NCBI GenBank assembly: GCA_028865725.1
Contig: JAGWJP010000002.1
Coordinates: 104,050-168,049, forward strand
From: Patescibacteria group bacterium
GTDB lineage: Bacteria; Patescibacteriota; Minisyncoccia; UBA6257; JACRHW01
DNA: 64,000 bases
Direction: 5' to 3'
Part shown: positions 1 to 64,000 of the stretch, in pieces
How positions within the stretch are numbered: the stretch's first letter is position 1
Layout: each line of letters opens with the position of its first letter
Notes under the pieces: model-generated
What the model was told of the DNA's origin: nothing
Seen by the model: only the letters and a program-made list of their open reading frames with translations
The model's database searches: none
Position numbers and translations under genes: made by a program

Positions 1-35
1 TTGGTAGGTCATATTCTAAATATTCAACGTGTGAG

Positions 36-1226
36 TTACTTAAAATAACGTTTCATACTATCGAGTACGCGGAAAAAAACGTCGATATCGTGCGCGTCGT
101 TATAAAGACCGAGGCTCAAACGCACCGATCCCGGCACATGAAAAAACGTATGAAGCGGGATAGCGCAATGATGCCCTGCGCGTACGGCAACATGCGCACC
201 CGAAAATATGCTTGCCGCATCATGCACGTGCATGGCCTCCAGTGAAAACGATACCACTCCCACATTATCTTTTGGGGAGCTTAAGGGGTGCACGAAGTTA
301 TAGATACGTAGGCGCTCATAAACCGCCTTCACCAGTGCATCTTCGTGTGCACGAATAGCAGAAAATCCGACACGCTGTAAATACTGAATAGCCGCACATG
401 AAGCCACTACCTCGGCAATAGGAGGCGTGCCCGCCTCGAGGCATCGAGGAATATCAAAATACTGTACAGATGTTGCCGACACATTACGCGCGGTAGACCC
501 CCCCACTAAAAACGGCTTCATCTCAAAGAATCGTCTCTCATTAATATAGAGGACTCCTACTCCCGTTGGTCCATACATTTTGTGCACCGAGTAGGCTAGA
601 AAATCACATCCGATCTCAGTCACATCAAGCGGAATATGTGCTACCGCTTGTGCCGCATCCACCACAAACGCAATACGACGTTTCCCAATCGTAGGGCGTA
701 TCTTCTGAAGCGGCACCACTGTCCCGAGCACATTAGAAACCGCTGTACAACACACCATGCGCGTACGCGCGGTGAGCAACTTCTCGAGATCACTCACATG
801 AAGAACTCCTTCACGATCAGGCTTCCAGACACGAAGTTTAATTTTCTTTTCATGCGCCAATACCTGCCACGGCAAAAAGTTACTGTGATGCTCTAAGACT
901 GAAACCACAATCTCGTCACCCGGTTTTATATTCACTCTTCCCCATGCATATGCAACAAGATTCAACGCCTCAGTTGCATTCTTAGTAAATACAATCTCGT
1001 GCGCCTTTGCACCCACAAACTTTGCATGCAGAGCGCGCGCATTTTCATAGAGCGCGCTCGCCTCCTCGCTTAACGCATAAAACCCACGATGAATATTCGC
1101 GTTTTGTTTTGCATAAAAAGAGCTCATTGCATCGATTACCGCTTTTGGTTTTTGGGCAGTCGCCGCGTTATCAAGATAAATGAGGTCCTTGTGTGCATTA
1201 AAAATAGGAAAATCTTTTCTATGCAT
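36..1226 (-). CDS. sufS: Cysteine desulfurase, class V aminotransferase (SufS/NifS family)
   Basis: 396 aa ORF; PLP-aminotransferase class V architecture; RAGHHCA active-site Cys motif typical of group II (SufS) desulfurases; SVHKMYGP lysine region. Confidence 0.85.
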   Translation of the reverse strand: MHRKDFPIFNAHKDLIYLDNAATAQKPKAVIDAMSSFYAKQNANIHRGFYALSEEASALYENARALHAKFVGAKAHEIVFTKNATEALNLVAYAWGRVNIKPGDEIVVSVLEHHSNFLPWQVLAHEKKIKLRVWKPDREGVLHVSDLEKLLTARTRMVCCTAVSNVLGTVVPLQKIRPTIGKRRIAFVVDAAQAVAHIPLDVTEIGCDFLAYSVHKMYGPTGVGVLYINERRFFEMKPFLVGGSTARNVSATSVQYFDIPRCLEAGTPPIAEVVASCAAIQYLQRVGFSAIRAHEDALVKAVYERLRIYNFVHPLSSPKDNVGVVSFSLEAMHVHDAASIFSGAHVAVRAGHHCAIPLHTFFHVPGSVRLSLGLYNDAHDIDVFFRVLDSMKRYFK

Positions 1227-1227
1227 A

Positions 1228-4200
1228 TTATTGGATCATATCGCGAAGAGTGCAGTACTCACAATCCTTTTCTTCACATCGCACATCCCAAAACGATAAA
1301 TGAAGAACATCGGTAGCCATGTGTTTAATCTCCTCCTCTAATCCCCGTACATCTTCTTCGGTAATATCAAAACATTCTTTTTTATAGATTCCGCGCTCGT
1401 TCGGCTCCAAAAAATCAATCTCTCCCGAGGTCATACGATACCGCCCTTGTTCATAGCGATCAAGCAGAAGTTTATAAAATACTAATTGTCTCTTATAATC
1501 ACCATTCCCATCTTTTGTCAAACCTTCAATGGCGTTCCTCGACATAGGCTTTTTCGTTTTGTAATCAACCACATTTACTCCGTTTCCTACTCCAAGCTCT
1601 ACCTTATCGATACGACCCGCAAGCTTCACCGGTGTGAACTCATCCGAAACTGATAATGTGGCCCCCTCCACAAAAAACTCAGTTAATACGTTTATATTCC
1701 ACGTGTTTTTATAATACTCGTAATATCCACGCAACGCATCTTTTCCACGCACCAGAAAATCCTGATACTGCTCTCCGGAAAGTGAAGTTTTTCCTAACTC
1801 ATACTCGAACGCACCAAGCACCATTTCCGGAGTGACAGGATCCCCCTTTCTGAGCCGCATGAATAACATATTCATGGCCGCATGTGCAGCGATACCATAG
1901 AGTGCGATAGGCACCTTCGCCCGGGGAATACGCAATAAGTCGCTATAAAAATACTTCCAAGGACACTCACGGTAATGGTTAAGTGCCGTCGGAGAGATAC
2001 CACGTTCCTCGAAACACTGCGCAATAAACTTTTTTTCATAAATTGATTCCGGCGTTACCATGCGTGGTGTACACAATAATTCTGATACTTCAGAAGACTC
2101 ACTTGCGTGATGCGCAGTGCAGTCTATGGTTTCTTTGTGTGTGGGATCAATTTCGCCAATAAATTGGGACGGGAGCATCTCCGCCCCATCAGCAGTGTGG
2201 GTAGCATAGCTTATCACGAGACGCTTTGCGGCACGAGTAAGCGCCACATAAAAAATGTGACGCTCATCATCATTGCGATTCCCCTCACGTTCTTGTTCCC
2301 CTACCCCTGCACGCGAAACACTAAACTGTTCGCGATTCCTTCTATTCCCCCAGTGTCCGTCGGTAACACCAATCATATACACATAATCAAACTCGAGTCC
2401 TTTTGCCTTATGCACCGTCATCCCACGCACCCCTCCCGTATGTGCACCGTTTTTTGCGCCCTTGATTACCAGGTTATGCGCCTCGACCACATCAAGATAA
2501 TGAATAAGATCGCGAAGACGACATCCAGGATTTCCTTCCTCGAGACGTTCTATTTCCTGAAACAATACTTTTATTTTCGAAAGTTTCGCAGCAGCATCTG
2601 GGCGCGCAAGGATAAACCCAAGAAGCCCAGAATCACGAATAACGTTTTCACACAATTCACTTGCGCTAATGCGCTCTGCGCTCTCTGCCCACGCGCGCAT
2701 ATTGCGCCCCCAAGAAAGAAGCGCATCGCGCGACTCGTACATAGGATCGTCTTCGCGGGACAACCTCGCGAGCACGCCGTAAATACCGTCACGCGTATTA
2801 TGCGCAGTAACAATCACGCGATAGACATCAAGCGGGTGAATTCCAAAATAAGGAAGGTGCAGTGCACGCGCAGCCCACTCTCCTTCTCCAAAATAATGGA
2901 TAGCCTTTAATACGACAAGGAGATTCTTTACGTCAAGATCATCAAGCACATTGTGATCAGACTGGATGGAAAACGGGATCCTCATCTTTTCAAACACATG
3001 TGCCACCGCCACCACATCGTTATTATCGCGATACAACACCGCGATCGACTCGGGCGAAACGCCGTGGTCAAGAGACTCCCGTATGTCATACCCCAAAAAA
3101 TAATACTCGTCTTCCGGCGAATAGTACGCATGAATTTCTACCTGTTTTCCTGTTCCTTGACGTGCAGCACGAAGCTCATGATTGAGATCATTATCACCTT
3201 CTCCTTTGGTAATAAGACTATGCGCAGCATCAAGAATCTTCTGCGTAGAGCGATAATTGTCCTCAAGCGTAATCGCTTTGGCGTGCGGATACTTCTCGAG
3301 AAAATAGAGAAAATTTTGAAGCGACGCGCCCTGAAAACGAAAAATCGCCTGCTTTGCATCTCCCACAATAAAAATATTGGGGTGGGGATCGTAATTAACA
3401 AGCAAGTCGAGAAGCGTGTTTTGTGCATTGTTCACATCTTGATGCTCGTCTGCCAATACATAATGGTACTGTTCCTGAAGCATTAAAAGAAGATTGCTAT
3501 CAAGCGCCAATGCACGCACTACCTCAAGAATCATATCGTTGTAGTCATAGCGTTTTCGTTCTTGCAACATCTGTTCATACTCTGCGTACACAATTCCCAA
3601 CTCCCTATTTTTCTCAAGCGCATGCTCCTGCTTTACATATTCTGACTTCATCTTTCCTTTATGCGCGCCTTTCGTATGGTAGAGATCATCACGCGAAAGA
3701 AACACCTCTTTCTCCTTTGCAGTTTGTGTAGCAAATACATCTTCAGTAACTCCCTCGCGTTTTAACTCTGCAAGAGCGCGTATAATGCCCCGCGCATAGT
3801 AGAGTGGATCTCCCGCAGGCCGCAAAAGAGAAAGTGGTGCATGCGCGACAATCTCCTCGATATATTCAAACTGCTCTGCCTCGGTGATGTGCGTCGCCCC
3901 GATGATGCGCGGGAAGGATTCTGGATACGCTTGAATGAGATCGTTACAAAATTTATGAAACGTAGCGATCCGCACCCCGTATGCCGCGCTCCCCACCACA
4001 TCAAAAAGCCGCTTCCGCATATTGGCAGCGGCAGCATCGGTAAAGGTAAGCGCCAAGATACTCGAAGGTGCGGTATCAGTGCACTTTAAGATGTTTGCGA
4101 TGCGAAGCGTAAGCACCTTTGTCTTTCCCGTACCAGGCCCTGCAAACACCACCACGGGCCCCTCAATTGCATCGACTGCTTTGCGCTGTTTTGTATTAAG

Positions 4201-4236
4201 CTTTTCGTATTCTTTTTGAAAAACAATATTTTTCAT
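1228..4236 (-). CDS. UvrD/PcrA-type superfamily 1 helicase fused to C-terminal PD-(D/E)XK (Cas4/AddB-like) Fe-S nuclease
   Basis: 1002 aa; Walker A GPGTGKT near N-terminus, DEHQD Walker B-like motif, UvrD motifs (VGDAKQAIFRFQGA, YRS, HKAKGLEFD, VALTRA); C-terminal domain with one Cys in RECPWKYF plus a CEEKDCEYC cluster, as in Cas4/AddB iron-sulfur nucleases. Confidence 0.8.
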   Translation of the reverse strand: MKNIVFQKEYEKLNTKQRKAVDAIEGPVVVFAGPGTGKTKVLTLRIANILKCTDTAPSSILALTFTDAAAANMRKRLFDVVGSAAYGVRIATFHKFCNDLIQAYPESFPRIIGATHITEAEQFEYIEEIVAHAPLSLLRPAGDPLYYARGIIRALAELKREGVTEDVFATQTAKEKEVFLSRDDLYHTKGAHKGKMKSEYVKQEHALEKNRELGIVYAEYEQMLQERKRYDYNDMILEVVRALALDSNLLLMLQEQYHYVLADEHQDVNNAQNTLLDLLVNYDPHPNIFIVGDAKQAIFRFQGASLQNFLYFLEKYPHAKAITLEDNYRSTQKILDAAHSLITKGEGDNDLNHELRAARQGTGKQVEIHAYYSPEDEYYFLGYDIRESLDHGVSPESIAVLYRDNNDVVAVAHVFEKMRIPFSIQSDHNVLDDLDVKNLLVVLKAIHYFGEGEWAARALHLPYFGIHPLDVYRVIVTAHNTRDGIYGVLARLSREDDPMYESRDALLSWGRNMRAWAESAERISASELCENVIRDSGLLGFILARPDAAAKLSKIKVLFQEIERLEEGNPGCRLRDLIHYLDVVEAHNLVIKGAKNGAHTGGVRGMTVHKAKGLEFDYVYMIGVTDGHWGNRRNREQFSVSRAGVGEQEREGNRNDDERHIFYVALTRAAKRLVISYATHTADGAEMLPSQFIGEIDPTHKETIDCTAHHASESSEVSELLCTPRMVTPESIYEKKFIAQCFEERGISPTALNHYRECPWKYFYSDLLRIPRAKVPIALYGIAAHAAMNMLFMRLRKGDPVTPEMVLGAFEYELGKTSLSGEQYQDFLVRGKDALRGYYEYYKNTWNINVLTEFFVEGATLSVSDEFTPVKLAGRIDKVELGVGNGVNVVDYKTKKPMSRNAIEGLTKDGNGDYKRQLVFYKLLLDRYEQGRYRMTSGEIDFLEPNERGIYKKECFDITEEDVRGLEEEIKHMATDVLHLSFWDVRCEEKDCEYCTLRDMIQ

Positions 4237-4343
4237 ATCCTTTTCACTATATCGATAAATCTAAAAAAGAAAAACCCCGCGTACTGTGAAACGAGTATAC
4301 GCCTGATTACGCCTCACCCCTGCGATAAACCAAGAATTGAAAC

Positions 4344-4916
4344 CTAAAACAGTGCTTCCTGAGGATTGATATCGAGCGACCAGCCCCAATCGAAATCAAA
4401 GGTGACCCCTGGCGGATTAAATTTGTCGGGCACAAAGAGCTTCTTTTTATCAAGCACGAACTCATACAACTCTTTAGTAATCTTTACGTCGTTCAAGCAG
4501 TAGTGCTTGAGCTTCTCGATCTCTCCGCTTCTATAATATTCGATCGCATCGAGCCCTTTTCCGTTTTTTCCTGAATGCAAATTGGCTTCGCACAATACGC
4601 CAAGCCCTACACGGCGCCCCAGCTTTTTCTTTACTTCCTCGAACATATCAAGCGTTTTAATTTTTCCGATATTTGTCTTAAAGTATTTTCTCATCACGGG
4701 AATATCAAACTGATCCACCGCAAATCCGATGATAAGCTCTGTGTGCGCAAGTAGAGGCTCTAAGCGATCAAATTCATGCTCTTCGAGACCAAGATACTGA
4801 TCTTTTGCATAAGAATACACGCCGATGAGCGACGCATCAAGCTTCTCTACATTACGCTCTCCCCCTACATCATTAAATGTATTTTTGGTTTCAATATCGA
4901 TTACGAGACGATCCAT
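4344..4916 (-). CDS. DEDD-type 3'-5' exonuclease (RNase H-like fold, DnaQ-like)
   Basis: 190 aa; N-terminal DIET acidic motif, later FD..V and C-terminal HYCLNDV motif consistent with DEDDh exonucleases. Confidence 0.55.
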   Translation of the reverse strand: MDRLVIDIETKNTFNDVGGERNVEKLDASLIGVYSYAKDQYLGLEEHEFDRLEPLLAHTELIIGFAVDQFDIPVMRKYFKTNIGKIKTLDMFEEVKKKLGRRVGLGVLCEANLHSGKNGKGLDAIEYYRSGEIEKLKHYCLNDVKITKELYEFVLDKKKLFVPDKFNPPGVTFDFDWGWSLDINPQEALF

Positions 4917-4963
4917 ATGACTTGATGATAAACCGCCAAGGTTTTGTGATTAGGAATTATTTT

Positions 4964-5478
4964 TTATGATGCCACAATTCCTTTAGAAACTCCATGCACC
5001 ATTTCTTCAATGCGCCGAGTCAATGTATTCAATAGAGCTTTGTTGTGTGCTTCGATGTGTACACGCAACAAATCTTCCGTACTCGAAGGACGCACATTGA
5101 TGCAAAAATCATGCCCTTCAAGGGTAAGCCCGTCGAGATGAGAAACATATGCCATGTTCCCAAATGCTGCCTCTATGCGTGATATCATCGCTTCCTTGCC
5201 TTTCACGTTATAATTCAATGTTGGTGAATGCGGACGCATATCAAATAACTCCATCGTTTCAACAAGCACTTCTGGTACATAAATCGCAATATTCATAATC
5301 TTAAAAAACACGAGAATACCCGAATCCGCATTAAAAACTCTCTAAAATAATAATGTCCCGACCACTCAGCGCCACCCCATACCGCAACGTCCTTGAACTT
5401 CGCTCTAAAATGCGGTCCTCCTACACGTGTTAATACAGGCTTTGCGACAGAGACTTTTTTAAGTTCCTCGCGCGCCAT
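4964..5478 (-). pseudogene. Phosphoglucomutase/phosphomannomutase remnant (domains III-IV only, frameshifted)
   Basis: ORF 5293..5478 encodes the GGAEWSGHYYF sugar-phosphate loop (domain III GEESGH motif). Overlapping ORF 4964..5311 in another frame encodes NVRPSSTEDLLRVHIEA (domain IV RPSNTEP motif). No room upstream for domains I-II with the catalytic phosphoserine. Confidence 0.6.
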
Positions 5479-5513
5479 AAGAACGCCGGCAAGATCAGCG
5501 CGTATATAATCCT

Positions 5514-5924
5514 TTAATGCGGAATCACATTAGAGATGAGCGCACTCCACCAAGAAGGAGACGCTTCTGCGACATGAGGCACTATGGCAGGGGAGGACGA
5601 CGGAGCATTCACGACAATAATCACCTTCTCCCCTTTTTGCTGTACATTCAGCTCTTCCTTTGCCTTTTCTTCAAGATGAATAGGGTCGTGATACCAATCT
5701 ACTTGCTGCTGCAATACGTTATGTTCGATGGTTAACTTTTGTTCTTCAGCGTGGATCCGATTTAATTCACGAGACAGATCCGCATACTCACGATACCGAT
5801 CCCATGTATGGCGCATCACGATAAGCGTAAACAAAAACAAGCTAATGATAGGAAGCCATCGAAATAAGGCGTGAAATCGTTGCATAAAAAAGATATGAAA
5901 CAGCTCTTGGCATAGATACTGCAC
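5514..5924 (-). CDS. FtsB/DivIC-like septum formation initiator (TM + coiled coil)
   Basis: 136 aa; single N-terminal TM helix followed by a coiled-coil segment and the DP.HLEEKAKEELNV..KGEKVII region typical of FtsB family. Confidence 0.5.
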   Translation of the reverse strand: MQYLCQELFHIFFMQRFHALFRWLPIISLFLFTLIVMRHTWDRYREYADLSRELNRIHAEEQKLTIEHNVLQQQVDWYHDPIHLEEKAKEELNVQQKGEKVIIVVNAPSSSPAIVPHVAEASPSWWSALISNVIPH

Positions 5925-5957
5925 TCCCTCGTTTTTGAGGGCGAACCTATACGTACG

Positions 5958-7748
5958 CTACTTAAACACTTCGTAAAAGATGTGCGGCTCTACTGTTACC
6001 TTCCCTAATTCCTTAAGACGCTTTTTTCCCTCCTTCTGTTTTTTCCATAATTTCATTTTTCGGCTGCGGTCGCCTCCATACAAATAGCCCGTGACATCTT
6101 TGCGAAGTGCGGGAATAGTTTCCCGTGCCACAATCCTCGATCCCACTGCCGCTTGAATGGCCACAGCAAAATTTTCCCGCGGCAACAGATCTTTCAACTT
6201 TGCCGCCACCGCACGTCCCTCACGTTCTATTTTACTCTTTGGAAGGATTCTTGAAAATCCATCGAAACGCTCTCCTGCAATTAAAATATCGAGACGCTCC
6301 AGATCGCCTTTTCTATATTCAAGAAACGTATAGCTCATAGAAGCATATCCTTGTGAAACACTCTTTAAGTTATCATAAAAATTCACAATAATCTCAGCAA
6401 GCGGTGCCTCGAAATGAATCACCTGCCCATCTCCAAACCCTTCAACACCCATCAATTGAAGGCGATAATTCTCTACTAATTGCAGCACATTGCCGTAGTA
6501 ACGTTGTGGTGCAAGAATCTCAAGACGCACCCAAGGCTCTCGTATCTCAAGCGCCTGTTCATTCATATCATAATCAGAGGCACGATAAATAAGACGCACG
6601 ATCCCATCCTTCCCTGCCACTTGATACGACACGGAAGGAGTGGTCACCATCATCTCAATATTATACTCTCGCTTCATGCGTTCGATTGCCACATCAAGAT
6701 GCAACAGGCCTAAAAATCCCGCGCGAAACCCGCGCCCGAAAATCAACGATTGTTCAGGTTCATAGAATAGCGCCGCATCATTCAGTTTTAATTTAGAGAG
6801 AGACCGCGCAAGATGCGGATAATCATCCGCAGACGAAGGATAACACGACACGAATACCATAGGACGTGGTTCCTCGTATCCGGGAAACGGCTCCACTCTG
6901 CCTGCGTCCACATCTCGACGCACGACAATTGTATCTCCTACGCGTACTACTCCAGGATCCTTAATTCCTGTCGCAATATACCCTATCTCTCCTGTATACA
7001 AGCAGACTGATGTTTCATGAGTAGGATTAAAGTAGCCTACTTCCATAATATCGGCGTCTTTTTTGTTTTGAAACAACACCATGCGTTCATGCGCGCGAAA
7101 TTCACCGTCTAAGACACGCACGTTTGCGATAACTCCTTTATGATTATCGAAATGCGAATCAAAAATAAGCGCACGGCTAGAACGCGAAGCATTGCCTGTA
7201 GGAGGCGGGATCTCCGCCACTATCGTCTCGAGAAGATTGCGTACTCCTTCTCCGGTTTTTCCGGAAATAAGCTTCACGCGATCCATCTCTACTCCTACAA
7301 GCTGGGCAAGCTCCATCACGCGCGTCTCAAGATCCTGCGGCGCCAAATCAATTTTATTGAGGGCAGGAATAATAGTAAGTCCGCATTGTTGCGCAAACAT
7401 ATAGTTGGCAAGCGTCTGGGCCTGTATTCCTTGTGTTGCATCCACCAACAGAACAGCACCCTCTACCGCGAGAAGCGAACGAGATACTTCATATGCAAAA
7501 TCAGCATGGCCAGGGGTATCAATGAGATTCAACACATAAGGCATGTCAGTGCCCTCCGGCGTATACATCATCCGCACAGGCTGCAATTTAATCGTGATCC
7601 CCCGCTCCCGCTCAAGATCCATCTGATCCAAAAATTGTTCGCGCATTTTTCGCTTCTCCACAGTGTGCGTCATTTCTAAAAACCGATCTGCAAGTGTAGA
7701 CTTCCCATGATCAATATGCGCAATAATACAAAAATTTCTAATATTCAT
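5958..7748 (-). CDS. lepA: Elongation factor 4 (LepA)
   Basis: 596 aa; NIRNFCIIAHIDHGKSTLADR G1 motif, DTPGHADF, NKIDL; LepA-specific C-terminal domain. Confidence 0.95.
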   Translation of the reverse strand: MNIRNFCIIAHIDHGKSTLADRFLEMTHTVEKRKMREQFLDQMDLERERGITIKLQPVRMMYTPEGTDMPYVLNLIDTPGHADFAYEVSRSLLAVEGAVLLVDATQGIQAQTLANYMFAQQCGLTIIPALNKIDLAPQDLETRVMELAQLVGVEMDRVKLISGKTGEGVRNLLETIVAEIPPPTGNASRSSRALIFDSHFDNHKGVIANVRVLDGEFRAHERMVLFQNKKDADIMEVGYFNPTHETSVCLYTGEIGYIATGIKDPGVVRVGDTIVVRRDVDAGRVEPFPGYEEPRPMVFVSCYPSSADDYPHLARSLSKLKLNDAALFYEPEQSLIFGRGFRAGFLGLLHLDVAIERMKREYNIEMMVTTPSVSYQVAGKDGIVRLIYRASDYDMNEQALEIREPWVRLEILAPQRYYGNVLQLVENYRLQLMGVEGFGDGQVIHFEAPLAEIIVNFYDNLKSVSQGYASMSYTFLEYRKGDLERLDILIAGERFDGFSRILPKSKIEREGRAVAAKLKDLLPRENFAVAIQAAVGSRIVARETIPALRKDVTGYLYGGDRSRKMKLWKKQKEGKKRLKELGKVTVEPHIFYEVFK

Positions 7749-7852
7749 AATAAAAAATAAAAATACAAATCTAAAAATTTAAAATAAAGGTGTAAAAATG
7801 TTTTCACTTTCACATTTCAATAATTTTGACTTTTGCATTTTCAGTTTTGAAT

Positions 7853-9001
7853 TTACGCTATGATTCCCCCGCCCAACATCGTGTTTCCTTTATAGAACAC
7901 GATGGACTGTCCTGGAGTAATTGCACGATGAGGTCTGTCAAATATTACACGCACGGTGCGCACTCCTTGCTGCGTAAGTGTCGCACGAACCAGCGCCTGG
8001 CGATACCGTGTTCTACATGTCACGCGCAGAGGCATCATGGGTACTACCCCTTCTATCCATTGCAGATGTTTCGCTGCCAGTTCCTGTCCGAACTGATCAC
8101 GATTGTCTTTTCGCGCCACATATACGATATTCTTTTGCACATCTTTTTTCACCACGCAGTAAATGCCATCTCCCCCCTGAAGCCCGAGCCCATGACGCTG
8201 GCCGATCGTATAAAGCGCGGCCCCTTTGTGTGTGCCGAGCACTGCCCCATCAAGGCTCATCGTGGGCCCAGGCTTAGCAGTATGTAATAAGCGTTTTTCT
8301 AAAAATTCATCAAGCCTTACATCCCCCAAAAAACAAATCCCTTGACTATCTTTTTTGTCTGCAGTGGAAAGTCCAAATTGGGTCGCAAGCGCGCGTACTT
8401 CTGGCTTTGTGTAATTCCCAAGCGGAAACAAGCAGTATTGCAGTTGTCGTTGTGTAAGTGTCCACAAAAAATATGACTGATCTTTATTAAGATCGCGAGC
8501 GATAGCGAGCTCATAACTTTTGATTTTTGCATTTTGAGTTTTGCCTTCTCGTAGACGTACGTAATGCCCCGTCGCAATATAGTCCGCCCTCCAGGCGCGT
8601 GCGGTACGCAAAAATATGCCAAACTTAATCACCTTATTGCACATCACATCAGGGTTCGGAGTAATCCCCTCACTATACCCGCGCACCATATAGTCGACTA
8701 CGTTCTTGGCATATTCTTTTTCAAAATCAAATGTATAAAACGGGATCTTTAACTGAGCGGCAACACGATGCGCATCTGCTTCGTCATTGAGGGCGCAGGG
8801 ATTATTCTCCGACCAACATTTCATGTAAACCCCTACTACCTGAAATCCGGAAAATCCCTTAGGTGCGGTGCGTCCTGTGAGTGCCTTAAACTCATGCGGT
8901 GTCGTCGCACGAGTAAAAAGCGCGGCGGCGACCGAAGAATCCACCCCTCCCGACATCGCCACAATTACAAGAGGTTTTTGTGTGCTCTTCGCATAATTCA
9001 T
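7853..9001 (-). CDS. mnmA: tRNA-specific 2-thiouridylase MnmA
   Basis: 382 aa; PP-loop AMSGGVDSSVAA, catalytic Cys motifs, MnmA C-terminal beta-barrel region. Confidence 0.92.
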   Translation of the reverse strand: MNYAKSTQKPLVIVAMSGGVDSSVAAALFTRATTPHEFKALTGRTAPKGFSGFQVVGVYMKCWSENNPCALNDEADAHRVAAQLKIPFYTFDFEKEYAKNVVDYMVRGYSEGITPNPDVMCNKVIKFGIFLRTARAWRADYIATGHYVRLREGKTQNAKIKSYELAIARDLNKDQSYFLWTLTQRQLQYCLFPLGNYTKPEVRALATQFGLSTADKKDSQGICFLGDVRLDEFLEKRLLHTAKPGPTMSLDGAVLGTHKGAALYTIGQRHGLGLQGGDGIYCVVKKDVQKNIVYVARKDNRDQFGQELAAKHLQWIEGVVPMMPLRVTCRTRYRQALVRATLTQQGVRTVRVIFDRPHRAITPGQSIVFYKGNTMLGGGIIA

Positions 9002-9105
9002 AGGACTCTAGTATGCAACAAATTAAAAAGAACCACAAGTTTACCCTTACCATAACACACCCTGCACATTTCGTGTGAGGTAGAAATGTATAGTGAACAA
9101 GTGGA

Positions 9106-10146
9106 TTAATTGCTTAATCCTGGTGCAAGCTTCACATAATCATTTCCTGACTGTGCATAATACCCCGCTCCCTGGGGACCGTCGCTCGCCCAATTTTCTG
9201 TATTGCTTACTAAATAATTCTCTCCCGTATCCGGATTGTGCACATATTCAGTACCCAGTTGCGGATTATATCCATCGCTGTTATCGGAAGAGGTGTCAGA
9301 TGAAGTATCTCCTCCTCCTGTATCTGTCGAGATTACAGAATTATCGCGTGCCACAAGCTGTGTGCTGCATTGAATAGACGCGGCGATACGCGCAACCAGC
9401 AACCCTTTTGTGGGCCACAACGACTTGCGCACTAAGGCAAAACGCGCCGCTTCGATGTAAGTGGTATTATAACCATCGCCCGGAAAGATACGATAAAAAA
9501 CAACTCCCTTGCTACCCGCAGATTCCACTGAGCGCAGCGTATACGATCCGATCTGCTGGTTATAATCATTCGTAAATTGCATTGGGCTTCCATCGCCAAG
9601 TGCGCCTTGCGCAGCGAGGCTCGCAAGGCGTTGTATTGATGTACCGGGGTCCGGGCTATAGAGGGCGGGATCATAGACCTGCATTGCGGAGTTCACGCCC
9701 AACACGCCATATCCTGCATATAACGTTCTATCGGGACTCACAAAATCAACGGCATCAGATTGCGGTGATGCATTACCCGTCCACCCCACAGGCAACAATG
9801 CCGAACATGCTCCGGTTCGCTGGGGCGTAAGCGCAAAAGCCCCTGTTGCTTCCACTGTTTTTGAGGGTACCGATGCAGTAAGATTTGCAGAAGGAGACCC
9901 TGTGTGCTGAGCGGGAGAAGATGTCATACCCGTATTATGTTGCGGTACTCCTCCTTGCATTCCATTCGTACTCGGTGAAGAGGACTGCGGAGTATTCGCT
10001 ACTGGAGAAGTGTGCTGTTCGTTGAAAGCGGGGTTAGTACCTATGTAATACAGAGTTCCTAAAATAACCACCACCAACACCCCTACGACAAATGCGTAAA
10101 ATTTATTGGCGATGAGCCGCTCCATAAATGAAGACAGAATATTCAT
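9106..10146 (-). CDS. Hypothetical membrane-anchored extracytoplasmic protein (Ser/Thr/Pro-rich linker)
   Basis: 346 aa; N-terminal TM helix (FYAFVVGVLVVVILGTLYYI), low-complexity S/T/P-rich region, C-terminal S/D/G-rich tail; no recognisable catalytic motif. Confidence 0.45.
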   Translation of the reverse strand: MNILSSFMERLIANKFYAFVVGVLVVVILGTLYYIGTNPAFNEQHTSPVANTPQSSSPSTNGMQGGVPQHNTGMTSSPAQHTGSPSANLTASVPSKTVEATGAFALTPQRTGACSALLPVGWTGNASPQSDAVDFVSPDRTLYAGYGVLGVNSAMQVYDPALYSPDPGTSIQRLASLAAQGALGDGSPMQFTNDYNQQIGSYTLRSVESAGSKGVVFYRIFPGDGYNTTYIEAARFALVRKSLWPTKGLLVARIAASIQCSTQLVARDNSVISTDTGGGDTSSDTSSDNSDGYNPQLGTEYVHNPDTGENYLVSNTENWASDGPQGAGYYAQSGNDYVKLAPGLSN

Positions 10147-10155
10147 ATACTTATA

Positions 10156-10470
10156 TTATACCACATTCTCATCCTGCCTGCTCTCCTCCTGTTCGACAAA
10201 ATCAGCAAACTCACCCTCGATCTGTTGTGCCTCCTCAACAAGAATTTGTTTGAACACCTCGAGATGTTTCTCTAAAAACGCGGTCCTGCGCACAAGCTCC
10301 TTTTCATCTACTTCGTTGATAGCAAGCAATGCATCAAACTCTTCCTTATCCTTTCCGGAAAGAAGACTATATAACCGTGAAAATGAACGATTCAAAAGAA
10401 TACGGAGCATGGTGCCGCTAAATTGCTCTAATATGTCTTGGGGTACAAAGGCAAGAAAATCCCAACTCAT
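10156..10470 (-). CDS. Hypothetical protein (104 aa, acidic)
   Basis: ORF tightly packed between two co-directional genes (5-nt gaps), suggesting a small operon; no motif recognised. Confidence 0.35.
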   Translation of the reverse strand: MSWDFLAFVPQDILEQFSGTMLRILLNRSFSRLYSLLSGKDKEEFDALLAINEVDEKELVRRTAFLEKHLEVFKQILVEEAQQIEGEFADFVEQEESRQDENVV

Positions 10471-10474
10471 ATAT

Positions 10475-11956
10475 TTATTTTTTTCCTTGTTTTAATCCCG
10501 CTTGCGTAATCATTTTTACCACCCAAAATGCGAGTCCCATAATACCGAGGGTAGGCAACAATGCAAGGGTAAGCGCACCGCCCGCGGTAATCAGTGCGCC
10601 AAAACCAACCCCTTTCCCCACAGACAGCGCCCCTCTCCCTGTTGCACCAAGACCCCTCTTTACATGATCAGTAAAATCCCTAAACTTGACTTCATCCTCC
10701 CTGTTTTTTTCAATACCCGCAAACTCTTCAATAAGAGATGCGCGTTTCACTGCAGTTCTCTCTATTTCGGCAATTACCCTTTCATCAAGCATCCCCTTTT
10801 CGATAGCTCCCTGCACATGACGCAGCTCACCTGCACTCTTCTCGCGCAAATGCTCCTTAAATCGTCCGGGAATATCAGCGAGCGCATCGATGAGGGCACG
10901 GTCTGCGAGACCCTCGGGAGAAGAAAGGATGGAAAGCAACGCCGCAGATTGTTCGGCGGGAATCCGTTCCAATGTGCTTGCCACATTGAAAAACACGTTC
11001 TTGTCTGATACGAGCAGCATGCGGAACTTAGGCTTTTGTGAAAGGGTATGAAGAAGCGATGCGGCGTCCTCCGGAGAAAGTGTACCGATTGTTTCCATAA
11101 CTTCACGCCATGTCTGTTCTCGCTCCTTATCACCATCAATGTCTTCTGCCTGAAGCACGCGCTCATGGAGCACCTGTGCAAGCAAGGTTTCCTTCCTGAA
11201 TACATCTTCTTTATTACGTGCCCTCCTTGCCTCGTAAGCAAGTGCTGCAGCGCGACGAATCATTACCGTGCTGCGCAATTCGTCTTTCCGATCCTCATCG
11301 GTCTTATTGCTGCGAAGCTCTCGTTTCTCTTCAGAAGAAAGATACAATTCAAAAAATGAAGGGCGGGGCTTGCGTTCTTTCCGTTGTAATGCCTTATTCT
11401 CTGCATCCTGTTCATTTAAATCGCCTCTTGTATAGGCATCAAACTCTTGCCGAGTGAGATATGTTTGTAAAAATAACGAAAATCCTTCCTTGCGCGCCTG
11501 TTTCAAGAGAGCGTTTTGTTCTTCGGGTTCCAGCGCTTCAAATACCGCCGCTGCTTCTGTAGCTTCGCGCTCTCCTTCTTTGCGCGCCTCCGCGCGCAAA
11601 GAAGGATTACCCGTAATACGCGCACGCGCCTCCGCTAATGCCTTCTTTTCTGCGCGTGCATCTGCGGTAGATGACTGTTTCCCTCTCGACTCATGCGGTG
11701 CTTCCCCTAAAATTGCGGGTGGGTCTTTGCTCTCTTCTTGCGGTGCACTGTACGCATGACCTCCCTCATGCACCCTGCTCTTGAGGAACTCTTCGACATC
11801 TTGTCCACGCGCGGTGCTCTTTAGGATCTCTTCGATATCGTATGCCAATTTCTCTCTGTGTTGTTCTACAACTTCATGAAGAAATGCGGCATCCGCCTCC
11901 GCGTCGAGTTCTTTTCTAGTTTTTCTTCCTTTTTCCTTTGGTCCCTCAAATGACAT
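10475..11956 (-). CDS. Hypothetical charged coiled-coil protein with C-terminal membrane anchor
   Basis: 493 aa; E/K/R-rich throughout, C-terminal Gly-rich hydrophobic helices (GVGFGALITAGGALTLALLPTLGIMGLAFWVV). Confidence 0.45.
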   Translation of the reverse strand: MSFEGPKEKGRKTRKELDAEADAAFLHEVVEQHREKLAYDIEEILKSTARGQDVEEFLKSRVHEGGHAYSAPQEESKDPPAILGEAPHESRGKQSSTADARAEKKALAEARARITGNPSLRAEARKEGEREATEAAAVFEALEPEEQNALLKQARKEGFSLFLQTYLTRQEFDAYTRGDLNEQDAENKALQRKERKPRPSFFELYLSSEEKRELRSNKTDEDRKDELRSTVMIRRAAALAYEARRARNKEDVFRKETLLAQVLHERVLQAEDIDGDKEREQTWREVMETIGTLSPEDAASLLHTLSQKPKFRMLLVSDKNVFFNVASTLERIPAEQSAALLSILSSPEGLADRALIDALADIPGRFKEHLREKSAGELRHVQGAIEKGMLDERVIAEIERTAVKRASLIEEFAGIEKNREDEVKFRDFTDHVKRGLGATGRGALSVGKGVGFGALITAGGALTLALLPTLGIMGLAFWVVKMITQAGLKQGKK

Positions 11957-12180
11957 AATACTTGTTATTCACAACCTCGTGTTAATCCTAAAGTAGATAT
12001 CACTATTCTAATGCCTTCTCACCAATGAATCAAATTATCCCTTACGTGACGATCGTCAGATAAGGGATTATTGTATCGCAAATGGCTTAGAATGGCTTAT
12101 GCGGGGACTCAATGATAAGTGTGGCTGGTATTTTGAAACAAAAAAAGCCTTGGAATGTTTTCTTGAGGCATGGGGTAGAA

Positions 12181-12208
12181 AAAGAAAAACCCCGAGATTC
12201 GCTCGGGG
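12181..12208 (-). terminator. Rho-independent terminator downstream of GC-rich gene
   Basis: Minus-strand hairpin CCCCGAGCGAATCTCGGGG followed by TTTTTCTTT. Confidence 0.6.
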
Positions 12209-12347
12209 TACCTGCCACACATGTGACAGGATTTTGTCTGCCCGCCGCGGCCACCCGCGGCAGGACTTTTAAGTGAGTCCCAGCCGATCACTCGGCGCGG
12301 GACTTGCGGGGGCGAGGCCCCCGCCATCTGCTGGCTGGCCCGAAGGC

Positions 12348-13124
12348 CTACCAGCGGTTGCCGTGCTTGCCGTTGGTCTGGCGACCGCGCGAGCCACGGT
12401 CGCCGCCGTTGCGCTGGTAGCCGCCGCGGCCGGACGACTCGTCGTCGTCCTTTCCACGGACGTCGTCCCAGCGGCGGCCGCCGGCGCGGGAGTCCGTGTG
12501 CGGAGCCGGCTGATGCCGCTCCCGGTACGCCTGCTCCTCGCGGCGCAGGCCACCAAGCTCCTCGGCGCGCATCTGGGCCTGGTAGCCCGACTGCGCGTGG
12601 AGAGGCTTGCGGCCGTTGCCGAGACGCCGGATGTTGTCGAGGCAGCGGCCGGTGTGACCGACCTCCACCTGCACCGAGCGATCCTTCTGGAAGCGCGGAA
12701 CCGCCTGACCGCGGTACACGATTCCTTCCGGATTGCGGTCGGGGTCGATGTACTGGTCCTTCGTCAGGATCGCGCCGTTCTCCTGCTTCAGGATGACGAC
12801 ACGCACGGGCGCGTCGACCACTTTGTTGCAGAAGGAGCACTTGGTTCCGTCCAGGATGGAGTCGTCCGGACCGATGAGGGTCTTGACGTCCTCCAGCCCG
12901 AGGGTGGTGCCGTTGGCGAACTGCCTGACGGATTCCTGGGTGAAGTAGTTCTGGCCGCCGTGAGCGTCGAAGTACTGCTTCGCCTCTTCCGTCATGAGCG
13001 GGAGCGCGGACGCGCCCCGCTTGGCCTGGTTGCGCTCGAGAGCGCTTCCGGACTTCTGCGAGGGGGGGACGACGGTCAGGGTGGCGGTGGTGTTCTTGGA
13101 CATGGTTAGTGTCCTCCTTTTCAT
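12348..13124 (-). CDS. Hypothetical protein encoded on a high-GC (about 68 percent) foreign segment; CxxC...HxxxC motif and RGG-rich tail
   Basis: 258 aa; strong RBS AAAGGAGGA 8 nt upstream of ATG; GC3-biased codons (GCC, CTG, CGC, ACC) unlike the flanking genes; balanced amino-acid composition versus nonsense Ala/Arg/Pro-rich alternative frames; C-terminal RGGYQRNGGDRGSRGR low-complexity tail. Confidence 0.55.
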   Translation of the reverse strand: MKRRTLTMSKNTTATLTVVPPSQKSGSALERNQAKRGASALPLMTEEAKQYFDAHGGQNYFTQESVRQFANGTTLGLEDVKTLIGPDDSILDGTKCSFCNKVVDAPVRVVILKQENGAILTKDQYIDPDRNPEGIVYRGQAVPRFQKDRSVQVEVGHTGRCLDNIRRLGNGRKPLHAQSGYQAQMRAEELGGLRREEQAYRERHQPAPHTDSRAGGRRWDDVRGKDDDESSGRGGYQRNGGDRGSRGRQTNGKHGNRW

Positions 13125-13324
13125 TTTCGGATACTCTTCGTTCGTCAGTCAAAAGACTTCAGTCAGAAAGAGCCCGTTCGAAGTATAATCGTTATGCTTG
13201 CGCATCGTTCATATACCTCGAACGCGCCCTTCCTGATTTAGGGTCTTCAACATTTGGGTCGAAGAGTATGTCAGGTTTTTCAATGTTCTTAAGCCCATTA
13301 TACACCATCTTGAATTATTTGTCA

Positions 13325-13340
13325 ACCCCTCACCTTTTAG
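13325..13340. repeat. Left arm of 16-bp perfect inverted repeat flanking the GIY-YIG gene (ACCCCTCACCTTTTAG)
   Basis: Exact reverse complement found at 13615..13630. Confidence 0.8.
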
Positions 13341-13598
13341 GCATCGTTTAAACTATTGGCTATCCTTCTTTTTAACTGTCCATACGCTCTTCCAAATCCC
13401 TTAAGGCGTCTCTCACACAATTTAGCATCATCTTCCGAACGATATGCTTCCACGTAGACATATATCCAGGGCTGATAACGCGCAGTTGATGGCGATTGGC
13501 CACTGTTGTGCTCTAATAGTCTTCTTTTTAAATCGTTCGTTTTTCCGATATATAACGATTTGTTCGCCTTGCTCTTTAATACATACACGTAATGCATA
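13337..13598 (-). CDS. GIY-YIG nuclease domain protein (YhbQ/UPF0213-like)
   Basis: ATG at 13598 gives an 87 aa product starting MHYVYVLKS..LYIGKTNDLKRRLLEHN (GIY-YIG core with conserved R and E/N). The ORF track's longer version starts at a TTG. Confidence 0.75.
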
Positions 13599-13614
13599 CC
13601 TGCATTATTATGTC

Positions 13615-13630
13615 TAAAAGGTGAGGGGTC
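13615..13630. repeat. Right arm of 16-bp perfect inverted repeat (CTAAAAGGTGAGGGGT)
   Basis: Reverse complement of 13325..13340; lies 17 nt upstream of the GIY-YIG ATG. Confidence 0.8.
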
Positions 13631-13805
13631 AAGTTTTTCAGGATCGGCCCTCAAATAAAGAGATAACGTCAAGATTGTTCAGGATTTCTGTCGTCGCTCG
13701 TTCATTCACAAAAGCGGTCTCCCCTCATCTATTGTTCACCTCTTTATTTCAGGGCCGATACCCGTAACACCGGTGTACAAGGCCCTCATTCAAGTTTCTA
13801 GGTGT

Positions 13806-13833
13806 ATTATAGCAGATCCACAGAATTTGTCAA
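13806..13833 (-). promoter_or_regulatory. Consensus sigma-70 promoter (TTGACA-16nt-TATAAT) reading toward the GIY-YIG gene
   Basis: Minus strand reads TTGACAAATTCTGTGGATCTGCTATAAT; perfect -35 and -10 hexamers with 16-nt spacer. Confidence 0.55.
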
Positions 13834-13896
13834 GAACCCCCCATTGCGCTCCCCTCCTTTGTACATTATAGAGAACTTGATACAGGCACAGGGGAT

Positions 13897-13921
13897 AACA
13901 CAAAAGACCCCTTTTGGGGTC
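13897..13921 (-). terminator. Rho-independent terminator of NUDIX gene
   Basis: GACCCCTTTTGGGGTC hairpin followed by T-tract on minus strand (TTTTG), also T-rich on plus side. Confidence 0.65.
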
Positions 13922-13935
13922 CTATTTTAATAGTA

Positions 13936-14724
13936 TTAACGTCCGAAACAATCTCGAAGCGCCGTCGATACTCCCTCAAAATCACGGCCAAGGAGCGAAA
14001 GAATATACCCCAAACGTTTCCCATGACCCCGATACATCCACCGAGGTTTCCCCGAAACAAGATCAGCACCCTTCACATGATTTACAATCTCGTGTGGAGA
14101 AAATTCGCTGACCATTTCAATCTCCACCTCGTCCTTTTTTCCTGACATGCTCGCTACATCGCAGAGAACCGTGACTACAAGATTCACCCGTCCGGTTTCA
14201 TCGCTTGATTTTGCATCAATACGAAAATAGTTCCACAAGGGATCAACTTCAAGGCCCGCTTCCTCGCCTGTTTCACGATGCAGGACGCGCCTAATCACAT
14301 CGATTAACCCGTCAACTTCAATCTCATCAAGAAGTTCCTGCAACATTTCTGCCTTAACGCTTTTTGAAATTTCACGTTCTTTTGTGCCATCACCCTTAAT
14401 GTCGATAATGTCGACTCCCCCTCCGGGAAGCCCCCATGCCTCCGGTTTTACTACCGGCTCGCCATCGACCAAAAACGTGTCTTCCTTTTCGAACACCAGG
14501 CATATCCGTACTTCTTCGGGATTCATCCGACCACGCTCTAACTGGGCGGAAAATCCCTTGCCGTCTTTCATCCTTACCGGAACGCAAAAGACGGAAAGAT
14601 GTCCCACCGATCCTTCATACGCTTCAAGCGTACGCCGAAGCGCGGCGAGCAAACGCTCTTTCTCTCCTACAGTTTCCATTGCGCGCTTTTGGCGCGCGAT
14701 AAGCCATCCCTTCATTTTCAACAC
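13936..14724 (-). CDS. NUDIX-family hydrolase with insertion inside the Nudix box
   Basis: 262 aa; GLPGGGV ... RRVLHRETGEEAGLEV matches the G-x5-E ... REUxEExGU Nudix signature but with an approximately 45-aa insertion between the two halves. Confidence 0.55.
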   Translation of the reverse strand: MLKMKGWLIARQKRAMETVGEKERLLAALRRTLEAYEGSVGHLSVFCVPVRMKDGKGFSAQLERGRMNPEEVRICLVFEKEDTFLVDGEPVVKPEAWGLPGGGVDIIDIKGDGTKEREISKSVKAEMLQELLDEIEVDGLIDVIRRVLHRETGEEAGLEVDPLWNYFRIDAKSSDETGRVNLVVTVLCDVASMSGKKDEVEIEMVSEFSPHEIVNHVKGADLVSGKPRWMYRGHGKRLGYILSLLGRDFEGVSTALRDCFGR

Positions 14725-14827
14725 CCTCCTTTGGTGTGCTTTCTATTTGATACCACATTACAAGATAATAAGTCAATAGAACACGATAAATTAAAAACCC
14801 CGCATTTCGCGAGGTTGCATTTTTTAT

Positions 14828-15418
14828 TTATGTATGCCGCTTCTGCCGAATAAAAAAACCATTCGCGCGCCTCATCGCACGCTCGATCCGACGCATATCC
14901 TTGTCTTGCTTTCTTCCTCTTGCAAGACGGGCCTGACGGAGTGCAGAAGGCGTCAGAGTCCTCCGCTTCCCGTTTCTCCGCTCATTTCTCCCGGGAGAGC
15001 GCCACGGCGTCCGACATACCGTCACAAGAACGCAATACTTTTCAAATCTCTTCCAAACAAAACGGAGTCCTGCAGCATCCCAGAACTCTTCCGTATAGTC
15101 TGCGTGCATCCTTTGCCCCACAAGCCTCCCGTCCTCGCGCAAAAGATCAAGCATCTGCGTGATAACATTCTCCTTCAAAATTATACCTTCAAGAGGAGCA
15201 CGCTCCTTGAATCTCGATTGCGCGTGCTTGGAAATTTCAATATTCAACTCCTCCACTCCTCCCTCTCCCCTCTCTCTTAAGAAGCGGGGACGCACAGTCA
15301 CGCTTCCCAAGAGCGGTAATACCATACCAGTTTTCAAAACCCATGTCAATAATATCAATGGTATTGCACCCCAACCTGCGTGCGTTACTCTGATTCGTTT
15401 ACACGGATGTTTTCTCAA
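14828..15418 (-). CDS. Hypothetical basic protein
   Basis: 196 aa ORF, Arg/Lys-rich C-terminus, overlaps efp start by 20 nt; true start uncertain. Confidence 0.3.
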   Translation of the reverse strand: MRKHPCKRIRVTHAGWGAIPLILLTWVLKTGMVLPLLGSVTVRPRFLRERGEGGVEELNIEISKHAQSRFKERAPLEGIILKENVITQMLDLLREDGRLVGQRMHADYTEEFWDAAGLRFVWKRFEKYCVLVTVCRTPWRSPGRNERRNGKRRTLTPSALRQARLARGRKQDKDMRRIERAMRRANGFFIRQKRHT

Positions 15419-15974
15419 CGCGCTCTACATAGCTTTTTGTAAGCGTGTTGACCCGCACAATATCCCCCTCATTGATAAACAAAGGAACGGCCACTTCGGC
15501 CCCGGTTTCTAGTGTGACGAGCTTAGTGCCTCCTTGCGCAGTATTTCCTTTGATACCGGGTGGAGCTTCCATTACCTTAAGATCCACTTTGATAGGCAGA
15601 ATGACATTCAATACTGATCCCCGTACAAGAATGGCCTCCACTATTGTGTTCGCTTTCAAAAACGATGCCCCATCCCCCATGACGCCTTCAGGCAAAGAAA
15701 AACGATTGGCAGGTTTCCCTTCTTCACAAAACCAATATTCGCCTCTGTTTGCATACAAAAATTTCATCGGCTTTTTTTCCACTTCTACTTCCTCGAACTT
15801 ATCAGCAGGCTTGAAGTTACGGCTCAACACCGCACCGGTACGCAGGTTCTTGATACGCGTCTGCACATTGGAACCTCCGCGCCCAATATGTTGATGCGAG
15901 ACCTCGAGAATTTCAAAAGGATCTCCCTCAATCGAGACCACAATCCCATTTTCTAAATCATTAATCGTAAGCAT
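15399..15974 (-). CDS. efp: Elongation factor P
   Basis: 191 aa; KPGKG-region equivalent (QHIGRGGSNVQTRIKNLRTG), three OB-like domains, conserved C-terminal GDIVRVNT. Confidence 0.93.
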   Translation of the reverse strand: MLTINDLENGIVVSIEGDPFEILEVSHQHIGRGGSNVQTRIKNLRTGAVLSRNFKPADKFEEVEVEKKPMKFLYANRGEYWFCEEGKPANRFSLPEGVMGDGASFLKANTIVEAILVRGSVLNVILPIKVDLKVMEAPPGIKGNTAQGGTKLVTLETGAEVAVPLFINEGDIVRVNTLTKSYVERVEKTSV

Positions 15975-16057
15975 ATAAAATCGTGTAACGAGTATTACGT
16001 AGCGTTATTGATTATAAGATTTATATACTATACAAGAAATTTGCTATGAAATACAAG

Positions 16058-17818
16058 CTATTCAATTGATTTGAGAGAAGCAGCAATAGAGCGACGGAGC
16101 GCATCAATCTCCTTTTCTTTTTCTTCTCCTGCATTTTCTAATGGCATAGGGTTGTTGTGTGCGAAAGGGGTGAGCAGCGCATCTAACTGTGGCGCATGAT
16201 ACACAGTTGTTTCGACCACCGGTGCTGCGCCACCTTCCACGCTCTCAGCCACTGCCAGTGTTGCCGGAATCGAATCCTCTGACGTCGCAACCACTGGACG
16301 CGTTGCGCGGGGACGCGTGGGCGGAATAATCTTTCCCGCCTGGATGAGCTTGAGGCAGTTTTTGCAATATACAGGACGTTTTGGATCTGGCTGAAATGGA
16401 ATTTGCGTCTCCGTGCCGCAATTCCAGCAAATTGCCGAATACATCGCGCGTTGCGAATCGGGCTGACTCGAATGCGAAGCATCCGGAGCAACTCCACCCT
16501 CTCCCTGCATAGATGCTTCTTTATCAGACATGAATACGGTGCTCAACCATTCATTAATAATCTCATCTACGCGTTCACGAGGCACGGAATACGTGGCATA
16601 GGTATAGCGTAAAATCTCATTGCGAAAACTCACCTCGGGAAGAGGAGTGGGAGGAAGGGTTACTGCAGAAAACGCGGGCGATGTAGCTCCATCAATCATA
16701 AGTTTCATCGCCACCTGTGCCCGCGGCAAGTTCACAAAATCGTTGACCACAAAAACAGGAAACATTTCTTTTTCAAACAGCTCTGCATCATCAGGCCCAA
16801 TGCGAAACACCATCATCGTCCCCACGTTTCCCACAATCGCATCGCGTACTGTTTCGTCCATCTGTGAAATATACTGGTTTGCCACGATAAGATTGAGGTG
16901 AAATTTCCGCGCCTCAGCAAGGATAGAGGCAAAGGCAGGCGTTGCAAAATGTTGAAACTCATCGATATATAAATAAAAATCCTTGCGATCTTTTTCGTCG
17001 GGTATATCGATGCGGCTCATGGCAGCAAGTTGGAGCTTAGTCGTAAGGAGGGCACCTAAGATCCTGCTATTATCTTCGCCGATTTTCCCGCGCGAAAGAT
17101 TCACTAAAAAAATGGACCCTTCATCCATAATTTTCCGAATATCAATCGTCGAATGCGGCTGACCTACAATATTTCTAAGAAGCGGGTTCATGGTAATCTG
17201 ACCAATCTTGTTCTGAATAGGCGCGATCGCTTCGGTTTGAAACTGCTCTTTGTAGCGCGCAAACTCTTTCGTCCAAAAATCGCGTATCAAAGGATCGGTA
17301 AGCTGGTCGATCACGTATTTGCGATAATCCTTATCGTTCAACAAGCGCATGATACCAAGCAGGGTCGCATCAGGAATTTCAAGAAGCGCCATAAGGCAAT
17401 TATTAAGAATATACTCCATACGCGCCGACCATACATCAGGCCAAATCTTCTTAAACACGCTCATAAGTCCCGAGGCGACAAGGTGGCGCCTATCCGGCGT
17501 TACATTTTCCATGGGATTAAACGCGATCGCCTGATCAAGCACGGAAGGATCAAAATAGATCACATCCTTGATGCGATTCTCGGGAACAAAATCGAGTAGT
17601 TTTTCTACTGAATCGCCGTGAGGGTCAATAAACGCAAGCCCTCTCCCCGCAACCATATCTTGAATAGCCATATTTTCCAGCAAGACGCTTTTTCCCATGC
17701 CGCTCTTCCCGATAATATACGTGTGGCGCCTCCGATCATCCTCTCGGATACCAAAACGCACCCGTTGATTGCGGAAATTTGTTTCTCCTAATATCAGATC
17801 AAAAGTACTTTCTGCCAT
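16058..17818 (-). CDS. DUF87/TraD-VirD4-like P-loop ATPase with C-terminal CxxC-x16-CxxC zinc ribbon
   Basis: 586 aa; Walker A IIGKSGMGKS at residue about 35, IDPHGD motif, Walker B-like YLYIDEFQ; no N-terminal TM; C-terminal CWNCGTETQIPFQPDPKRPVYCKNC. Confidence 0.65.
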   Translation of the reverse strand: MAESTFDLILGETNFRNQRVRFGIREDDRRRHTYIIGKSGMGKSVLLENMAIQDMVAGRGLAFIDPHGDSVEKLLDFVPENRIKDVIYFDPSVLDQAIAFNPMENVTPDRRHLVASGLMSVFKKIWPDVWSARMEYILNNCLMALLEIPDATLLGIMRLLNDKDYRKYVIDQLTDPLIRDFWTKEFARYKEQFQTEAIAPIQNKIGQITMNPLLRNIVGQPHSTIDIRKIMDEGSIFLVNLSRGKIGEDNSRILGALLTTKLQLAAMSRIDIPDEKDRKDFYLYIDEFQHFATPAFASILAEARKFHLNLIVANQYISQMDETVRDAIVGNVGTMMVFRIGPDDAELFEKEMFPVFVVNDFVNLPRAQVAMKLMIDGATSPAFSAVTLPPTPLPEVSFRNEILRYTYATYSVPRERVDEIINEWLSTVFMSDKEASMQGEGGVAPDASHSSQPDSQRAMYSAICWNCGTETQIPFQPDPKRPVYCKNCLKLIQAGKIIPPTRPRATRPVVATSEDSIPATLAVAESVEGGAAPVVETTVYHAPQLDALLTPFAHNNPMPLENAGEEKEKEIDALRRSIAASLKSIE

Positions 17819-17908
17819 AGTGTGTACGCGCTGCGTATGCTACTGTATTACGTGCATATTTCTATTGTAACAAAGAAGTCCCCACCTGAATACAAAAACC
17901 AATCTGTA

Positions 17909-19156
17909 CTAGACAGGAAGGTTCGGGGGCGGCTGTCCTTTTTTTGTTTCCAGTCTATGCAAAAACGGAGCCGCGACATTCGCCATCGGATAATGATAAA
18001 TCGTCGCAAGCTCTTCCGTTGACATTACCATACTCTTTTGCGGAAAAAGTCTCAATTGGTACGCGCGATATATATCCTCCTTCATAAGGAATTCGGTTCT
18101 TTTCTTAAAGAACAAGCTCTTGGGGCCGGGAAGCGTCGCCAAATTAGGCACAAACCCGTTCATGTGAGTCGTATTAAAAATCTTAAACGCACCCGCGAGC
18201 GCTGCTACGTTTACGCGCGTGAATTGATCTCTACGATCAATATAAATCATACGCATTCCTGTCTCAAATGCGAGTTGTGACATTTTTCGCTCCACCGCTT
18301 CAAGTACCTCTCGTTTTCCCGGAGTTAATTTGGTCACATCACTCTCCTTCTTAGGAGCCTCCGCACTCCATGTGGGATGCTCAAAGGGCGCTTTTAAAAG
18401 ATTTACGATAAACTCAAGCAGTCCCTCGATCAATCCATCAAAAAACCCTTTTTTCAGTATAATGGGAACCCCTGATAATTTTTTAATCACAAGGTCGCCT
18501 TCTTCCTTAAATGCTTTGCGTGCAGGTTTGATAAGAATCTGGATCCACATCAATTCATCATTTTTCAACTGACTCATAGTCTCAATCACGCTTGACAACG
18601 GATCAACGCGACGCTCTTCTTTTACTTCTTCGAAGCTCGGATAAGTTCTTATTGGAAAGGGGCTCTCGTTTGTAAACACGTAATCCGCGCCCCAGATATC
18701 ATAATCCTTGTTCGGAAGCACATCCGCAATCGCATGCGTATAATCGTCTACCCCCACCACTTCGGCATCGGGATACTGCGCATACACTTGCGATTCAATT
18801 AAATTTTTGAACTTACTCGGTGTATGTATATAAAAATGAACACCGCCCCCCGTGCCCGCAATCTCAAAACTTATCCATTCCTGGAATGTACCTTTGAGAA
18901 ATGCATCCCGCGGGCGTATAAATGCCTGAATCGCGTGCATGCCATTAAAAATCTGCTCCATTGACTTGGGAGTTTTTAATATCTCTTTAGGAATCCGAAC
19001 CTCAAGGGTAATCCACGAAATGCTCGATGCATACATCGCGGTCACATACATTTTCCAAAAATCTACAAGAACCAAATACAACACCAGCGGAAGTATAAAC
19101 CACCATACCAGACCCCACACCATGAGAATACTTGAAAAAAGTCCTGAGACAATCAC
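17909..19156 (-). CDS. Hypothetical membrane protein (two N-terminal TM helices, large soluble domain) adjacent to DUF87 ATPase
   Basis: 415 aa; N-terminal hydrophobic helices VWGLVWWFILPLVLYLVLV; no known catalytic motif; 90-bp spacing to ATPase gene on same strand. Confidence 0.5.
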   Translation of the reverse strand: MIVSGLFSSILMVWGLVWWFILPLVLYLVLVDFWKMYVTAMYASSISWITLEVRIPKEILKTPKSMEQIFNGMHAIQAFIRPRDAFLKGTFQEWISFEIAGTGGGVHFYIHTPSKFKNLIESQVYAQYPDAEVVGVDDYTHAIADVLPNKDYDIWGADYVFTNESPFPIRTYPSFEEVKEERRVDPLSSVIETMSQLKNDELMWIQILIKPARKAFKEEGDLVIKKLSGVPIILKKGFFDGLIEGLLEFIVNLLKAPFEHPTWSAEAPKKESDVTKLTPGKREVLEAVERKMSQLAFETGMRMIYIDRRDQFTRVNVAALAGAFKIFNTTHMNGFVPNLATLPGPKSLFFKKRTEFLMKEDIYRAYQLRLFPQKSMVMSTEELATIYHYPMANVAAPFLHRLETKKGQPPPNLPV

Positions 19157-19182
19157 GCTTAAAATATGCTCGTTAAAAACCT

Positions 19183-20232
19183 CTAGCCTCTTACCGAATA
19201 GGTACCATCAGCATTCTTTTGGAAATGTTGACGGTTCTGAAGATTCAACAAGATAGTATTTTCTTTTACCAAACGCTGTGCCTTTACCATTTGTGTCAAC
19301 GAATCAGCCTGAAGCGGCCCGTGCTTCGTGAGCAAACTCTGCAGTACGTCACGCACAGTTCCTTCCTCAAACCCCCACTCTTTCAAAGCATACACGCCAC
19401 GCCCCACCAGCACAAAGCGGGGATCCTTAATCAACTCGTTGTGTACGGTAAGAGGATGGCTCTTCTTGGGTGCAAACTTTGCTTCATTAATCACTTGAGT
19501 AATGTGACGAAAGTGCAATGGTTTTGCATGACGCTTTAATACCAAGAACGCCTTGTCACGTGCGCCGCGCGGCGCAATTTCTTTCCATGACACAAGCCCG
19601 AATTCACCAAACACATTCTTGCCAAATAATTTTGAAAGAGAAATCAGGTTGTGGAGATATTCCTCTGAAGCAAGCGCCCCCTTCTTTGAGAACTGTTTGA
19701 AATGATCAGCGATTACGTTTTCGGCCAAAGGATGTTCAACTTCTTCAAGATATCCTTGGAATTTTGCCACCGTATCCTTTGCACGTGCCAATGACGCCGC
19801 ATCGCGATACCATGCAGCGTGAAACTCCTCCGTCTCAGGAAAATGCTTCAATCCAGCCTGTTCAAGAACAAAATAAAAGTAAGGATATAATTGGCGCGCC
19901 TTCTTTGTGTCACCCACTCCAAAATAGGGCGCTACCGCCGCAAGAAAGACATCCTCTTTTGCAATACCACCCTTTCCCGCGAGATACGCGTTAGTTTCTT
20001 TAACAGAGGCCTCAAACACATCAAAGACATTATGTTTTTTTAAGCTCGCAAGTGCCGCCGCCTCGATCTGGCGCACGCGTTCACGAGTAATAGAGTACTC
20101 GTGTCCAATTGCTTCAAGCGTAACAAACTTACCGGTCTTTAATCCGTATCGTTTTTCGAGGATCACCCGAGAGCGTTTGCCAAGCACTCCTAATGCATCC
20201 TGGACTAATTGAGAAAGTGATTTTTTTTCCAT
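19183..20232 (-). CDS. DNA-binding protein with sigma-70 region-4-like HTH and C-terminal HARE-HTH-like domain
   Basis: 349 aa; N-terminal TLEAIGHEYSITRERVRQIEAAALASLKK resembles RpoD region 4.2; C-terminal PLHFRHITQVINEA...RFVLVGRGVYALKEW resembles HARE-HTH. Confidence 0.5.
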   Translation of the reverse strand: MEKKSLSQLVQDALGVLGKRSRVILEKRYGLKTGKFVTLEAIGHEYSITRERVRQIEAAALASLKKHNVFDVFEASVKETNAYLAGKGGIAKEDVFLAAVAPYFGVGDTKKARQLYPYFYFVLEQAGLKHFPETEEFHAAWYRDAASLARAKDTVAKFQGYLEEVEHPLAENVIADHFKQFSKKGALASEEYLHNLISLSKLFGKNVFGEFGLVSWKEIAPRGARDKAFLVLKRHAKPLHFRHITQVINEAKFAPKKSHPLTVHNELIKDPRFVLVGRGVYALKEWGFEEGTVRDVLQSLLTKHGPLQADSLTQMVKAQRLVKENTILLNLQNRQHFQKNADGTYSVRG

Positions 20233-20523
20233 AATATAAATATTGTTGAGAACACGTGAAAATAACGACCATTATCTTCTCCGCACTCTTTCTTCAAATA
20301 ATATAACACAGACCATTTTTAAAGTCAAACCATTCGCGCGCACGTCTTCCTCAAAATTCCGCGCAATGATTGGCCTCTCTTGGGAAACTCCTAATTCTTT
20401 AATCCGCAAATATACCCCATACACCTTTTAACCACATCTCAAATAAAAAGTAAAGTAATTTTTAGCTCTCTTCTTCTTTCATTATTACTGCCCCATATTT
20501 CTTCTCTTCCTTACCTCAACTTA

Positions 20524-21414
20524 TTACTTTTTCTTCGCTTTGCTATAGGCAATATCGACAAGAATTGGGCTTGCGATGAAAATAGAAGAGTAAGTTCCCG
20601 TGGTGATGCCAATCAAAAGTGTCAGAATAAAATAGCGAAGATTAGGTTCTCCAAAGATGAAGAGGGACAACAATACCAACAACACTGTGAGAGACGTATT
20701 AACGGATCGTGCAAATGTCTCCACCATGCTTCTATTTACGAGTTCTTCAAACGAAATCTTTTCTGTGACGCGGCGTAAATTTTCACGCACGCGATCAAAC
20801 ACCACAATCGTATCATGCACAGAGAACCCCATCACCACAAGCATTGCCACCACAAAATTCGAATCAATTTCGACATGCTTAAAATGTCCTAGGAACGAGA
20901 ACACGCCCGCAGGCACGATCGCATCATGAAATAACGTAAACAAGGTGACAAAGCCATACACCCAGGACGAGAGCGGGCGCGATACTTCGCGAAATGCAAA
21001 TGCAATATACAATGAGATGCCAAATAACACAAAGAGAATCGCCGTCATAGCCTTGCTACGCAACTCATCTGAAATAGCAGGACCAATTACTGCAAATTGC
21101 TCTTCGATGACATCAGGATACGCGCCACGCAATGCGGTAAGAAGCTGTTGGTGCTTCACTTCCGGCACTTCCTCAAAACGAAGCATAAGCTCATCGGTAC
21201 CGAGCGGCTCTGCCGAAACGTAGGGAATCCCCTGCTGTGCAAAGAGGGCGCTAATAGTTTTTATATCCATGTGCTGCGCTTTGACCTGCCATGAGGATCC
21301 ACCCGTAAAATCAATCCCAAGACGAAACCCCCACAACAATAATGCAGCCAGAGACGCAATGATCACTACTCCCGAAATGCTATAATATAGTTTCCTGTGT
21401 CCAATGATATTCAT
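20524..21414 (-). CDS. secF: Protein translocase subunit SecF
   Basis: 296 aa; six-TM SecF architecture, conserved GIDFTGG periplasmic region. Confidence 0.9.
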   Translation of the reverse strand: MNIIGHRKLYYSISGVVIIASLAALLLWGFRLGIDFTGGSSWQVKAQHMDIKTISALFAQQGIPYVSAEPLGTDELMLRFEEVPEVKHQQLLTALRGAYPDVIEEQFAVIGPAISDELRSKAMTAILFVLFGISLYIAFAFREVSRPLSSWVYGFVTLFTLFHDAIVPAGVFSFLGHFKHVEIDSNFVVAMLVVMGFSVHDTIVVFDRVRENLRRVTEKISFEELVNRSMVETFARSVNTSLTVLLVLLSLFIFGEPNLRYFILTLLIGITTGTYSSIFIASPILVDIAYSKAKKK

Positions 21415-21431
21415 AGGTCATTAATATGAAG

Positions 21432-22751
21432 TTAGGATTTTAAAAATATCCGAAGCATGCTCCTCGTCACCGTAATGGCAGTAAACATGCTTACGAGTAC
21501 GCCAATAAGGAGTGTCAGTGCAAATCCCTGCACGATAGAAGTCGTAAAAGTATAGAGTACGAGGCTCGTAATAATTGTCGAAACGTTCGAATCGCGAATG
21601 GACGTCCATGCGCGGCGAAATCCTTCCTCAATAGCCTGCGCCCCCGTTCTCCCTCGTTTTCGTTCTTCTTTAATGCGTTCAAAGATCAAGATGTTTGCGT
21701 CTACTGCCATACCGATAGAAAGCACAAATCCCGCAATACCCGCAAGCGTGAGCGTGACGGGGATTGTCTTGAAAATGGCGAGAACAAGCGCGGTATAAAT
21801 CAACAGAGCAAGCGACGCAAAAAACCCAAGGGTACCATAATAAAGAATCATAAACGCAAACACAATAAGAAGACCGATCGCCCCCGCTTTCACGCTGTGC
21901 TGCAACGCACTAGCCCCAAGGCTTGCGCCTACTGTCTGTTGTGCAATAAGGGTAATGGGGACAGGGAGCGCGCCTGCATTGAGATTAGCCGCGAGCTTCT
22001 TAGCTTCATCAAGCGTAAAGTTACCGGAAATCACGGCGGTACCTCCTGAAATTTTCTCTTGCACTACTGGAGCGGAAATAATATTTCCATCAATCGCAAT
22101 AGCGACACGTCTGCCCACATTACGAGCCGTGATATCGCCAAAAAGTTTTGCGCCTTCGCTATTAAATTGAAGCTGGACGGTGGGCTGGAACGTAGTCTTA
22201 TCGAAATCAAGCGATGCGCGGGTGAGATACTTCCCCGTAAGCGCTGTCGGCTCAAACGCATCTGCGCTAAGACTGTCAGTCGATGACGCCGCAGCGGCTT
22301 GCGCGTTTTCTTCCCGGAATTCCAGATACGGAGTTTGGCCGATCGCCTGAATTGCAGCACTGATATCGTTAATCCCCGCAATTTCGACAATCAACCTCCA
22401 TGAATTTCCTATCTTTTGCGTTTCCACGCGCGGTTCGCTTACCCCAAACACATTCACGCGCCGCTCGATCACGTCTTTCAATCCACTCATTGTTGAATCT
22501 TGGTCAGCAGCCGGTACGCTGGATAAATCTGCCTGATATTCCAAATGCGCTCCTCCTGCGACATCAAGCCCCAGGACATAAGGTTTATTCCAAAAATGAG
22601 GTATTGAAACATCTTTGAGCCAGGAAACGTTCTGAATACCCCGCGTCGCGGCATCGGCCCCCTTATCCCACAGAGACGGATAATCATAAAATCCAGCTCC
22701 CACTGCGATAATCACGATTACGATAAAAATAGAAAGATAATGTTTACGCAT
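21432..22751 (-). CDS. secD: Protein translocase subunit SecD
   Basis: 439 aa; LGLDVAGG motif, large periplasmic domain, C-terminal six TM helices, 18-nt spacing to secF. Confidence 0.9.
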   Translation of the reverse strand: MRKHYLSIFIVIVIIAVGAGFYDYPSLWDKGADAATRGIQNVSWLKDVSIPHFWNKPYVLGLDVAGGAHLEYQADLSSVPAADQDSTMSGLKDVIERRVNVFGVSEPRVETQKIGNSWRLIVEIAGINDISAAIQAIGQTPYLEFREENAQAAAASSTDSLSADAFEPTALTGKYLTRASLDFDKTTFQPTVQLQFNSEGAKLFGDITARNVGRRVAIAIDGNIISAPVVQEKISGGTAVISGNFTLDEAKKLAANLNAGALPVPITLIAQQTVGASLGASALQHSVKAGAIGLLIVFAFMILYYGTLGFFASLALLIYTALVLAIFKTIPVTLTLAGIAGFVLSIGMAVDANILIFERIKEERKRGRTGAQAIEEGFRRAWTSIRDSNVSTIITSLVLYTFTTSIVQGFALTLLIGVLVSMFTAITVTRSMLRIFLKS

Positions 22752-22860
22752 AGAAATAATAAAAATTCAAAATGTACAATTCACAACACCACAGGCAAAA
22801 ACTTAAAAAAATAAATGTACTTATCTTGTTTGCCTCATTCATCCGCATTATGCGGACTCA

Positions 22861-22988
22861 TGTGCCCCCAGTAGGCTCGGTCACAAGTTTGCCTTCGGGC
22901 AACTCGCGACCCCGCCTCCCCGCCCCGGGCAGGTCCGGCTTTCGAGTCCAAACGTGAGTGAAATCATTCACTCACTCTGTGTGCACTC
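22861..22988 (-). mobile_element. tRNA-Lys-associated miniature element: 113-bp insert bounded by 15-bp direct repeat of the tRNA 3' end, with conserved core shared with the tRNA-Asn locus
   Basis: TGTGCCCCCAGTAGG at 22861..22875 repeats 22989..23003 (tRNA-Lys T-stem/acceptor 3' half). Internal core CGGTCACAA-hairpin-TCGCGACCCCGCCTCCCC...GGTCCGGCTTTCGAGTCC matches 60927..61005. Confidence 0.55.
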
Positions 22989-22990
22989 TG

Positions 22991-23063
22991 TGCCCCCAGT
23001 AGGACTCGAACCTACGACCGTTTGCTTAAAAGGCAACTGCTCTACCAACTGAGCTATAGGGGC
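22991..23063 (-). tRNA. tRNA-Lys (anticodon UUU)
   Basis: 73-nt cloverleaf on minus strand: acceptor GCCCCTA/TGGGGGC, D-arm GCTC-AGTTGGTA-GAGC, anticodon loop CTTTTAA, T-arm GTAGG-TTCGAGT-CCTAC, discriminator A; CCA not encoded. Confidence 0.9.
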
Positions 23064-23169
23064 ATTCACATTTTGTAGACATTCTGTGCATTATTGTACG
23101 GAATATTTTGAAAAAAAACAAGATTCTGTGACATAAAGTATGAGGCATGGAAAAAATAAAAAAGCCGCT

Positions 23170-23203
23170 CGGTGATTCCGAAAACGGCTTATACCCAAAA
23201 AAT
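23170..23203 (-). terminator. Rho-independent terminator of gene 23207..24142
   Basis: Minus-strand hairpin AAGCCG...CGGCTT followed by TTTTTTATTTTTT. Confidence 0.55.
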
Positions 23204-23206
23204 TAA

Positions 23207-24142
23207 TTAATGCCCATCGGGATGCAAAACCTCATTCAGCTCTCCATCCCTATCATGCGCATCCGCAACAGCCCTTGCGACACTTGCCTGCGTTGATTTG
23301 CAGGTACGCACAAGCGCATCAAGATCTTGATCTTCATGATCATCGTGCTGCGTCCCCGCCAGCTTTTCAAGCAAACTCATCAACGCGTGATTACTCCTCG
23401 CCGCAATCAATTCTTCCTTCATCCTACAAAGAAGCTGTTCGGCTCTCTGAATCACACCACGGAATGTCGCGAAATAATGCGTTCGCCCGAGGTCGCTGTC
23501 GATCACGAGTCCATACGTATTCTCGTAACTCGTCAAATAATCCACGATCATCTGGACTACCTCGACCAAGCGCGCGCGAATCGCGATCGCCTCTTCTCGA
23601 GAAATACTCTCGTCAAGCAAAAGATCAATCACCATTTTACCGAGCTCGCCCGGCACATCGCCGAGACCGTGAAGCCGCGTCTGAGGACGCATTTCAAGAT
23701 CTTCCGCCGAAGGAACCGCCCCCGGCTCACGCTTATCACCCTTAATATAAGGCCATGTGGCCTCAACCGCAAAAAACTCAATCAGTTCCTGCCCAGCCTT
23801 GCTCGTAAACTCGGTAAACTTCGAATTCGGCACATGAAGACTCAAAATCCTGTCCCAACACGCACGCATGGTATTTTTGTGCGTTTCAAGATTATCCTCA
23901 TCGCCTCTCTTCAAGGCATTGATCGCACTCTTCGAGGCAAGATTATGCTCCGTGAGATTTTGATATCCTTGCCCAATACTTCTCCGAAGCTTTTCAAAAA
24001 GATCCGCGAGGGAAACTTCCTCACCCCTTAACTGCTCACGATCATTTCTCAACGATTCTCTAAAATAATTCACTTTTTCCTTTTCCTTTCTTTTCAATAT
24101 CGCACCCATAGGATACGACGTTCTGGTGGTCATATACCACAA
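23207..24142 (-). CDS. Hypothetical protein (311 aa)
   Basis: Long ORF with good coding periodicity, own terminator; no motif recognised. Confidence 0.45.
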   Translation of the reverse strand: MWYMTTRTSYPMGAILKRKEKEKVNYFRESLRNDREQLRGEEVSLADLFEKLRRSIGQGYQNLTEHNLASKSAINALKRGDEDNLETHKNTMRACWDRILSLHVPNSKFTEFTSKAGQELIEFFAVEATWPYIKGDKREPGAVPSAEDLEMRPQTRLHGLGDVPGELGKMVIDLLLDESISREEAIAIRARLVEVVQMIVDYLTSYENTYGLVIDSDLGRTHYFATFRGVIQRAEQLLCRMKEELIAARSNHALMSLLEKLAGTQHDDHEDQDLDALVRTCKSTQASVARAVADAHDRDGELNEVLHPDGH

Positions 24143-24217
24143 AACATAGAATCATGTCAAATTTTGGGTTTGTTTTGCCTCCAAACAAAAAACCCCGCAG
24201 AAACGGGGCTTTTTGTC

Positions 24218-24412
24218 TTAGCGCTGGAAATCACGACGTGGGGGGCGTGACTGCGCGTGATTTGCACGAAAGCAATCACTGCAATACACCGGTCGGTCTC
24301 CTCGTGGCTGAAAAGGAACTTCCGTATCCTTTCCGCAATCGGCGCATTTCGCCGGGTACATCGGACGATCCCCTCGGTTGTAGCCACCTCCACGATTGTT
24401 ATCTGAAAACAT
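24218..24412 (-). CDS. Small zinc-ribbon protein (CxxCG-x16-CxxC), RGG/Pro-rich flanks
   Basis: 64 aa; CADCGKDTEVPFQPRGDRPVYCSDC, same motif as the C-terminus of the 16058..17818 ATPase. Confidence 0.55.
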   Translation of the reverse strand: MFSDNNRGGGYNRGDRPMYPAKCADCGKDTEVPFQPRGDRPVYCSDCFRANHAQSRPPRRDFQR

Positions 24413-24667
24413 GGATTATGTTCTCACAATATTTAAAAACGAGAACAAAAACGTTGAGCCTTTTATGCATTGCGAAAGAATCCCGCCGCAATGCATCTCC
24501 TTTTATATCCACAAAAGGAAGGTCCACTTACTATTCTATTTTCTTACATTGAGAGTCCGTTAAGACCTTTGATCTTCGCCTCTGCGAGGCACTAGATACC
24601 ACAAAGTTTACCCCAGGAATCTCGCAAAGTCAAACCCACCTATTTGAGCCTGAACTGCCTGCGTTAT

Positions 24668-25369
24668 CTAGTGCACTGTACGCCACTCATCTATCTTTTT
24701 TGGATCACCGGAAAATAGTATGTCGGGCACATCCCACGAAACTCCCTTCTTCGGAGAAAACTCGCGAGGACGCGTATACACCGCGTAGCCTTTCACCGCA
24801 CGGGTCTCTTCAATTGATTCTTCGTTTCCTAAAACTCCCGGCACAAGGCGCGTCACTGCGTCGACAACTGCCATTGCGGGGACTTCGCCGCCGGAGAGTA
24901 CGTAATTTCCCACAGAAATAACATCAGTCGATAAAAACTCTTTCACGCGCTCGTCGATTCCTTCATAATGCCCACAAATAAGAATAATGTGCGCGGAGTG
25001 GCGTCGTGTTGTTGCGCCTGAAATAAAAGAGTGTGCTTTTTCCTGAGTAAAGAGTTCGCCCTTAGTATCAAAAAACACGATGCGCCATTTTTGCGTGTCT
25101 ACTGCAATCCTTCCTTTCGTGTCGAGCTTAAAATCCTTTTTCATGATGTGTCGAATGGTGTGTGTTAAAGGCTCTACCATCATCACCATACCCGGACCGC
25201 CTCCAAAAGGACGATCGTCTACCTTGTGATGCCGATCACTCGAAAAATCACGCACATTGTGCACGACAATCTTCACCCGCTTTTCCTCTTGTGCACGCTT
25301 CAAAATAGAGGAATCAAAATATCCCTTCACCCCTTCAGGAAATATGGTAATCACATGAAAAATAAGCAT
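24668..25369 (-). CDS. trmD: tRNA (guanine37-N1)-methyltransferase TrmD
   Basis: SPOUT fold motifs; GEVPAMAVVDAVTRLVPGVLG AdoMet-binding loop; ORF track start (25459) likely over-extended, ATG at 25369 gives MLIFHVITIFPE. Confidence 0.9.
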   Translation of the reverse strand: MLIFHVITIFPEGVKGYFDSSILKRAQEEKRVKIVVHNVRDFSSDRHHKVDDRPFGGGPGMVMMVEPLTHTIRHIMKKDFKLDTKGRIAVDTQKWRIVFFDTKGELFTQEKAHSFISGATTRRHSAHIILICGHYEGIDERVKEFLSTDVISVGNYVLSGGEVPAMAVVDAVTRLVPGVLGNEESIEETRAVKGYAVYTRPREFSPKKGVSWDVPDILFSGDPKKIDEWRTVH

Positions 25370-25401
25370 AAGCAAAATATAAATTTTGGGCAACTTAGAC
25401 C

Positions 25402-25938
25402 TTAGACGCGCGAAGACTCCGAATACCACGCGTGCTTCATACACACCACGGAAATCCATGCTACCACACCTCCCGCAATGATGTCACTCATATAATGTAC
25501 GCCGAGTACCACGCGGGAAAGAGCAATGCTCGCCGCGAACACAAAATACCACGCTCCTATTTTCCTGTGGAGTACATACATCCCTCCTGCAAGTGCGCCA
25601 TAAAACGCAGCGTGCCCCGAGGGAAACGAGGCCGAAAGAGGAGGAGGAATAATTAAATGAAGAGAGGAAATGGCGAGAAACGGACGCGGGCGATGCCATA
25701 CCAGACGAATCCCTTCCGTAATAATCAAACGTGAAAGGAGCGCAGACAAGGAAAGAAAAAGAAAAGCACGTATCCCCTCTCCTTTCTTGTATGATTGGTA
25801 GGAATACCAAAGCGCGCCTATAATAAGCAGATAACCCAAGTCATTAGTAATAAACACAAGAAGTGCATTCATAAATGACGTACGGTTCACGAACCCATTC
25901 AGATATTCTACTATCGCGATATCAGAATACATAAACAA
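25402..25938 (-). CDS. PAP2-family phosphatase (undecaprenyl-diphosphatase/phosphatidic acid phosphatase type 2)
   Basis: 178 aa; PAP2 motifs PSGH and SRVVLGVHYMSD, multiple TM helices. Confidence 0.75.
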   Translation of the reverse strand: MFMYSDIAIVEYLNGFVNRTSFMNALLVFITNDLGYLLIIGALWYSYQSYKKGEGIRAFLFLSLSALLSRLIITEGIRLVWHRPRPFLAISSLHLIIPPPLSASFPSGHAAFYGALAGGMYVLHRKIGAWYFVFAASIALSRVVLGVHYMSDIIAGGVVAWISVVCMKHAWYSESSRV

Positions 25939-26011
25939 ATCGTTTTTTCATACACCAGAGATCCCCGCCTTGCCGAGTCGGGGCAAGCTTCGCGTTCCTC
26001 AGGATGACAAA

Positions 26012-28435
26012 CTATTTGATAACAAAGTTGATAAGTTTATCGGGAACATACACTACGCGCACAATTGTTTTTCCTTCTAAGTACTGCGAAACGTGTCCTG
26101 CGCGTTTTGCAGTCTCGATATTTGCGTCTTTCGTGCTTCCACGTGAAGTCTCAAATGACCCACGCATTTTTCCGTTCACCTGAATCACAATTGATACCAA
26201 TTCCTCCTCTAAACGCGCGGCGTCGTACTGAGGCCAGGTTTCTCGGTGAACAGAAGTGGTGTGCCCTTGTGTATGCCATAACTCCTCGCTCATGTGAGGC
26301 GCAAACGGTGCCAAAATATGCAAGAAACTATTCCACGCCTCCTGCGGTACTATATCCGCCTTATAACACTCATTCGTAAAAATCATAAGCGCAGAAATAG
26401 CGGTATTAAAACTCATTGATTCGATATCTTCCGTTACTTTTTTTATCGTCTTCTGAAGAAGCCGCGTAATACTCTCATTCTCACCCCGCCCCACAGACCC
26501 TTTCTGCGCGATATCCCACACTTTCCCTAAGAAACGATGTGCTCCATTTAACCCACGCTCGTCCCAAGGAATCGCCTGATCAAAGGGCCCCATAAACATT
26601 TCATAAATGCGCAAGGCATCTGCGCCAACAATATCTACCACGGTATCTGGATTTACCACATTGCCACGAGACTTCGACATCTTTTCTCCTCCTGAGGCTA
26701 ACACGATACCGTGCGATGTTCTTTTTTGATACGCCTCGCTTACCGGGGAAACACCAATATCATACAAAAACTTGTTCCAAAAACGTGAATAAAGAAGATG
26801 GAGCGTGGTGTGTTCCATGCCACCGTTATACCAATCAACGGGCATCCAATGCGTAAGCTTCTCTTTGTCTGCGAGACTGTTTGCGTTATGCGGATCAACG
26901 TAGCGCAAAAAGTACCAGCTTGAGCCTGCCCAGTTCGGCATCGTGTCTGTTTCGCGCTTAGCGCTACCGCCACAAACGGGACATGATACATTTACCCAAT
27001 CCGTCATTGATGCAAGGGGAGACTCCCCAGTGTCTGTAGGTTCGTATCGTTCAACTTCAGGAAGTTCCAGAGGCAAATCGTCCTCCGAAACAGGCTGCCA
27101 GCCACACGCATCACAATGAATCATGGGAATCGGCTCTCCCCAATATCGTTGTCGAGAAAATACCCAATCACGAAGCTTGTAGGTGGTATGAGGCTCCGCG
27201 CTCCCCTTCTCTTTCAGCCACTCAATAATCTTTGGACGCGCCTCACTTGAGGTCATCCCATCAAATCGCTGAGAGTGAATAAGTATCCCCTCACCTTCGA
27301 AACACACCTCAAGATTCTCTACTTGTGGCGCCAGGTCTTTATCGTCCGGAACAATAGAGGTTTTAAGAGGAATATTATATTTCTTCGCAAGCTCAAAATC
27401 ACGCGCATCATGCGCATCAGCAAATACCGCACCCGTGCCATAATGCGCAAGCACAAAATCTGCAACCCACACAGGCATCTCCTCCCCTGTTGCCGGGTTA
27501 GTAACATGTATACCACGAAGAGCAATGCCGCTTACGGGACGCTCAAAGGACGTTCTCTCGATATCACTTATATTACGCACCTCGGCACAATATTGCTCCA
27601 CCTCATCCCAGTTTGTAATTGAACCCTTCAGATCCTCAATCATGGGGTGTTCTGGTGCCAACACCACATACGTTCCTGAAAAAATAGTATCGATACGAGT
27701 CGTAAATACTTCGATACAGTGCTCGCTTCCTACTACAGGGAATTTCACGAGCGCGCCTGCTGAGGGGCCAATCCAGTTGCGTTGTCCTGTTTTTGCGGCA
27801 GGAATATAATCAACGCTATCTAAATCATCATAAAGGCGCTGCGCATACTGAGTAATCGCAAGCATCCATTGTTCTTTCTCTTTTTTCTCTACCGCAGTAC
27901 CGCAGCGCTCGCACGCTCCCCCAATTACCTCTTCGTTCGCAAGCCCAATCTTGTCTTTAGGACACCAGTTAATCGCCATCTTCGCCTTATATGCCAAGCC
28001 TTTTTTATAAAGCTGCAAAAAAATCCATTGCGTCCATTTATAGTATGTAGGGTCTGTGGTGTTTACCTCTCGATCCCAGTCAAACGAAAACCCAAGCGAC
28101 TTCAACTGCCGCCTGAAGGTATCCGTATTTTTCTTGGTAATTATTTTGGGGTGAATACCAGTCTTAATCGCATAATTTTCTGTCGGTAATCCAAATGCAT
28201 CCCATCCAAATGGATATAGTACGTTAAACCCCTGCATTCTACGCTTACGCGCAATAACATCCAATCCTGTATAAGGCCTAATATGCCCCACATGAAGCCC
28301 CTCGCCAGAAGGATAAGGAAACTCGACCAGCGCATAATATTTAGGCTTAGAGGAGGTATCATCTGCTCTGTAGATTTTCGACTCCTCCCACTTCTTCTGC
28401 CATTTTTTTTCTATTAGTTTATGATTGTAATTCAT
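26012..28435 (-). CDS. leuS: Leucyl-tRNA synthetase
   Basis: 807 aa; HVGH (HIGH) motif, KMSKS motif, editing CP1 domain, class I LeuS architecture. Confidence 0.95.
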   Translation of the reverse strand: MNYNHKLIEKKWQKKWEESKIYRADDTSSKPKYYALVEFPYPSGEGLHVGHIRPYTGLDVIARKRRMQGFNVLYPFGWDAFGLPTENYAIKTGIHPKIITKKNTDTFRRQLKSLGFSFDWDREVNTTDPTYYKWTQWIFLQLYKKGLAYKAKMAINWCPKDKIGLANEEVIGGACERCGTAVEKKEKEQWMLAITQYAQRLYDDLDSVDYIPAAKTGQRNWIGPSAGALVKFPVVGSEHCIEVFTTRIDTIFSGTYVVLAPEHPMIEDLKGSITNWDEVEQYCAEVRNISDIERTSFERPVSGIALRGIHVTNPATGEEMPVWVADFVLAHYGTGAVFADAHDARDFELAKKYNIPLKTSIVPDDKDLAPQVENLEVCFEGEGILIHSQRFDGMTSSEARPKIIEWLKEKGSAEPHTTYKLRDWVFSRQRYWGEPIPMIHCDACGWQPVSEDDLPLELPEVERYEPTDTGESPLASMTDWVNVSCPVCGGSAKRETDTMPNWAGSSWYFLRYVDPHNANSLADKEKLTHWMPVDWYNGGMEHTTLHLLYSRFWNKFLYDIGVSPVSEAYQKRTSHGIVLASGGEKMSKSRGNVVNPDTVVDIVGADALRIYEMFMGPFDQAIPWDERGLNGAHRFLGKVWDIAQKGSVGRGENESITRLLQKTIKKVTEDIESMSFNTAISALMIFTNECYKADIVPQEAWNSFLHILAPFAPHMSEELWHTQGHTTSVHRETWPQYDAARLEEELVSIVIQVNGKMRGSFETSRGSTKDANIETAKRAGHVSQYLEGKTIVRVVYVPDKLINFVIK

Positions 28436-28524
28436 AGTGCATCATCGAATACCGCTTCTATTAGGGTATCAAAATCACGGCAAAATACAAAAAATCACCG
28501 GAACGCCGGTGAAATAGTGAGACG

Positions 28525-29181
28525 CTATAGTACTTTTTCTTTAAAAAGTGCTTCGCGCACTCGTTTTCCTGCATCGGTAAGGCTGTAAAAATACCGAATA
28601 ATCGGCTTAGGACATGAAGGTGTCGTTCCATATCGCGTCTCTGCATGAACAAGTAACTCCACGTACATCTTTCCGAGCTCCTCTAGTACCTCATTTCTTT
28701 TCAGATTCGTCAAGCATGCACATATGCTATCCAGATCCATATACTCCTTATCAGAAAGTACGTTGAGAAGCGCGCGTGCGGAACCATATTCTTCAGGACA
28801 GGCCTGAAATTTCTTCAGGATCACAAGAATCGACAATGAGACCCGAGCATTCTCGACAACCTCCATGACAGTATCGCACTCACGTGCCACATCTCGAAGA
28901 TAATTATCCGCGGAGTTATAAAACCTCTGCAAAAATGGTTTCAATGGGTCATACGCAGCTAAAAATTCATCTAACGCCTTCAAGTCTCCTTGTGCGAGAC
29001 GAAAATGCATGATGCCCAACGCCTCAAAAAGATAGTGTTTGTAGACGGGGGGGTCGCTTGCGTTAAAATCTCGTCGTGTAACTTCTTGAATCAAACCCTC
29101 GATTAACGCCGAAATCGTTGCGGACGTCTCCGCGACCATGCGCGCTTTTTGCGCAAGTAAAGTGAAATTCTCATCATTCAT
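28525..29181 (-). CDS. Hypothetical protein
   Basis: ORF 28525..29223, likely start at MNDENF (29181); C-terminal YFYSLTDAGKRVREALF may be a winged-helix segment; weak. Confidence 0.35.
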   Translation of the reverse strand: MNDENFTLLAQKARMVAETSATISALIEGLIQEVTRRDFNASDPPVYKHYLFEALGIMHFRLAQGDLKALDEFLAAYDPLKPFLQRFYNSADNYLRDVARECDTVMEVVENARVSLSILVILKKFQACPEEYGSARALLNVLSDKEYMDLDSICACLTNLKRNEVLEELGKMYVELLVHAETRYGTTPSCPKPIIRYFYSLTDAGKRVREALFKEKVL

Positions 29182-29324
29182 CGCTATACCTCTCTTTTCA
29201 CAGTGCTGTCTGCAGGGTAGCACATAAGTATGATTATGTAAAGTTTTCCACGAACGACACGGGTCTCATTGCCTCCTTCTCTACAGTAAATAAAATCCAC
29301 CACAAGAAACGTGGTGGAAAATCG

Positions 29325-29957
29325 TTATCGTCGGATCCGCTTATTCTTTGGGAAAAAGATATCAGTACCGAATTGATAAGCGTTCCACTCATTCACACTG
29401 GCATCAAGGGCGTACGTATGCCAGAAGTGATGGAACAACTCATGGCGTATCGTATTCTCATTTCCCAAGGAACTCACATCAAAAACTCTCTTGCGGGCCT
29501 TTACCCATATGTGCCCTGGCGGACTATATAAATCCTCGGGCGTTTCTAATCCATTTCCAGAATCGGCCATCATTGCTTCGCTTGTGACACGCAGCATTAC
29601 AGACGTACGCATATTCCTCCATTGATAAAGCGACGCATTCCACTGAGGAATCAGATACAGATTAGGATAGTAATGTGCGCAATAGGTAGGAAAGTCATAA
29701 TATGCTCTTACAATAACACGAGGAAGACCCTCTTCATGAAGTATCTGTACTCCCCCCTCACGTTCTACGTACACGGTCAGATTTCCTACCGCAATGGTTC
29801 TTACAGGCACATAACGCCACGGCGCGTACAAATCATAGATTGCTTTCACAGAAATTCCTCTCATTCCACATATGCATTGAACAATCACCACGGAGAGAAC
29901 AATAATCACGCCGCACTGAACCGCCTTATGAGCCCATACATTGCGTACGCGTTTCAC
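29325..29957 (-). CDS. Hypothetical membrane-anchored protein with HExxH motif
   Basis: 210 aa; N-terminal TM helix; HELFHHFWH near C-terminus could be a zincin-like metal site. Confidence 0.4.
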   Translation of the reverse strand: MKRVRNVWAHKAVQCGVIIVLSVVIVQCICGMRGISVKAIYDLYAPWRYVPVRTIAVGNLTVYVEREGGVQILHEEGLPRVIVRAYYDFPTYCAHYYPNLYLIPQWNASLYQWRNMRTSVMLRVTSEAMMADSGNGLETPEDLYSPPGHIWVKARKRVFDVSSLGNENTIRHELFHHFWHTYALDASVNEWNAYQFGTDIFFPKNKRIRR

Positions 29958-30053
29958 GCATCTTCGCTCCTTTCAAGGTACTGCTATAATTTAACCATAA
30001 ATAATATTACGCGTCAAATACCTTGCGAGAATCTGCGTACAGACACAATGATC

Positions 30054-30884
30054 CTACCGCGCGTTGAAAAACCGCGTTGCGTTCATAAATGTAACCTGCT
30101 CTACCTCCTCAAACGCTATGCGCTTTACTTCCGCGATCTTCTCTGCCACTTTTTTTACGAATATCGGCTCATTACGCTCCCCTCGATGCGGCTCCGGCGC
30201 CACGTAGGGCGCATCCGTCTCAAGCACAATACGATCAAGCGGTACGTATGCGACATGCTCGCGATGTACATCGGCATTGCGAAAGGTAATCGCACCTCCA
30301 AACCCGATACAAAAACCGAGATCCAAAAACTTTTTTGCGGTCTCATTACTTCCCACAAAGAAGTGAATGATTCCAGGATTCTCTGGAAGATGATGCACCT
30401 CTGGTTTCAGAAGATCATAAAGGTCATCATACGCATCTTCTCCGCTCTCTGGTCGGCAATGAATCATGAGTGGTTTCTTATATTTTGTAGCCGCCTCAAG
30501 CTGAACCATAAAAATCTCCCTCTCTTTATCTCGTATTGCAGGCTCCTCGATTCGGAAGTAGTCGAGCCCACACTCGCCTATCATTGAGATGCCCGCATTC
30601 CGCGCAAGTTCATCGAAACGCGCCGCATCAAACTCTTCGTGATAATCCTCCCGTTTTTCTTGCGGATCATGATGGCGCACAAAATTAGTAGGATGAAACC
30701 CTGCAGTCGCATAAACCCCATCGAAACGGTATTGCTCAGCCAGTAAGAGTGCGGCACGAGAACTTATAATGTCAGTCCCTACATTGGCGAAATATACATC
30801 TGCAGTCTTAGCGCGCGTCAAAACCATATCACGATCGTCGTCAAATGCTGCAAATTGAACATGGGTGTGTGTATCGAAGAGCAT
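30054..30884 (-). CDS. TatD-family metal-dependent DNase/hydrolase
   Basis: MLFDTHTHVQF N-terminal His motif, further conserved His/Glu/Asp positions of TatD TIM-barrel hydrolases; ORF track start 30938 probably over-extended. Confidence 0.85.
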   Translation of the reverse strand: MLFDTHTHVQFAAFDDDRDMVLTRAKTADVYFANVGTDIISSRAALLLAEQYRFDGVYATAGFHPTNFVRHHDPQEKREDYHEEFDAARFDELARNAGISMIGECGLDYFRIEEPAIRDKEREIFMVQLEAATKYKKPLMIHCRPESGEDAYDDLYDLLKPEVHHLPENPGIIHFFVGSNETAKKFLDLGFCIGFGGAITFRNADVHREHVAYVPLDRIVLETDAPYVAPEPHRGERNEPIFVKKVAEKIAEVKRIAFEEVEQVTFMNATRFFNAR

Positions 30885-30888
30885 ATCT

Positions 30889-31734
30889 CTATTGAGATTC
30901 TGATAGGGTATAGAAGTTTTCAAAAAGTTTGGCAACAAGAATAGGTCCTGTTCCTCCGGGAGTGGGCGTATAAAATGCGAGCCGTTTCATCTCCTCTGGT
31001 TCGGCATAAAGATCTCCCCGTAATTTCCCCTCTACCATACTTGTTCCAAAATCAATGACACCTGCGCCTTCCTTTACCATGTGTGCATGGATCAGTCCGG
31101 GAGATCCTGTTCCTGTAATCACGAGATCGGCATTTCGAATACCACAAGTACTGCTCAACAAATCGCTTTTTCGGGTCAGAATAGTAAGTTCTTTCACTCT
31201 GCCCTGCAACCATGTCGCGACAGGCTTCCCAATTAAAAAACCAACCCCCACCACCGCGACGCGCATCCTTTCTAAAACAAGTTTGCGATCATTACAAATC
31301 TCCTCAATCACTGATAGGGCGGGTGGCACCACAAGACTATCGCCATTATAAAATGCGCCGCGCGCCCGTTCGCCTAACACGTCCACATCCTTTGCGGCAT
31401 CAATGCTGTTTAAGAGCGCGTGGGACCCAAGATGAGATGCAAGAGGAAGTTGTACAAGTACGCCTCCGCAACGAGGTTCGCGCTGTACGTCTTCGATCTC
31501 ACGTCGAACTGCTTCCGCGGCAGCATGTTCTGGTAACTGATACAATCTAAACTCAACTCCTAACGCCTCCGCCACTTCTTCTTTCTTTTTCAAAAAATTC
31601 AACGAAACAAGGTTATCCCCCACTACAAACGCAGCCAAAAATCTATCCGGCTTTGTTCGAGCCGCAAGACGCACGATAATATCACGTGCCATCTCTTTAC
31701 CCTGTATACGATACCCCGCAGAAAAAGTATCCAT
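30889..31734 (-). CDS. folD: Bifunctional methylenetetrahydrofolate dehydrogenase/cyclohydrolase FolD
   Basis: 281 aa; FolD N-terminal catalytic and C-terminal Rossmann domains, GxGxxVG-like NADP motif VVGVGFLIGKP, PGGTGP C-terminal motif. Confidence 0.88.
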   Translation of the reverse strand: MDTFSAGYRIQGKEMARDIIVRLAARTKPDRFLAAFVVGDNLVSLNFLKKKEEVAEALGVEFRLYQLPEHAAAEAVRREIEDVQREPRCGGVLVQLPLASHLGSHALLNSIDAAKDVDVLGERARGAFYNGDSLVVPPALSVIEEICNDRKLVLERMRVAVVGVGFLIGKPVATWLQGRVKELTILTRKSDLLSSTCGIRNADLVITGTGSPGLIHAHMVKEGAGVIDFGTSMVEGKLRGDLYAEPEEMKRLAFYTPTPGGTGPILVAKLFENFYTLSESQ

Positions 31735-31770
31735 AGTTTTTTATAACATAAAAAAAGAAAAAGCCGTCAT

Positions 31771-32307
31771 CTATTGTGACGGCGGAGGTTCGGAAAAAAA
31801 TCCAATCGGAGGATTAAACCCGGCGAAATATTCTACAAGGTGATCAAACCATAACGCACGAGATTCAAAAAGATTAAACCCATTCGCATACACAAGCTTA
31901 AATATCGTAATAAGCTCAACGCCATCTGAAGTTTCTTCTAGTTGCACACCGTAGAGCACATCCGCATCAATTCCAAAACATCCCTTGATACGTGCAGTAA
32001 GTGACCTATAATACTGAGAAAATGTTCCATGTGCTACCAACTCATGATCGATTAGTTTTACGACGGCGCGCACATCTGCAATCGACACATGGCGTAATGC
32101 AGCTATCTTCTTAGTGCTTATAACATGAGAAACGCATTTTGTCTTAATATCGTAGAAAATACTTCGCATAGTACCCAACAATGTATGAATTTCGGCACCG
32201 CACACGATGCATTTTATTTCTTCATAGGATGATCCTGCATCCATAGAAAGAAGCGCTGTGGTGCAATACCTTGCATCTGCTTCGTGGGAATCGGCCACCT
32301 TTCTCAC
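31771..32307 (-). CDS. Hypothetical protein (178 aa)
   Basis: Intact ORF between folD and a 130-bp gap; possible CxxC (CIVCG) near N-terminus; no family assigned. Confidence 0.35.
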   Translation of the reverse strand: MRKVADSHEADARYCTTALLSMDAGSSYEEIKCIVCGAEIHTLLGTMRSIFYDIKTKCVSHVISTKKIAALRHVSIADVRAVVKLIDHELVAHGTFSQYYRSLTARIKGCFGIDADVLYGVQLEETSDGVELITIFKLVYANGFNLFESRALWFDHLVEYFAGFNPPIGFFSEPPPSQ

Positions 32308-32476
32308 CTCCTGTTATCAATCTCTGCTTTCTCTAGTATGCAGATAAATCCTTGTATTGCGCAAGAGCAAGAGCCACCCGCTTACAAGCCCTCACATAAA
32401 ACTTGACATAATATAATAAATATGATAGGAACAGATGTTGGTGGGAGAAATCTTACCAAAATTAAACCGGAGGTAT

Positions 32477-32743
32477 ATGAAAATGCTGTTCCTTTTGATG
32501 ATCCTTTGGCAATTTGTAACGGCGGGCGTGGCGGTGAAGCTCCTGTGGGGATGGTTCATTACTCCCTTCGGACTTCCTGCGCTCTCGGTGGCGCACGGGG
32601 TCGGGATTGCGATTCTTGCATCCTTCTGCACCATACAATACATCCCCCGGACGGACGAAGAACAGCGAAAAGCTTTTCTCTTTGAAACCCTTCTGCCCCT
32701 CCTCGCAATCGCCTGCGGATTCATTGCTCACTTGCTCATGTAA
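32477..32743 (+). CDS. Small hydrophobic membrane protein
   Basis: One of the few plus-strand ORFs; three predicted TM segments; followed by a strong bidirectional terminator. Confidence 0.4.
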   Translation: MKMLFLLMILWQFVTAGVAVKLLWGWFITPFGLPALSVAHGVGIAILASFCTIQYIPRTDEEQRKAFLFETLLPLLAIACGFIAHLLM

Positions 32744-32747
32744 ATCA

Positions 32748-32771
32748 AGCCTCCGCGAAGGAGGCTTTTTC
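32748..32771 (+). terminator. Rho-independent (bidirectional) terminator
   Basis: AAGCCTCCGCGAAGGAGGCTT hairpin followed by TTTTT; serves convergent genes 32477..32743 (+) and 32800..34479 (-). Confidence 0.7.
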
Positions 32772-32799
32772 ATTATGAGCGAAGGTACACACAAGGCGG

Positions 32800-34479
32800 C
32801 TACTCGATGTTTACGTGATCCATGGAGTATTCGAGAGTAGCATTGGTTTTTTTGTGAGGATTAAAGATATCGTCCGGATCAAAAATATGTTTGATCTTCT
32901 TGAAAATCTCAAAAATTTCATCACCAAACATGTCGCGCAAATAGGCGCCCCGGACCATGCCGTCATTGTGCTCCCCTGTCATTGAGCCTTTATACTTAAA
33001 CACTAGGCTATATACTTTTTTAGACAATTCGGGAATAATTTCTTTGATATGCGGATTGTGAAAATCAGCAAGAGGAATAATGTGAAAGTTTCCATTGCCT
33101 ATATGCCCTGCGATAGTATAAATAAGATCATAGGGCTTTAGGATGGCATCAAGCTCGGGAAGAAAAGTGGCAAGGTCCTGTGGATGCACCACAATGTCAT
33201 CAATAAACGGCGCAGTCCTCTTCCCGCTTACATGTTTTCGAAGCAAGTTAAAACTCTCACGACGAATCACCCAATACTTTCTTGCTTCTTCCTCAGATGC
33301 CGTAATGCGCATGGTGAGATGCAACGGCAAAAGATCGGCTTGCGCCGCACGCGCTTTCTCCATTACTTCTTCTTCGGAATCTCCGGTAAACTCTGCCATC
33401 AAAATGAGCTTGGGCATACCGCCTGTTAACACCATCCACGCTTCTGGCAAAAATTGAAACGCAAGGTTAATAAGACTTGATCTAAAAAATTTGACAATGT
33501 CTGGGAAAAACTTTACTGCAAGCTGGAGCGTATGGTCATCGTACGACTCAAAACTTTCCGGATGATGCGCAAGTACGGCGTTCACCACCTTTGGCAATAC
33601 CGATACATCTTTCAAAAATACTACGAGAAGCGTGGAGTGTTTCTTGGGGCGAACAAGCCGATAGGTAATTTCAGTAATTGCGCCAAGCGTGCCCTGTGAA
33701 CCGACAAATAATTTGGTGAGATCAAAGAAGCCTGTTTTCTTGTCCCAGACATCCCATATCTGATATCCTGCGGAGTTCTTTGATACCGTAGGGCGCGCTG
33801 CCTGAATTATATCGTAATGATCACTAAGCAGCTTGAAGCTGTCGCGGTACACAGATCCTTCAAACGTATTGAGCTGCATTTTTTGGTCAAGCTCCTCCTT
33901 CGTGAGCGCATGGAACGCATACTCATGACTATCGGATAACACCACCTTCAACGCATCAACATAACGAATCGTCTGGCCGTACACCAATGTTTTTTCTCCC
34001 GCAGAGTTATTCGCCGCCATGCCGCCCACCGTACATATCTCGCGCGAGGCGGGATACGTAGGAAGCAAAAATCCCTTTGCAAGCGTTGCCTTTTCAAAAT
34101 CCCTATAGTAAACACCCGGCTCCACTACGGCATATCCTTCTTCTGCATTCCGGGGATTCGTACCCACCTCCAAAATGTGATTGAAGTAACGCGTCATGTC
34201 GACAAGGAGGGACTCGGTAATGGAGCCGCCGCTCATATCAGTCCCTCCGGAACGCATCGTAAGCGAAAGATGATCGTCTCTATGCTGACGGACAAAAGCG
34301 ATCACTTGCTCCAGATCATCTTTATTTTTTGGATAGATCACCGCACGCGGCTCCAGCTCAAAAATGCTCGCATCATGGTTGTGTGCGGTACGCGTCGATT
34401 CATCCGTGGCGACTTCGCCTTTGATGAGGTGAGAAAGTTCTGTGGTGGCGTCGATCATAGGATGATAAGAAAAAACCAT
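32800..34479 (-). CDS. FAD-linked oxidase (PCMH-type FAD-binding, GlcD/D-lactate dehydrogenase-like)
   Basis: 559 aa; N-terminal FAD_binding_4-like region (SGGTDMSGGS, TVGGMAANNSAGEK), C-terminal FAD-oxidase_C-like domain. Confidence 0.78.
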   Translation of the reverse strand: MVFSYHPMIDATTELSHLIKGEVATDESTRTAHNHDASIFELEPRAVIYPKNKDDLEQVIAFVRQHRDDHLSLTMRSGGTDMSGGSITESLLVDMTRYFNHILEVGTNPRNAEEGYAVVEPGVYYRDFEKATLAKGFLLPTYPASREICTVGGMAANNSAGEKTLVYGQTIRYVDALKVVLSDSHEYAFHALTKEELDQKMQLNTFEGSVYRDSFKLLSDHYDIIQAARPTVSKNSAGYQIWDVWDKKTGFFDLTKLFVGSQGTLGAITEITYRLVRPKKHSTLLVVFLKDVSVLPKVVNAVLAHHPESFESYDDHTLQLAVKFFPDIVKFFRSSLINLAFQFLPEAWMVLTGGMPKLILMAEFTGDSEEEVMEKARAAQADLLPLHLTMRITASEEEARKYWVIRRESFNLLRKHVSGKRTAPFIDDIVVHPQDLATFLPELDAILKPYDLIYTIAGHIGNGNFHIIPLADFHNPHIKEIIPELSKKVYSLVFKYKGSMTGEHNDGMVRGAYLRDMFGDEIFEIFKKIKHIFDPDDIFNPHKKTNATLEYSMDHVNIE

Positions 34480-35693
34480 TATCCCTTCACAGGGAACTTT
34501 TTACATAATGCCCGAATCTCGTTTTTCACATTCTTGTGTTCAACAATAACCCCATGAATCATATGAGCCACGCGTACCATCTCCTTTTCTTTCATTCCAC
34601 GCGTCGTGAGCGTAGGCGTTCCCATACGAATTCCTGATGGATCCATCGGCGAACGCGTATCAAACGGGATCGTATTCTTATTCACAATAATACCATTCTT
34701 TTCAAGTAGCGTGCTCGCCTCGCCTCCGGGAATGCCGCGCGCAAACGTGTCGATCAGTAAAAGATGGGTGTCAGTACCCCCCGATACAATCCGCCATCCA
34801 AGATACTGCAATTCTTTGGCAAGGACGCGCGCATTCTGTACCACCTGTTTTGCATAATCACGAAACGCGGGCTGCGCGGCCTCCTCGAGGGCCACGGCCG
34901 TACCTGCGATTTGGTTGACATGAGGTCCTCCCTGAAACCCGGGAAACACAGCTTTGTCGATTGCTTTTGCAAGATCGCTTTTACAGAAAATCATCGCACC
35001 GCGTGGACCTCGAAGCGTTTTGTGAGTAGTGGTCGTTACAATATCCGCATAAGGGAACGGGCTTGGAATCGCTCTTCCTGCCACAAGCCCTGCAAAGTGG
35101 GACATATCCACCATAAAATACGCATGTACGGTATCCGCAATCTTTCGCAATGCTCCAAAGTCTATTTTCCTCGGATATGCAGTAAACCCTGCCACAATGA
35201 GCTTTGGCTGTTCCTGGATCGCAAGATTCGCCAATTGTGCATAATCGAGCATTTCAGTACTCTTGTTCACACCATAAGGCACCTGTTTCCATGCATTCCC
35301 CGTAAAACTTACTTTGTGGCCGTGCGTAAGATGCCCTCCCATATCAAGCTGCATTCCCATAATCTTTTCACCGAGCGGCACGAGGCCCGCATACACCGCT
35401 AGATTTGCAGGAGAACCAGAATAGGGCTGCACATTCACATGCCACTTCTTCGGCGACAGACGAAACGCACGAAGCGCACGCTCCCTACACAATTGCTCTA
35501 CTTCATCTACCACCTCATTCCCTGCATAATATCGTCTCCCCGGATACCCTTCCGCGTATTTATTCGTAAACACCGATCCTAAGGCATCGCGGACACCTTG
35601 CGACACAATATTTTCAGAAGGAATCAAATCCAACGTCTCCTCTTGGCGCACGGTTTCTTTTTTTATAAGATTTCCGATCACACGATCTTTCAT
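34479..35693 (-). CDS. glyA: Serine hydroxymethyltransferase
   Basis: 404 aa; PLP-lysine motif TTTTHKTLRGPRG, SHMT N-terminal LIPSENIVS motif. Confidence 0.95.
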   Translation of the reverse strand: MKDRVIGNLIKKETVRQEETLDLIPSENIVSQGVRDALGSVFTNKYAEGYPGRRYYAGNEVVDEVEQLCRERALRAFRLSPKKWHVNVQPYSGSPANLAVYAGLVPLGEKIMGMQLDMGGHLTHGHKVSFTGNAWKQVPYGVNKSTEMLDYAQLANLAIQEQPKLIVAGFTAYPRKIDFGALRKIADTVHAYFMVDMSHFAGLVAGRAIPSPFPYADIVTTTTHKTLRGPRGAMIFCKSDLAKAIDKAVFPGFQGGPHVNQIAGTAVALEEAAQPAFRDYAKQVVQNARVLAKELQYLGWRIVSGGTDTHLLLIDTFARGIPGGEASTLLEKNGIIVNKNTIPFDTRSPMDPSGIRMGTPTLTTRGMKEKEMVRVAHMIHGVIVEHKNVKNEIRALCKKFPVKG

Positions 35694-35839
35694 AATTTAT
35701 TTTAATTTTGTCTATCACGACACAAACGGACATTTCGTTATTTACTGTACCATATTTTTTACAGGAGAAAAAACAAACCCCCTTAATGAAAAGGTGGGGT
35801 TTGAAGAATTAAAGATGTTTCACTCCTTTTAAGTCCGGC

Positions 35840-36469
35840 TTATTTGTTATAATCAGCCGGATATTCTACGCGTGGATTAAAACCACCCTTTTTTAGTGCC
35901 TCGGTAATTTTATTTTGCTCCTCTTCCAAATCAATAATATCGCCACGAAGAACTTGTTCTTCTGCATCGTTTAACATCCCCCTCCCCTCGCGAAGTCTAG
36001 CACGCATCCTCTCGATCTCTTTTTGCAATCTCTTCCATTCATCGACTTGCCGCAATGCCTCTTTGTTTTTTTTGATATTTTCAGTATCCTTCACTATCCT
36101 CTCTTTATAAAAAAGATCTTTCATAAATCCCCAGAAATTTTTTTTCGGTGTCACCACTGTTTCTTTTTCTCCTGTATTTTTATCCGTAGGCGGAATAACA
36201 AATTTTTCAGGTTTTTTTTCCTCTATTCCAGGAAACTTCCTTCCTCCTGCTGTTTCAAGAATCTTTGCGCGCAAATTTTTTTCTTCTTCCCGTTTAGCAG
36301 CCAGACGAGATCGTTCTTCATCAGTCATCGGTCCGATCTCCGGCCCCTCGTTTTTTCTCGGCTTTGGAAAAGAAAACGAAGGTTTTACTAACTCGGTTAC
36401 GTGGCGTTGCGTCACGTCATCAAGTGGTCGCGATAATTGTTCCTTTTTTTTAATAGCAGGTCCTTCCAT
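35840..36469 (-). CDS. Hypothetical Lys/Glu-rich coiled-coil protein
   Basis: 209 aa, highly charged, own terminator hairpin at about 35780..35815 on minus strand. Confidence 0.4.
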   Translation of the reverse strand: MEGPAIKKKEQLSRPLDDVTQRHVTELVKPSFSFPKPRKNEGPEIGPMTDEERSRLAAKREEEKNLRAKILETAGGRKFPGIEEKKPEKFVIPPTDKNTGEKETVVTPKKNFWGFMKDLFYKERIVKDTENIKKNKEALRQVDEWKRLQKEIERMRARLREGRGMLNDAEEQVLRGDIIDLEEEQNKITEALKKGGFNPRVEYPADYNK

Positions 36470-36537
36470 AAAAATTGATATATTAATTTAGTGAGTGCAT
36501 CATGTATAATTTTAGTATAGAGGAGTTACGCACTTCG

Positions 36538-37143
36538 TCAATCTGGCACGAACTGTTTTCTTCCCCAACGATCGCGCAGGGTGTGTATAATAATGGGCAA
36601 AAACGAACTCGCAAAAATAAGCCCTAAGACAAGCGCGATGTGCGACTCTAGATTTGGGAAATGGATTCCAAAATAAAATCCGGAAAATACAAACACACAC
36701 ATCCATCCTACAATACCCAGCACATCATAAAGAAAAAATAGTGGGAAGAACATGCGCCCTATTCCTGCAAGTGTGGGGACAAAACTCCTCACAATAGGGA
36801 AAAAACGGCCGATCACCACAGTGCTCTTTCCATACCGCTCATAAAAGGCCTCTGCGCGTGCGACATGTTGCTTGTGAAAAAATTTGTGTGTTTCGCTGAC
36901 AAACACTCTTCTTCCCCCCGCTTTCCCCACAAAATAGCCGAGCATATCGCCAAGCACCGCAGCCACGATCACGAGAGTACACACTACCCCAATACGAAAC
37001 TCTCCCTGCGCAGAAAGAATTCCCGCCGCAAAAAGCAACGTATCACCGGGCAAGAAAAACCCAAAAAACAACCCTGTTTCCGCAAACACAATGCCTGCGA
37101 GCCCCACATAACCAAATGTATGAAGAAGTGTGGTTGGATCCAT
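36538..37143 (-). CDS. DedA-family membrane protein
   Basis: 201 aa; DedA signature region GLFFGFFLPGDTLLFAAG and multiple TM helices. Confidence 0.8.
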   Translation of the reverse strand: MDPTTLLHTFGYVGLAGIVFAETGLFFGFFLPGDTLLFAAGILSAQGEFRIGVVCTLVIVAAVLGDMLGYFVGKAGGRRVFVSETHKFFHKQHVARAEAFYERYGKSTVVIGRFFPIVRSFVPTLAGIGRMFFPLFFLYDVLGIVGWMCVFVFSGFYFGIHFPNLESHIALVLGLIFASSFLPIIIHTLRDRWGRKQFVPD

Positions 37144-37147
37144 ATTA

Positions 37148-37621
37148 CTATTGTTTTTCTGTTCCCTGCTTTAAGGACGCAATATCGCCTAATAATTTAC
37201 GCAAATCATTTTCAATATTTACAATCGCGCGTTGTGTTTTTTCCTCTTCCCCTTCCTCCTCTTCATCCTCTTCTTGCATCTTATCGATATCCTCTTCGAT
37301 TTCTTTCACATCCTCTTGCATTTCTTCCACATCATCACCCAGCCCCTTCACCTCTTCCTCAATGCTTTCCAAGTCATCGCTCACGTCGGCAATGGTTTCG
37401 ATGCTTCGATTCACCGTCATCTGAATAAAGATTGCGAGATAGATCGCTTCAAGCGATACAGCTGTTGTCAAAATAAGGAGGATGCTATCCGTTGTGACCC
37501 CTAAAAAATAAAAACCAAAAATCCCTATAAATAAAAAGGTGTGGACAATAATCGACGCGGGAGTCCCCACCCACTGCGTTGCCTTGATCGCCAGGCGTTC
37601 GATGGGAGAATCAGTATACAC
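37148..37621 (-). CDS. Hypothetical membrane protein with acidic coiled-coil C-terminus
   Basis: 157 aa; two TM helices then EEDIDKMQEEDEEEEGEEE acidic stretch; 5-nt gap to DedA gene. Confidence 0.4.
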   Translation of the reverse strand: MYTDSPIERLAIKATQWVGTPASIIVHTFLFIGIFGFYFLGVTTDSILLILTTAVSLEAIYLAIFIQMTVNRSIETIADVSDDLESIEEEVKGLGDDVEEMQEDVKEIEEDIDKMQEEDEEEEGEEEKTQRAIVNIENDLRKLLGDIASLKQGTEKQ

Positions 37622-37640
37622 AAAATAACGCTTACGTCAC

Positions 37641-38438
37641 TTAATTAATTTCATATGTGAGTGATTCGGTCACCTTCACTTCATTTGAACCCGGCTCTAT
37701 TTGCGGCGCTACTGCTTGCGGCGCTACTGCTGCCCGTTCAAGTCCAACTGACACGCCTGAATACCCACCGTAGGGCAACGAGGATTCTCCCTCTTGTACG
37801 GAAATAAGTTTACCAAGTTGAAAACCGCCTGCTTTCGCCACCATCTCTGCCTGTGCTCTTGCTTTCATAAGCGCATCGGCGCGCGCTGCGTTCATAGAGG
37901 TGGTTTCATCATCCACGATAAAAGAAAGCTGCGAGACAGAATTGGCGCCCTTTGCAACCACCCCGGCAAGGATGTCGCCAACAGTGGTAAAATCACGCAC
38001 CTTCACCTGAACATTCTGGGAAATAGTATACCCCGCAATATTGGGAGGAGGACATGGTCTTGAAATGCCGCCATTCGGGACCAGCACGACGCCGCATGAC
38101 GAGTACTCATACCGCGGCGCTACGCTATAACCCGTCGTCTTTATATCTTTTTTGTCGACGCCCTTTGACTTCACAAAATCAACTGCGGCATTTACCTTGT
38201 CGGTATTCATTTTCTGCAAATCAGCAAGATTTTTACCTCCTTCTGTAATCACGCTAAACGAAAACTCCGCCACATCGGGCAACGCGATCGCCTTCCCTTC
38301 CGCAGAGACTGTAAAATTGCGCTGTTCCGCAAGCTGTCCATAGGAGTGCACATACGAGACTCCTACGAACACAAGCGTCGCGAGAACCACAATCCCCATA
38401 ATCCCCACCCCGTTTTTAATTCTTGTATCCATAAACAA
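37641..38438 (-). CDS. SIMPL/DUF541-domain periplasmic protein
   Basis: 265 aa; N-terminal signal/anchor, architecture and conserved segments of the SIMPL (26 kDa periplasmic immunogenic protein) family. Confidence 0.7.
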   Translation of the reverse strand: MFMDTRIKNGVGIMGIVVLATLVFVGVSYVHSYGQLAEQRNFTVSAEGKAIALPDVAEFSFSVITEGGKNLADLQKMNTDKVNAAVDFVKSKGVDKKDIKTTGYSVAPRYEYSSCGVVLVPNGGISRPCPPPNIAGYTISQNVQVKVRDFTTVGDILAGVVAKGANSVSQLSFIVDDETTSMNAARADALMKARAQAEMVAKAGGFQLGKLISVQEGESSLPYGGYSGVSVGLERAAVAPQAVAPQIEPGSNEVKVTESLTYEIN

Positions 38439-38508
38439 TAATAAGATAAGTCGTTACTTCAATCATAGCAGATCTGCAGTAAACCACCAATACAATCCCA
38501 CTGTCACA

Positions 38509-39249
38509 TTATGCCGCAAGGGAAAAATCCTCATCCTCTACCAATGTCGGGTCGGACATCTCCTCTTCCCATTGTTCTCGGATACGTTCATTCAACATTT
38601 CATGTTTTCCTTTTGATAGCCCGCCCAACTCCTCAACCTCTCGTTCGTAGGTATCAAGCTGATCAATCCGTAACCACCGCATAAAATCGTGCTTCGTGTG
38701 AAAAAGTTTGAAAAGATCAACATGATGCGTATCCCGAATGGTGCGCGCAATATGAATCGCCGCGGCCCATGCATCCCGTTCTTCTTGTAAATTAATTTGT
38801 GCACCTTCTGAAACCTTTACATCATACGTCATACGCCATAAATCTACAGTCTTTTTCTTTTCCGGATTTTCCTCTCCCCATTTTTTCCATTTTGGAAATA
38901 TCTGTAAATGTCCAAGCTCGTGTAAAAACGTAAAAATATTTTTTGGATCACGCAACTCTTCTACCGTGAGAACGATAAAAAAGTTTTTCGTGTTTGCACC
39001 CCACCCGGGTTGTTCTCGAATTCCTATCTTCTTTGGGACACCGTCTTCCTCTCTCACGAAATCAGTAAATTCTAAAATAGTTCCGTCTTCGCTTTCTAAA
39101 AAAATACGAAGTGTGTTTTGATTCAAATCCTGACGAACCACTACATAGTGGTGGTTATTGTCGAGCGGAGTTCTCAACACTTCTTTTAAATCTTTAACCG
39201 CTTCCTTTTTGTTTTTAGGATCCGATTCTTTTTGTAATAAATTCTCCAT
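38509..39249 (-). CDS. Putative zinc metallopeptidase (HELGH motif, ImmA/IrrE-like)
   Basis: 246 aa; FLHELGHLQIF HExxH motif with downstream acidic residues. Confidence 0.4.
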   Translation of the reverse strand: MENLLQKESDPKNKKEAVKDLKEVLRTPLDNNHHYVVVRQDLNQNTLRIFLESEDGTILEFTDFVREEDGVPKKIGIREQPGWGANTKNFFIVLTVEELRDPKNIFTFLHELGHLQIFPKWKKWGEENPEKKKTVDLWRMTYDVKVSEGAQINLQEERDAWAAAIHIARTIRDTHHVDLFKLFHTKHDFMRWLRIDQLDTYEREVEELGGLSKGKHEMLNERIREQWEEEMSDPTLVEDEDFSLAA

Positions 39250-39295
39250 ACGTTATTTATTCCTATGTTGCACAACAAAAGATATTGTATAGATT

Positions 39296-41137
39296 CTAAT
39301 ATCTTTTGTTGCGGAAGAGAAGGGCGGAACCGATAAGCGGGAAAAAGTCGGTGATAAAGTTATAGGCCGCTGCAAATGTCGGCCCGAATACGCCTACAAA
39401 TACCAAAGCAAAACCAAAAATGTTTGCTATCGCCCAGATCCAGATGTTGTTGCGAATAACCGCGGATGTTCGTTTTCCTAATTGAATCATCTCCGGTATC
39501 CGCGAAAGGCGATCGGAAAGAAGCACCACGTCGGCCGCTTCGACGGTGATCGCCGTTCCTGCGCGGCCCATCGCAATACCCACATCGGCCCGTGCAAGCG
39601 CCGGCGCATCGTTGATTCCGTCTCCCACCATCACCACCACGCCGCTCCGCTCGGCCACTAACGATTCAATCTCTTTAATTTTATCCTCCGGCGAAAGAGA
39701 CGATTTCACGCGCGTGATGCCAAGCGCCTCCGCCACACGCGATGCGACACCCTCATTGTCTCCTGTGAGCATCAGCGACTCAACACCCATGTGTGCGAGC
39801 GTCTCGAGGCTCTGTTTCACACCCTTGCGCGGTACATCCGCCACGATAATCATGCCTGCGTAGGTCGCATCAACAAATACAAGCACGACTGTATTTCCAT
39901 ACTGTTCGCGCGCGGAAGCAAGCCCTCCCCACACAGCAGGCGGAATCGCAATGCTTCTCTCACGGCATATCGCCTCGTTCCCTATCACCACTTCATGAGA
40001 ACCTAATCGCGCCCACACCCCTCCTCCTTGGGACACCTGAATATCATCAGGATCTTGCAAGGTGCGTGTATGCGCAATGGCTTCATGCGCGATAGCTCTC
40101 CCGATAGGATGGTCAGAAAACTTCTCTGCCATACCGACATAGTTCCAAAACAATTGCTCCGCGATAGAGGATGCGCGATCGACCGTAGCTACCGTAAAGG
40201 TGCCATAGGTAAGCGTGCCTGTCTTATCAAGTACGAGCGTTTTTGTATGCGCTAAGCGTTCAATCCACTCTCCTCCCTTGATCATCACACCGCGTTTTGC
40301 GGCATATCCGAGCGAGGCCACCATAGCAAGAGGAATCGCAACCGAAATATCATCCGCACAGGCAACCAAAAACAATGCAGCCACCTTGAGAGGATCATGC
40401 GTCACTGCATAAGTCGCTATCCCCATGACAAGCACAAGCGGAAAAAAGATGCTTGCAAACGTGTCAGCCAAACGCTCACCGTGCGATTTATGTTGCGCTG
40501 CGCTCTGTAAAAGCTCGGCCATACGTTCCAATGTCGACTCCTTTCCTACGCGCGTCGCGCGCACTTTAATCAGACCTGCTTCATTGAGCGTGGAACTCGT
40601 TACCTCGTCTCCTACTACTTTCTCAATGGGAAGCGATTCTCCTGTCACCGATGCTTCATTCACCGTAGCAGCACCAAACACAATCACACCATCAACCGGA
40701 ATACGCGCGCCTTCCTTGATCACTACCACATCGCCTTCGCGCAGTTTGTTCACATGCACCTCTACCAACCCTTTTCCCTCTTCCCGCACCGCCGTAAGCG
40801 GCTTTAATGCGAGAAGCGCGGCCACGGCATCTTCTGATCGTGTCGCGATATAGTAGTCAAGCAACCGCGCAGAAGTGAGCATCAGAACAATGAATGCGCC
40901 AGAATTATAAGCTCCTACAACGAAGGCAACCCCTAAGGCAAACGCATTGAACATATCAATCGTGATGCGGCGGGTTGGAATTGCGGCGAATGCATCCAGA
41001 AATGTGGGGAGTGACCCTATCACGACCACCACCCCCATTACGATACGGCCATACCCAAACACCATCTCGGCAACGAATACAAGACACACTCCGACAAGAA
41101 TCGCATAATCTCGAAAAGGCGTGCGAAAAAGTGACAT
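39296..41137 (-). CDS. P-type cation-transporting ATPase (P1B heavy-metal type, lacking N-terminal metal-binding domain)
   Basis: 613 aa; DKTGTLT phosphorylation motif, TGDN, GDGINDAP hinge motif, 6-8 TM helices; no canonical CPC motif seen in TM6 (ACADD instead). Confidence 0.82.
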   Translation of the reverse strand: MSLFRTPFRDYAILVGVCLVFVAEMVFGYGRIVMGVVVVIGSLPTFLDAFAAIPTRRITIDMFNAFALGVAFVVGAYNSGAFIVLMLTSARLLDYYIATRSEDAVAALLALKPLTAVREEGKGLVEVHVNKLREGDVVVIKEGARIPVDGVIVFGAATVNEASVTGESLPIEKVVGDEVTSSTLNEAGLIKVRATRVGKESTLERMAELLQSAAQHKSHGERLADTFASIFFPLVLVMGIATYAVTHDPLKVAALFLVACADDISVAIPLAMVASLGYAAKRGVMIKGGEWIERLAHTKTLVLDKTGTLTYGTFTVATVDRASSIAEQLFWNYVGMAEKFSDHPIGRAIAHEAIAHTRTLQDPDDIQVSQGGGVWARLGSHEVVIGNEAICRERSIAIPPAVWGGLASAREQYGNTVVLVFVDATYAGMIIVADVPRKGVKQSLETLAHMGVESLMLTGDNEGVASRVAEALGITRVKSSLSPEDKIKEIESLVAERSGVVVMVGDGINDAPALARADVGIAMGRAGTAITVEAADVVLLSDRLSRIPEMIQLGKRTSAVIRNNIWIWAIANIFGFALVFVGVFGPTFAAAYNFITDFFPLIGSALLFRNKRY

Positions 41138-41289
41138 AGTTAGGACTTACGCCGGCTGGATGAACCACTCACCTTTGATACCAGTTAGGAAAATAGGTAA
41201 CGTATAGAGAAAAAGAAGTGTTCTGTGCATATCAAAGGTGAGGAACGAGGGTTTTGACAAAGAAATTTGCCAGCTCGGGTAAGTCATAG

Positions 41290-42693
41290 TTAAAGCTCTA
41301 CCTGTTCTCCCAGAGTGGGAATATTCACGTCAATATTCGGGTGCAATGATTCTACGGTATTTTTGAATATCGTTGCTTGCGGCATTTCTGTATGCACTAG
41401 AAAGAGATGTTCGATGCCGCTTGTGTGCCCTAAATAAGCGAGGAGACTTGCTTGGTCTGCGTGGGCGCTTAATTCATCAAGCACCATAACTTTTGCACGC
41501 ACCTCGTGTGACTCTCCTAAAATCATCACAGGACTTGCTCCCTCTTTAATTTTTCGGCCCAACGTATTTTCAGCCTGATATCCCGTGATCAAAATAATAT
41601 TATTGGGATTTCCGATCCCATTATTCAAATGATGCAATATACGACCCCCTTCGCACATTCCCGAAGCAGAAATAATCATACAAGGTCCCTCCACATTATT
41701 GATCATTTTCGATTCCTCTACGCTATGTGTATACACAAGATTTTTGAACGCAAATGGAGACTCTCCAAGCCGCTCAAAATCACGAACCACTTCATCATTA
41801 AAATCTTCTTTGTGGCGAGAGAACACATCGGTCAAACTTTCTGCCAAAGGACTGTCGATATAGATAGGAATGGAAGGGATTTCATGCATGTCTGTCATGC
41901 GATGCAAGATATAGATAAGCTCTTGCGTTCTTCCGAGTGAAAAAGCGGGAACAATAATCTTAGATTTGAGGCGTACTGCGTCTTCGATTGCACGCTGCAA
42001 ATCCAACTTTACTTCCGAAATGGGGCGGTGATTACTGTTTCCATATGTACATTCCATAAGCATGGCCTGCACGTCTTCTTCAATATACTCTCGCGCATGA
42101 AGAATGGGTACATCTACACGGCCTAAATCTCCCGTAAATGCAAGCGTTTTTGTTATTCCCTCTTCTTTGATTTCAAGTACAATCACCTCAGATCCCAAAA
42201 TATGCCCCGCATCATACAACTTAAACCTGATATGGTCATTCAACGTAATCCATTCATGGGAAATGCGATAATAGGGATGGGGTTCAAAATAGGAAAAGAC
42301 GCGGCGTGCATCTTCAAGCGTATAGACAGATTCCACACGATCCTGCCCTTTGTGATGCCGATTATAATCATTTGCAATTTGTTCTTGAAGCGCGCCCGAA
42401 TCCTCAAGAATGCATCGTGCGACATCAGCAGTCGCGCCAGTACAATAAATCCTGCCTCGAAACCCATCGCGTACCAAAATAGGAAGTGCGCCGCAATGAT
42501 CCAAATGTCCGTGCGACAAGATCACCGCATTAATATCTTTTGCAGCAAACGGAAGCGCCTTGTTGCGTTCATTTGCAATACTTCGTTTTCCTTGATACAT
42601 CCCGCAATCAAGAAGCAGTTTGTAATCCTCCACTTCAATAAGGTGCCGAGATCCCGTCACATCCTGCGCGGCACCAAAAAATGTAATTTTCAT
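41290..42693 (-). CDS. MBL-fold beta-CASP ribonuclease (RNase J/CPSF-like)
   Basis: HGHLDHCG metallo-beta-lactamase motif, downstream beta-CASP and RNA-metabolising MBL motifs; likely start MKITFFG. Confidence 0.8.
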   Translation of the reverse strand: MKITFFGAAQDVTGSRHLIEVEDYKLLLDCGMYQGKRSIANERNKALPFAAKDINAVILSHGHLDHCGALPILVRDGFRGRIYCTGATADVARCILEDSGALQEQIANDYNRHHKGQDRVESVYTLEDARRVFSYFEPHPYYRISHEWITLNDHIRFKLYDAGHILGSEVIVLEIKEEGITKTLAFTGDLGRVDVPILHAREYIEEDVQAMLMECTYGNSNHRPISEVKLDLQRAIEDAVRLKSKIIVPAFSLGRTQELIYILHRMTDMHEIPSIPIYIDSPLAESLTDVFSRHKEDFNDEVVRDFERLGESPFAFKNLVYTHSVEESKMINNVEGPCMIISASGMCEGGRILHHLNNGIGNPNNIILITGYQAENTLGRKIKEGASPVMILGESHEVRAKVMVLDELSAHADQASLLAYLGHTSGIEHLFLVHTEMPQATIFKNTVESLHPNIDVNIPTLGEQVEL

Positions 42694-42767
42694 ATATTCA
42701 TTGTACATCAAACTAAATCTTCTCTCTATGCTTGATTTACTCCGCAATATTCGCTAGAGTAGGCGCA

Positions 42768-43358
42768 ATGCATCAACCGCTTCCACAATCTTTTTTTGAA
42801 CGTCCTACGCTCCACGTTGCACACGACATGCTTGGAGCGAGAATTATTGTTCGCGCGAATGGCATCAGAAAGACACTCGTTATTACAGAGGTGGAGGCAT
42901 ATGATGGTCCGAAGGACAAAGCATCGCACGCGTACCGCGGCACAACGCCTCGCAATGCGCTCATGTTCGGTGACGCGGGGCACTGGTACATCTATCTTGT
43001 CTACGGCATGCACTGGATGTTAAACATCACAACCGGCCCCGAAAGATACCCTGCCGCAATTCTCATTCGCAGCGGAATTACCGACGCACAACAATATCTG
43101 AAAGGCCCGGGGACCCTATCACGTTATCTCGGTATTGAGGGACGATGGAACGGACTCCTTGCCGCACCACGCAACAATCTGTGGATCGAAACCACAGATA
43201 TCAATATTCCTCCTCGCGCAATAATAAAAAAACCCCGCATCGGGGTACCCTATGCCAAAGAGTGGGCTCTGAAGCCTTACAATTTCTCCGTGACACCTTC
43301 CTTATTGTCCCAATACGTCGTTCCCGATTCCATAAGCTCAAGCCGACGTGTCTTGTAA
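42768..43358 (+). CDS. mpg: DNA-3-methyladenine (methylpurine) glycosylase, Mpg/AAG family
   Basis: ITEVEAYDGPKDKASHAYRGTTPRNALMFGDAGHWYIYLVYGMHWMLNIT matches the Mpg signature; plus strand; 3' end overlaps convergent gene by about 80 bp. Confidence 0.8.
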   Translation: MHQPLPQSFFERPTLHVAHDMLGARIIVRANGIRKTLVITEVEAYDGPKDKASHAYRGTTPRNALMFGDAGHWYIYLVYGMHWMLNITTGPERYPAAILIRSGITDAQQYLKGPGTLSRYLGIEGRWNGLLAAPRNNLWIETTDINIPPRAIIKKPRIGVPYAKEWALKPYNFSVTPSLLSQYVVPDSISSSRRVL

Positions 43359-44083
43359 TTATACCGATACACAAACACTCCACAATTCGGTATTTTTTGA
43401 GATACCGCATTTTCGTGATACTTCCTTGCGGTCCATTTCTCAAGATTGAAACGAAATGCACGAATAGTATGTCCATGAGAGACGACAAGTACCCGCTTCC
43501 GCGCACGCTGCTTGAACAACATTCCGATAAACTGATACACACGATCACACACTGCAGCTTGACTTTCTCCTCCGAGCGGCCAGGGATAAAATTTTCCCAT
43601 GACATGCCAATAATTCCGATAATCAGGGAGAATCTTTTTCACATCCTCAACATACATCGTAGCGGCATACCCAGAATCACGTTCGCGAATGAGGTGACTC
43701 TCCCTTCGCTTTATTTTCGCGCGTTCTTCTGATGTATATGCAGCAAGGATTCCATCAAGCGTTTCATGCGCGCGCCGATATCCCGAATCATACGCCACAT
43801 CAAAAGTGCCAAACCGTTCACGCAACGCAACGCCTGTATGTCGTGCTTGAGCATGTCCGCGCGCAGTAAGCGGAGTATCAGGATCTGAAATCTCCCGAAG
43901 TACCTCCGCGCCGGGCTTTCGCGGCAGGTAGGGATCACCATCTTTAATCACATTACGCAATGACTCGCCATGCCGCACAATCACAAGCAGTGCGGGCCGT
44001 TGAATTCCTATACTTCCCAGAAATTCTCTGAATGCCAATGCGCGTGCAAATATGCGGTAGAAAAACTCCCGAAGCGTCCTCAT
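43277..44083 (-). CDS. Histidine phosphatase family protein (phosphoglycerate mutase-like)
   Basis: 268 aa; RHGES catalytic His motif and second SHGHTIRA His motif. Confidence 0.7.
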   Translation of the reverse strand: MRTLREFFYRIFARALAFREFLGSIGIQRPALLVIVRHGESLRNVIKDGDPYLPRKPGAEVLREISDPDTPLTARGHAQARHTGVALRERFGTFDVAYDSGYRRAHETLDGILAAYTSEERAKIKRRESHLIRERDSGYAATMYVEDVKKILPDYRNYWHVMGKFYPWPLGGESQAAVCDRVYQFIGMLFKQRARKRVLVVSHGHTIRAFRFNLEKWTARKYHENAVSQKIPNCGVFVYRYNYKTRRLELMESGTTYWDNKEGVTEKL

Positions 44084-44194
44084 TGCATTCTCTCCTTTGT
44101 GAAGATTCTATCCAAAGACTAACACATGCATACCCACATATCAAACTCTACAATTTATCCAAGTAATCTGAAGAAAAGATTGAATCTTATTCGA

Positions 44195-44962
44195 CTAAAT
44201 CTCGATTTTTGAAAAAAGATAACTGCCAACGGCGAGAAGGAAAAGCGTTGCAAGGCTTAAGACGAGAAGATCAAGCGGAATGCCGAAGTGGCCGCCCGCG
44301 CCAAACGCGGCCCGCAAGCCATCGACGCCATAAGAGAGCGGATTAAACGCCGCGATTAGTTTTAAAAATTGAGGTGCCGTGTCAATCGGGAACAGTGCTC
44401 CCGAGAGGAAAAATGTAGGCATGACTAAAAAGTTCATGATAAGCTGAAACCCCTGCATATCCTCAAGCATTGATGCAACTGCAGTCCCAAATGCCGTAAA
44501 GAGCACTGCGACCAGGAACATGAAAAGAAGCCCCAAGAACATACTCCCCATGTGTGTGATGTGAAATCCGATCACGAGCGAAAGCAACAACACGATGCAT
44601 CCTTGAAGCGTGGCAACCGTTGCGCCTCCAAGTGTTCTTCCTATCACAATCGTCAGACGCGAGACAGGGGCCACAAGCATCTCTTTTAAAAACCCGAATT
44701 GCCGATCCCAAATAATCTCGATCCCCGCAAACATCGCGGTAAACAACACACCCATTGCGATCACGCCCGGCGCCAAAAACTCTATATAATTCCCCCCTCC
44801 TGCTTTTTGGTACACGGGGCCAAATCCAAATCCAAGTGCCACCAAAAACAAAAGCGGCTGACCAAGCGATCCGATCACACGCGCACGCGAACGCGCGTAG
44901 CGCTTCAGCTGGCGGAGCCACAACACATAGATAATGGAACCAGTAGTGGTTATCTTCTCCAT
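44195..44962 (-). CDS. ABC-2 type transporter permease
   Basis: 255 aa, six TM helices, ABC-2 family features; 12-nt overlap with upstream ATPase gene. Confidence 0.75.
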   Translation of the reverse strand: MEKITTTGSIIYVLWLRQLKRYARSRARVIGSLGQPLLFLVALGFGFGPVYQKAGGGNYIEFLAPGVIAMGVLFTAMFAGIEIIWDRQFGFLKEMLVAPVSRLTIVIGRTLGGATVATLQGCIVLLLSLVIGFHITHMGSMFLGLLFMFLVAVLFTAFGTAVASMLEDMQGFQLIMNFLVMPTFFLSGALFPIDTAPQFLKLIAAFNPLSYGVDGLRAAFGAGGHFGIPLDLLVLSLATLFLLAVGSYLFSKIEI

Positions 44963-45753
44963 ACACGTGCATGCATCCTCATTTGATCTATTGATCCTGC
45001 TGACTCTTCACGGATCGATTTCCCGGTAAGACTCAGAAACGCATCCTCAAGCGAAGCTACACCCGTCTTCTGTTTTAATCCTTCAGGCGTATCCTGTGCC
45101 ACAATCGCCCCATGATCAATCACTGCGACATAATCAGCCACACGATCCGCCTCCTCCATATAGTGCGTAGTGAGAAATACGGTAATTCCCTCTTCTTTGT
45201 TCAATCCTTTTACGTAACTCCAAATATGATTTCTCGTTTGAGGGTCCAGTCCGATAGTCGGCTCATCAAGAAATAAAATCTTAGGGTGATGTATGAGGCC
45301 GCGCGCGATCTCAAGCCGTCTTCGCATCCCTCCTGAAAAATGTTTCACAATCTCATCCTTCCTATCCCACAGTTCCACCACATTCATAAGTTGTTTGATA
45401 CGCTCCGCACGCAATACGCGGGACATACGGTAGAGCACGCCATGAAGATCCATATTCTCATATGCAGTAAGTTCTTCATCAATGCTCGGATCTTGAAATA
45501 CGATGCCGAATAACTTCCGCGCCTCATCCTCATGATGAACGGGATCAACGCCGTTCAGTAAAATCGTTCCTTCCGTGGGTTTCAAAAGAGTCGTAAGCAT
45601 GCGAATTGTTGTGGTTTTTCCCGCTCCATTCGGCCCTAAAAAAGCAAAAATTGACCCCTCTTCCACCCCAAAAGACACTCCCTGCACCGCAGCAAGATCA
45701 CCGAATCTTTTTTGAAGATTATGTACTTCGATGCTTAACATACGTTTCTCCAA
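44950..45753 (-). CDS. ABC transporter ATP-binding protein
   Basis: Walker A GPNGAGKTT, signature LSGGMRRRLEIA, Walker B ILFLDEPT. Confidence 0.88.
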   Translation of the reverse strand: MEKRMLSIEVHNLQKRFGDLAAVQGVSFGVEEGSIFAFLGPNGAGKTTTIRMLTTLLKPTEGTILLNGVDPVHHEDEARKLFGIVFQDPSIDEELTAYENMDLHGVLYRMSRVLRAERIKQLMNVVELWDRKDEIVKHFSGGMRRRLEIARGLIHHPKILFLDEPTIGLDPQTRNHIWSYVKGLNKEEGITVFLTTHYMEEADRVADYVAVIDHGAIVAQDTPEGLKQKTGVASLEDAFLSLTGKSIREESAGSIDQMRMHARVWRR

Positions 45754-46241
45754 GCGATACGTTCATACCATGCCCATACACCCCATACAAATAACAAAGT
45801 CGATGTACCTGCGGAGATCATGCAGTAAAAACAAACCGCATGAATCACAAAAAGCTGCAAAAACACAAACCAAAGTGCCGCCAAAAACCCAAGCATGGTC
45901 ATACGCGTCGCGATACGCCACAACACTTCATACCTTGAATCCCAATACGCAAGGAGAAGCACTAATACCGTAAGATAATACCCTGCGCCCCAAAGCGCCA
46001 CAGGAATACCCCCCACCATTGAATAAATGCTTGTGGTTACCGTTTCACATCCACCAAAAAGCGGACAATTAAGTTCTGTCCCCGCATAGTGAGTCACAGT
46101 AAGATATGTCGCATCAAAAAAACCAATCAGGCTCAGCACAAGCCCAATAGTGAGCAGAACATTACGCGTGAGCTGCCAACTCTTTGTCGATAGCTGACTT
46201 GAATGCATCATAATTTTGCGGCTGAATACGCGCGCCATCAA
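45735..46241 (-). CDS. Vitamin K epoxide reductase (VKOR) family protein
   Basis: 168 aa; loop Cys pair CPLFGGC and active-site CFYC in TM helix. Confidence 0.72.
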   Translation of the reverse strand: MMARVFSRKIMMHSSQLSTKSWQLTRNVLLTIGLVLSLIGFFDATYLTVTHYAGTELNCPLFGGCETVTTSIYSMVGGIPVALWGAGYYLTVLVLLLAYWDSRYEVLWRIATRMTMLGFLAALWFVFLQLFVIHAVCFYCMISAGTSTLLFVWGVWAWYERIAWRNVC

Positions 46242-46923
46242 GGAAAAAAGATGGTGTTGAGTTAATACCTGCTTTGACGGCTTGCTCGTAATCAGAATCC
46301 ACGCGTTGTTGAATTTCTGGTGAATGCAGGTCGCTTGTAAATTGAGTTACGTTGAGATGAAGGTCTCCCGCATAGGTGATAAAAAGTGCTTCGGCATTAT
46401 TTGATTCTGCCCACGATGGCTGATGCTCAAATAACGCATCATGCATCTCCCAGAATCTCCCCTGCTTGTCCGCAGCGTATGCAGCGGCAATCGCAAGTTT
46501 TGCGTTCTTGTGTTGCGGTAACGGAAAGTTGCGATAGACAAACTGTATCCTGCCTTGATACTCACTAGTGATTTGTTTCACAAGCGGATAGTAGGCGCCG
46601 CATGCAGGGCACTGGAAATCACTATATTCGATAAGCACGACACGAGAAGTAGAGCTCCCCATTACCAAATCTTGAGATGAAACCGGAGCAACCAAAAACG
46701 CAGCTTGAGAAGAGGGGCTCGCATCCCCAAGTTTTATAATCCCATACACACCACCTCCCAAAAGGAGGATGACGAAAGTCCAAAAACTAACACGTTTCAG
46801 CGTCTTCTTTTTTTGTAGCGCAGCAGCGGTACGTTTCCTTTCCTCTTGTTTTGCCTCATATTTATTCTCTTTTTTAGAAGAGTTATCGCCCTGTGTTAGT
46901 TCCATATAACTTAAAATCACCAA
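46162..46923 (-). CDS. DsbA-like thiol:disulfide oxidoreductase (membrane-anchored)
   Basis: 253 aa; N-terminal TM anchor, thioredoxin-fold CPAC active site; adjacent to VKOR. Confidence 0.75.
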   Translation of the reverse strand: MVILSYMELTQGDNSSKKENKYEAKQEERKRTAAALQKKKTLKRVSFWTFVILLLGGGVYGIIKLGDASPSSQAAFLVAPVSSQDLVMGSSTSRVVLIEYSDFQCPACGAYYPLVKQITSEYQGRIQFVYRNFPLPQHKNAKLAIAAAYAADKQGRFWEMHDALFEHQPSWAESNNAEALFITYAGDLHLNVTQFTSDLHSPEIQQRVDSDYEQAVKAGINSTPSFFLDGARIQPQNYDAFKSAIDKELAAHA

Positions 46924-47030
46924 TTACAGTCTATTTGACGTAGACCAATCTTACCACATTGCACTTTCTATATCAATTGGCACACATCTCATTTTTACAT
47001 AAAAAACCGCATCATAATGCGGCACGTAAA

Positions 47031-47414
47031 TTACCCATTGATCACAAAATTCTCCGCGGCAAAGACTACTTCCTGCATCTCCATTTCGCTCTCTGCTTCG
47101 CGCAACACGAGGAGTGGCGCCCGTTCATCAAGGTAATCATTTCTCCCCACAAACCACACAAGAGCAATCTTCGTACCGTCGCACCCCACAATGACACGCA
47201 CAGCTTGATAAAGATAGCGCAGACGCGTATGGTGAAGATCGGTACGCAGATCCTTGAGCGTTTCATAAGAGGCAAGACCAATACCGTATCGGACAAGATC
47301 CTTCCCTAATGATGCAACCAAAAAATCAATCATTTCTTCTGGTTTTTTTGTATTTGCATCACGTCGTGCTTCATCGATATGCCGATACTCTTCTCTCGCA
47401 TACTGGTCTTCCAT
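47031..47414 (-). CDS. Hypothetical protein (127 aa)
   Basis: Intact ORF; no motif recognised. Confidence 0.35.
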   Translation of the reverse strand: MEDQYAREEYRHIDEARRDANTKKPEEMIDFLVASLGKDLVRYGIGLASYETLKDLRTDLHHTRLRYLYQAVRVIVGCDGTKIALVWFVGRNDYLDERAPLLVLREAESEMEMQEVVFAAENFVING

Positions 47415-47657
47415 AAAAAACCTCCTAATACCAGTTCTATTCGTAATCTAACATCACATTTCATAGTTGTAAATAACCTTCCACGATCCACGAACGTAAG
47501 CTCGTGGCACTCCTTGATCCCTTCGGTTGCCAAGGAATACCAAGTCGCGCGCCTCCTTCCTGCGTATCAATGCGATTCCGAAATTTTTTAGACCCTACGC
47601 GCTTTGCCCTCCGGGTCTCATAAAACCCTACCCGAGAAGACAAGCTTTGATGAAAAA

Positions 47658-47686
47658 ACCGCCTTTTCTTTCGGCGGTTTGTTATT
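47658..47686 (-). terminator. Rho-independent terminator
   Basis: AAACCGCC-loop-GGCGGTTT hairpin; T-tract on minus strand (TTTTTTCATC) directly after stop of 47689..47967. Confidence 0.6.
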
Positions 47687-47688
47687 AC

Positions 47689-47967
47689 CTACATATACGA
47701 TCTCGCTTCTCGTTCTGTCACCTCAGGCGGCTCATGTTCTTTCAGATACACAACAGTATCCTCTATCCCTGTAGATGCTATGATAAGAACCTTCAATGCA
47801 TCAAGGACTTCTCTGGTAAACATACTCTCATCATCCGGATGTGCTTTGATGATAACCTCAAGAGCAAAACGATCTCGCCGCAAGACGACATTTACGGCAT
47901 CCGTGTCAGGATGTCTCACAAATGTTTCCACGAAAATCAACAAACCACGGTGAAAATCGTTGGTCAT
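47689..47967 (-). CDS. Hypothetical protein (92 aa)
   Basis: Intact small ORF with terminator; no motif recognised. Confidence 0.35.
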   Translation of the reverse strand: MTNDFHRGLLIFVETFVRHPDTDAVNVVLRRDRFALEVIIKAHPDDESMFTREVLDALKVLIIASTGIEDTVVYLKEHEPPEVTEREARSYM

Positions 47968-48065
47968 TCTTGCCTCCTCCGAGGGGGTGCTGTATTGGAA
48001 TTACTATAACACAAAAACTAATAATTAGTCAAATAAAGCCGGGTTCTACTGCACCACGCCGTGTT

Positions 48066-48106
48066 TTTCAAAAACAAAAGCACCCTGCACATAATGCGCG
48101 GGGTGC
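48066..48106 (-). terminator. Rho-independent terminator of cold-shock gene
   Basis: GCACCC...GGGTGC hairpin followed on minus strand by TTTTGTTTTTG. Confidence 0.6.
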
Positions 48107-48128
48107 TTTTGTTGCATTGAATAGAGGC

Positions 48129-48326
48129 TTATGCGCGCTGAACGTTCTTTGCGCTTGGGCCCTTGTCACCCTCAACAACCTCAAAGGTGACATCATCGCC
48201 AACCTTCAACTCGTCAAAAGCAACACCATTCAAATCATTAGCATGAAAGAAAAGATCCTTTGTCTCGCCTTCGCGAGCAATGAACCCATATCCTCTTCCA
48301 TTCAATGTTTTGATTTTACCTGTCAT
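48129..48326 (-). CDS. cspA: Cold-shock protein (CspA family)
   Basis: 65 aa; RNP1 KGYGFI and RNP2 VFFHA-like motifs (GRGYGFIAREG, LFFHAN). Confidence 0.92.
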   Translation of the reverse strand: MTGKIKTLNGRGYGFIAREGETKDLFFHANDLNGVAFDELKVGDDVTFEVVEGDKGPSAKNVQRA

Positions 48327-48455
48327 GGTTCTCTTTTACGTTATTAAATACAGAAACTCGACTCCGTCTCTTACTATACCTTCCTGTATAGCATAAGTAG
48401 AAATGAATGTCAACTATCCCTTTTCCCTAGGATTTTGGGTAGTAAAACATTTGAA

Positions 48456-49361
48456 TTATTGCGAACCGATCTGTCTGCGCTGCTTCATAACCAATAACAC
48501 TGCCGAAAATAGACCGAGCATAAGAAGCACAATGGTGCCTCCCGTTGCCAGATTCGCATAAAACGAAATAATCATACCAAGAAGCACTGCGCATACAGAA
48601 CACAGTTCCGCGTAGAAGATTGTGCGTACAAAACTTGTTCTCAACTGCAACGCGGTAAGCACGGGGATAACGATCAATGCTGCGATGAGGAGTACGCCAA
48701 CAATGGGAATGGAAAGCGCTACAGTAAGTGCCGTAAGCACGATGAACACCACATTGATACTTTTAACCGGTATTCCGGCCACCAGCGCAGACTCTTCATC
48801 AAAAGTAATATACACAAGCTCTTTATAGAACAAGAACACGAGTGCCGCCACAAGCGCGCCCAGAATAGTAATTGTGAATACATCAGTCGTCGTTACTGTC
48901 ACAATGCTTCCAAAAAGATAATTGAATAAATTGGCATTCATACCGCGCGCAAGGCTCAAAAGCACAATCGCAAACGCCAAACTTCCTGATAAAAACAAAG
49001 CGAGCGCAGATTCCCCATATACTTTTTTTGACATGCGCAATCGCTCAATACCCAAGGATGCAATCACCGTGAACACAATAGCAGCAAGAACAGGATTTAT
49101 TCCTAATAACATTCCAAGCGCAATCCCAGAAAGCGACACATGAGACAATGTGTCTGCGATCAAAGAATAACGGCGCAAAACAAGAAAAATTCCAATAAGC
49201 GGCGCAACAAGTGCCACCACCATTCCCGCCTCAAGCCCCCGCATAATAAACCCGTAATGAAAAAATGAAACGATCATGAATGGTGTGGTTCTGGACCATG
49301 ATAGGCCAGATGATGAATTCTGTGGCCTTCTTGCGCAAACTCTTGAGGCGAGCCCGCCCAC
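48456..49361 (-). CDS. Metal (Zn/Mn) ABC transporter permease, ABC-3 family
   Basis: 301 aa; 8-9 TM helices, ABC-3 (ZnuB/MntB) family topology; in operon with ATPase and SBP. Confidence 0.82.
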   Translation of the reverse strand: MGGLASRVCARRPQNSSSGLSWSRTTPFMIVSFFHYGFIMRGLEAGMVVALVAPLIGIFLVLRRYSLIADTLSHVSLSGIALGMLLGINPVLAAIVFTVIASLGIERLRMSKKVYGESALALFLSGSLAFAIVLLSLARGMNANLFNYLFGSIVTVTTTDVFTITILGALVAALVFLFYKELVYITFDEESALVAGIPVKSINVVFIVLTALTVALSIPIVGVLLIAALIVIPVLTALQLRTSFVRTIFYAELCSVCAVLLGMIISFYANLATGGTIVLLMLGLFSAVLLVMKQRRQIGSQ

Positions 49362-50032
49362 ATTACCGTCCGATCTATCACCACAATATGAGAAGCCTCC
49401 TCCGCCACTTTTTCCAAATCATGAGAAACCAGCACAAGTGTCAATCCAAATTCAGTGTTCAAATGCTTAAGAAGCGCATAAAACTCATTACGTGTTACTT
49501 CATCGATTCCTGTCGTCGGTTCATCAAGAAAAATAATTTCAGGTTGTCCCGCAAGAGCGCGCGCAATAAATACGCGCTGCTGCTGCCCTCCTGACAGATC
49601 ACCAATCAAACGATTGCGATATTCCCACATTCCTATTTTAGTAAGTGCTGCCTCTACCTGACGGCGGTCTTCAATCGTCACCTTTTTGAACATTCCCCGC
49701 TTTGCATAACGTCCCATAAGCGCTACTTCCTCGACGGTAACTGGAAAATTAATATCAAAATTCGTTACTTTTTGTGGCACATATCCGATGCGCCACCATT
49801 CTCTAAACTCTTGAATAGGCTCATTAAATAACGCTATGTTCCCCTGCAAAGGAGTAAGCAACCCCAGCATCACACGAAGAAACGTAGATTTTCCTGCCCC
49901 ATTCGGTCCTACAATACCGACATAATCACCCGCGCATACGGAAAGCGAAATGTCATGCAACACTTCACCTTCTCCATATGAAAATGAAATGTGACGAGCG
50001 TCGATAAGCGTGTGCCGTGTTAGTGCGTGCAT
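49274..50032 (-). CDS. Metal (Zn/Mn) ABC transporter ATP-binding protein
   Basis: Walker A GPNGAGKST, signature LSGGQQQRVFIA, Walker B IIFLDEPT; overlaps permease gene. Confidence 0.88.
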   Translation of the reverse strand: MHALTRHTLIDARHISFSYGEGEVLHDISLSVCAGDYVGIVGPNGAGKSTFLRVMLGLLTPLQGNIALFNEPIQEFREWWRIGYVPQKVTNFDINFPVTVEEVALMGRYAKRGMFKKVTIEDRRQVEAALTKIGMWEYRNRLIGDLSGGQQQRVFIARALAGQPEIIFLDEPTTGIDEVTRNEFYALLKHLNTEFGLTLVLVSHDLEKVAEEASHIVVIDRTVMWAGSPQEFAQEGHRIHHLAYHGPEPHHS

Positions 50033-50952
50033 AACAATGCTTTTTGTAATTGTGCCAGATTACGCTCCATAATTGTGAAGTAGTTGTCTCCCCGCTGAAG
50101 TTCCTCTTTTGTCAACCCTTCAAGTGGATTTAGTTCCAAGGTAGTCGCACCCACTTCTTGCGCAAGCGTATTCGCTAATTTGGGACTTACTAAGCTCTCG
50201 AAGAAAATATAATGGACATTGTGCTGCTTCGCGAATGAAGCGATTTGCACCAACGTATTTGCTGAAGGCTCGGCATCAGGAGATAATCCCGCAATCGGAA
50301 CTTGTGTAAGACCGTAGGTACGCGCCAAATATCCAAATGCAGCATGAGAAGTGATAATGTCCTGATTCGCACAATGCGCAAGTCCCTCATGATACGCCTG
50401 ATCAAGCATATGAAGCCGGACAATCAGCGCTGTTGTATTTTTTTGATACGCTTCCGCATGAGACGGATCTACACGAATAAATCCCTCTGAAATCTTTTGC
50501 ACCATCTGCACCGCGAGCGGCGGACTCAACCACACATGAGGATCAGTCTCATGGTGTCCATTCTCTTCCAACATTTGATCGGTGAGCCCTTCTCCTGCTA
50601 CCACCACGAATGTATTCTTTGATGCATTATCTTGCACATTCTGACTCCACGCCTCAAGTCCTCCTCCATTTAATACCACAAGAGCACTCCGCTCTATGCG
50701 AGCCATATCCTGTGCTGTCGGCTCATAGTCGTGCGGCTCAGCGCCTGCAGGAGTAATGTTAAAAACATCAGCGTAGGTTCCCCCTATTTCCTGCGCAAAG
50801 AACGCAAGCGGATAAAAACTTGTGGAAACTTCAACCTTTCCTCCCTGCTCATGAGTTGAGGTTACATCAATATGTTGTGCTATCAACCAAAAAACACCCC
50901 CCAAGAGGAGAACTGCCCCCACTATCTCTATCCACAACAATCCTTTATGCAT
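50020..50952 (-). CDS. Metal (Zn/Mn) ABC transporter substrate-binding protein (cluster A-I SBP)
   Basis: 310 aa; N-terminal anchor, ZnuA/TroA-like fold with conserved His residues. Confidence 0.82.
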   Translation of the reverse strand: MHKGLLWIEIVGAVLLLGGVFWLIAQHIDVTSTHEQGGKVEVSTSFYPLAFFAQEIGGTYADVFNITPAGAEPHDYEPTAQDMARIERSALVVLNGGGLEAWSQNVQDNASKNTFVVVAGEGLTDQMLEENGHHETDPHVWLSPPLAVQMVQKISEGFIRVDPSHAEAYQKNTTALIVRLHMLDQAYHEGLAHCANQDIITSHAAFGYLARTYGLTQVPIAGLSPDAEPSANTLVQIASFAKQHNVHYIFFESLVSPKLANTLAQEVGATTLELNPLEGLTKEELQRGDNYFTIMERNLAQLQKALLCTH

Positions 50953-51040
50953 ACAAAAAACTTCAAAAATTACATTTTATCGTAACACATCTTTCGCTCA
51001 TAAAAAAATGCGCAGGATTTCCCGCGCAATGAAACTATTA

Positions 51041-51367
51041 TTATCCTTCTCGGTCTACCACATATCCATTTATAACAAGTACGTCCCGCATCAAATTCAA
51101 TCCACCCACCGTAACCACGGTAACCCGAAATGCACGATCTAAATTTTGAGGAATTTTCGTACCAAGAAACAATTGCCATCCAGGCATATCGCGCTGCACG
51201 ATAGCATTCACCTTTTCCCACGTCGGTCTCGAAGCAAACTCATCTTTCAAAAAACCGCCGTGAGAAAGTGCATTGTAAATTGTACGCTCATGCGTCTCTT
51301 TGCTCTGTGTTTCCGCGTGTCGCAGAAGTGCACGCCCAATCGCTGCCTCTACCTCATTCCACGCCAT
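51041..51367 (-). CDS. Hypothetical protein (108 aa)
   Basis: Intact ORF; no motif recognised. Confidence 0.35.
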   Translation of the reverse strand: MAWNEVEAAIGRALLRHAETQSKETHERTIYNALSHGGFLKDEFASRPTWEKVNAIVQRDMPGWQLFLGTKIPQNLDRAFRVTVVTVGGLNLMRDVLVINGYVVDREG

Positions 51368-51443
51368 GGCTTTTGCTCTCCTTTCCTAGATTGCCCCACA
51401 GCATAACACCCCCCTCAAGTTTGTCGAGATCTTACACACGGCA

Positions 51444-52073
51444 CTAACTTGCCCAGCTCTTATACGCTTGCTGTAAGCGATCGATCTCCTCAGGGCTTAG
51501 AGTCTTATACACTCGCACCCAGTCATTTGCAATCTGTTCTTGCGCCACCTTGATATCTACCACTCCTGCACATACTTCTTCGTGAAGATAGTCCTCTACA
51601 AGATCCTTTTCGCGAAACCCGGGCACGGGATCTGCGGCCTCAGGAAATAGGTTCGCGATATCATTGCTTCCCCCGAGCTCAAGAGGAATTACATGATCGA
51701 TCTCTACTGTGCCGTAGGGTGCGGGATACGACATGCCGTATTCTCGAAATACCTTTTTCTTCGTGGCGGTGGAAACATTACGAACCGTCTTGGTGTATCC
51801 TAAAACACAAATTACATCGGGGGTTGCACGAGCAAAAACTGCTCCAGGCGTACAGGAGTGGTCAGGAAGACTATCATGTACCATACATTCCGCGGTTTTA
51901 TTTCGCGTATCGAGATGAAACGGAACAGATGCATGAAGCAAAAAATCGGCAGTGTTCTGCCGGGAATCAAGAGACACTAAACTCTCATGCATTCGCGTGG
52001 TGTACCAAAAATATCCCCCGCCCCCCAAAACGGCCAGAATAATAAATAAAATGCTAGTGGTACGCGCCGACAT
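51444..52073 (-). CDS. Membrane-anchored HNH-type nuclease
   Basis: 209 aa; N-terminal TM helix; VEIDHVIPLELGGSNDIANL HNH motif; Cys residues upstream may form a zinc site. Confidence 0.6.
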   Translation of the reverse strand: MSARTTSILFIILAVLGGGGYFWYTTRMHESLVSLDSRQNTADFLLHASVPFHLDTRNKTAECMVHDSLPDHSCTPGAVFARATPDVICVLGYTKTVRNVSTATKKKVFREYGMSYPAPYGTVEIDHVIPLELGGSNDIANLFPEAADPVPGFREKDLVEDYLHEEVCAGVVDIKVAQEQIANDWVRVYKTLSPEEIDRLQQAYKSWAS

Positions 52074-52154
52074 AGTTTGTCGTGTGCTTACAGCCTATCA
52101 CATGTTCTGTGCTTGCTCCAATATGCTATACTAACAGTACACAATCTCATCGCT

Positions 52155-53051
52155 ATGAATAAAGATGCGCTCTCCATTTTGTTTTTCACTCTTCTTGCGG
52201 GCGTAGGGCTATTTGTCTTGCGTTCTGTACCGCTCAATAACTTCATTACCCCCCTCTCCTCATTGACTGCCTCCTCTACCCTTACTTCGCGCGCTCCCAC
52301 CTACCGCAATCCAAGCCCATCCGCTTCTCCTTCTTCGCCTACTGTTTCCGCAAGCACAAGCACGCCCATTAATCCCTATGATATCCCCGCCGGCTTTTCT
52401 GCGAACGACCTCTCCCCTTATTTTCATAAAATACGCTTCTCAACCGCCTACCCGGGATATGGAAGCTCTTACGGACAAGTCGCCCTCTCATCCAATTTTT
52501 ACGACGACGAGCATATTGATATCACGGGATGGCTAATTCAAGGAAATCAGGGTAGTCAGATTGTTCCGCATGCCATCAATGTCTACGATCCTACAGGACT
52601 CGCTCCCGAAACCGACATTATCATGAAACAAAATTCCATCGTACGCATGTACTCCACCGCAAGCGCTATCGGTAGAAACCTTCAGTTGAATGAATGCAGC
52701 GGCTACCTCGCAAACGCAAATTCATTTACCCCAGAGCTCCCGCTTACCTGCCCACGCCCTACTGACTCCGAAATATCAGGCTATAGTAACCCATGCCAAG
52801 ACTATGTCTCTTCCCTCAGCACCTGTGGTGCACCGGCAGCCAATCCTCCAGGATTAGAATACGACAACGCATGCAGATCCTATCTTTTGACACTCAACTA
52901 TCGCGGATGCTACGAACGCCACGTAAACGATGTAAATTTTCTCGGTAATGAATGGTGGGTGTGGACCAACAACAACTTCGTTGCCACACGGCGAGAAAAT
53001 CTGCGCCTCTTTGATAACAACCACCTGCTCGTCGATACCTACCAATATTAA
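52155..53051 (+). CDS. Hypothetical secreted protein (signal/anchor plus S/T/P-rich linker)
   Basis: Plus-strand ORF; hydrophobic N-terminus ILFFTLLAGVGLFVL, low-complexity linker, Cys-containing C-terminal domain. Confidence 0.45.
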   Translation: MNKDALSILFFTLLAGVGLFVLRSVPLNNFITPLSSLTASSTLTSRAPTYRNPSPSASPSSPTVSASTSTPINPYDIPAGFSANDLSPYFHKIRFSTAYPGYGSSYGQVALSSNFYDDEHIDITGWLIQGNQGSQIVPHAINVYDPTGLAPETDIIMKQNSIVRMYSTASAIGRNLQLNECSGYLANANSFTPELPLTCPRPTDSEISGYSNPCQDYVSSLSTCGAPAANPPGLEYDNACRSYLLTLNYRGCYERHVNDVNFLGNEWWVWTNNNFVATRRENLRLFDNNHLLVDTYQY

Positions 53052-53121
53052 AGAGGGAAAATATAAACCATGGAATATCGTAATAAAAAACCGGGCTATT
53101 CCCGGTTTTTTAATATTTTCC

Positions 53122-53742
53122 CTATGTCCCCGCACGAAGAATAAAATAAAGCAGTTCGAGAATGGATTCTTCCGTCAGCCTTCCGTATCTATTTAATGTG
53201 GCGCAAAGCAGCATATTCGCAGATACGTTACAACGTGATGCCTGTTCATGAAGCAAGAGGAATGTACGCTCGGAGATCATGGTGGTAAATCGAGATCCTG
53301 CGTGAAGGACAAATACGCGTATCGTTTTGCTTGAAACAATCTGTGCAAGATCGCCTTCAATCACGACGGGATTCATACCCAAAAGCTCGTCAGTGAAAAG
53401 ATTGTTGGGAATTTCATTCCACAAAAAGATATCCCTTCCGATTCTCCAAGCCTGAAAAATCTCCAGAAATGTCGCGCCGCCAATATAATTTTTTTGATCA
53501 CCCTTGTCAAAATTGAGCACGAGAAGCGCGTCATTTCCTCTTACCTTTTCCTCTTGGAGCATTAGCATCTTTGCTTTCCATGTTCGATGCGCTTCTTCTC
53601 CCCGTTCTCTCATGCGCTCTTCCCAAAACGGTTCATCATAACTATTCGGAAGCGTCACCACATGGCCCTGTGCCTCAAGCGCCGCTTTGATAGGAGGAAT
53701 ACGATCATAGCAATACTTGCTACACACAATAAAAATCTTCAT
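53122..53742 (-). CDS. Hypothetical protein, N-terminal flavodoxin-like/nucleoside 2-deoxyribosyltransferase-like fold (tentative)
   Basis: 206 aa; MKIFIVCS start and alternating beta-alpha pattern; weak. Confidence 0.3.
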   Translation of the reverse strand: MKIFIVCSKYCYDRIPPIKAALEAQGHVVTLPNSYDEPFWEERMRERGEEAHRTWKAKMLMLQEEKVRGNDALLVLNFDKGDQKNYIGGATFLEIFQAWRIGRDIFLWNEIPNNLFTDELLGMNPVVIEGDLAQIVSSKTIRVFVLHAGSRFTTMISERTFLLLHEQASRCNVSANMLLCATLNRYGRLTEESILELLYFILRAGT

Positions 53743-53851
53743 TACCTATATCTCCTGCAAGAAAGAGCTGGTACAAGCATACTATACAATGATCAATGTA
53801 TCAATATGTGGTTCCCAATCAAAAACCGCCGCGATAGTCATCGAGACGGTT

Positions 53852-54097
53852 TTAATTTCCTTTTAGTATTTTATTCCTTAATAATGCTGCTTGTAGTTCT
53901 TGTTCTTTTTCTTTTGCCGCAAGTGCTTTTGCTTTTTCCTTTTCGCTTATCTCTGGACGTGGTTTGGGGTCGGTAGCTGTTCCTTCTTTCTGAGTGTCGG
54001 GGCCTTCCTGTTTTTTTTCATCCTGTCCCTTGGAGGGCCGCTCAAAAAAGGGCTTATGAGAGGGGCTTCCTGGGGTGATAGGTTTGATTATTTCCAT
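53852..54097 (-). CDS. Small Lys/Glu/Pro-rich hypothetical protein
   Basis: 81 aa low-complexity ORF; coding status uncertain. Confidence 0.25.
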   Translation of the reverse strand: MEIIKPITPGSPSHKPFFERPSKGQDEKKQEGPDTQKEGTATDPKPRPEISEKEKAKALAAKEKEQELQAALLRNKILKGN

Positions 54098-54193
54098 AGT
54101 ATAATACTACATAATTAGTATACCATATTTATAAAAAAATGCAAGCATACCTGTACAGTATACACAAAAAATCGCTCAAATTTGAGCGAAAGA

Positions 54194-54841
54194 CTACACA
54201 ATAGTCACCACTAATCGTACCGCCCACGCAAGGCCACGCAACACATAATGAATGACGCTAAACATAACACCTCCTCCCGCAATGAGCGCATTTTCAAACG
54301 TATGTGATTGTCGAAGCCCGCGCACCCATCCATATGCCGTATAGAGTATAAATATGACAATCCCCCACCACATATTCAAAGAAATACAGTGGTGATGGGG
54401 GCATTTCATCGCCTTCGCAATCTCTTCCCGAGCGTGTGCATTGCCATAGTAAACGGCAACGAACGTCAGTGCCATAAGAAAGTAAGGACGCCACTTCTCT
54501 GCCAGAGCAGGATAGAGAATGATAAGCCCAGAAGCGGCCGACACCACGAGCATCGCAACAAAAGACGACTCCAACGCTCCTCCTGTTTCATGGTGCGCAA
54601 TAAGCGGACCGGAAACAAACCCCAAGACGACGCTCATTCCCCCCACTGCCACAACGCGCACAACCCTACTCTCCACGAGTTCTAGCACCATCACGCAGGA
54701 CGCACAGATAAGTAATGCAGTGAGACATGTGTGTAAATTGAGAATCATATGATAACTCATCAGGGCGCCCCACAACCATGCAGAAGAAACCAAAAAGGTA
54801 AACAATCCTATCATGCGTATATAACATGCCCTTCCAAGCAT
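54194..54841 (-). CDS. Hypothetical polytopic membrane protein
   Basis: 215 aa with 6 or more hydrophobic helices. Confidence 0.45.
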   Translation of the reverse strand: MLGRACYIRMIGLFTFLVSSAWLWGALMSYHMILNLHTCLTALLICASCVMVLELVESRVVRVVAVGGMSVVLGFVSGPLIAHHETGGALESSFVAMLVVSAASGLIILYPALAEKWRPYFLMALTFVAVYYGNAHAREEIAKAMKCPHHHCISLNMWWGIVIFILYTAYGWVRGLRQSHTFENALIAGGGVMFSVIHYVLRGLAWAVRLVVTIV

Positions 54842-55167
54842 TGCGGCACCTTCTTTTTTATTTCAAACAACTACAACAAAAATAGCACATTGCGTGCTAT
54901 TGATCAATTCATTGTTCCCACCCCCCTCTGCCGTACTTAAGAGGCTACAGAATACCAGTTAACTTTTTTAAACACCCCTTTTTCCTCCTTTTTAGATTTC
55001 AAGGAACTTGAAAAAGTTATAGCACATCATTGATATATAAGTCAACATTCGCGGCCCTTAAGTCCTCCTCCCCTGAGGCATCCAAAATCAAAGTGCGGTG
55101 CCCTACATAGCACACCGCGCACATCTTTACGTGGTGTATGCTCGCTATATTATTCCTTCACACATTC

Positions 55168-55719
55168 CTATTGCTCGCGATGAAACACTTCTCCTGCCTG
55201 CCAAGGTGTACCAAGCGCAGGTAATACATAGCGATCGAGTCCAAGCCATCCCGCGGTGCGCCATGCAAGGATTAATAATAATTGGAAAAGAAGCATCACG
55301 GGATTTAGGCTTACTGTACCCGCAAACAAGTAGTTTAGGTTCATGAATGTGCCAAAAAACGCGGCAATTCCCGTAAAGACACCAAAAATCAACGCAACGC
55401 CTACCGCAAGTTCTCCATAGGTAATCAAGTATGAAAAGAATACGGGATGAGGCAACGCGATATGTCGGATAAAAAACGAGTACCATCCCGATACATCAGG
55501 ATGCTGTCCTCCCGCTTTTTGAAGTGCGGCGGTCAAGAAACCCTTAACGGCAACCCCCGCCGAAGATCCTGTCCACGCAGCACTGCCCAATTTTTCCCAC
55601 CCCGCCATCACCCACTCATACCCAATATAGACGCGCACGATAAGCCAAAACCACGCCATACGTGTATCTGAAAAAAGAAAACGCGACAATGCAGGCTCTG
55701 GTATTTCGATTGTATGCAT
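55168..55719 (-). CDS. DoxX-family membrane protein
   Basis: 183 aa; four TM helices and conserved W/G pattern of DoxX/TQO small subunit family. Confidence 0.65.
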   Translation of the reverse strand: MHTIEIPEPALSRFLFSDTRMAWFWLIVRVYIGYEWVMAGWEKLGSAAWTGSSAGVAVKGFLTAALQKAGGQHPDVSGWYSFFIRHIALPHPVFFSYLITYGELAVGVALIFGVFTGIAAFFGTFMNLNYLFAGTVSLNPVMLLFQLLLILAWRTAGWLGLDRYVLPALGTPWQAGEVFHREQ

Positions 55720-55883
55720 AGTGAATTGTTAATGTAATAAAAACGCCTTTCCTATTGTGAGTATATCACACTCAAAAAATCAAGAGCAGTGAAACGTTAT
55801 CCACTATAGTCACTTGTCACACGATACAATGGTTTTATAATAAAAGAAAGGTCGCGTGGTATACCATAACACCTATTTGATTT

Positions 55884-56126
55884 ATGAATACCTGTTCACC
55901 CAAAGCTCTTGGTGTTGCGCTCGGCGTCCTCTGGGCTTTGTACGTATTTTTTGCAGGCATTTTTGCAATGTACGGCTGGGGAAGCGCACTTGTCGCATTG
56001 CTCAGTTCATTCTACCTTGGCTACGGTGCTTCATTTGCAGGAGCACTCATCGGCGCGGTATGGGCATTTGTCGATGGCTTTGTTGCGGGAGCAATTATCG
56101 CATGGGTTTATAATAAAATAGCCTAG
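55884..56126 (+). CDS. Small Gly/Ala-rich membrane protein
   Basis: 80 aa, plus strand, two hydrophobic helices, followed by terminator. Confidence 0.4.
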   Translation: MNTCSPKALGVALGVLWALYVFFAGIFAMYGWGSALVALLSSFYLGYGASFAGALIGAVWAFVDGFVAGAIIAWVYNKIA

Positions 56127-56146
56127 TACTTTTCATTCTCCATCAA

Positions 56147-56178
56147 AAAGAGCGTTTAATGCGAACGCTCTTTTTTCT
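56147..56178 (+). terminator. Rho-independent terminator
   Basis: AAGAGCGTT-loop-AACGCTCTT hairpin then TTTTTCTTCTT. Confidence 0.6.
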
Positions 56179-56234
56179 TCTTCATTGTTATTTAAAAAAC
56201 CGCCTTGAATAAGCGGCTCATCACACACTCGTTG

Positions 56235-56663
56235 TTAGTTATTCGAAAACGAGGTACCTCTGCCTCCTTTTTCCTGAGGTGGTTCCGTAGAAGGAAGGGG
56301 CATCATCGCCATCAAAATTCCGGAATCCGCAAAAACAGCCACACGTATATATCCCTTAGGAATAGGGTTAGCGGCAACCTTGGCCACCGAAGGAACAATT
56401 TCCCCGATACGGTCGATAAATCCTTTCGTTGCGATCCCAATTACCACACGCTTGATATTAAAATCTATACCGGAAAATCCCTCCTCACAAAAATGAAATG
56501 TTTTCGCTATCTCGCCCCAGACAGGATCATTCATATCAAGCGCTATGATAACAAATGCGGTGCTGTCTAATTCTCCTATGACAAACTGCTGATACGCTAC
56601 TGATGCAATCTGATCTCTTATGGCGAGAAATAATTTGGCACGCTTCCCCTCATAAGGATTCAT
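56235..56663 (-). CDS. Hypothetical protein (142 aa)
   Basis: Intact ORF; possible roadblock/LC7-like alpha-beta fold, unverified. Confidence 0.35.
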   Translation of the reverse strand: MNPYEGKRAKLFLAIRDQIASVAYQQFVIGELDSTAFVIIALDMNDPVWGEIAKTFHFCEEGFSGIDFNIKRVVIGIATKGFIDRIGEIVPSVAKVAANPIPKGYIRVAVFADSGILMAMMPLPSTEPPQEKGGRGTSFSNN

Positions 56664-56806
56664 GTACCATCACGCTCCGCTCCCAATGAACTGACTTCAC
56701 ATTAGCATATCTTTCTTCTCTTTTCTAGTCCCGGTGCGAACAATCTTTGTTTGATCTTTTCCACAACGTCTGCGGCATAACAAAAATCTCGCGGAGAAGC
56801 GAGATA

Positions 56807-57583
56807 TTATGTGCCGTTGAATAACGGATTTGTTTCGACAAAAGAAAACATCCTGAATATACGATCAATGGTAACCACACGCGGATCTGTGATATGCTCC
56901 TCTATGAGTTCTGCCGCCCATGTATAATACGGAATATACAATCCATATGCCCCCGCTTGCAATGCGGGCACAATATCAGATTGAAACGAGTTACCGACGC
57001 TAATAAGGGTATGATCCGGATAACGTTCTTGTAGAGCGCGAAACTCCTGTTCTGTTTTCGAGTGTGTAATATGAATCTCCGCGCCAAACCATCGGTCAAG
57101 ATTTAACATATCAATCTTCGTCTTTTGTACTAATTCATCTCCCTTGGTAATCAAGATCAGTGCGTCGCCCCGCGCAACAAGAAAATCCAACACTTCCCCG
57201 CCGCCCTCTACGAGGCCCTGCTCCTGATACCGAAGCGGATCAAATGCCGAATATCCGATATCACGCACCCGCTGTAGTACCAACTCATTCACATTTCCAA
57301 ACCCCTGCGCGCAAAGCCACCGATAGGTCCGCACGAGAGATTCGGGAAAACGATGCCGCGTATAGCCATAGGGGATCATAAGAGCCGGATTAATTTCCTC
57401 ACGCAATCCAAGATCAATTTTCTCCGAAATCGTGCCGAGGGTGCGAATTTCCAAAAGCCTATGTTTATAGAGTTTCAGCAGATAATTATAAAATACCTCA
57501 AATGCGACGGAATATGCATACGAAGTCCATATTAAGGTATCATCTAAATCAAACACCCAGCATATCTTTCGCTTGACGCTCAT
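56807..57583 (-). CDS. HAD-superfamily hydrolase
   Basis: FDLDDTL motif I (DxDxT), later K and DD motifs; terminator hairpin at 56770..56800. Confidence 0.68.
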   Translation of the reverse strand: MSVKRKICWVFDLDDTLIWTSYAYSVAFEVFYNYLLKLYKHRLLEIRTLGTISEKIDLGLREEINPALMIPYGYTRHRFPESLVRTYRWLCAQGFGNVNELVLQRVRDIGYSAFDPLRYQEQGLVEGGGEVLDFLVARGDALILITKGDELVQKTKIDMLNLDRWFGAEIHITHSKTEQEFRALQERYPDHTLISVGNSFQSDIVPALQAGAYGLYIPYYTWAAELIEEHITDPRVVTIDRIFRMFSFVETNPLFNGT

Positions 57584-57739
57584 CACATTCACCTCCTTAC
57601 ACCTTTTTGCAACCAGCATTACTGGCCTTAACGGTTTTCAACGGACTATAAAAATAGTAATATGACAGGACGCATTTGTACAGTACATCAACAGAAAACA
57701 AAAACGCCCTTGCAAGGCGTCCGCGTTGGTGCGAGTGGT

Positions 57740-58282
57740 TTATTTACTCTTCTTATTACGCTTTTTTGCAGATCGCAACACGCGCTGAAGAATCCTGATT
57801 TCGTCCTCGAGCCCTCTCACCATAGTTTGCATATGACGCACAGCTCCCTGGTCAGCACCCTCAAAGGTTGCAAACGTTCCTAGTAGTTCCTCTCTCGAAA
57901 ATCCATAATATAAATAATATGCACTGGGGTTTACATAAATCCGATAATAAAACGAGGCCACTTTCACGGAATACCCTTCATACCCAAAATACTTCCATGG
58001 TAGCTGTCGCTTCTTTCGTTTCGCAGGAGTACGCATATTCTTTTCCTCCTTCTTTTCTTCCGGATCAGAGAGCATCTGAGTAAAGAACTGACAAGTTAAG
58101 CATTGCGTGATGTGAATCAATCGTTCTTCAGGAAGATCAGGATATGCCTCCCACTCCTCGATCCCAAGACAATCAGGCGTTGAGGGAGTTTGATGAAACG
58201 TTTCATCAAGTCTTCGCTGTAAATCCTCTGAAGTCATGCCCCACTCACGTGCAGCCGCCTCTAATGCTTCATTTTCGTCCAT
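57740..58282 (-). CDS. Hypothetical protein (180 aa)
   Basis: Intact ORF with terminator (57700..57735); C-terminal basic tail. Confidence 0.35.
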   Translation of the reverse strand: MDENEALEAAAREWGMTSEDLQRRLDETFHQTPSTPDCLGIEEWEAYPDLPEERLIHITQCLTCQFFTQMLSDPEEKKEEKNMRTPAKRKKRQLPWKYFGYEGYSVKVASFYYRIYVNPSAYYLYYGFSREELLGTFATFEGADQGAVRHMQTMVRGLEDEIRILQRVLRSAKKRNKKSK

Positions 58283-58635
58283 ATGGATACCTCCTCACCT
58301 CACAATGGACTGCCTCAAGAATATCACGCGCGAAACGAAAAGATAATCATACGCCTAGTTTGATAAGACAAAATATGTAGAATCATCTAACAGACTGCAA
58401 ATGGTAATAAAAAAGCCCTGATATGTCGGGGCTAAACACATTAGATTAAAAATTATAGAGCGTCCCTGATATCAATCCAAGATAAAATTCCGCATCGCGA
58501 AACGCAAACTGATTCATCTGACTCTTCATATCAATATCAGCCAGTTGAAAGAGGTGCAGAAACTTCTCACGAGCATTTCTTGGGTTAAGCGACATCGCAT
58601 GATACAGCACCACAATCGCATCAGTATAATTATGA

Positions 58636-59043
58636 GTGGATTCCGGACCGCACATGGTAGCGATACCGACTACTTCTCGAGCGGTCAAAAATGACAACGG
58701 AAGCATCTTCACCAATTACTATCTTGGCACAAACGAAAGAAGCGACCTCTTGGTGAAGACGCTTCATGCACTCGATATGTTTTGTAGAGAACACAACATT
58801 GTTCATTACCTCATTGATCCTGGTAAACCAGCTCAGAATGGCACCGTAGAACGAAGTCACCGAGAAGATCAGGAGAAATTTTATGAACAACATACGTTCA
58901 AGACAATCACCGATTTGCGACGTAAACTAAAACAGTGGAATATATATTACAATGATCTTGAGCACTGTGGGTTGAAAGGAAAAACACCGAATGAATTTCT
59001 TCTTGATTATCAATTAACTAATCCGCCAGATGTCCGTACCTAA
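58636..59043 (+). pseudogene. Truncated DDE transposase (rve integrase-core C-terminal fragment, IS3/IS481-like)
   Basis: KNDNGSIFTN (second catalytic D region) and PGKPAQNGTVERSHRE (catalytic E region) present; HTH and first D missing; no terminal inverted repeats of an intact IS found. Confidence 0.65.
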
Positions 59044-59059
59044 AACACCGCTCTATTTT

Positions 59060-59190
59060 CTCAAAAAGTTCGAAAGTCACAATAGGTTGGGTGGAGGTGG
59101 CGCCTGTACCTGAATTGGTGGTGGACCAGATGAGGCAACTTTGTAGCCTCATCTAACATATCAGGTAAGGCGGTAAAAAATGAAAAAACC
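59060..59190. repeat. Repeat unit A (conserved 28-nt 5' block and about 40-nt 3' block) next to transposase fragment
   Basis: CTCAAAAAGTTCGAAAGTCACAATAGG and CATCTAACATATCAGGTAAGGCGGTAAAAAATGAAAAAACC recur at 59635..59783. Confidence 0.6.
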
Positions 59191-59218
59191 GCGTAATGCG
59201 GTGTATTTATGTTATTCT

Positions 59219-59569
59219 TTATTCTTGCCTCATATCTGCAAGAAGTTTTATGGTGTTCAAACCGGGAGTAGCAATTTCTCTCAAACTACCTGTGGTGGGA
59301 TCACCGTAACACAAGATTTTTCCTTCTTGAGTTTTTTCTACAGCAACGCAATACAGATGCACTGCTTCGTTGAGGAATGCTTTAAAATCTTTAAAGCCAC
59401 ACCTTCGTATAACCCTAGCAACCCGGTCGTGATATTCTTCACTAAGGATAAAAGAGACTTCATGGTTAAGCCTTTCTCGATCGAAAACTTCCTCATAGTT
59501 AGTTTCTTGTTTTTCATCAGGTTTCTTTGAGAAAAGGGATACAACACGAGAACTCAACCATTTAAACAT
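59219..59569 (-). CDS. Hypothetical protein (cargo of repeat-flanked cassette)
   Basis: Probable start MFKWL; terminator hairpin (ACCGC-ATTAC-GCGGT plus T6) at 59183..59210; promoter-like TAGACA-17-TTATAT upstream on minus strand. Confidence 0.4.
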   Translation of the reverse strand: MFKWLSSRVVSLFSKKPDEKQETNYEEVFDRERLNHEVSFILSEEYHDRVARVIRRCGFKDFKAFLNEAVHLYCVAVEKTQEGKILCYGDPTTGSLREIATPGLNTIKLLADMRQE

Positions 59570-59634
59570 ATGTCTTATCTCCTTCAACGAACTGAAAAAA
59601 ATATAACACAAAAACGTACTGTTTGTCTAGCCCA

Positions 59635-59783
59635 TCTCAAAAAAGTTCGAAAGTCGCAAAGGGTATCAAAAAATCATCTGATTTTATCACGTGATTTTCG
59701 GCTGCTCCGCATGATGCGCGATGTAAGAACCTTGTTCGCTACCCTCTCCTGATATATCAGGTAGGGTAGTAAAATTAAGAAAC
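59635..59783. repeat. Repeat unit B (paralog of unit A)
   Basis: CTCAAAAAAGTTCGAAAGTCGCAAAGGG ... CCTGATATATCAGGTAGGGTAGTAAAATTAAGAAACC; variable middle. Confidence 0.6.
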
Positions 59784-59869
59784 CTCAACCCTCAAATCTA
59801 CTTCCTCCCCTGACTTCGCTATGCCGTGCCAGAGGAGGAAGTCATTAAATACACAACACGTGTAAAAAA

Positions 59870-60715
59870 TTAGTTGTCACTACTCCTGTTACCATCTTCC
59901 TGCTGACGTTGTGTCTTGTCTGATTCTGTCTCGCTGTGTAACGGTTGAGAGGATGAACTTGTAACATCTTTTCCGTCAATCTCCGGATTATCTACTCCAT
60001 CTAAGGAGTCAGGGATCCCATTATGATCAGAATCCCCTTTTGCGCACTGGTCTTCAATATATTTGCGACTCATGGGTCCAAAATAACCAGTTGACGGAAT
60101 ACCATATTTCTCCTGAAACTTTTTTACTGCATCTGCGGTAAGAGGACCAAAATATCCCGTAATGAGGTTTCCAGAAAAAAGAGCCGGATCGCCTGCAAGA
60201 ACTTTTTGAAGATCCTCCACATCGCCTCCGTGATCACCTTGATGAAGATCTCCATTAAAACTAAAACACGGGGTTGAGGTGGAAGTAGTTGATGGTGTAT
60301 TTGTGGAAGATGCCTGTTCGCTGAGAAGTTGGGCAAGTTGCACCTTCAATGCTGCAATTTGATTAAGGATTGCTGTAATCTGATCCGCAGGCGAGGTGCT
60401 TGTAGTCGTTGGCTGCGGGATGGTGGTAGAGCAAGTAGTTGTTGCGACAGAAGAAGACGCATCGGTTACTTGGAGCATCATTGAATATGTCCCCGGATTT
60501 TCAGTAATAGTCTGCGTAGTTGAAGTTGCGCCATTACTCCATAAAAATGTGACAGGAGACGTCCCTCCTGTTGAGGAAGCTGTCCATGTTATCATGGTAG
60601 ACGTCGAGCTGCCGGCACACGAGGCGGACAATGTTGAGGCCATTGCAACAATCGGCAAGGCGGCAACAATCAGCACTCCCGCTAGAGATAAAAAAATCTT
60701 TTTCATACTATTCAT
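59870..60715 (-). CDS. Secreted Ser/Thr-rich protein with peptidoglycan-binding (PG_binding_1-like) domain
   Basis: 281 aa; signal peptide, long S/T-rich region, DVEDLQKVLAGDPALFSGNLITGYFGPLTADAVKKFQEKYGIPSTGYFGP resembles PG_binding_1. Confidence 0.6.
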   Translation of the reverse strand: MNSMKKIFLSLAGVLIVAALPIVAMASTLSASCAGSSTSTMITWTASSTGGTSPVTFLWSNGATSTTQTITENPGTYSMMLQVTDASSSVATTTCSTTIPQPTTTSTSPADQITAILNQIAALKVQLAQLLSEQASSTNTPSTTSTSTPCFSFNGDLHQGDHGGDVEDLQKVLAGDPALFSGNLITGYFGPLTADAVKKFQEKYGIPSTGYFGPMSRKYIEDQCAKGDSDHNGIPDSLDGVDNPEIDGKDVTSSSSQPLHSETESDKTQRQQEDGNRSSDN

Positions 60716-60907
60716 ATGATGTTATATTATTAATCTTTTATTTACCTATAAAGTTTACCTTGTTTGTAAACGCAACTCAATATGAACCAGCAGAAAAAGG
60801 CTCTTTGTGAGCTGTCTACTTGAGAACCCTAGCGTAAACGAAAAAACACTAGTATTTACCTTGCGTTCTCCATATCATCTAGTCCTAGAACTAGCTAACA
60901 ATCCATC

Positions 60908-61079
60908 TTGGCTCCGGCGGCAGGATGCGGTCACAACTTTTTCGCTACGCGAAAAGTCGCGACCCCGCCTCCCCATCGACAAGCTCAGGGTCCGGCTTTC
61001 GAATCCTGACGAAAGCAAATACATTTGCTTTCTCCTCCTCAAAACCAATACAAAATACCTCACAAGGAGGTATTTTGTA
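60908..61079 (-). mobile_element. tRNA-Asn-associated miniature element: 153-bp insert bounded by 19-bp direct repeat of the tRNA 3' end, core shared with tRNA-Lys locus
   Basis: TTGGCTCCGGCGGCAGGAT at 60908..60926 repeats 61080..61098 (3' end of tRNA-Asn incl. CCA). Core CGGTCACAA-hairpin-TCGCGACCCCGCCTCCCC...GGTCCGGCTTTCGAATCC. Includes an 18-bp terminator-like hairpin 61041..61080. Confidence 0.55.
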
Positions 61080-61080
61080 T

Positions 61081-61155
61081 TGGCTCCGGCGGCAGGATTC
61101 GAACCTACGACCATCTCGTTAACAGCGAGCCGCTCTACCACTGAGCTACGCCGGA
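61081..61155 (-). tRNA. tRNA-Asn (anticodon GUU), CCA encoded
   Basis: Minus-strand cloverleaf: acceptor TCCGGCG/CGCCGGA, D-arm GCTC-AGTGGTA-GAGC, anticodon loop CTGTTAA, T-arm GTAGG-TTCGAAT-CCTGC, discriminator G + CCA. Confidence 0.9.
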
Positions 61156-61289
61156 ATATGTAACGATAATACCTCATTATATACGGAACTACAAGTATAT
61201 TCTACGAACCTCTCGAACTTACGCCCGAGATTTCTTTCCATACCTACAAAAAATAAAAACCCCCGGCATACATGCCAAGGGAATACGAA

Positions 61290-63173
61290 TTACTTTTGAA
61301 TAGGGATCGTGAGAACCTTATCTTCATCCAAGATATAATCGGGGAGCGGACAGGAAAATATTTGAAGCTCCACTTCCTGGGTCTCCGTCTTACTTTCTCG
61401 GAACGGATCTAACGAAGGCACCGCTTCCCATGTTGCACTTTCTGATTCCACGGGAATTTTCCTTTCCCTATAGGGAAGCTCGGTGGGAGGATACACAAAT
61501 TGCACATACACTTTTTGCGGATCGCCTGCACCTCCGCCTCTGTTCAACAGTTGCTTGAGAAATTCGTCAGGCGTATCCGCAGTATGATTAATCCTATGCT
61601 CGGGATTCAAATCTCTGAATTGAGATCCCGATGCCACGCTGATGAGAAGCGACGGAATTGGCGAAGAAAAATCCAAGTTGTCAGGAACCCGAAATGGCAC
61701 CGTGAGCTTGTATTTTTTCTCCCCGCGAAAATCACGCCACAGGAGAAGCAGTTGGTAGTTTTCTCCGGCTTGTACCTCATCCACAGGTTTATGGTTCTTA
61801 TCCAAAATACAGCAGGAATCTACCCAGAGTTTTTTAACTCCTGAACGTACCGTCACCGCAATATCAACTTCCGCAATATTGAAATTCCATTCGCTTGCGA
61901 TAAGAGCGCCCACCCTCCCAGTAATAGTGCCAAAGAGAAGGGCAACAGGATCAACCGTAATGCCGCGTATATTCAACACAGGGGTGAGCAGCGCTGAATT
62001 CGAGAAAGAAAACGGTGTACGGTCTTTGAACAGCACCGATGTATCCATGCGCAAGGTCGATTCATTGCCGACCGAAATAATTGATTCCGAAAGATTTGAA
62101 AGACCCATCACCATAAGGAGGCGGGAGAGCGCTCTTTGCCGTACAACCCCAAAATGATACGCAGCGACCTTGCCATCAACATCCAGCTTCAACGAAACCG
62201 GCATCATGCAAGAATGATCCTCTGACCCATACCTTCCTTCAATGCCGAAAATACCATCTTTATAAATGGTACCAAAATGCTCAAGAAGCCGTTCCGGCAT
62301 TTTGTAGGAATCTGCATATCCAAGCGACGTTGTTGCGATTGAGGCATGATAGGCGGGCATCTCCATAGGACCAAGCCCGAGATCTGCAAGAAATGGGTGA
62401 CCAAATGCGACAAACCGGTTTGAAAGGGTATCCACATAAGTAATCGTCCCTGTTGCATACATCGTGAAGTCACCGTCCGCCAGGACTGCAGAGATTGCAT
62501 CTCCCGGTCGCGGTATGGCTTCTTGTCTCGACGTTTCGGATTGCGGAGCAGATATCTCATTGGCTTCCTTATGAATTACAAGCAGAGATCGTATTGCACA
62601 TCTCCCAAATCCCGGGAGCGATACCACGCTCTTTTTTTGGAAATGCCGCAGAAAATTATTTACATCAACCCCCGAAGCTTTAATGTGCAACGCCGCATTT
62701 TGGTCAAGCATATCCTGGATAGGAGTCACTCCCACAAGAAACTCACCCTTGGGAGCAAGTTGGTTCATTCCGTATGCATAGGCACCCAAAAGGCGCCATT
62801 CGCCTCTGACGTGCGCGTACACAGGAGATCCACTCATACCCGCCACCGTACAAACATGGGCAAGCGGCGGACCTACTCGGAATAACATAATATGTGCTTG
62901 GCTGATAAATGGATTTTCTACAGTTCCTGCATATGAGAGCAGGCCCGCTTCTCGCCTCGTTCCGTGCATGACAGAAAGACTGTAAGCATGCATCCCAAAA
63001 GTAAGATCCTTGTATGTTCCAAAATTACGAGTGATCCCATTCGTCGCATGAACCCACCTCATAAACTGAGCCTTCCCGTCTTTATGCGAAGAAGCAACGG
63101 GTCGATACGCAATTGCATTTCCATAAGAACACATCATCACCAAAAATGCGATTATCGATACCTTGAATCTCAT
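61290..63173 (-). CDS. Secreted serine peptidase-like protein (GMSGSP active-site motif, SpoIVB/S55- or trypsin-like)
   Basis: Signal peptide MRFKVSIIAFLVMMCSYGNAIA (start 63173 preferred over ORF-track 63341); TVAGMSGSPVYA resembles the serine nucleophile motif of SpoIVB/chymotrypsin-fold proteases; later GTITYVD..FGHPF segment. Confidence 0.5.
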   Translation of the reverse strand: MRFKVSIIAFLVMMCSYGNAIAYRPVASSHKDGKAQFMRWVHATNGITRNFGTYKDLTFGMHAYSLSVMHGTRREAGLLSYAGTVENPFISQAHIMLFRVGPPLAHVCTVAGMSGSPVYAHVRGEWRLLGAYAYGMNQLAPKGEFLVGVTPIQDMLDQNAALHIKASGVDVNNFLRHFQKKSVVSLPGFGRCAIRSLLVIHKEANEISAPQSETSRQEAIPRPGDAISAVLADGDFTMYATGTITYVDTLSNRFVAFGHPFLADLGLGPMEMPAYHASIATTSLGYADSYKMPERLLEHFGTIYKDGIFGIEGRYGSEDHSCMMPVSLKLDVDGKVAAYHFGVVRQRALSRLLMVMGLSNLSESIISVGNESTLRMDTSVLFKDRTPFSFSNSALLTPVLNIRGITVDPVALLFGTITGRVGALIASEWNFNIAEVDIAVTVRSGVKKLWVDSCCILDKNHKPVDEVQAGENYQLLLLWRDFRGEKKYKLTVPFRVPDNLDFSSPIPSLLISVASGSQFRDLNPEHRINHTADTPDEFLKQLLNRGGGAGDPQKVYVQFVYPPTELPYRERKIPVESESATWEAVPSLDPFRESKTETQEVELQIFSCPLPDYILDEDKVLTIPIQK

Positions 63174-63282
63174 GATGCACTCCTTGTGTTTTCTATGAGC
63201 TATATTGAGCCTAGTACAAACGTCCCCAAAATACAAGCGATCACCCAAGTGATCGCTTGTACCCCTACTCCCTGCTTCTCCC

Positions 63283-64000
63283 TTATAAGGTGGTCGTAGA
63301 TATTGTAGGATTCTCTTCAAAATCAACCTCACACACCCCACTTACGCATGCAAGCTCCTTTTTCACTTCGGTCATGTCCTCGTTTTCATACAAGACAAGC
63401 TTTGAAAAATCGATTTTGGGAAACTTGGCGCTAAGCTCTGCGTACTTTTCCGCGGTAATTTCTTCGTAGGGTGCAAGGCGGTAAACATGATTACTGCGCG
63501 GTAGGAATGAAAGCCCTCCGATCATGTCCCAATTTTCATGCACCCACGCCCCTACACGCAACCACTCATCTTCTCCCACCGAAATTGTCGTGGATGGATT
63601 ATGCTCGGTAAAATTTTCTTTTACCATCTTCCAGTACTCAAGCTGCTGCCATGCGCTCAAATCATCTTTATACACCGTTCCCTTTGCCGCAGGCGCTTTA
63701 ATCGGAAACTCAACCACATACGTTGTCGCGTTTTCTTTTGTCTGCCCCACTTCCGGTTCATAGGGCACACCCATATCGCGAAGCATCTTGAAAATAGGAT
63801 TATGCCCTTCAATACGCACGCGACGAATATAATAGCGCGCGTGACGAGGGTGCATACCAGATGAGGAATCAAAAAGTTGGGAGCCGTTACCTGACGGCTT
63901 TACGCATGTCACGGCTGCCGAACGATTAATACCAAACCGCTCTGCGTATTTACGATTGGTCTCGAGTGCGATCTCCTTCAACTTGCGAAACACGGATGCG
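63283..64000 (-). CDS. Ribonucleotide reductase C-terminal region (class II adenosylcobalamin-dependent type, tentative), 5'-truncated by window edge
   Basis: C-terminal ACVSGVCEVDFEENP Cys pair typical of RNR C-terminal redox tails; gene continues past position 64000. Confidence 0.45.
   Translation of the reverse strand, partial: ASVFRKLKEIALETNRKYAERFGINRSAAVTCVKPSGNGSQLFDSSSGMHPRHARYYIRRVRIEGHNPIFKMLRDMGVPYEPEVGQTKENATTYVVEFPIKAPAAKGTVYKDDLSAWQQLEYWKMVKENFTEHNPSTTISVGEDEWLRVGAWVHENWDMIGGLSFLPRSNHVYRLAPYEEITAEKYAELSAKFPKIDFSKLVLYENEDMTEVKKELACVSGVCEVDFEENPTISTTTL

Follow-up and report, generated by a model that had tools for sequence, protein, structure and literature searches.

A protein-less structured element behind tRNA and tmRNA genes of Patescibacteria and Elusimicrobia, with one conserved core and arms that match the neighbouring gene

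Introduction

Site-specific integrative elements have an established signature: they integrate into the T-loop and 3′ end of a tRNA or tmRNA gene, and a repeat makes the gene whole again. Williams reportedly mapped a T-loop sublocation of such integration in 2002. Islands and prophages that target tRNA genes by means of tyrosine integrases, together with the integrase-less CIMEs, use the same T-loop-to-3′-end target in tRNA and tmRNA genes as the element described here. They likewise leave the gene intact, carry a direct repeat of its 3′ part, accrete in tandem, and are present in some relatives and absent from others.

Other described systems resemble the element in different respects. In integron attC sites and in the attP(+) site of CTX phage (host XerCD, IMEX), as in the element, the variable helices keep their structure better than their sequence, an extrahelical base is conserved, a single strand folds, the duplex so formed mimics the partner site, the target is regenerated and tandem arrays occur. 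The bridge (seek) RNAs of IS110/IS1111, like the guide RNAs of other mobile elements, are structured non-coding RNAs that the element itself encodes, with segments complementary to each target strand that specify where insertion takes place, which is also what we propose here. MITEs and palindromic repeats (Correia, RPE, REP/BIME) are, like the element, short, non-coding, hairpin-rich, multi-copy and non-autonomous; the terminal inverted repeats of MITEs are constant and derived from a parent IS, and their target duplications measure 2–10 bp. In the phylum Patescibacteria itself, group I introns are also RNA elements associated with tRNA genes; they are longer than 200 nt, interrupt the anticodon loop at position 35/36 and are recognised by group I models (PMC13011429).

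Here we describe a non-coding element of about 100–170 nt that occurs twice in a 64-kb stretch of DNA from a metagenome-assembled Patescibacteria/Parcubacteria genome, which we analysed as a whole and call the window, and in many copies elsewhere.

Results

Two inserts of one family in the window

The two inserts lie behind tRNA-Asn and tRNA-Lys, both of which were located by ARAGORN and Rfam. Their parts are as follows.

61081..61155, minus strand: tRNA-Asn(GTT), the target and neighbour gene (ARAGORN; Rfam tRNA, 68.7 bits)
61080..61098, minus strand: direct-repeat copy 1, made up of the 18 nt at the 3′ end of tRNA-Asn and one flanking nucleotide (sequence)
61049..61079, minus strand: A/U-rich hairpin followed by a U-run, terminator-like (sequence)
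61034..61048, minus strand: S′a, which repeats the acceptor 3′ strand and CCA imperfectly and in inverted orientation, UUGGUUUUGAGGAGG (fold)
61011..61032, minus strand: P0 hairpin, GAAAGCAAAUGUAUUUGCUUUC (sequence, fold, equivalent hairpins in many copies)
61000..61008, minus strand: S′b, the 5′ strand of P1, CAGGAUUCG (P1 covariation, covariance-model alignment)
60930..60999, minus strand: three-way-junction core (RNAalifold, pair counts, covariance-model match at 60921–61009, 79.1 bits)
60908..60929, minus strand: tail, element-borne CGC and then direct-repeat copy 2, AUCCUGCCGCCGGAGCCAA (sequence)
22990..23063, minus strand: tRNA-Lys(TTT; anticodon UUU), neighbour of the Lys copy (ARAGORN, Rfam)
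22954..22975, minus strand: P0 hairpin of the Lys copy, GUGAGUGAAUGAUUUCACUCAC (sequence, fold)
22871..22952, minus strand: P1–P2–P3 three-way junction of the Lys copy (covariance model, 73.6 bits, E 1e-20)
22861..22879, minus strand: tail of the Lys copy, CGAG and then CCUACUGGGGGCACA, which directly repeats 15 nt of the tRNA-Lys 3′ end (sequence)

The 19-nt sequence TTGGCTCCGGCGGCAGGAT is found at 60908–60926 and at 61080–61098, and 153 bp (60927–61079) lie between the two repeats, which confirms the positions of the repeat-bounded insert reported in an earlier note on this DNA. In the Lys copy the repeat measures 15 nt (22861–22875 and 22989–23003). The blocks TCGCGACCCCGCCTCCCC and GGTCCGGCTTTCGARTCC match exactly twice each in the window, once behind each tRNA; the chance expectation is 0.02 and 0.06, respectively, and two matches arose in 0 of 100 shuffles. 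When three mismatches were allowed, the blocks were still found only behind both tRNAs. A variable hairpin has a different sequence in each copy but retains its base pairs and one bulged A. The Asn insert scores 79.1 bits (E 2e-22) and the Lys insert 73.6 bits (E 1e-20) against a covariance model made from other copies. The shared blocks and these scores bear out the assignment of both inserts to one family. The next-best match in the window, of 15.5 bits, falls on an unrelated stretch at 32656–32731 and was rejected as a third copy, being a chance match.

In the Asn copy, both arms of the element are templated by S, the tRNA-Asn segment that runs from the T-loop to the 3′ end. The longest stretch that direct-repeat copy 1 has in common with the tail is 19 nt; copy 2 corresponds to the part of tRNA-Asn that starts at A58 in the T-loop and runs through the 3′ end, with one nucleotide added, and the tail doubles as the 3′ strand of P1. 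S′b is the reverse complement of the T-loop and the T-stem 3′ strand, S′a pairs with ..CCGGAGCCAA, G·U pairs included, and P0 branches off between the acceptor-complement and the T-stem-complement. The minimum-free-energy fold joins both ends of the element, and the family-wide analysis of S′ is consistent with it. The hairpin at 61049..61079 is the apex of a palindrome made up of the tRNA-Asn 3′ end and S′a; it was not flagged by a simple terminator scan of the window, and a terminator-like hairpin precedes the element in the same layout in other loci. The Asn core begins with AAA, the P2a strand GCC, the internal loop GGA, P2b with a variable tip, GA, GGC and GG, and continues with the P3 base GGUCGCGA, the variable P3 top (60937–60956) with its bulged A, and UUGUGAC. 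A promoter scan found no promoter-like site between tRNA and element in the window. The genes flanking the element are housekeeping genes, such as those for SecD, a peptidoglycan-binding protein, RluD and L19.

A large family beyond the window

The two inserts belong to a large family, with more than 150 copies recovered from Patescibacteria, Elusimicrobiaceae and one WS2 genome. An exact scan with an 18-nt core over one genome per species gave 58 loci. About 25 of these are true copies, from Elusimicrobium/Elusimicrobiaceae, WWE3, Morani-, Berkel-, Levyi-, Adler- and Nomurabacteria, Saccharibacteria and the WS2 genome, and the remainder are chance matches in high-GC genomes. A looser two-gap pattern applied to metagenomes yielded at least 120 loci, with about 105 true copies among the matches listed. 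The covariance model R1, made from 41 diverse copies, gave 116 matches with E < 0.001, spread over 100 loci; several matches at one locus are frequent (four at L028 and four at L120; three each at L032, L108 and L074).

Comparison with Rfam 15 at the gathering threshold returned only the two tRNAs of the window, and with E values up to 10 nothing over the element at either locus exceeded 22 bits, all of it far below threshold. Neither ARAGORN nor the Rfam tRNA model calls a tRNA over the element, only its last 15–25 nt are tRNA-derived, and its 5′ arm is inverted, not direct; a tRNA pseudogene or duplicate was rejected on these grounds. The possibility raised by the earlier note, that an Rfam family or a tRNA-pseudogene model might explain the sequence, is thus removed. 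A viral origin was also rejected, as the single IMG/VR match of the 18-mer core is a chance match inside a coding region. A full-text literature search returned no description of the element, the nearest subject being the Patescibacteria group I introns. No described family explains the element, and the finding extends far beyond the window.

A three-way junction selected on the tRNA-sense strand

Read in the tRNA sense, the parts follow one another as tRNA or tmRNA gene, a few flanking bases, an optional terminator-like hairpin, S′a, P0, S′b, core and tail; the tail repeats the gene in direct orientation from about T-loop position 56–58 on. S′a, which repeats the acceptor 3′ strand and its flank in inverted orientation, is found in many copies. 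P0 is a hairpin of 7–10 bp with a loop that is often AACUGCUU, and it often splits S′. S′b is the inverted T-stem 3′ strand and T-loop, for example CAGGAUUCGAA. The family core consists of (A/G)GCC, GGA, P2b, GA, GGC, GG, the same P3 base as in the Asn copy, a variable P3 top and UUGUGAC, and has about 40 invariant nucleotides.

The three-way junction is backed by RNAalifold and by explicit pair counts. P1, which joins S′b to the tail, covaries (one of its pairs is AU:16, UA:10, CG:5, GC:2). P2a is GCC/GGC, with G·U in 4 of 41 sequences, and P2b shows strong covariation (GC:15, CG:13, AU:10). The base of P3 contains two invariant G·U pairs, and its top contains six covarying pairs and an invariant bulged A. 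The family-wide pair counts therefore reveal true covariation, and the hairpin differences between the Asn and Lys copies are compensatory, as the earlier note had held. Paired cells amounted to 90% against 72% in shuffles, and cells changed on both sides to 243 against 78; 0 of 500 shuffles reached the observed values. The covariation score was 0.48 against 0.14, again as high in 0 of 500 shuffles, and pairing dropped to about 40% in slid registers. Readings of the core as HDV-like, hammerhead or k-turn were rejected by eye on topology and junction lengths.

The sense fold was more stable than the antisense fold in 128 of 128 unique copies, with a mean difference of 12 kcal/mol (Wilcoxon p ~1e-22). 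For the two window copies, the values were −66.5 and −61.3 kcal/mol in sense (z −5.7 and −4.7) and −45.1 and −46.3 kcal/mol in antisense. Because the difference holds in all copies, the structure is selected on one strand, the tRNA-sense strand, which could be that of a read-through transcript or the sense DNA strand. The compensatory changes and the strand specificity of the predicted fold are what is generally expected of a new structured-RNA family.

These properties bring in the main rival to a mobile element, namely a cis-encoded RNA domain that benefits the host and resides in the 3′ trailer of tRNA and tmRNA, transcribed by read-through. P1 would mimic the stack of acceptor and T-stem, with a role in the processing of tRNA 3′ ends, in quality control, in the control of termination, or as a decoy or sponge for a factor binding the neighbouring tRNA, and the alternative pairings of S′ with the tRNA and with the tail would form a switch. 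The strand-specific fold in every copy, the invariant nucleotides, the two fixed G·U pairs and the covariation in three helices argue for such a domain, as does the spread over several Patescibacteria classes, Elusimicrobiaceae and the WS2 genome; a strong, conserved fold on one strand with a wide phylogenetic spread would suit a host-beneficial RNA equally well. The lack of a promoter between tRNA and element in the window makes co-transcription likely, and the P1b part of the tail is still paired where the remaining tail has decayed (e.g. L174). On the other hand, the element sits after a terminator-like hairpin, so that most transcripts would exclude it. Taken with the occupancy and turnover described below, we consider a trailer RNA of this kind unlikely, for all that it is the strongest competitor.

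Arms copied from the neighbouring gene

Nearly all copies lie 20–110 nt downstream of a same-strand tRNA gene (18 identities) or tmRNA gene; across 80 copies, the distance from tRNA to element ranged from 21 to 110 nt, with a median of 63. An R1 match was present within 200 nt downstream of 82 of the 155 tRNA/tmRNA genes in the fetched loci, representing 17 tRNA identities and tmRNA. Further identities, such as tRNA-Pro, occur in the pattern set, five copies of which lie behind tmRNA genes. If the copy that prompted the retrieval of each locus is left out, 16 of 63 other cluster-terminal tRNAs are occupied. The element is common at the ends of tRNA clusters and not obligatory, and occupation of only about 25–50% of cluster ends speaks against a trailer RNA with a host function. 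The tRNA is always preserved intact.

In all 80 copies the tail repeat begins 0–3 nt after GUGAC. Its length ranges from about 5 to 32 nt and reaches 15 nt or more in 30 of the 80; long repeats stop at the 3′ end of the gene or at most 12 nt past it, and in older copies only the first 8–10 nt are left, which is the part that forms P1. Since the repeats track the genomic flank and not the CCA end, they must have been copied from the gene sequence or the primary transcript and not from the mature tRNA. A primer-binding-site or reverse-transcription origin from mature tRNA was rejected for the same reason. A tail variant, CGCAUCC, is common to copies at Asn, Lys and Ser, which indicates that the first tail nucleotides belong to the element.

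The left arm gave a corresponding result. When S′ was aligned to the 3′ part of the upstream tRNA or gene, the match averaged 24 nt, compared with 15 nt to its own tail, and it was longer to the gene than to the tail at 67 of 80 loci (67 vs 10). The copy takes in non-tRNA flank, and perfect stretches extend over 19–31 nt (L174, L169 and L077; 31 nt, flank included, in L169). Mismatches between S′ and the tRNA comprise 60 G·U and 46 A·C, with no clear excess of G·U, and so favour neither an RNA nor a DNA form. A better complement to the tRNA and its non-functional flank than to its own tail is not explained by a simple tRNA mimic, which counts against a trailer RNA. The 3′ segment of the gene is present three times, direct, inverted and direct, with the terminator hairpin at one turn between the copies and the conserved core at the other.

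The earlier note had matched the segment TTCGA(R)TCC to the T-loop variant of the neighbouring tRNA. The A/G position does follow that T-loop, but on the tRNA-sense strand the segment reads GGA(Y)UCGAA and is inverted, not a same-sense copy. The orientation is unambiguous with non-palindromic T-loops (GATTTG/CAAATC in L004, GAATTG/CAATTC in L028), and a simple T-loop target-site duplication on the left side was rejected since these show the left arm inverted. The broader claim, that the tRNA-matching parts derive from the neighbour tRNA, extends to about 100 further copies with 18 tRNA identities and tmRNA. Near-identical cores are found at Val, Lys and Asn (L038, L182 and the window), with arms that fit each tRNA, and at Asp and Ser in Elusimicrobium (L003 and L013), where the terminator and the P0 loop are also common to both. 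Near-identical cores with different arms imply that the arms must be re-templated from each new target.

A complement of this kind could also serve a small catalytic RNA, either an intron-like insertion in the T-arm or a molecule that cleaves or ligates the T-loop, with the junction as active site, S′ as an internal guide that pairs with T-loop and T-stem, and DNA copies arising secondarily. The guide-like 9–12-nt complement to T-loop positions 54–64, directly 5′ of the conserved junction, fits such a role, and Patescibacteria are rich in self-splicing introns of tRNA genes (PMC13011429). One locus with a mirror layout (L011) has the core right after tRNA-Arg-like positions 1–53, like an interrupted tRNA, and an intact tRNA-Arg after the tail. 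However, nearly all copies lie outside an intact tRNA and without a tRNA 5′ half, their repeats track gene flanks and not processed RNA ends, and no Rfam ribozyme or intron matched even at E values up to 10. In addition, no linked reverse transcriptase was found, and the phylum is reported to lack group II introns (PMC13011429). A catalytic RNA is, in our estimation, very improbable.

Empty, filled and tandem sites

Syntenic loci were compared whose SecD proteins are 76–77% identical to that of the window. In L180, secD directly follows tRNA-Lys and no element is present; in L181 the site is empty, with an AT-rich spacer only; and in L182 the contig begins within at least two perfect 123-nt tandem units, at a syntenic site where the window has one copy. 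Tandem or nested decayed copies were also seen in L114, L107, L108, L103, L160/L172, L084, L028 and L032. The empty sites could reflect loss by recombination between repeats instead of gain. The earlier note had argued for an active or recently active mobilisation system. Empty, filled and tandem sites among relatives do reveal a dynamic element, and an active mobilisation system may lie behind this polymorphism. The absence of the element at the same tRNA in some relatives, its tandem arrangement in others, and the many decayed or nested copies count against a trailer RNA that benefits the host.

A few copies are separated from the tRNA by other DNA. In L014 it amounts to 0.4 kb and contains a GIY-YIG ORF, in L029 it amounts to 3.4 kb and encodes a two-component system, and shorter inserts lie between tRNA and element in L147 and L143. 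These few copies with 0.4–3.4 kb of unrelated genes would suit a reading in which the element is the scar of an integrase-bearing island or prophage, its core, consisting of arm-type sites or of a gene for a small RNA, being the att-proximal end left after internal deletion of integrase and cargo. The span of the repeat from T-loop to 3′ end, the use of both tRNA and tmRNA targets and the abundance of recombinase-encoding elements beside Patescibacteria tRNAs (e.g. L185) point the same way. Yet an integrase lies between tRNA and element in none of about 130 loci, and cargo genes are housekeeping-like or unrelated to one another. Random internal deletions would not be expected to leave the tight spacing seen in the 80 copies, and a fixed attP would not predict arms rewritten per tRNA around an unchanged core. 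We regard deletion scars as improbable.

No partner protein beside the element

All-against-all clustering of the ORFs within 5 kb of the element at 133 loci returned only housekeeping families and small GIY-YIG ORFs, the latter at 8 loci and mostly upstream of the tRNA. No recurring recombinase, integrase, transposase, nuclease or reverse transcriptase was found beside the element at these 133 loci, and Pfam scans of about 56 window ORFs gave no match to an integrase, a transposase or a reverse transcriptase. Nor did an autonomous parent element come to light. The only recombinase nearby is a large serine recombinase whose gene lies 434 nt from the copy in L121. Its family is very abundant and highly conserved in Patescibacteria and resides on prophage-like elements, one of which abuts tRNA-Ser. 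At 6 distinct homologous loci, no covariance-model match was found within 4 kb, and this recombinase was rejected as a cis partner; its position next to the element is treated as coincidence at a shared hot spot. The integrase carrying the same core that the earlier note had envisaged did not materialise, as no tyrosine or serine integrase carries the core and the L121 recombinase belongs to an unrelated mobile element.

Comparison with described families

As in tRNA-targeting islands, a direct repeat of the tRNA 3′ part flanks the insert and the tRNA is restored. In contrast to islands and CIMEs, the element encodes no protein, measures only about 100–170 nt, forms a strand-specific three-way junction and carries an extra, inverted copy of the target, and its arms change with the tRNA while the core stays constant. 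At the 133 loci and in the window, a tyrosine or serine recombinase was found neither in the insert nor in an autonomous relative with the same end.

For attC and attP(+) the recombinase is supplied in trans, which is what we propose for the element. The element targets the tRNA or tmRNA gene and not attI or dif, and has some 40 invariant core nucleotides. The attC boxes (R″/L″, L′/R′; RYYYAAC / GTTRRRY) are absent, since the element ends AAAGCC... and ...UUGUGAC do not fit them, and neither intI nor a cassette context was found among the window ORFs or the clustered loci. Bridge RNAs adjoin a DEDD recombinase gene, use internal loops and involve a 2-nt core repeat, whereas the element uses terminal arms, and no recombinase ORF (DEDD, RuvC-like) adjoins it. 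Unlike those of MITEs, its "inverted repeats" are target copies of 11–31 nt, with a duplication of 15–32 nt; the arms differ per tRNA, and the length of the duplication varies from about 5 to 32 nt over the family. Set against the group I introns, the element is shorter (about 90 nt), has its place outside the tRNA, which stays intact, and fits no intron model.

Among the families compared, namely islands and CIMEs, MITEs, attC sites, IMEX elements and bridge RNAs, there is no counterpart to the tiny unit without protein, to its strand-specific junction of conserved sequence, to the inverted and direct copies of each target, or to one core with changing arms.

Discussion

The choice of target, the gene-restoring repeat, the tandem arrays and the filled and empty sites, together with the features that have no counterpart, lead us to prefer a mini-element that homes to the T-loop, encodes no protein and is mobilised in trans, with the fold as recognition scaffold and the arms as the means of target matching. 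We give this reading, whose mechanism we infer, a probability of roughly 45%.

Entry would take place within the T-loop, where ..GUGAC meets CGA.., through recombination or the joining of strands, and would either duplicate the downstream tRNA segment or bring a replacement for it. A factor whose gene lies elsewhere in the genome may recognise the folded core as its scaffold. Base complementarity would let S′ and the tail match the target, P1 as the closing helix would reproduce the sequence of the target duplex, and the arms would be re-templated from each new target. The active form may be a read-through transcript or a folded single DNA strand. Neither a circular or excised form nor an insertion event was seen among the loci, which we count against the mini-element, as we do the failure to find an autonomous parent or a recurring recombinase, transposase, nuclease or reverse transcriptase next to it; and we know of no mechanism that writes an inverted copy of the target beside an insert.

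A bolder form of this idea is programmable homing guided by nucleic acid, in which the junction recruits a host enzyme and the arms pick the site and are re-copied at every insertion. The junction would be read-through RNA or folded lagging-template DNA, and each arm would be complementary to one strand of the gene. We give guided homing of this kind a minor but substantial chance; if true, it would be categorically new, and it would explain how a single core without genes comes to lie at nearly every tRNA identity and at tmRNA.

The element also has a practical consequence. Its repeats break metagenome assemblies at tRNA loci, and contig ends often fall inside copies (L182, L097 and L136). 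In Elusimicrobia and in the candidate phyla radiation, it is advisable to mask or annotate the element when genomes are processed, and the covariance model R1 enables both.

If it is a mobile mini-element as we favour, it would be the smallest known element homing to tRNA and tmRNA genes, without genes of its own and with target-matching arms on a conserved fold, and it would point to an unknown mechanism of recombination or template copying that may be reprogrammable. Should it be a host RNA instead, tRNA genes in the candidate phyla radiation would have a widespread accessory that awaits characterisation, in a group where little is understood about how RNA is processed.

Strand and surroundings of the element in the window

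Nearly all long ORFs in the window (1-64000) lie on the minus strand, and the GC skew is negative over its full length. The window probably lies within a single replichore whose genes run in the direction of replication; in that case, the strand on which the element folds would be the lagging-strand template. Two further features of the window were noted.

22976-22988, minus strand: AGUGCACACAG, the spacer between tRNA-Lys and the P0 hairpin of the element
16058-17818, minus strand: TrwB-type type IV secretion coupling protein-like gene with a treble-clef zinc finger (zf_Tbcl_2)

The spacer has two possible readings: it may be a degenerate copy of the acceptor 3' strand in inverted orientation, or a partial direct repeat of ..GGGCACAG that remains from an earlier, deleted copy. 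A zf_Tbcl_2 domain also occurs in a 62-residue protein encoded close to tRNA-Lys at the syntenic loci L180 and L181.

Variants of the element and its arrangement

A sub-family of the element carries an additional small hairpin within the tail (..AGCGUACUCGCG.., loop GUAMUC), where it separates the CGAA that derives from the T-loop from the T-stem 3' strand copy. This hairpin was found at loci L060, L063, L067, L069, L075, L077, L083, L102, L111, L132, L149 and L162.

L011 (WS2 genome), 3747-4026: mirror-image arrangement of the element

At L011, the 5' part of a tRNA-Arg(TCG)-like sequence (positions 1-53) is followed directly by the conserved core; after the tail, at a distance of about 20 nt, comes an intact tRNA-Arg(TCG). 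At L074, in the oriented sequence, the 18-nt tail sequence is found twice upstream of the element, about 53 and 193 nt away, and both copies adjoin a tRNA-like 3' end (..GTTCAAATCCCGTCCTGGTCTCA) that ARAGORN did not call. These ends may belong to an intron-containing or otherwise atypical tRNA.

Genes of mobile or possibly mobile elements at tRNA and tmRNA loci

L121, 3122-4468, minus strand: large serine recombinase gene (domains Resolvase, Recombinase and Zn_ribbon_recom)
L185, 4001-5332: homologue of the L121 recombinase, adjoining tRNA-Ser (5444-5531)
L014, 1871-2182, minus strand: small GIY-YIG ORF (PF01541)

In Patescibacteria, the L121-type family is both extremely abundant and highly conserved, with more than 8000 homologues at E < 1e-40, and the best 120 share 69-83% identity. 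Its members are carried in elements that are prophage-like or rich in restriction-modification genes; homologues are present in L184-L196, and the one at L185 abuts the tRNA 3' end.

Small GIY-YIG ORFs recur beside tRNA or tmRNA genes at 8 of the 133 loci (L014, L069, L077, L100, L107, L117, L147 and L153). At L107, a 5' fragment of tRNA-Glu is duplicated upstream of the tRNA and adjoins the ORF. This recurrence, together with the tRNA-Glu fragment, suggests that the GIY-YIG ORFs represent a second, independent tRNA-associated mobile unit.
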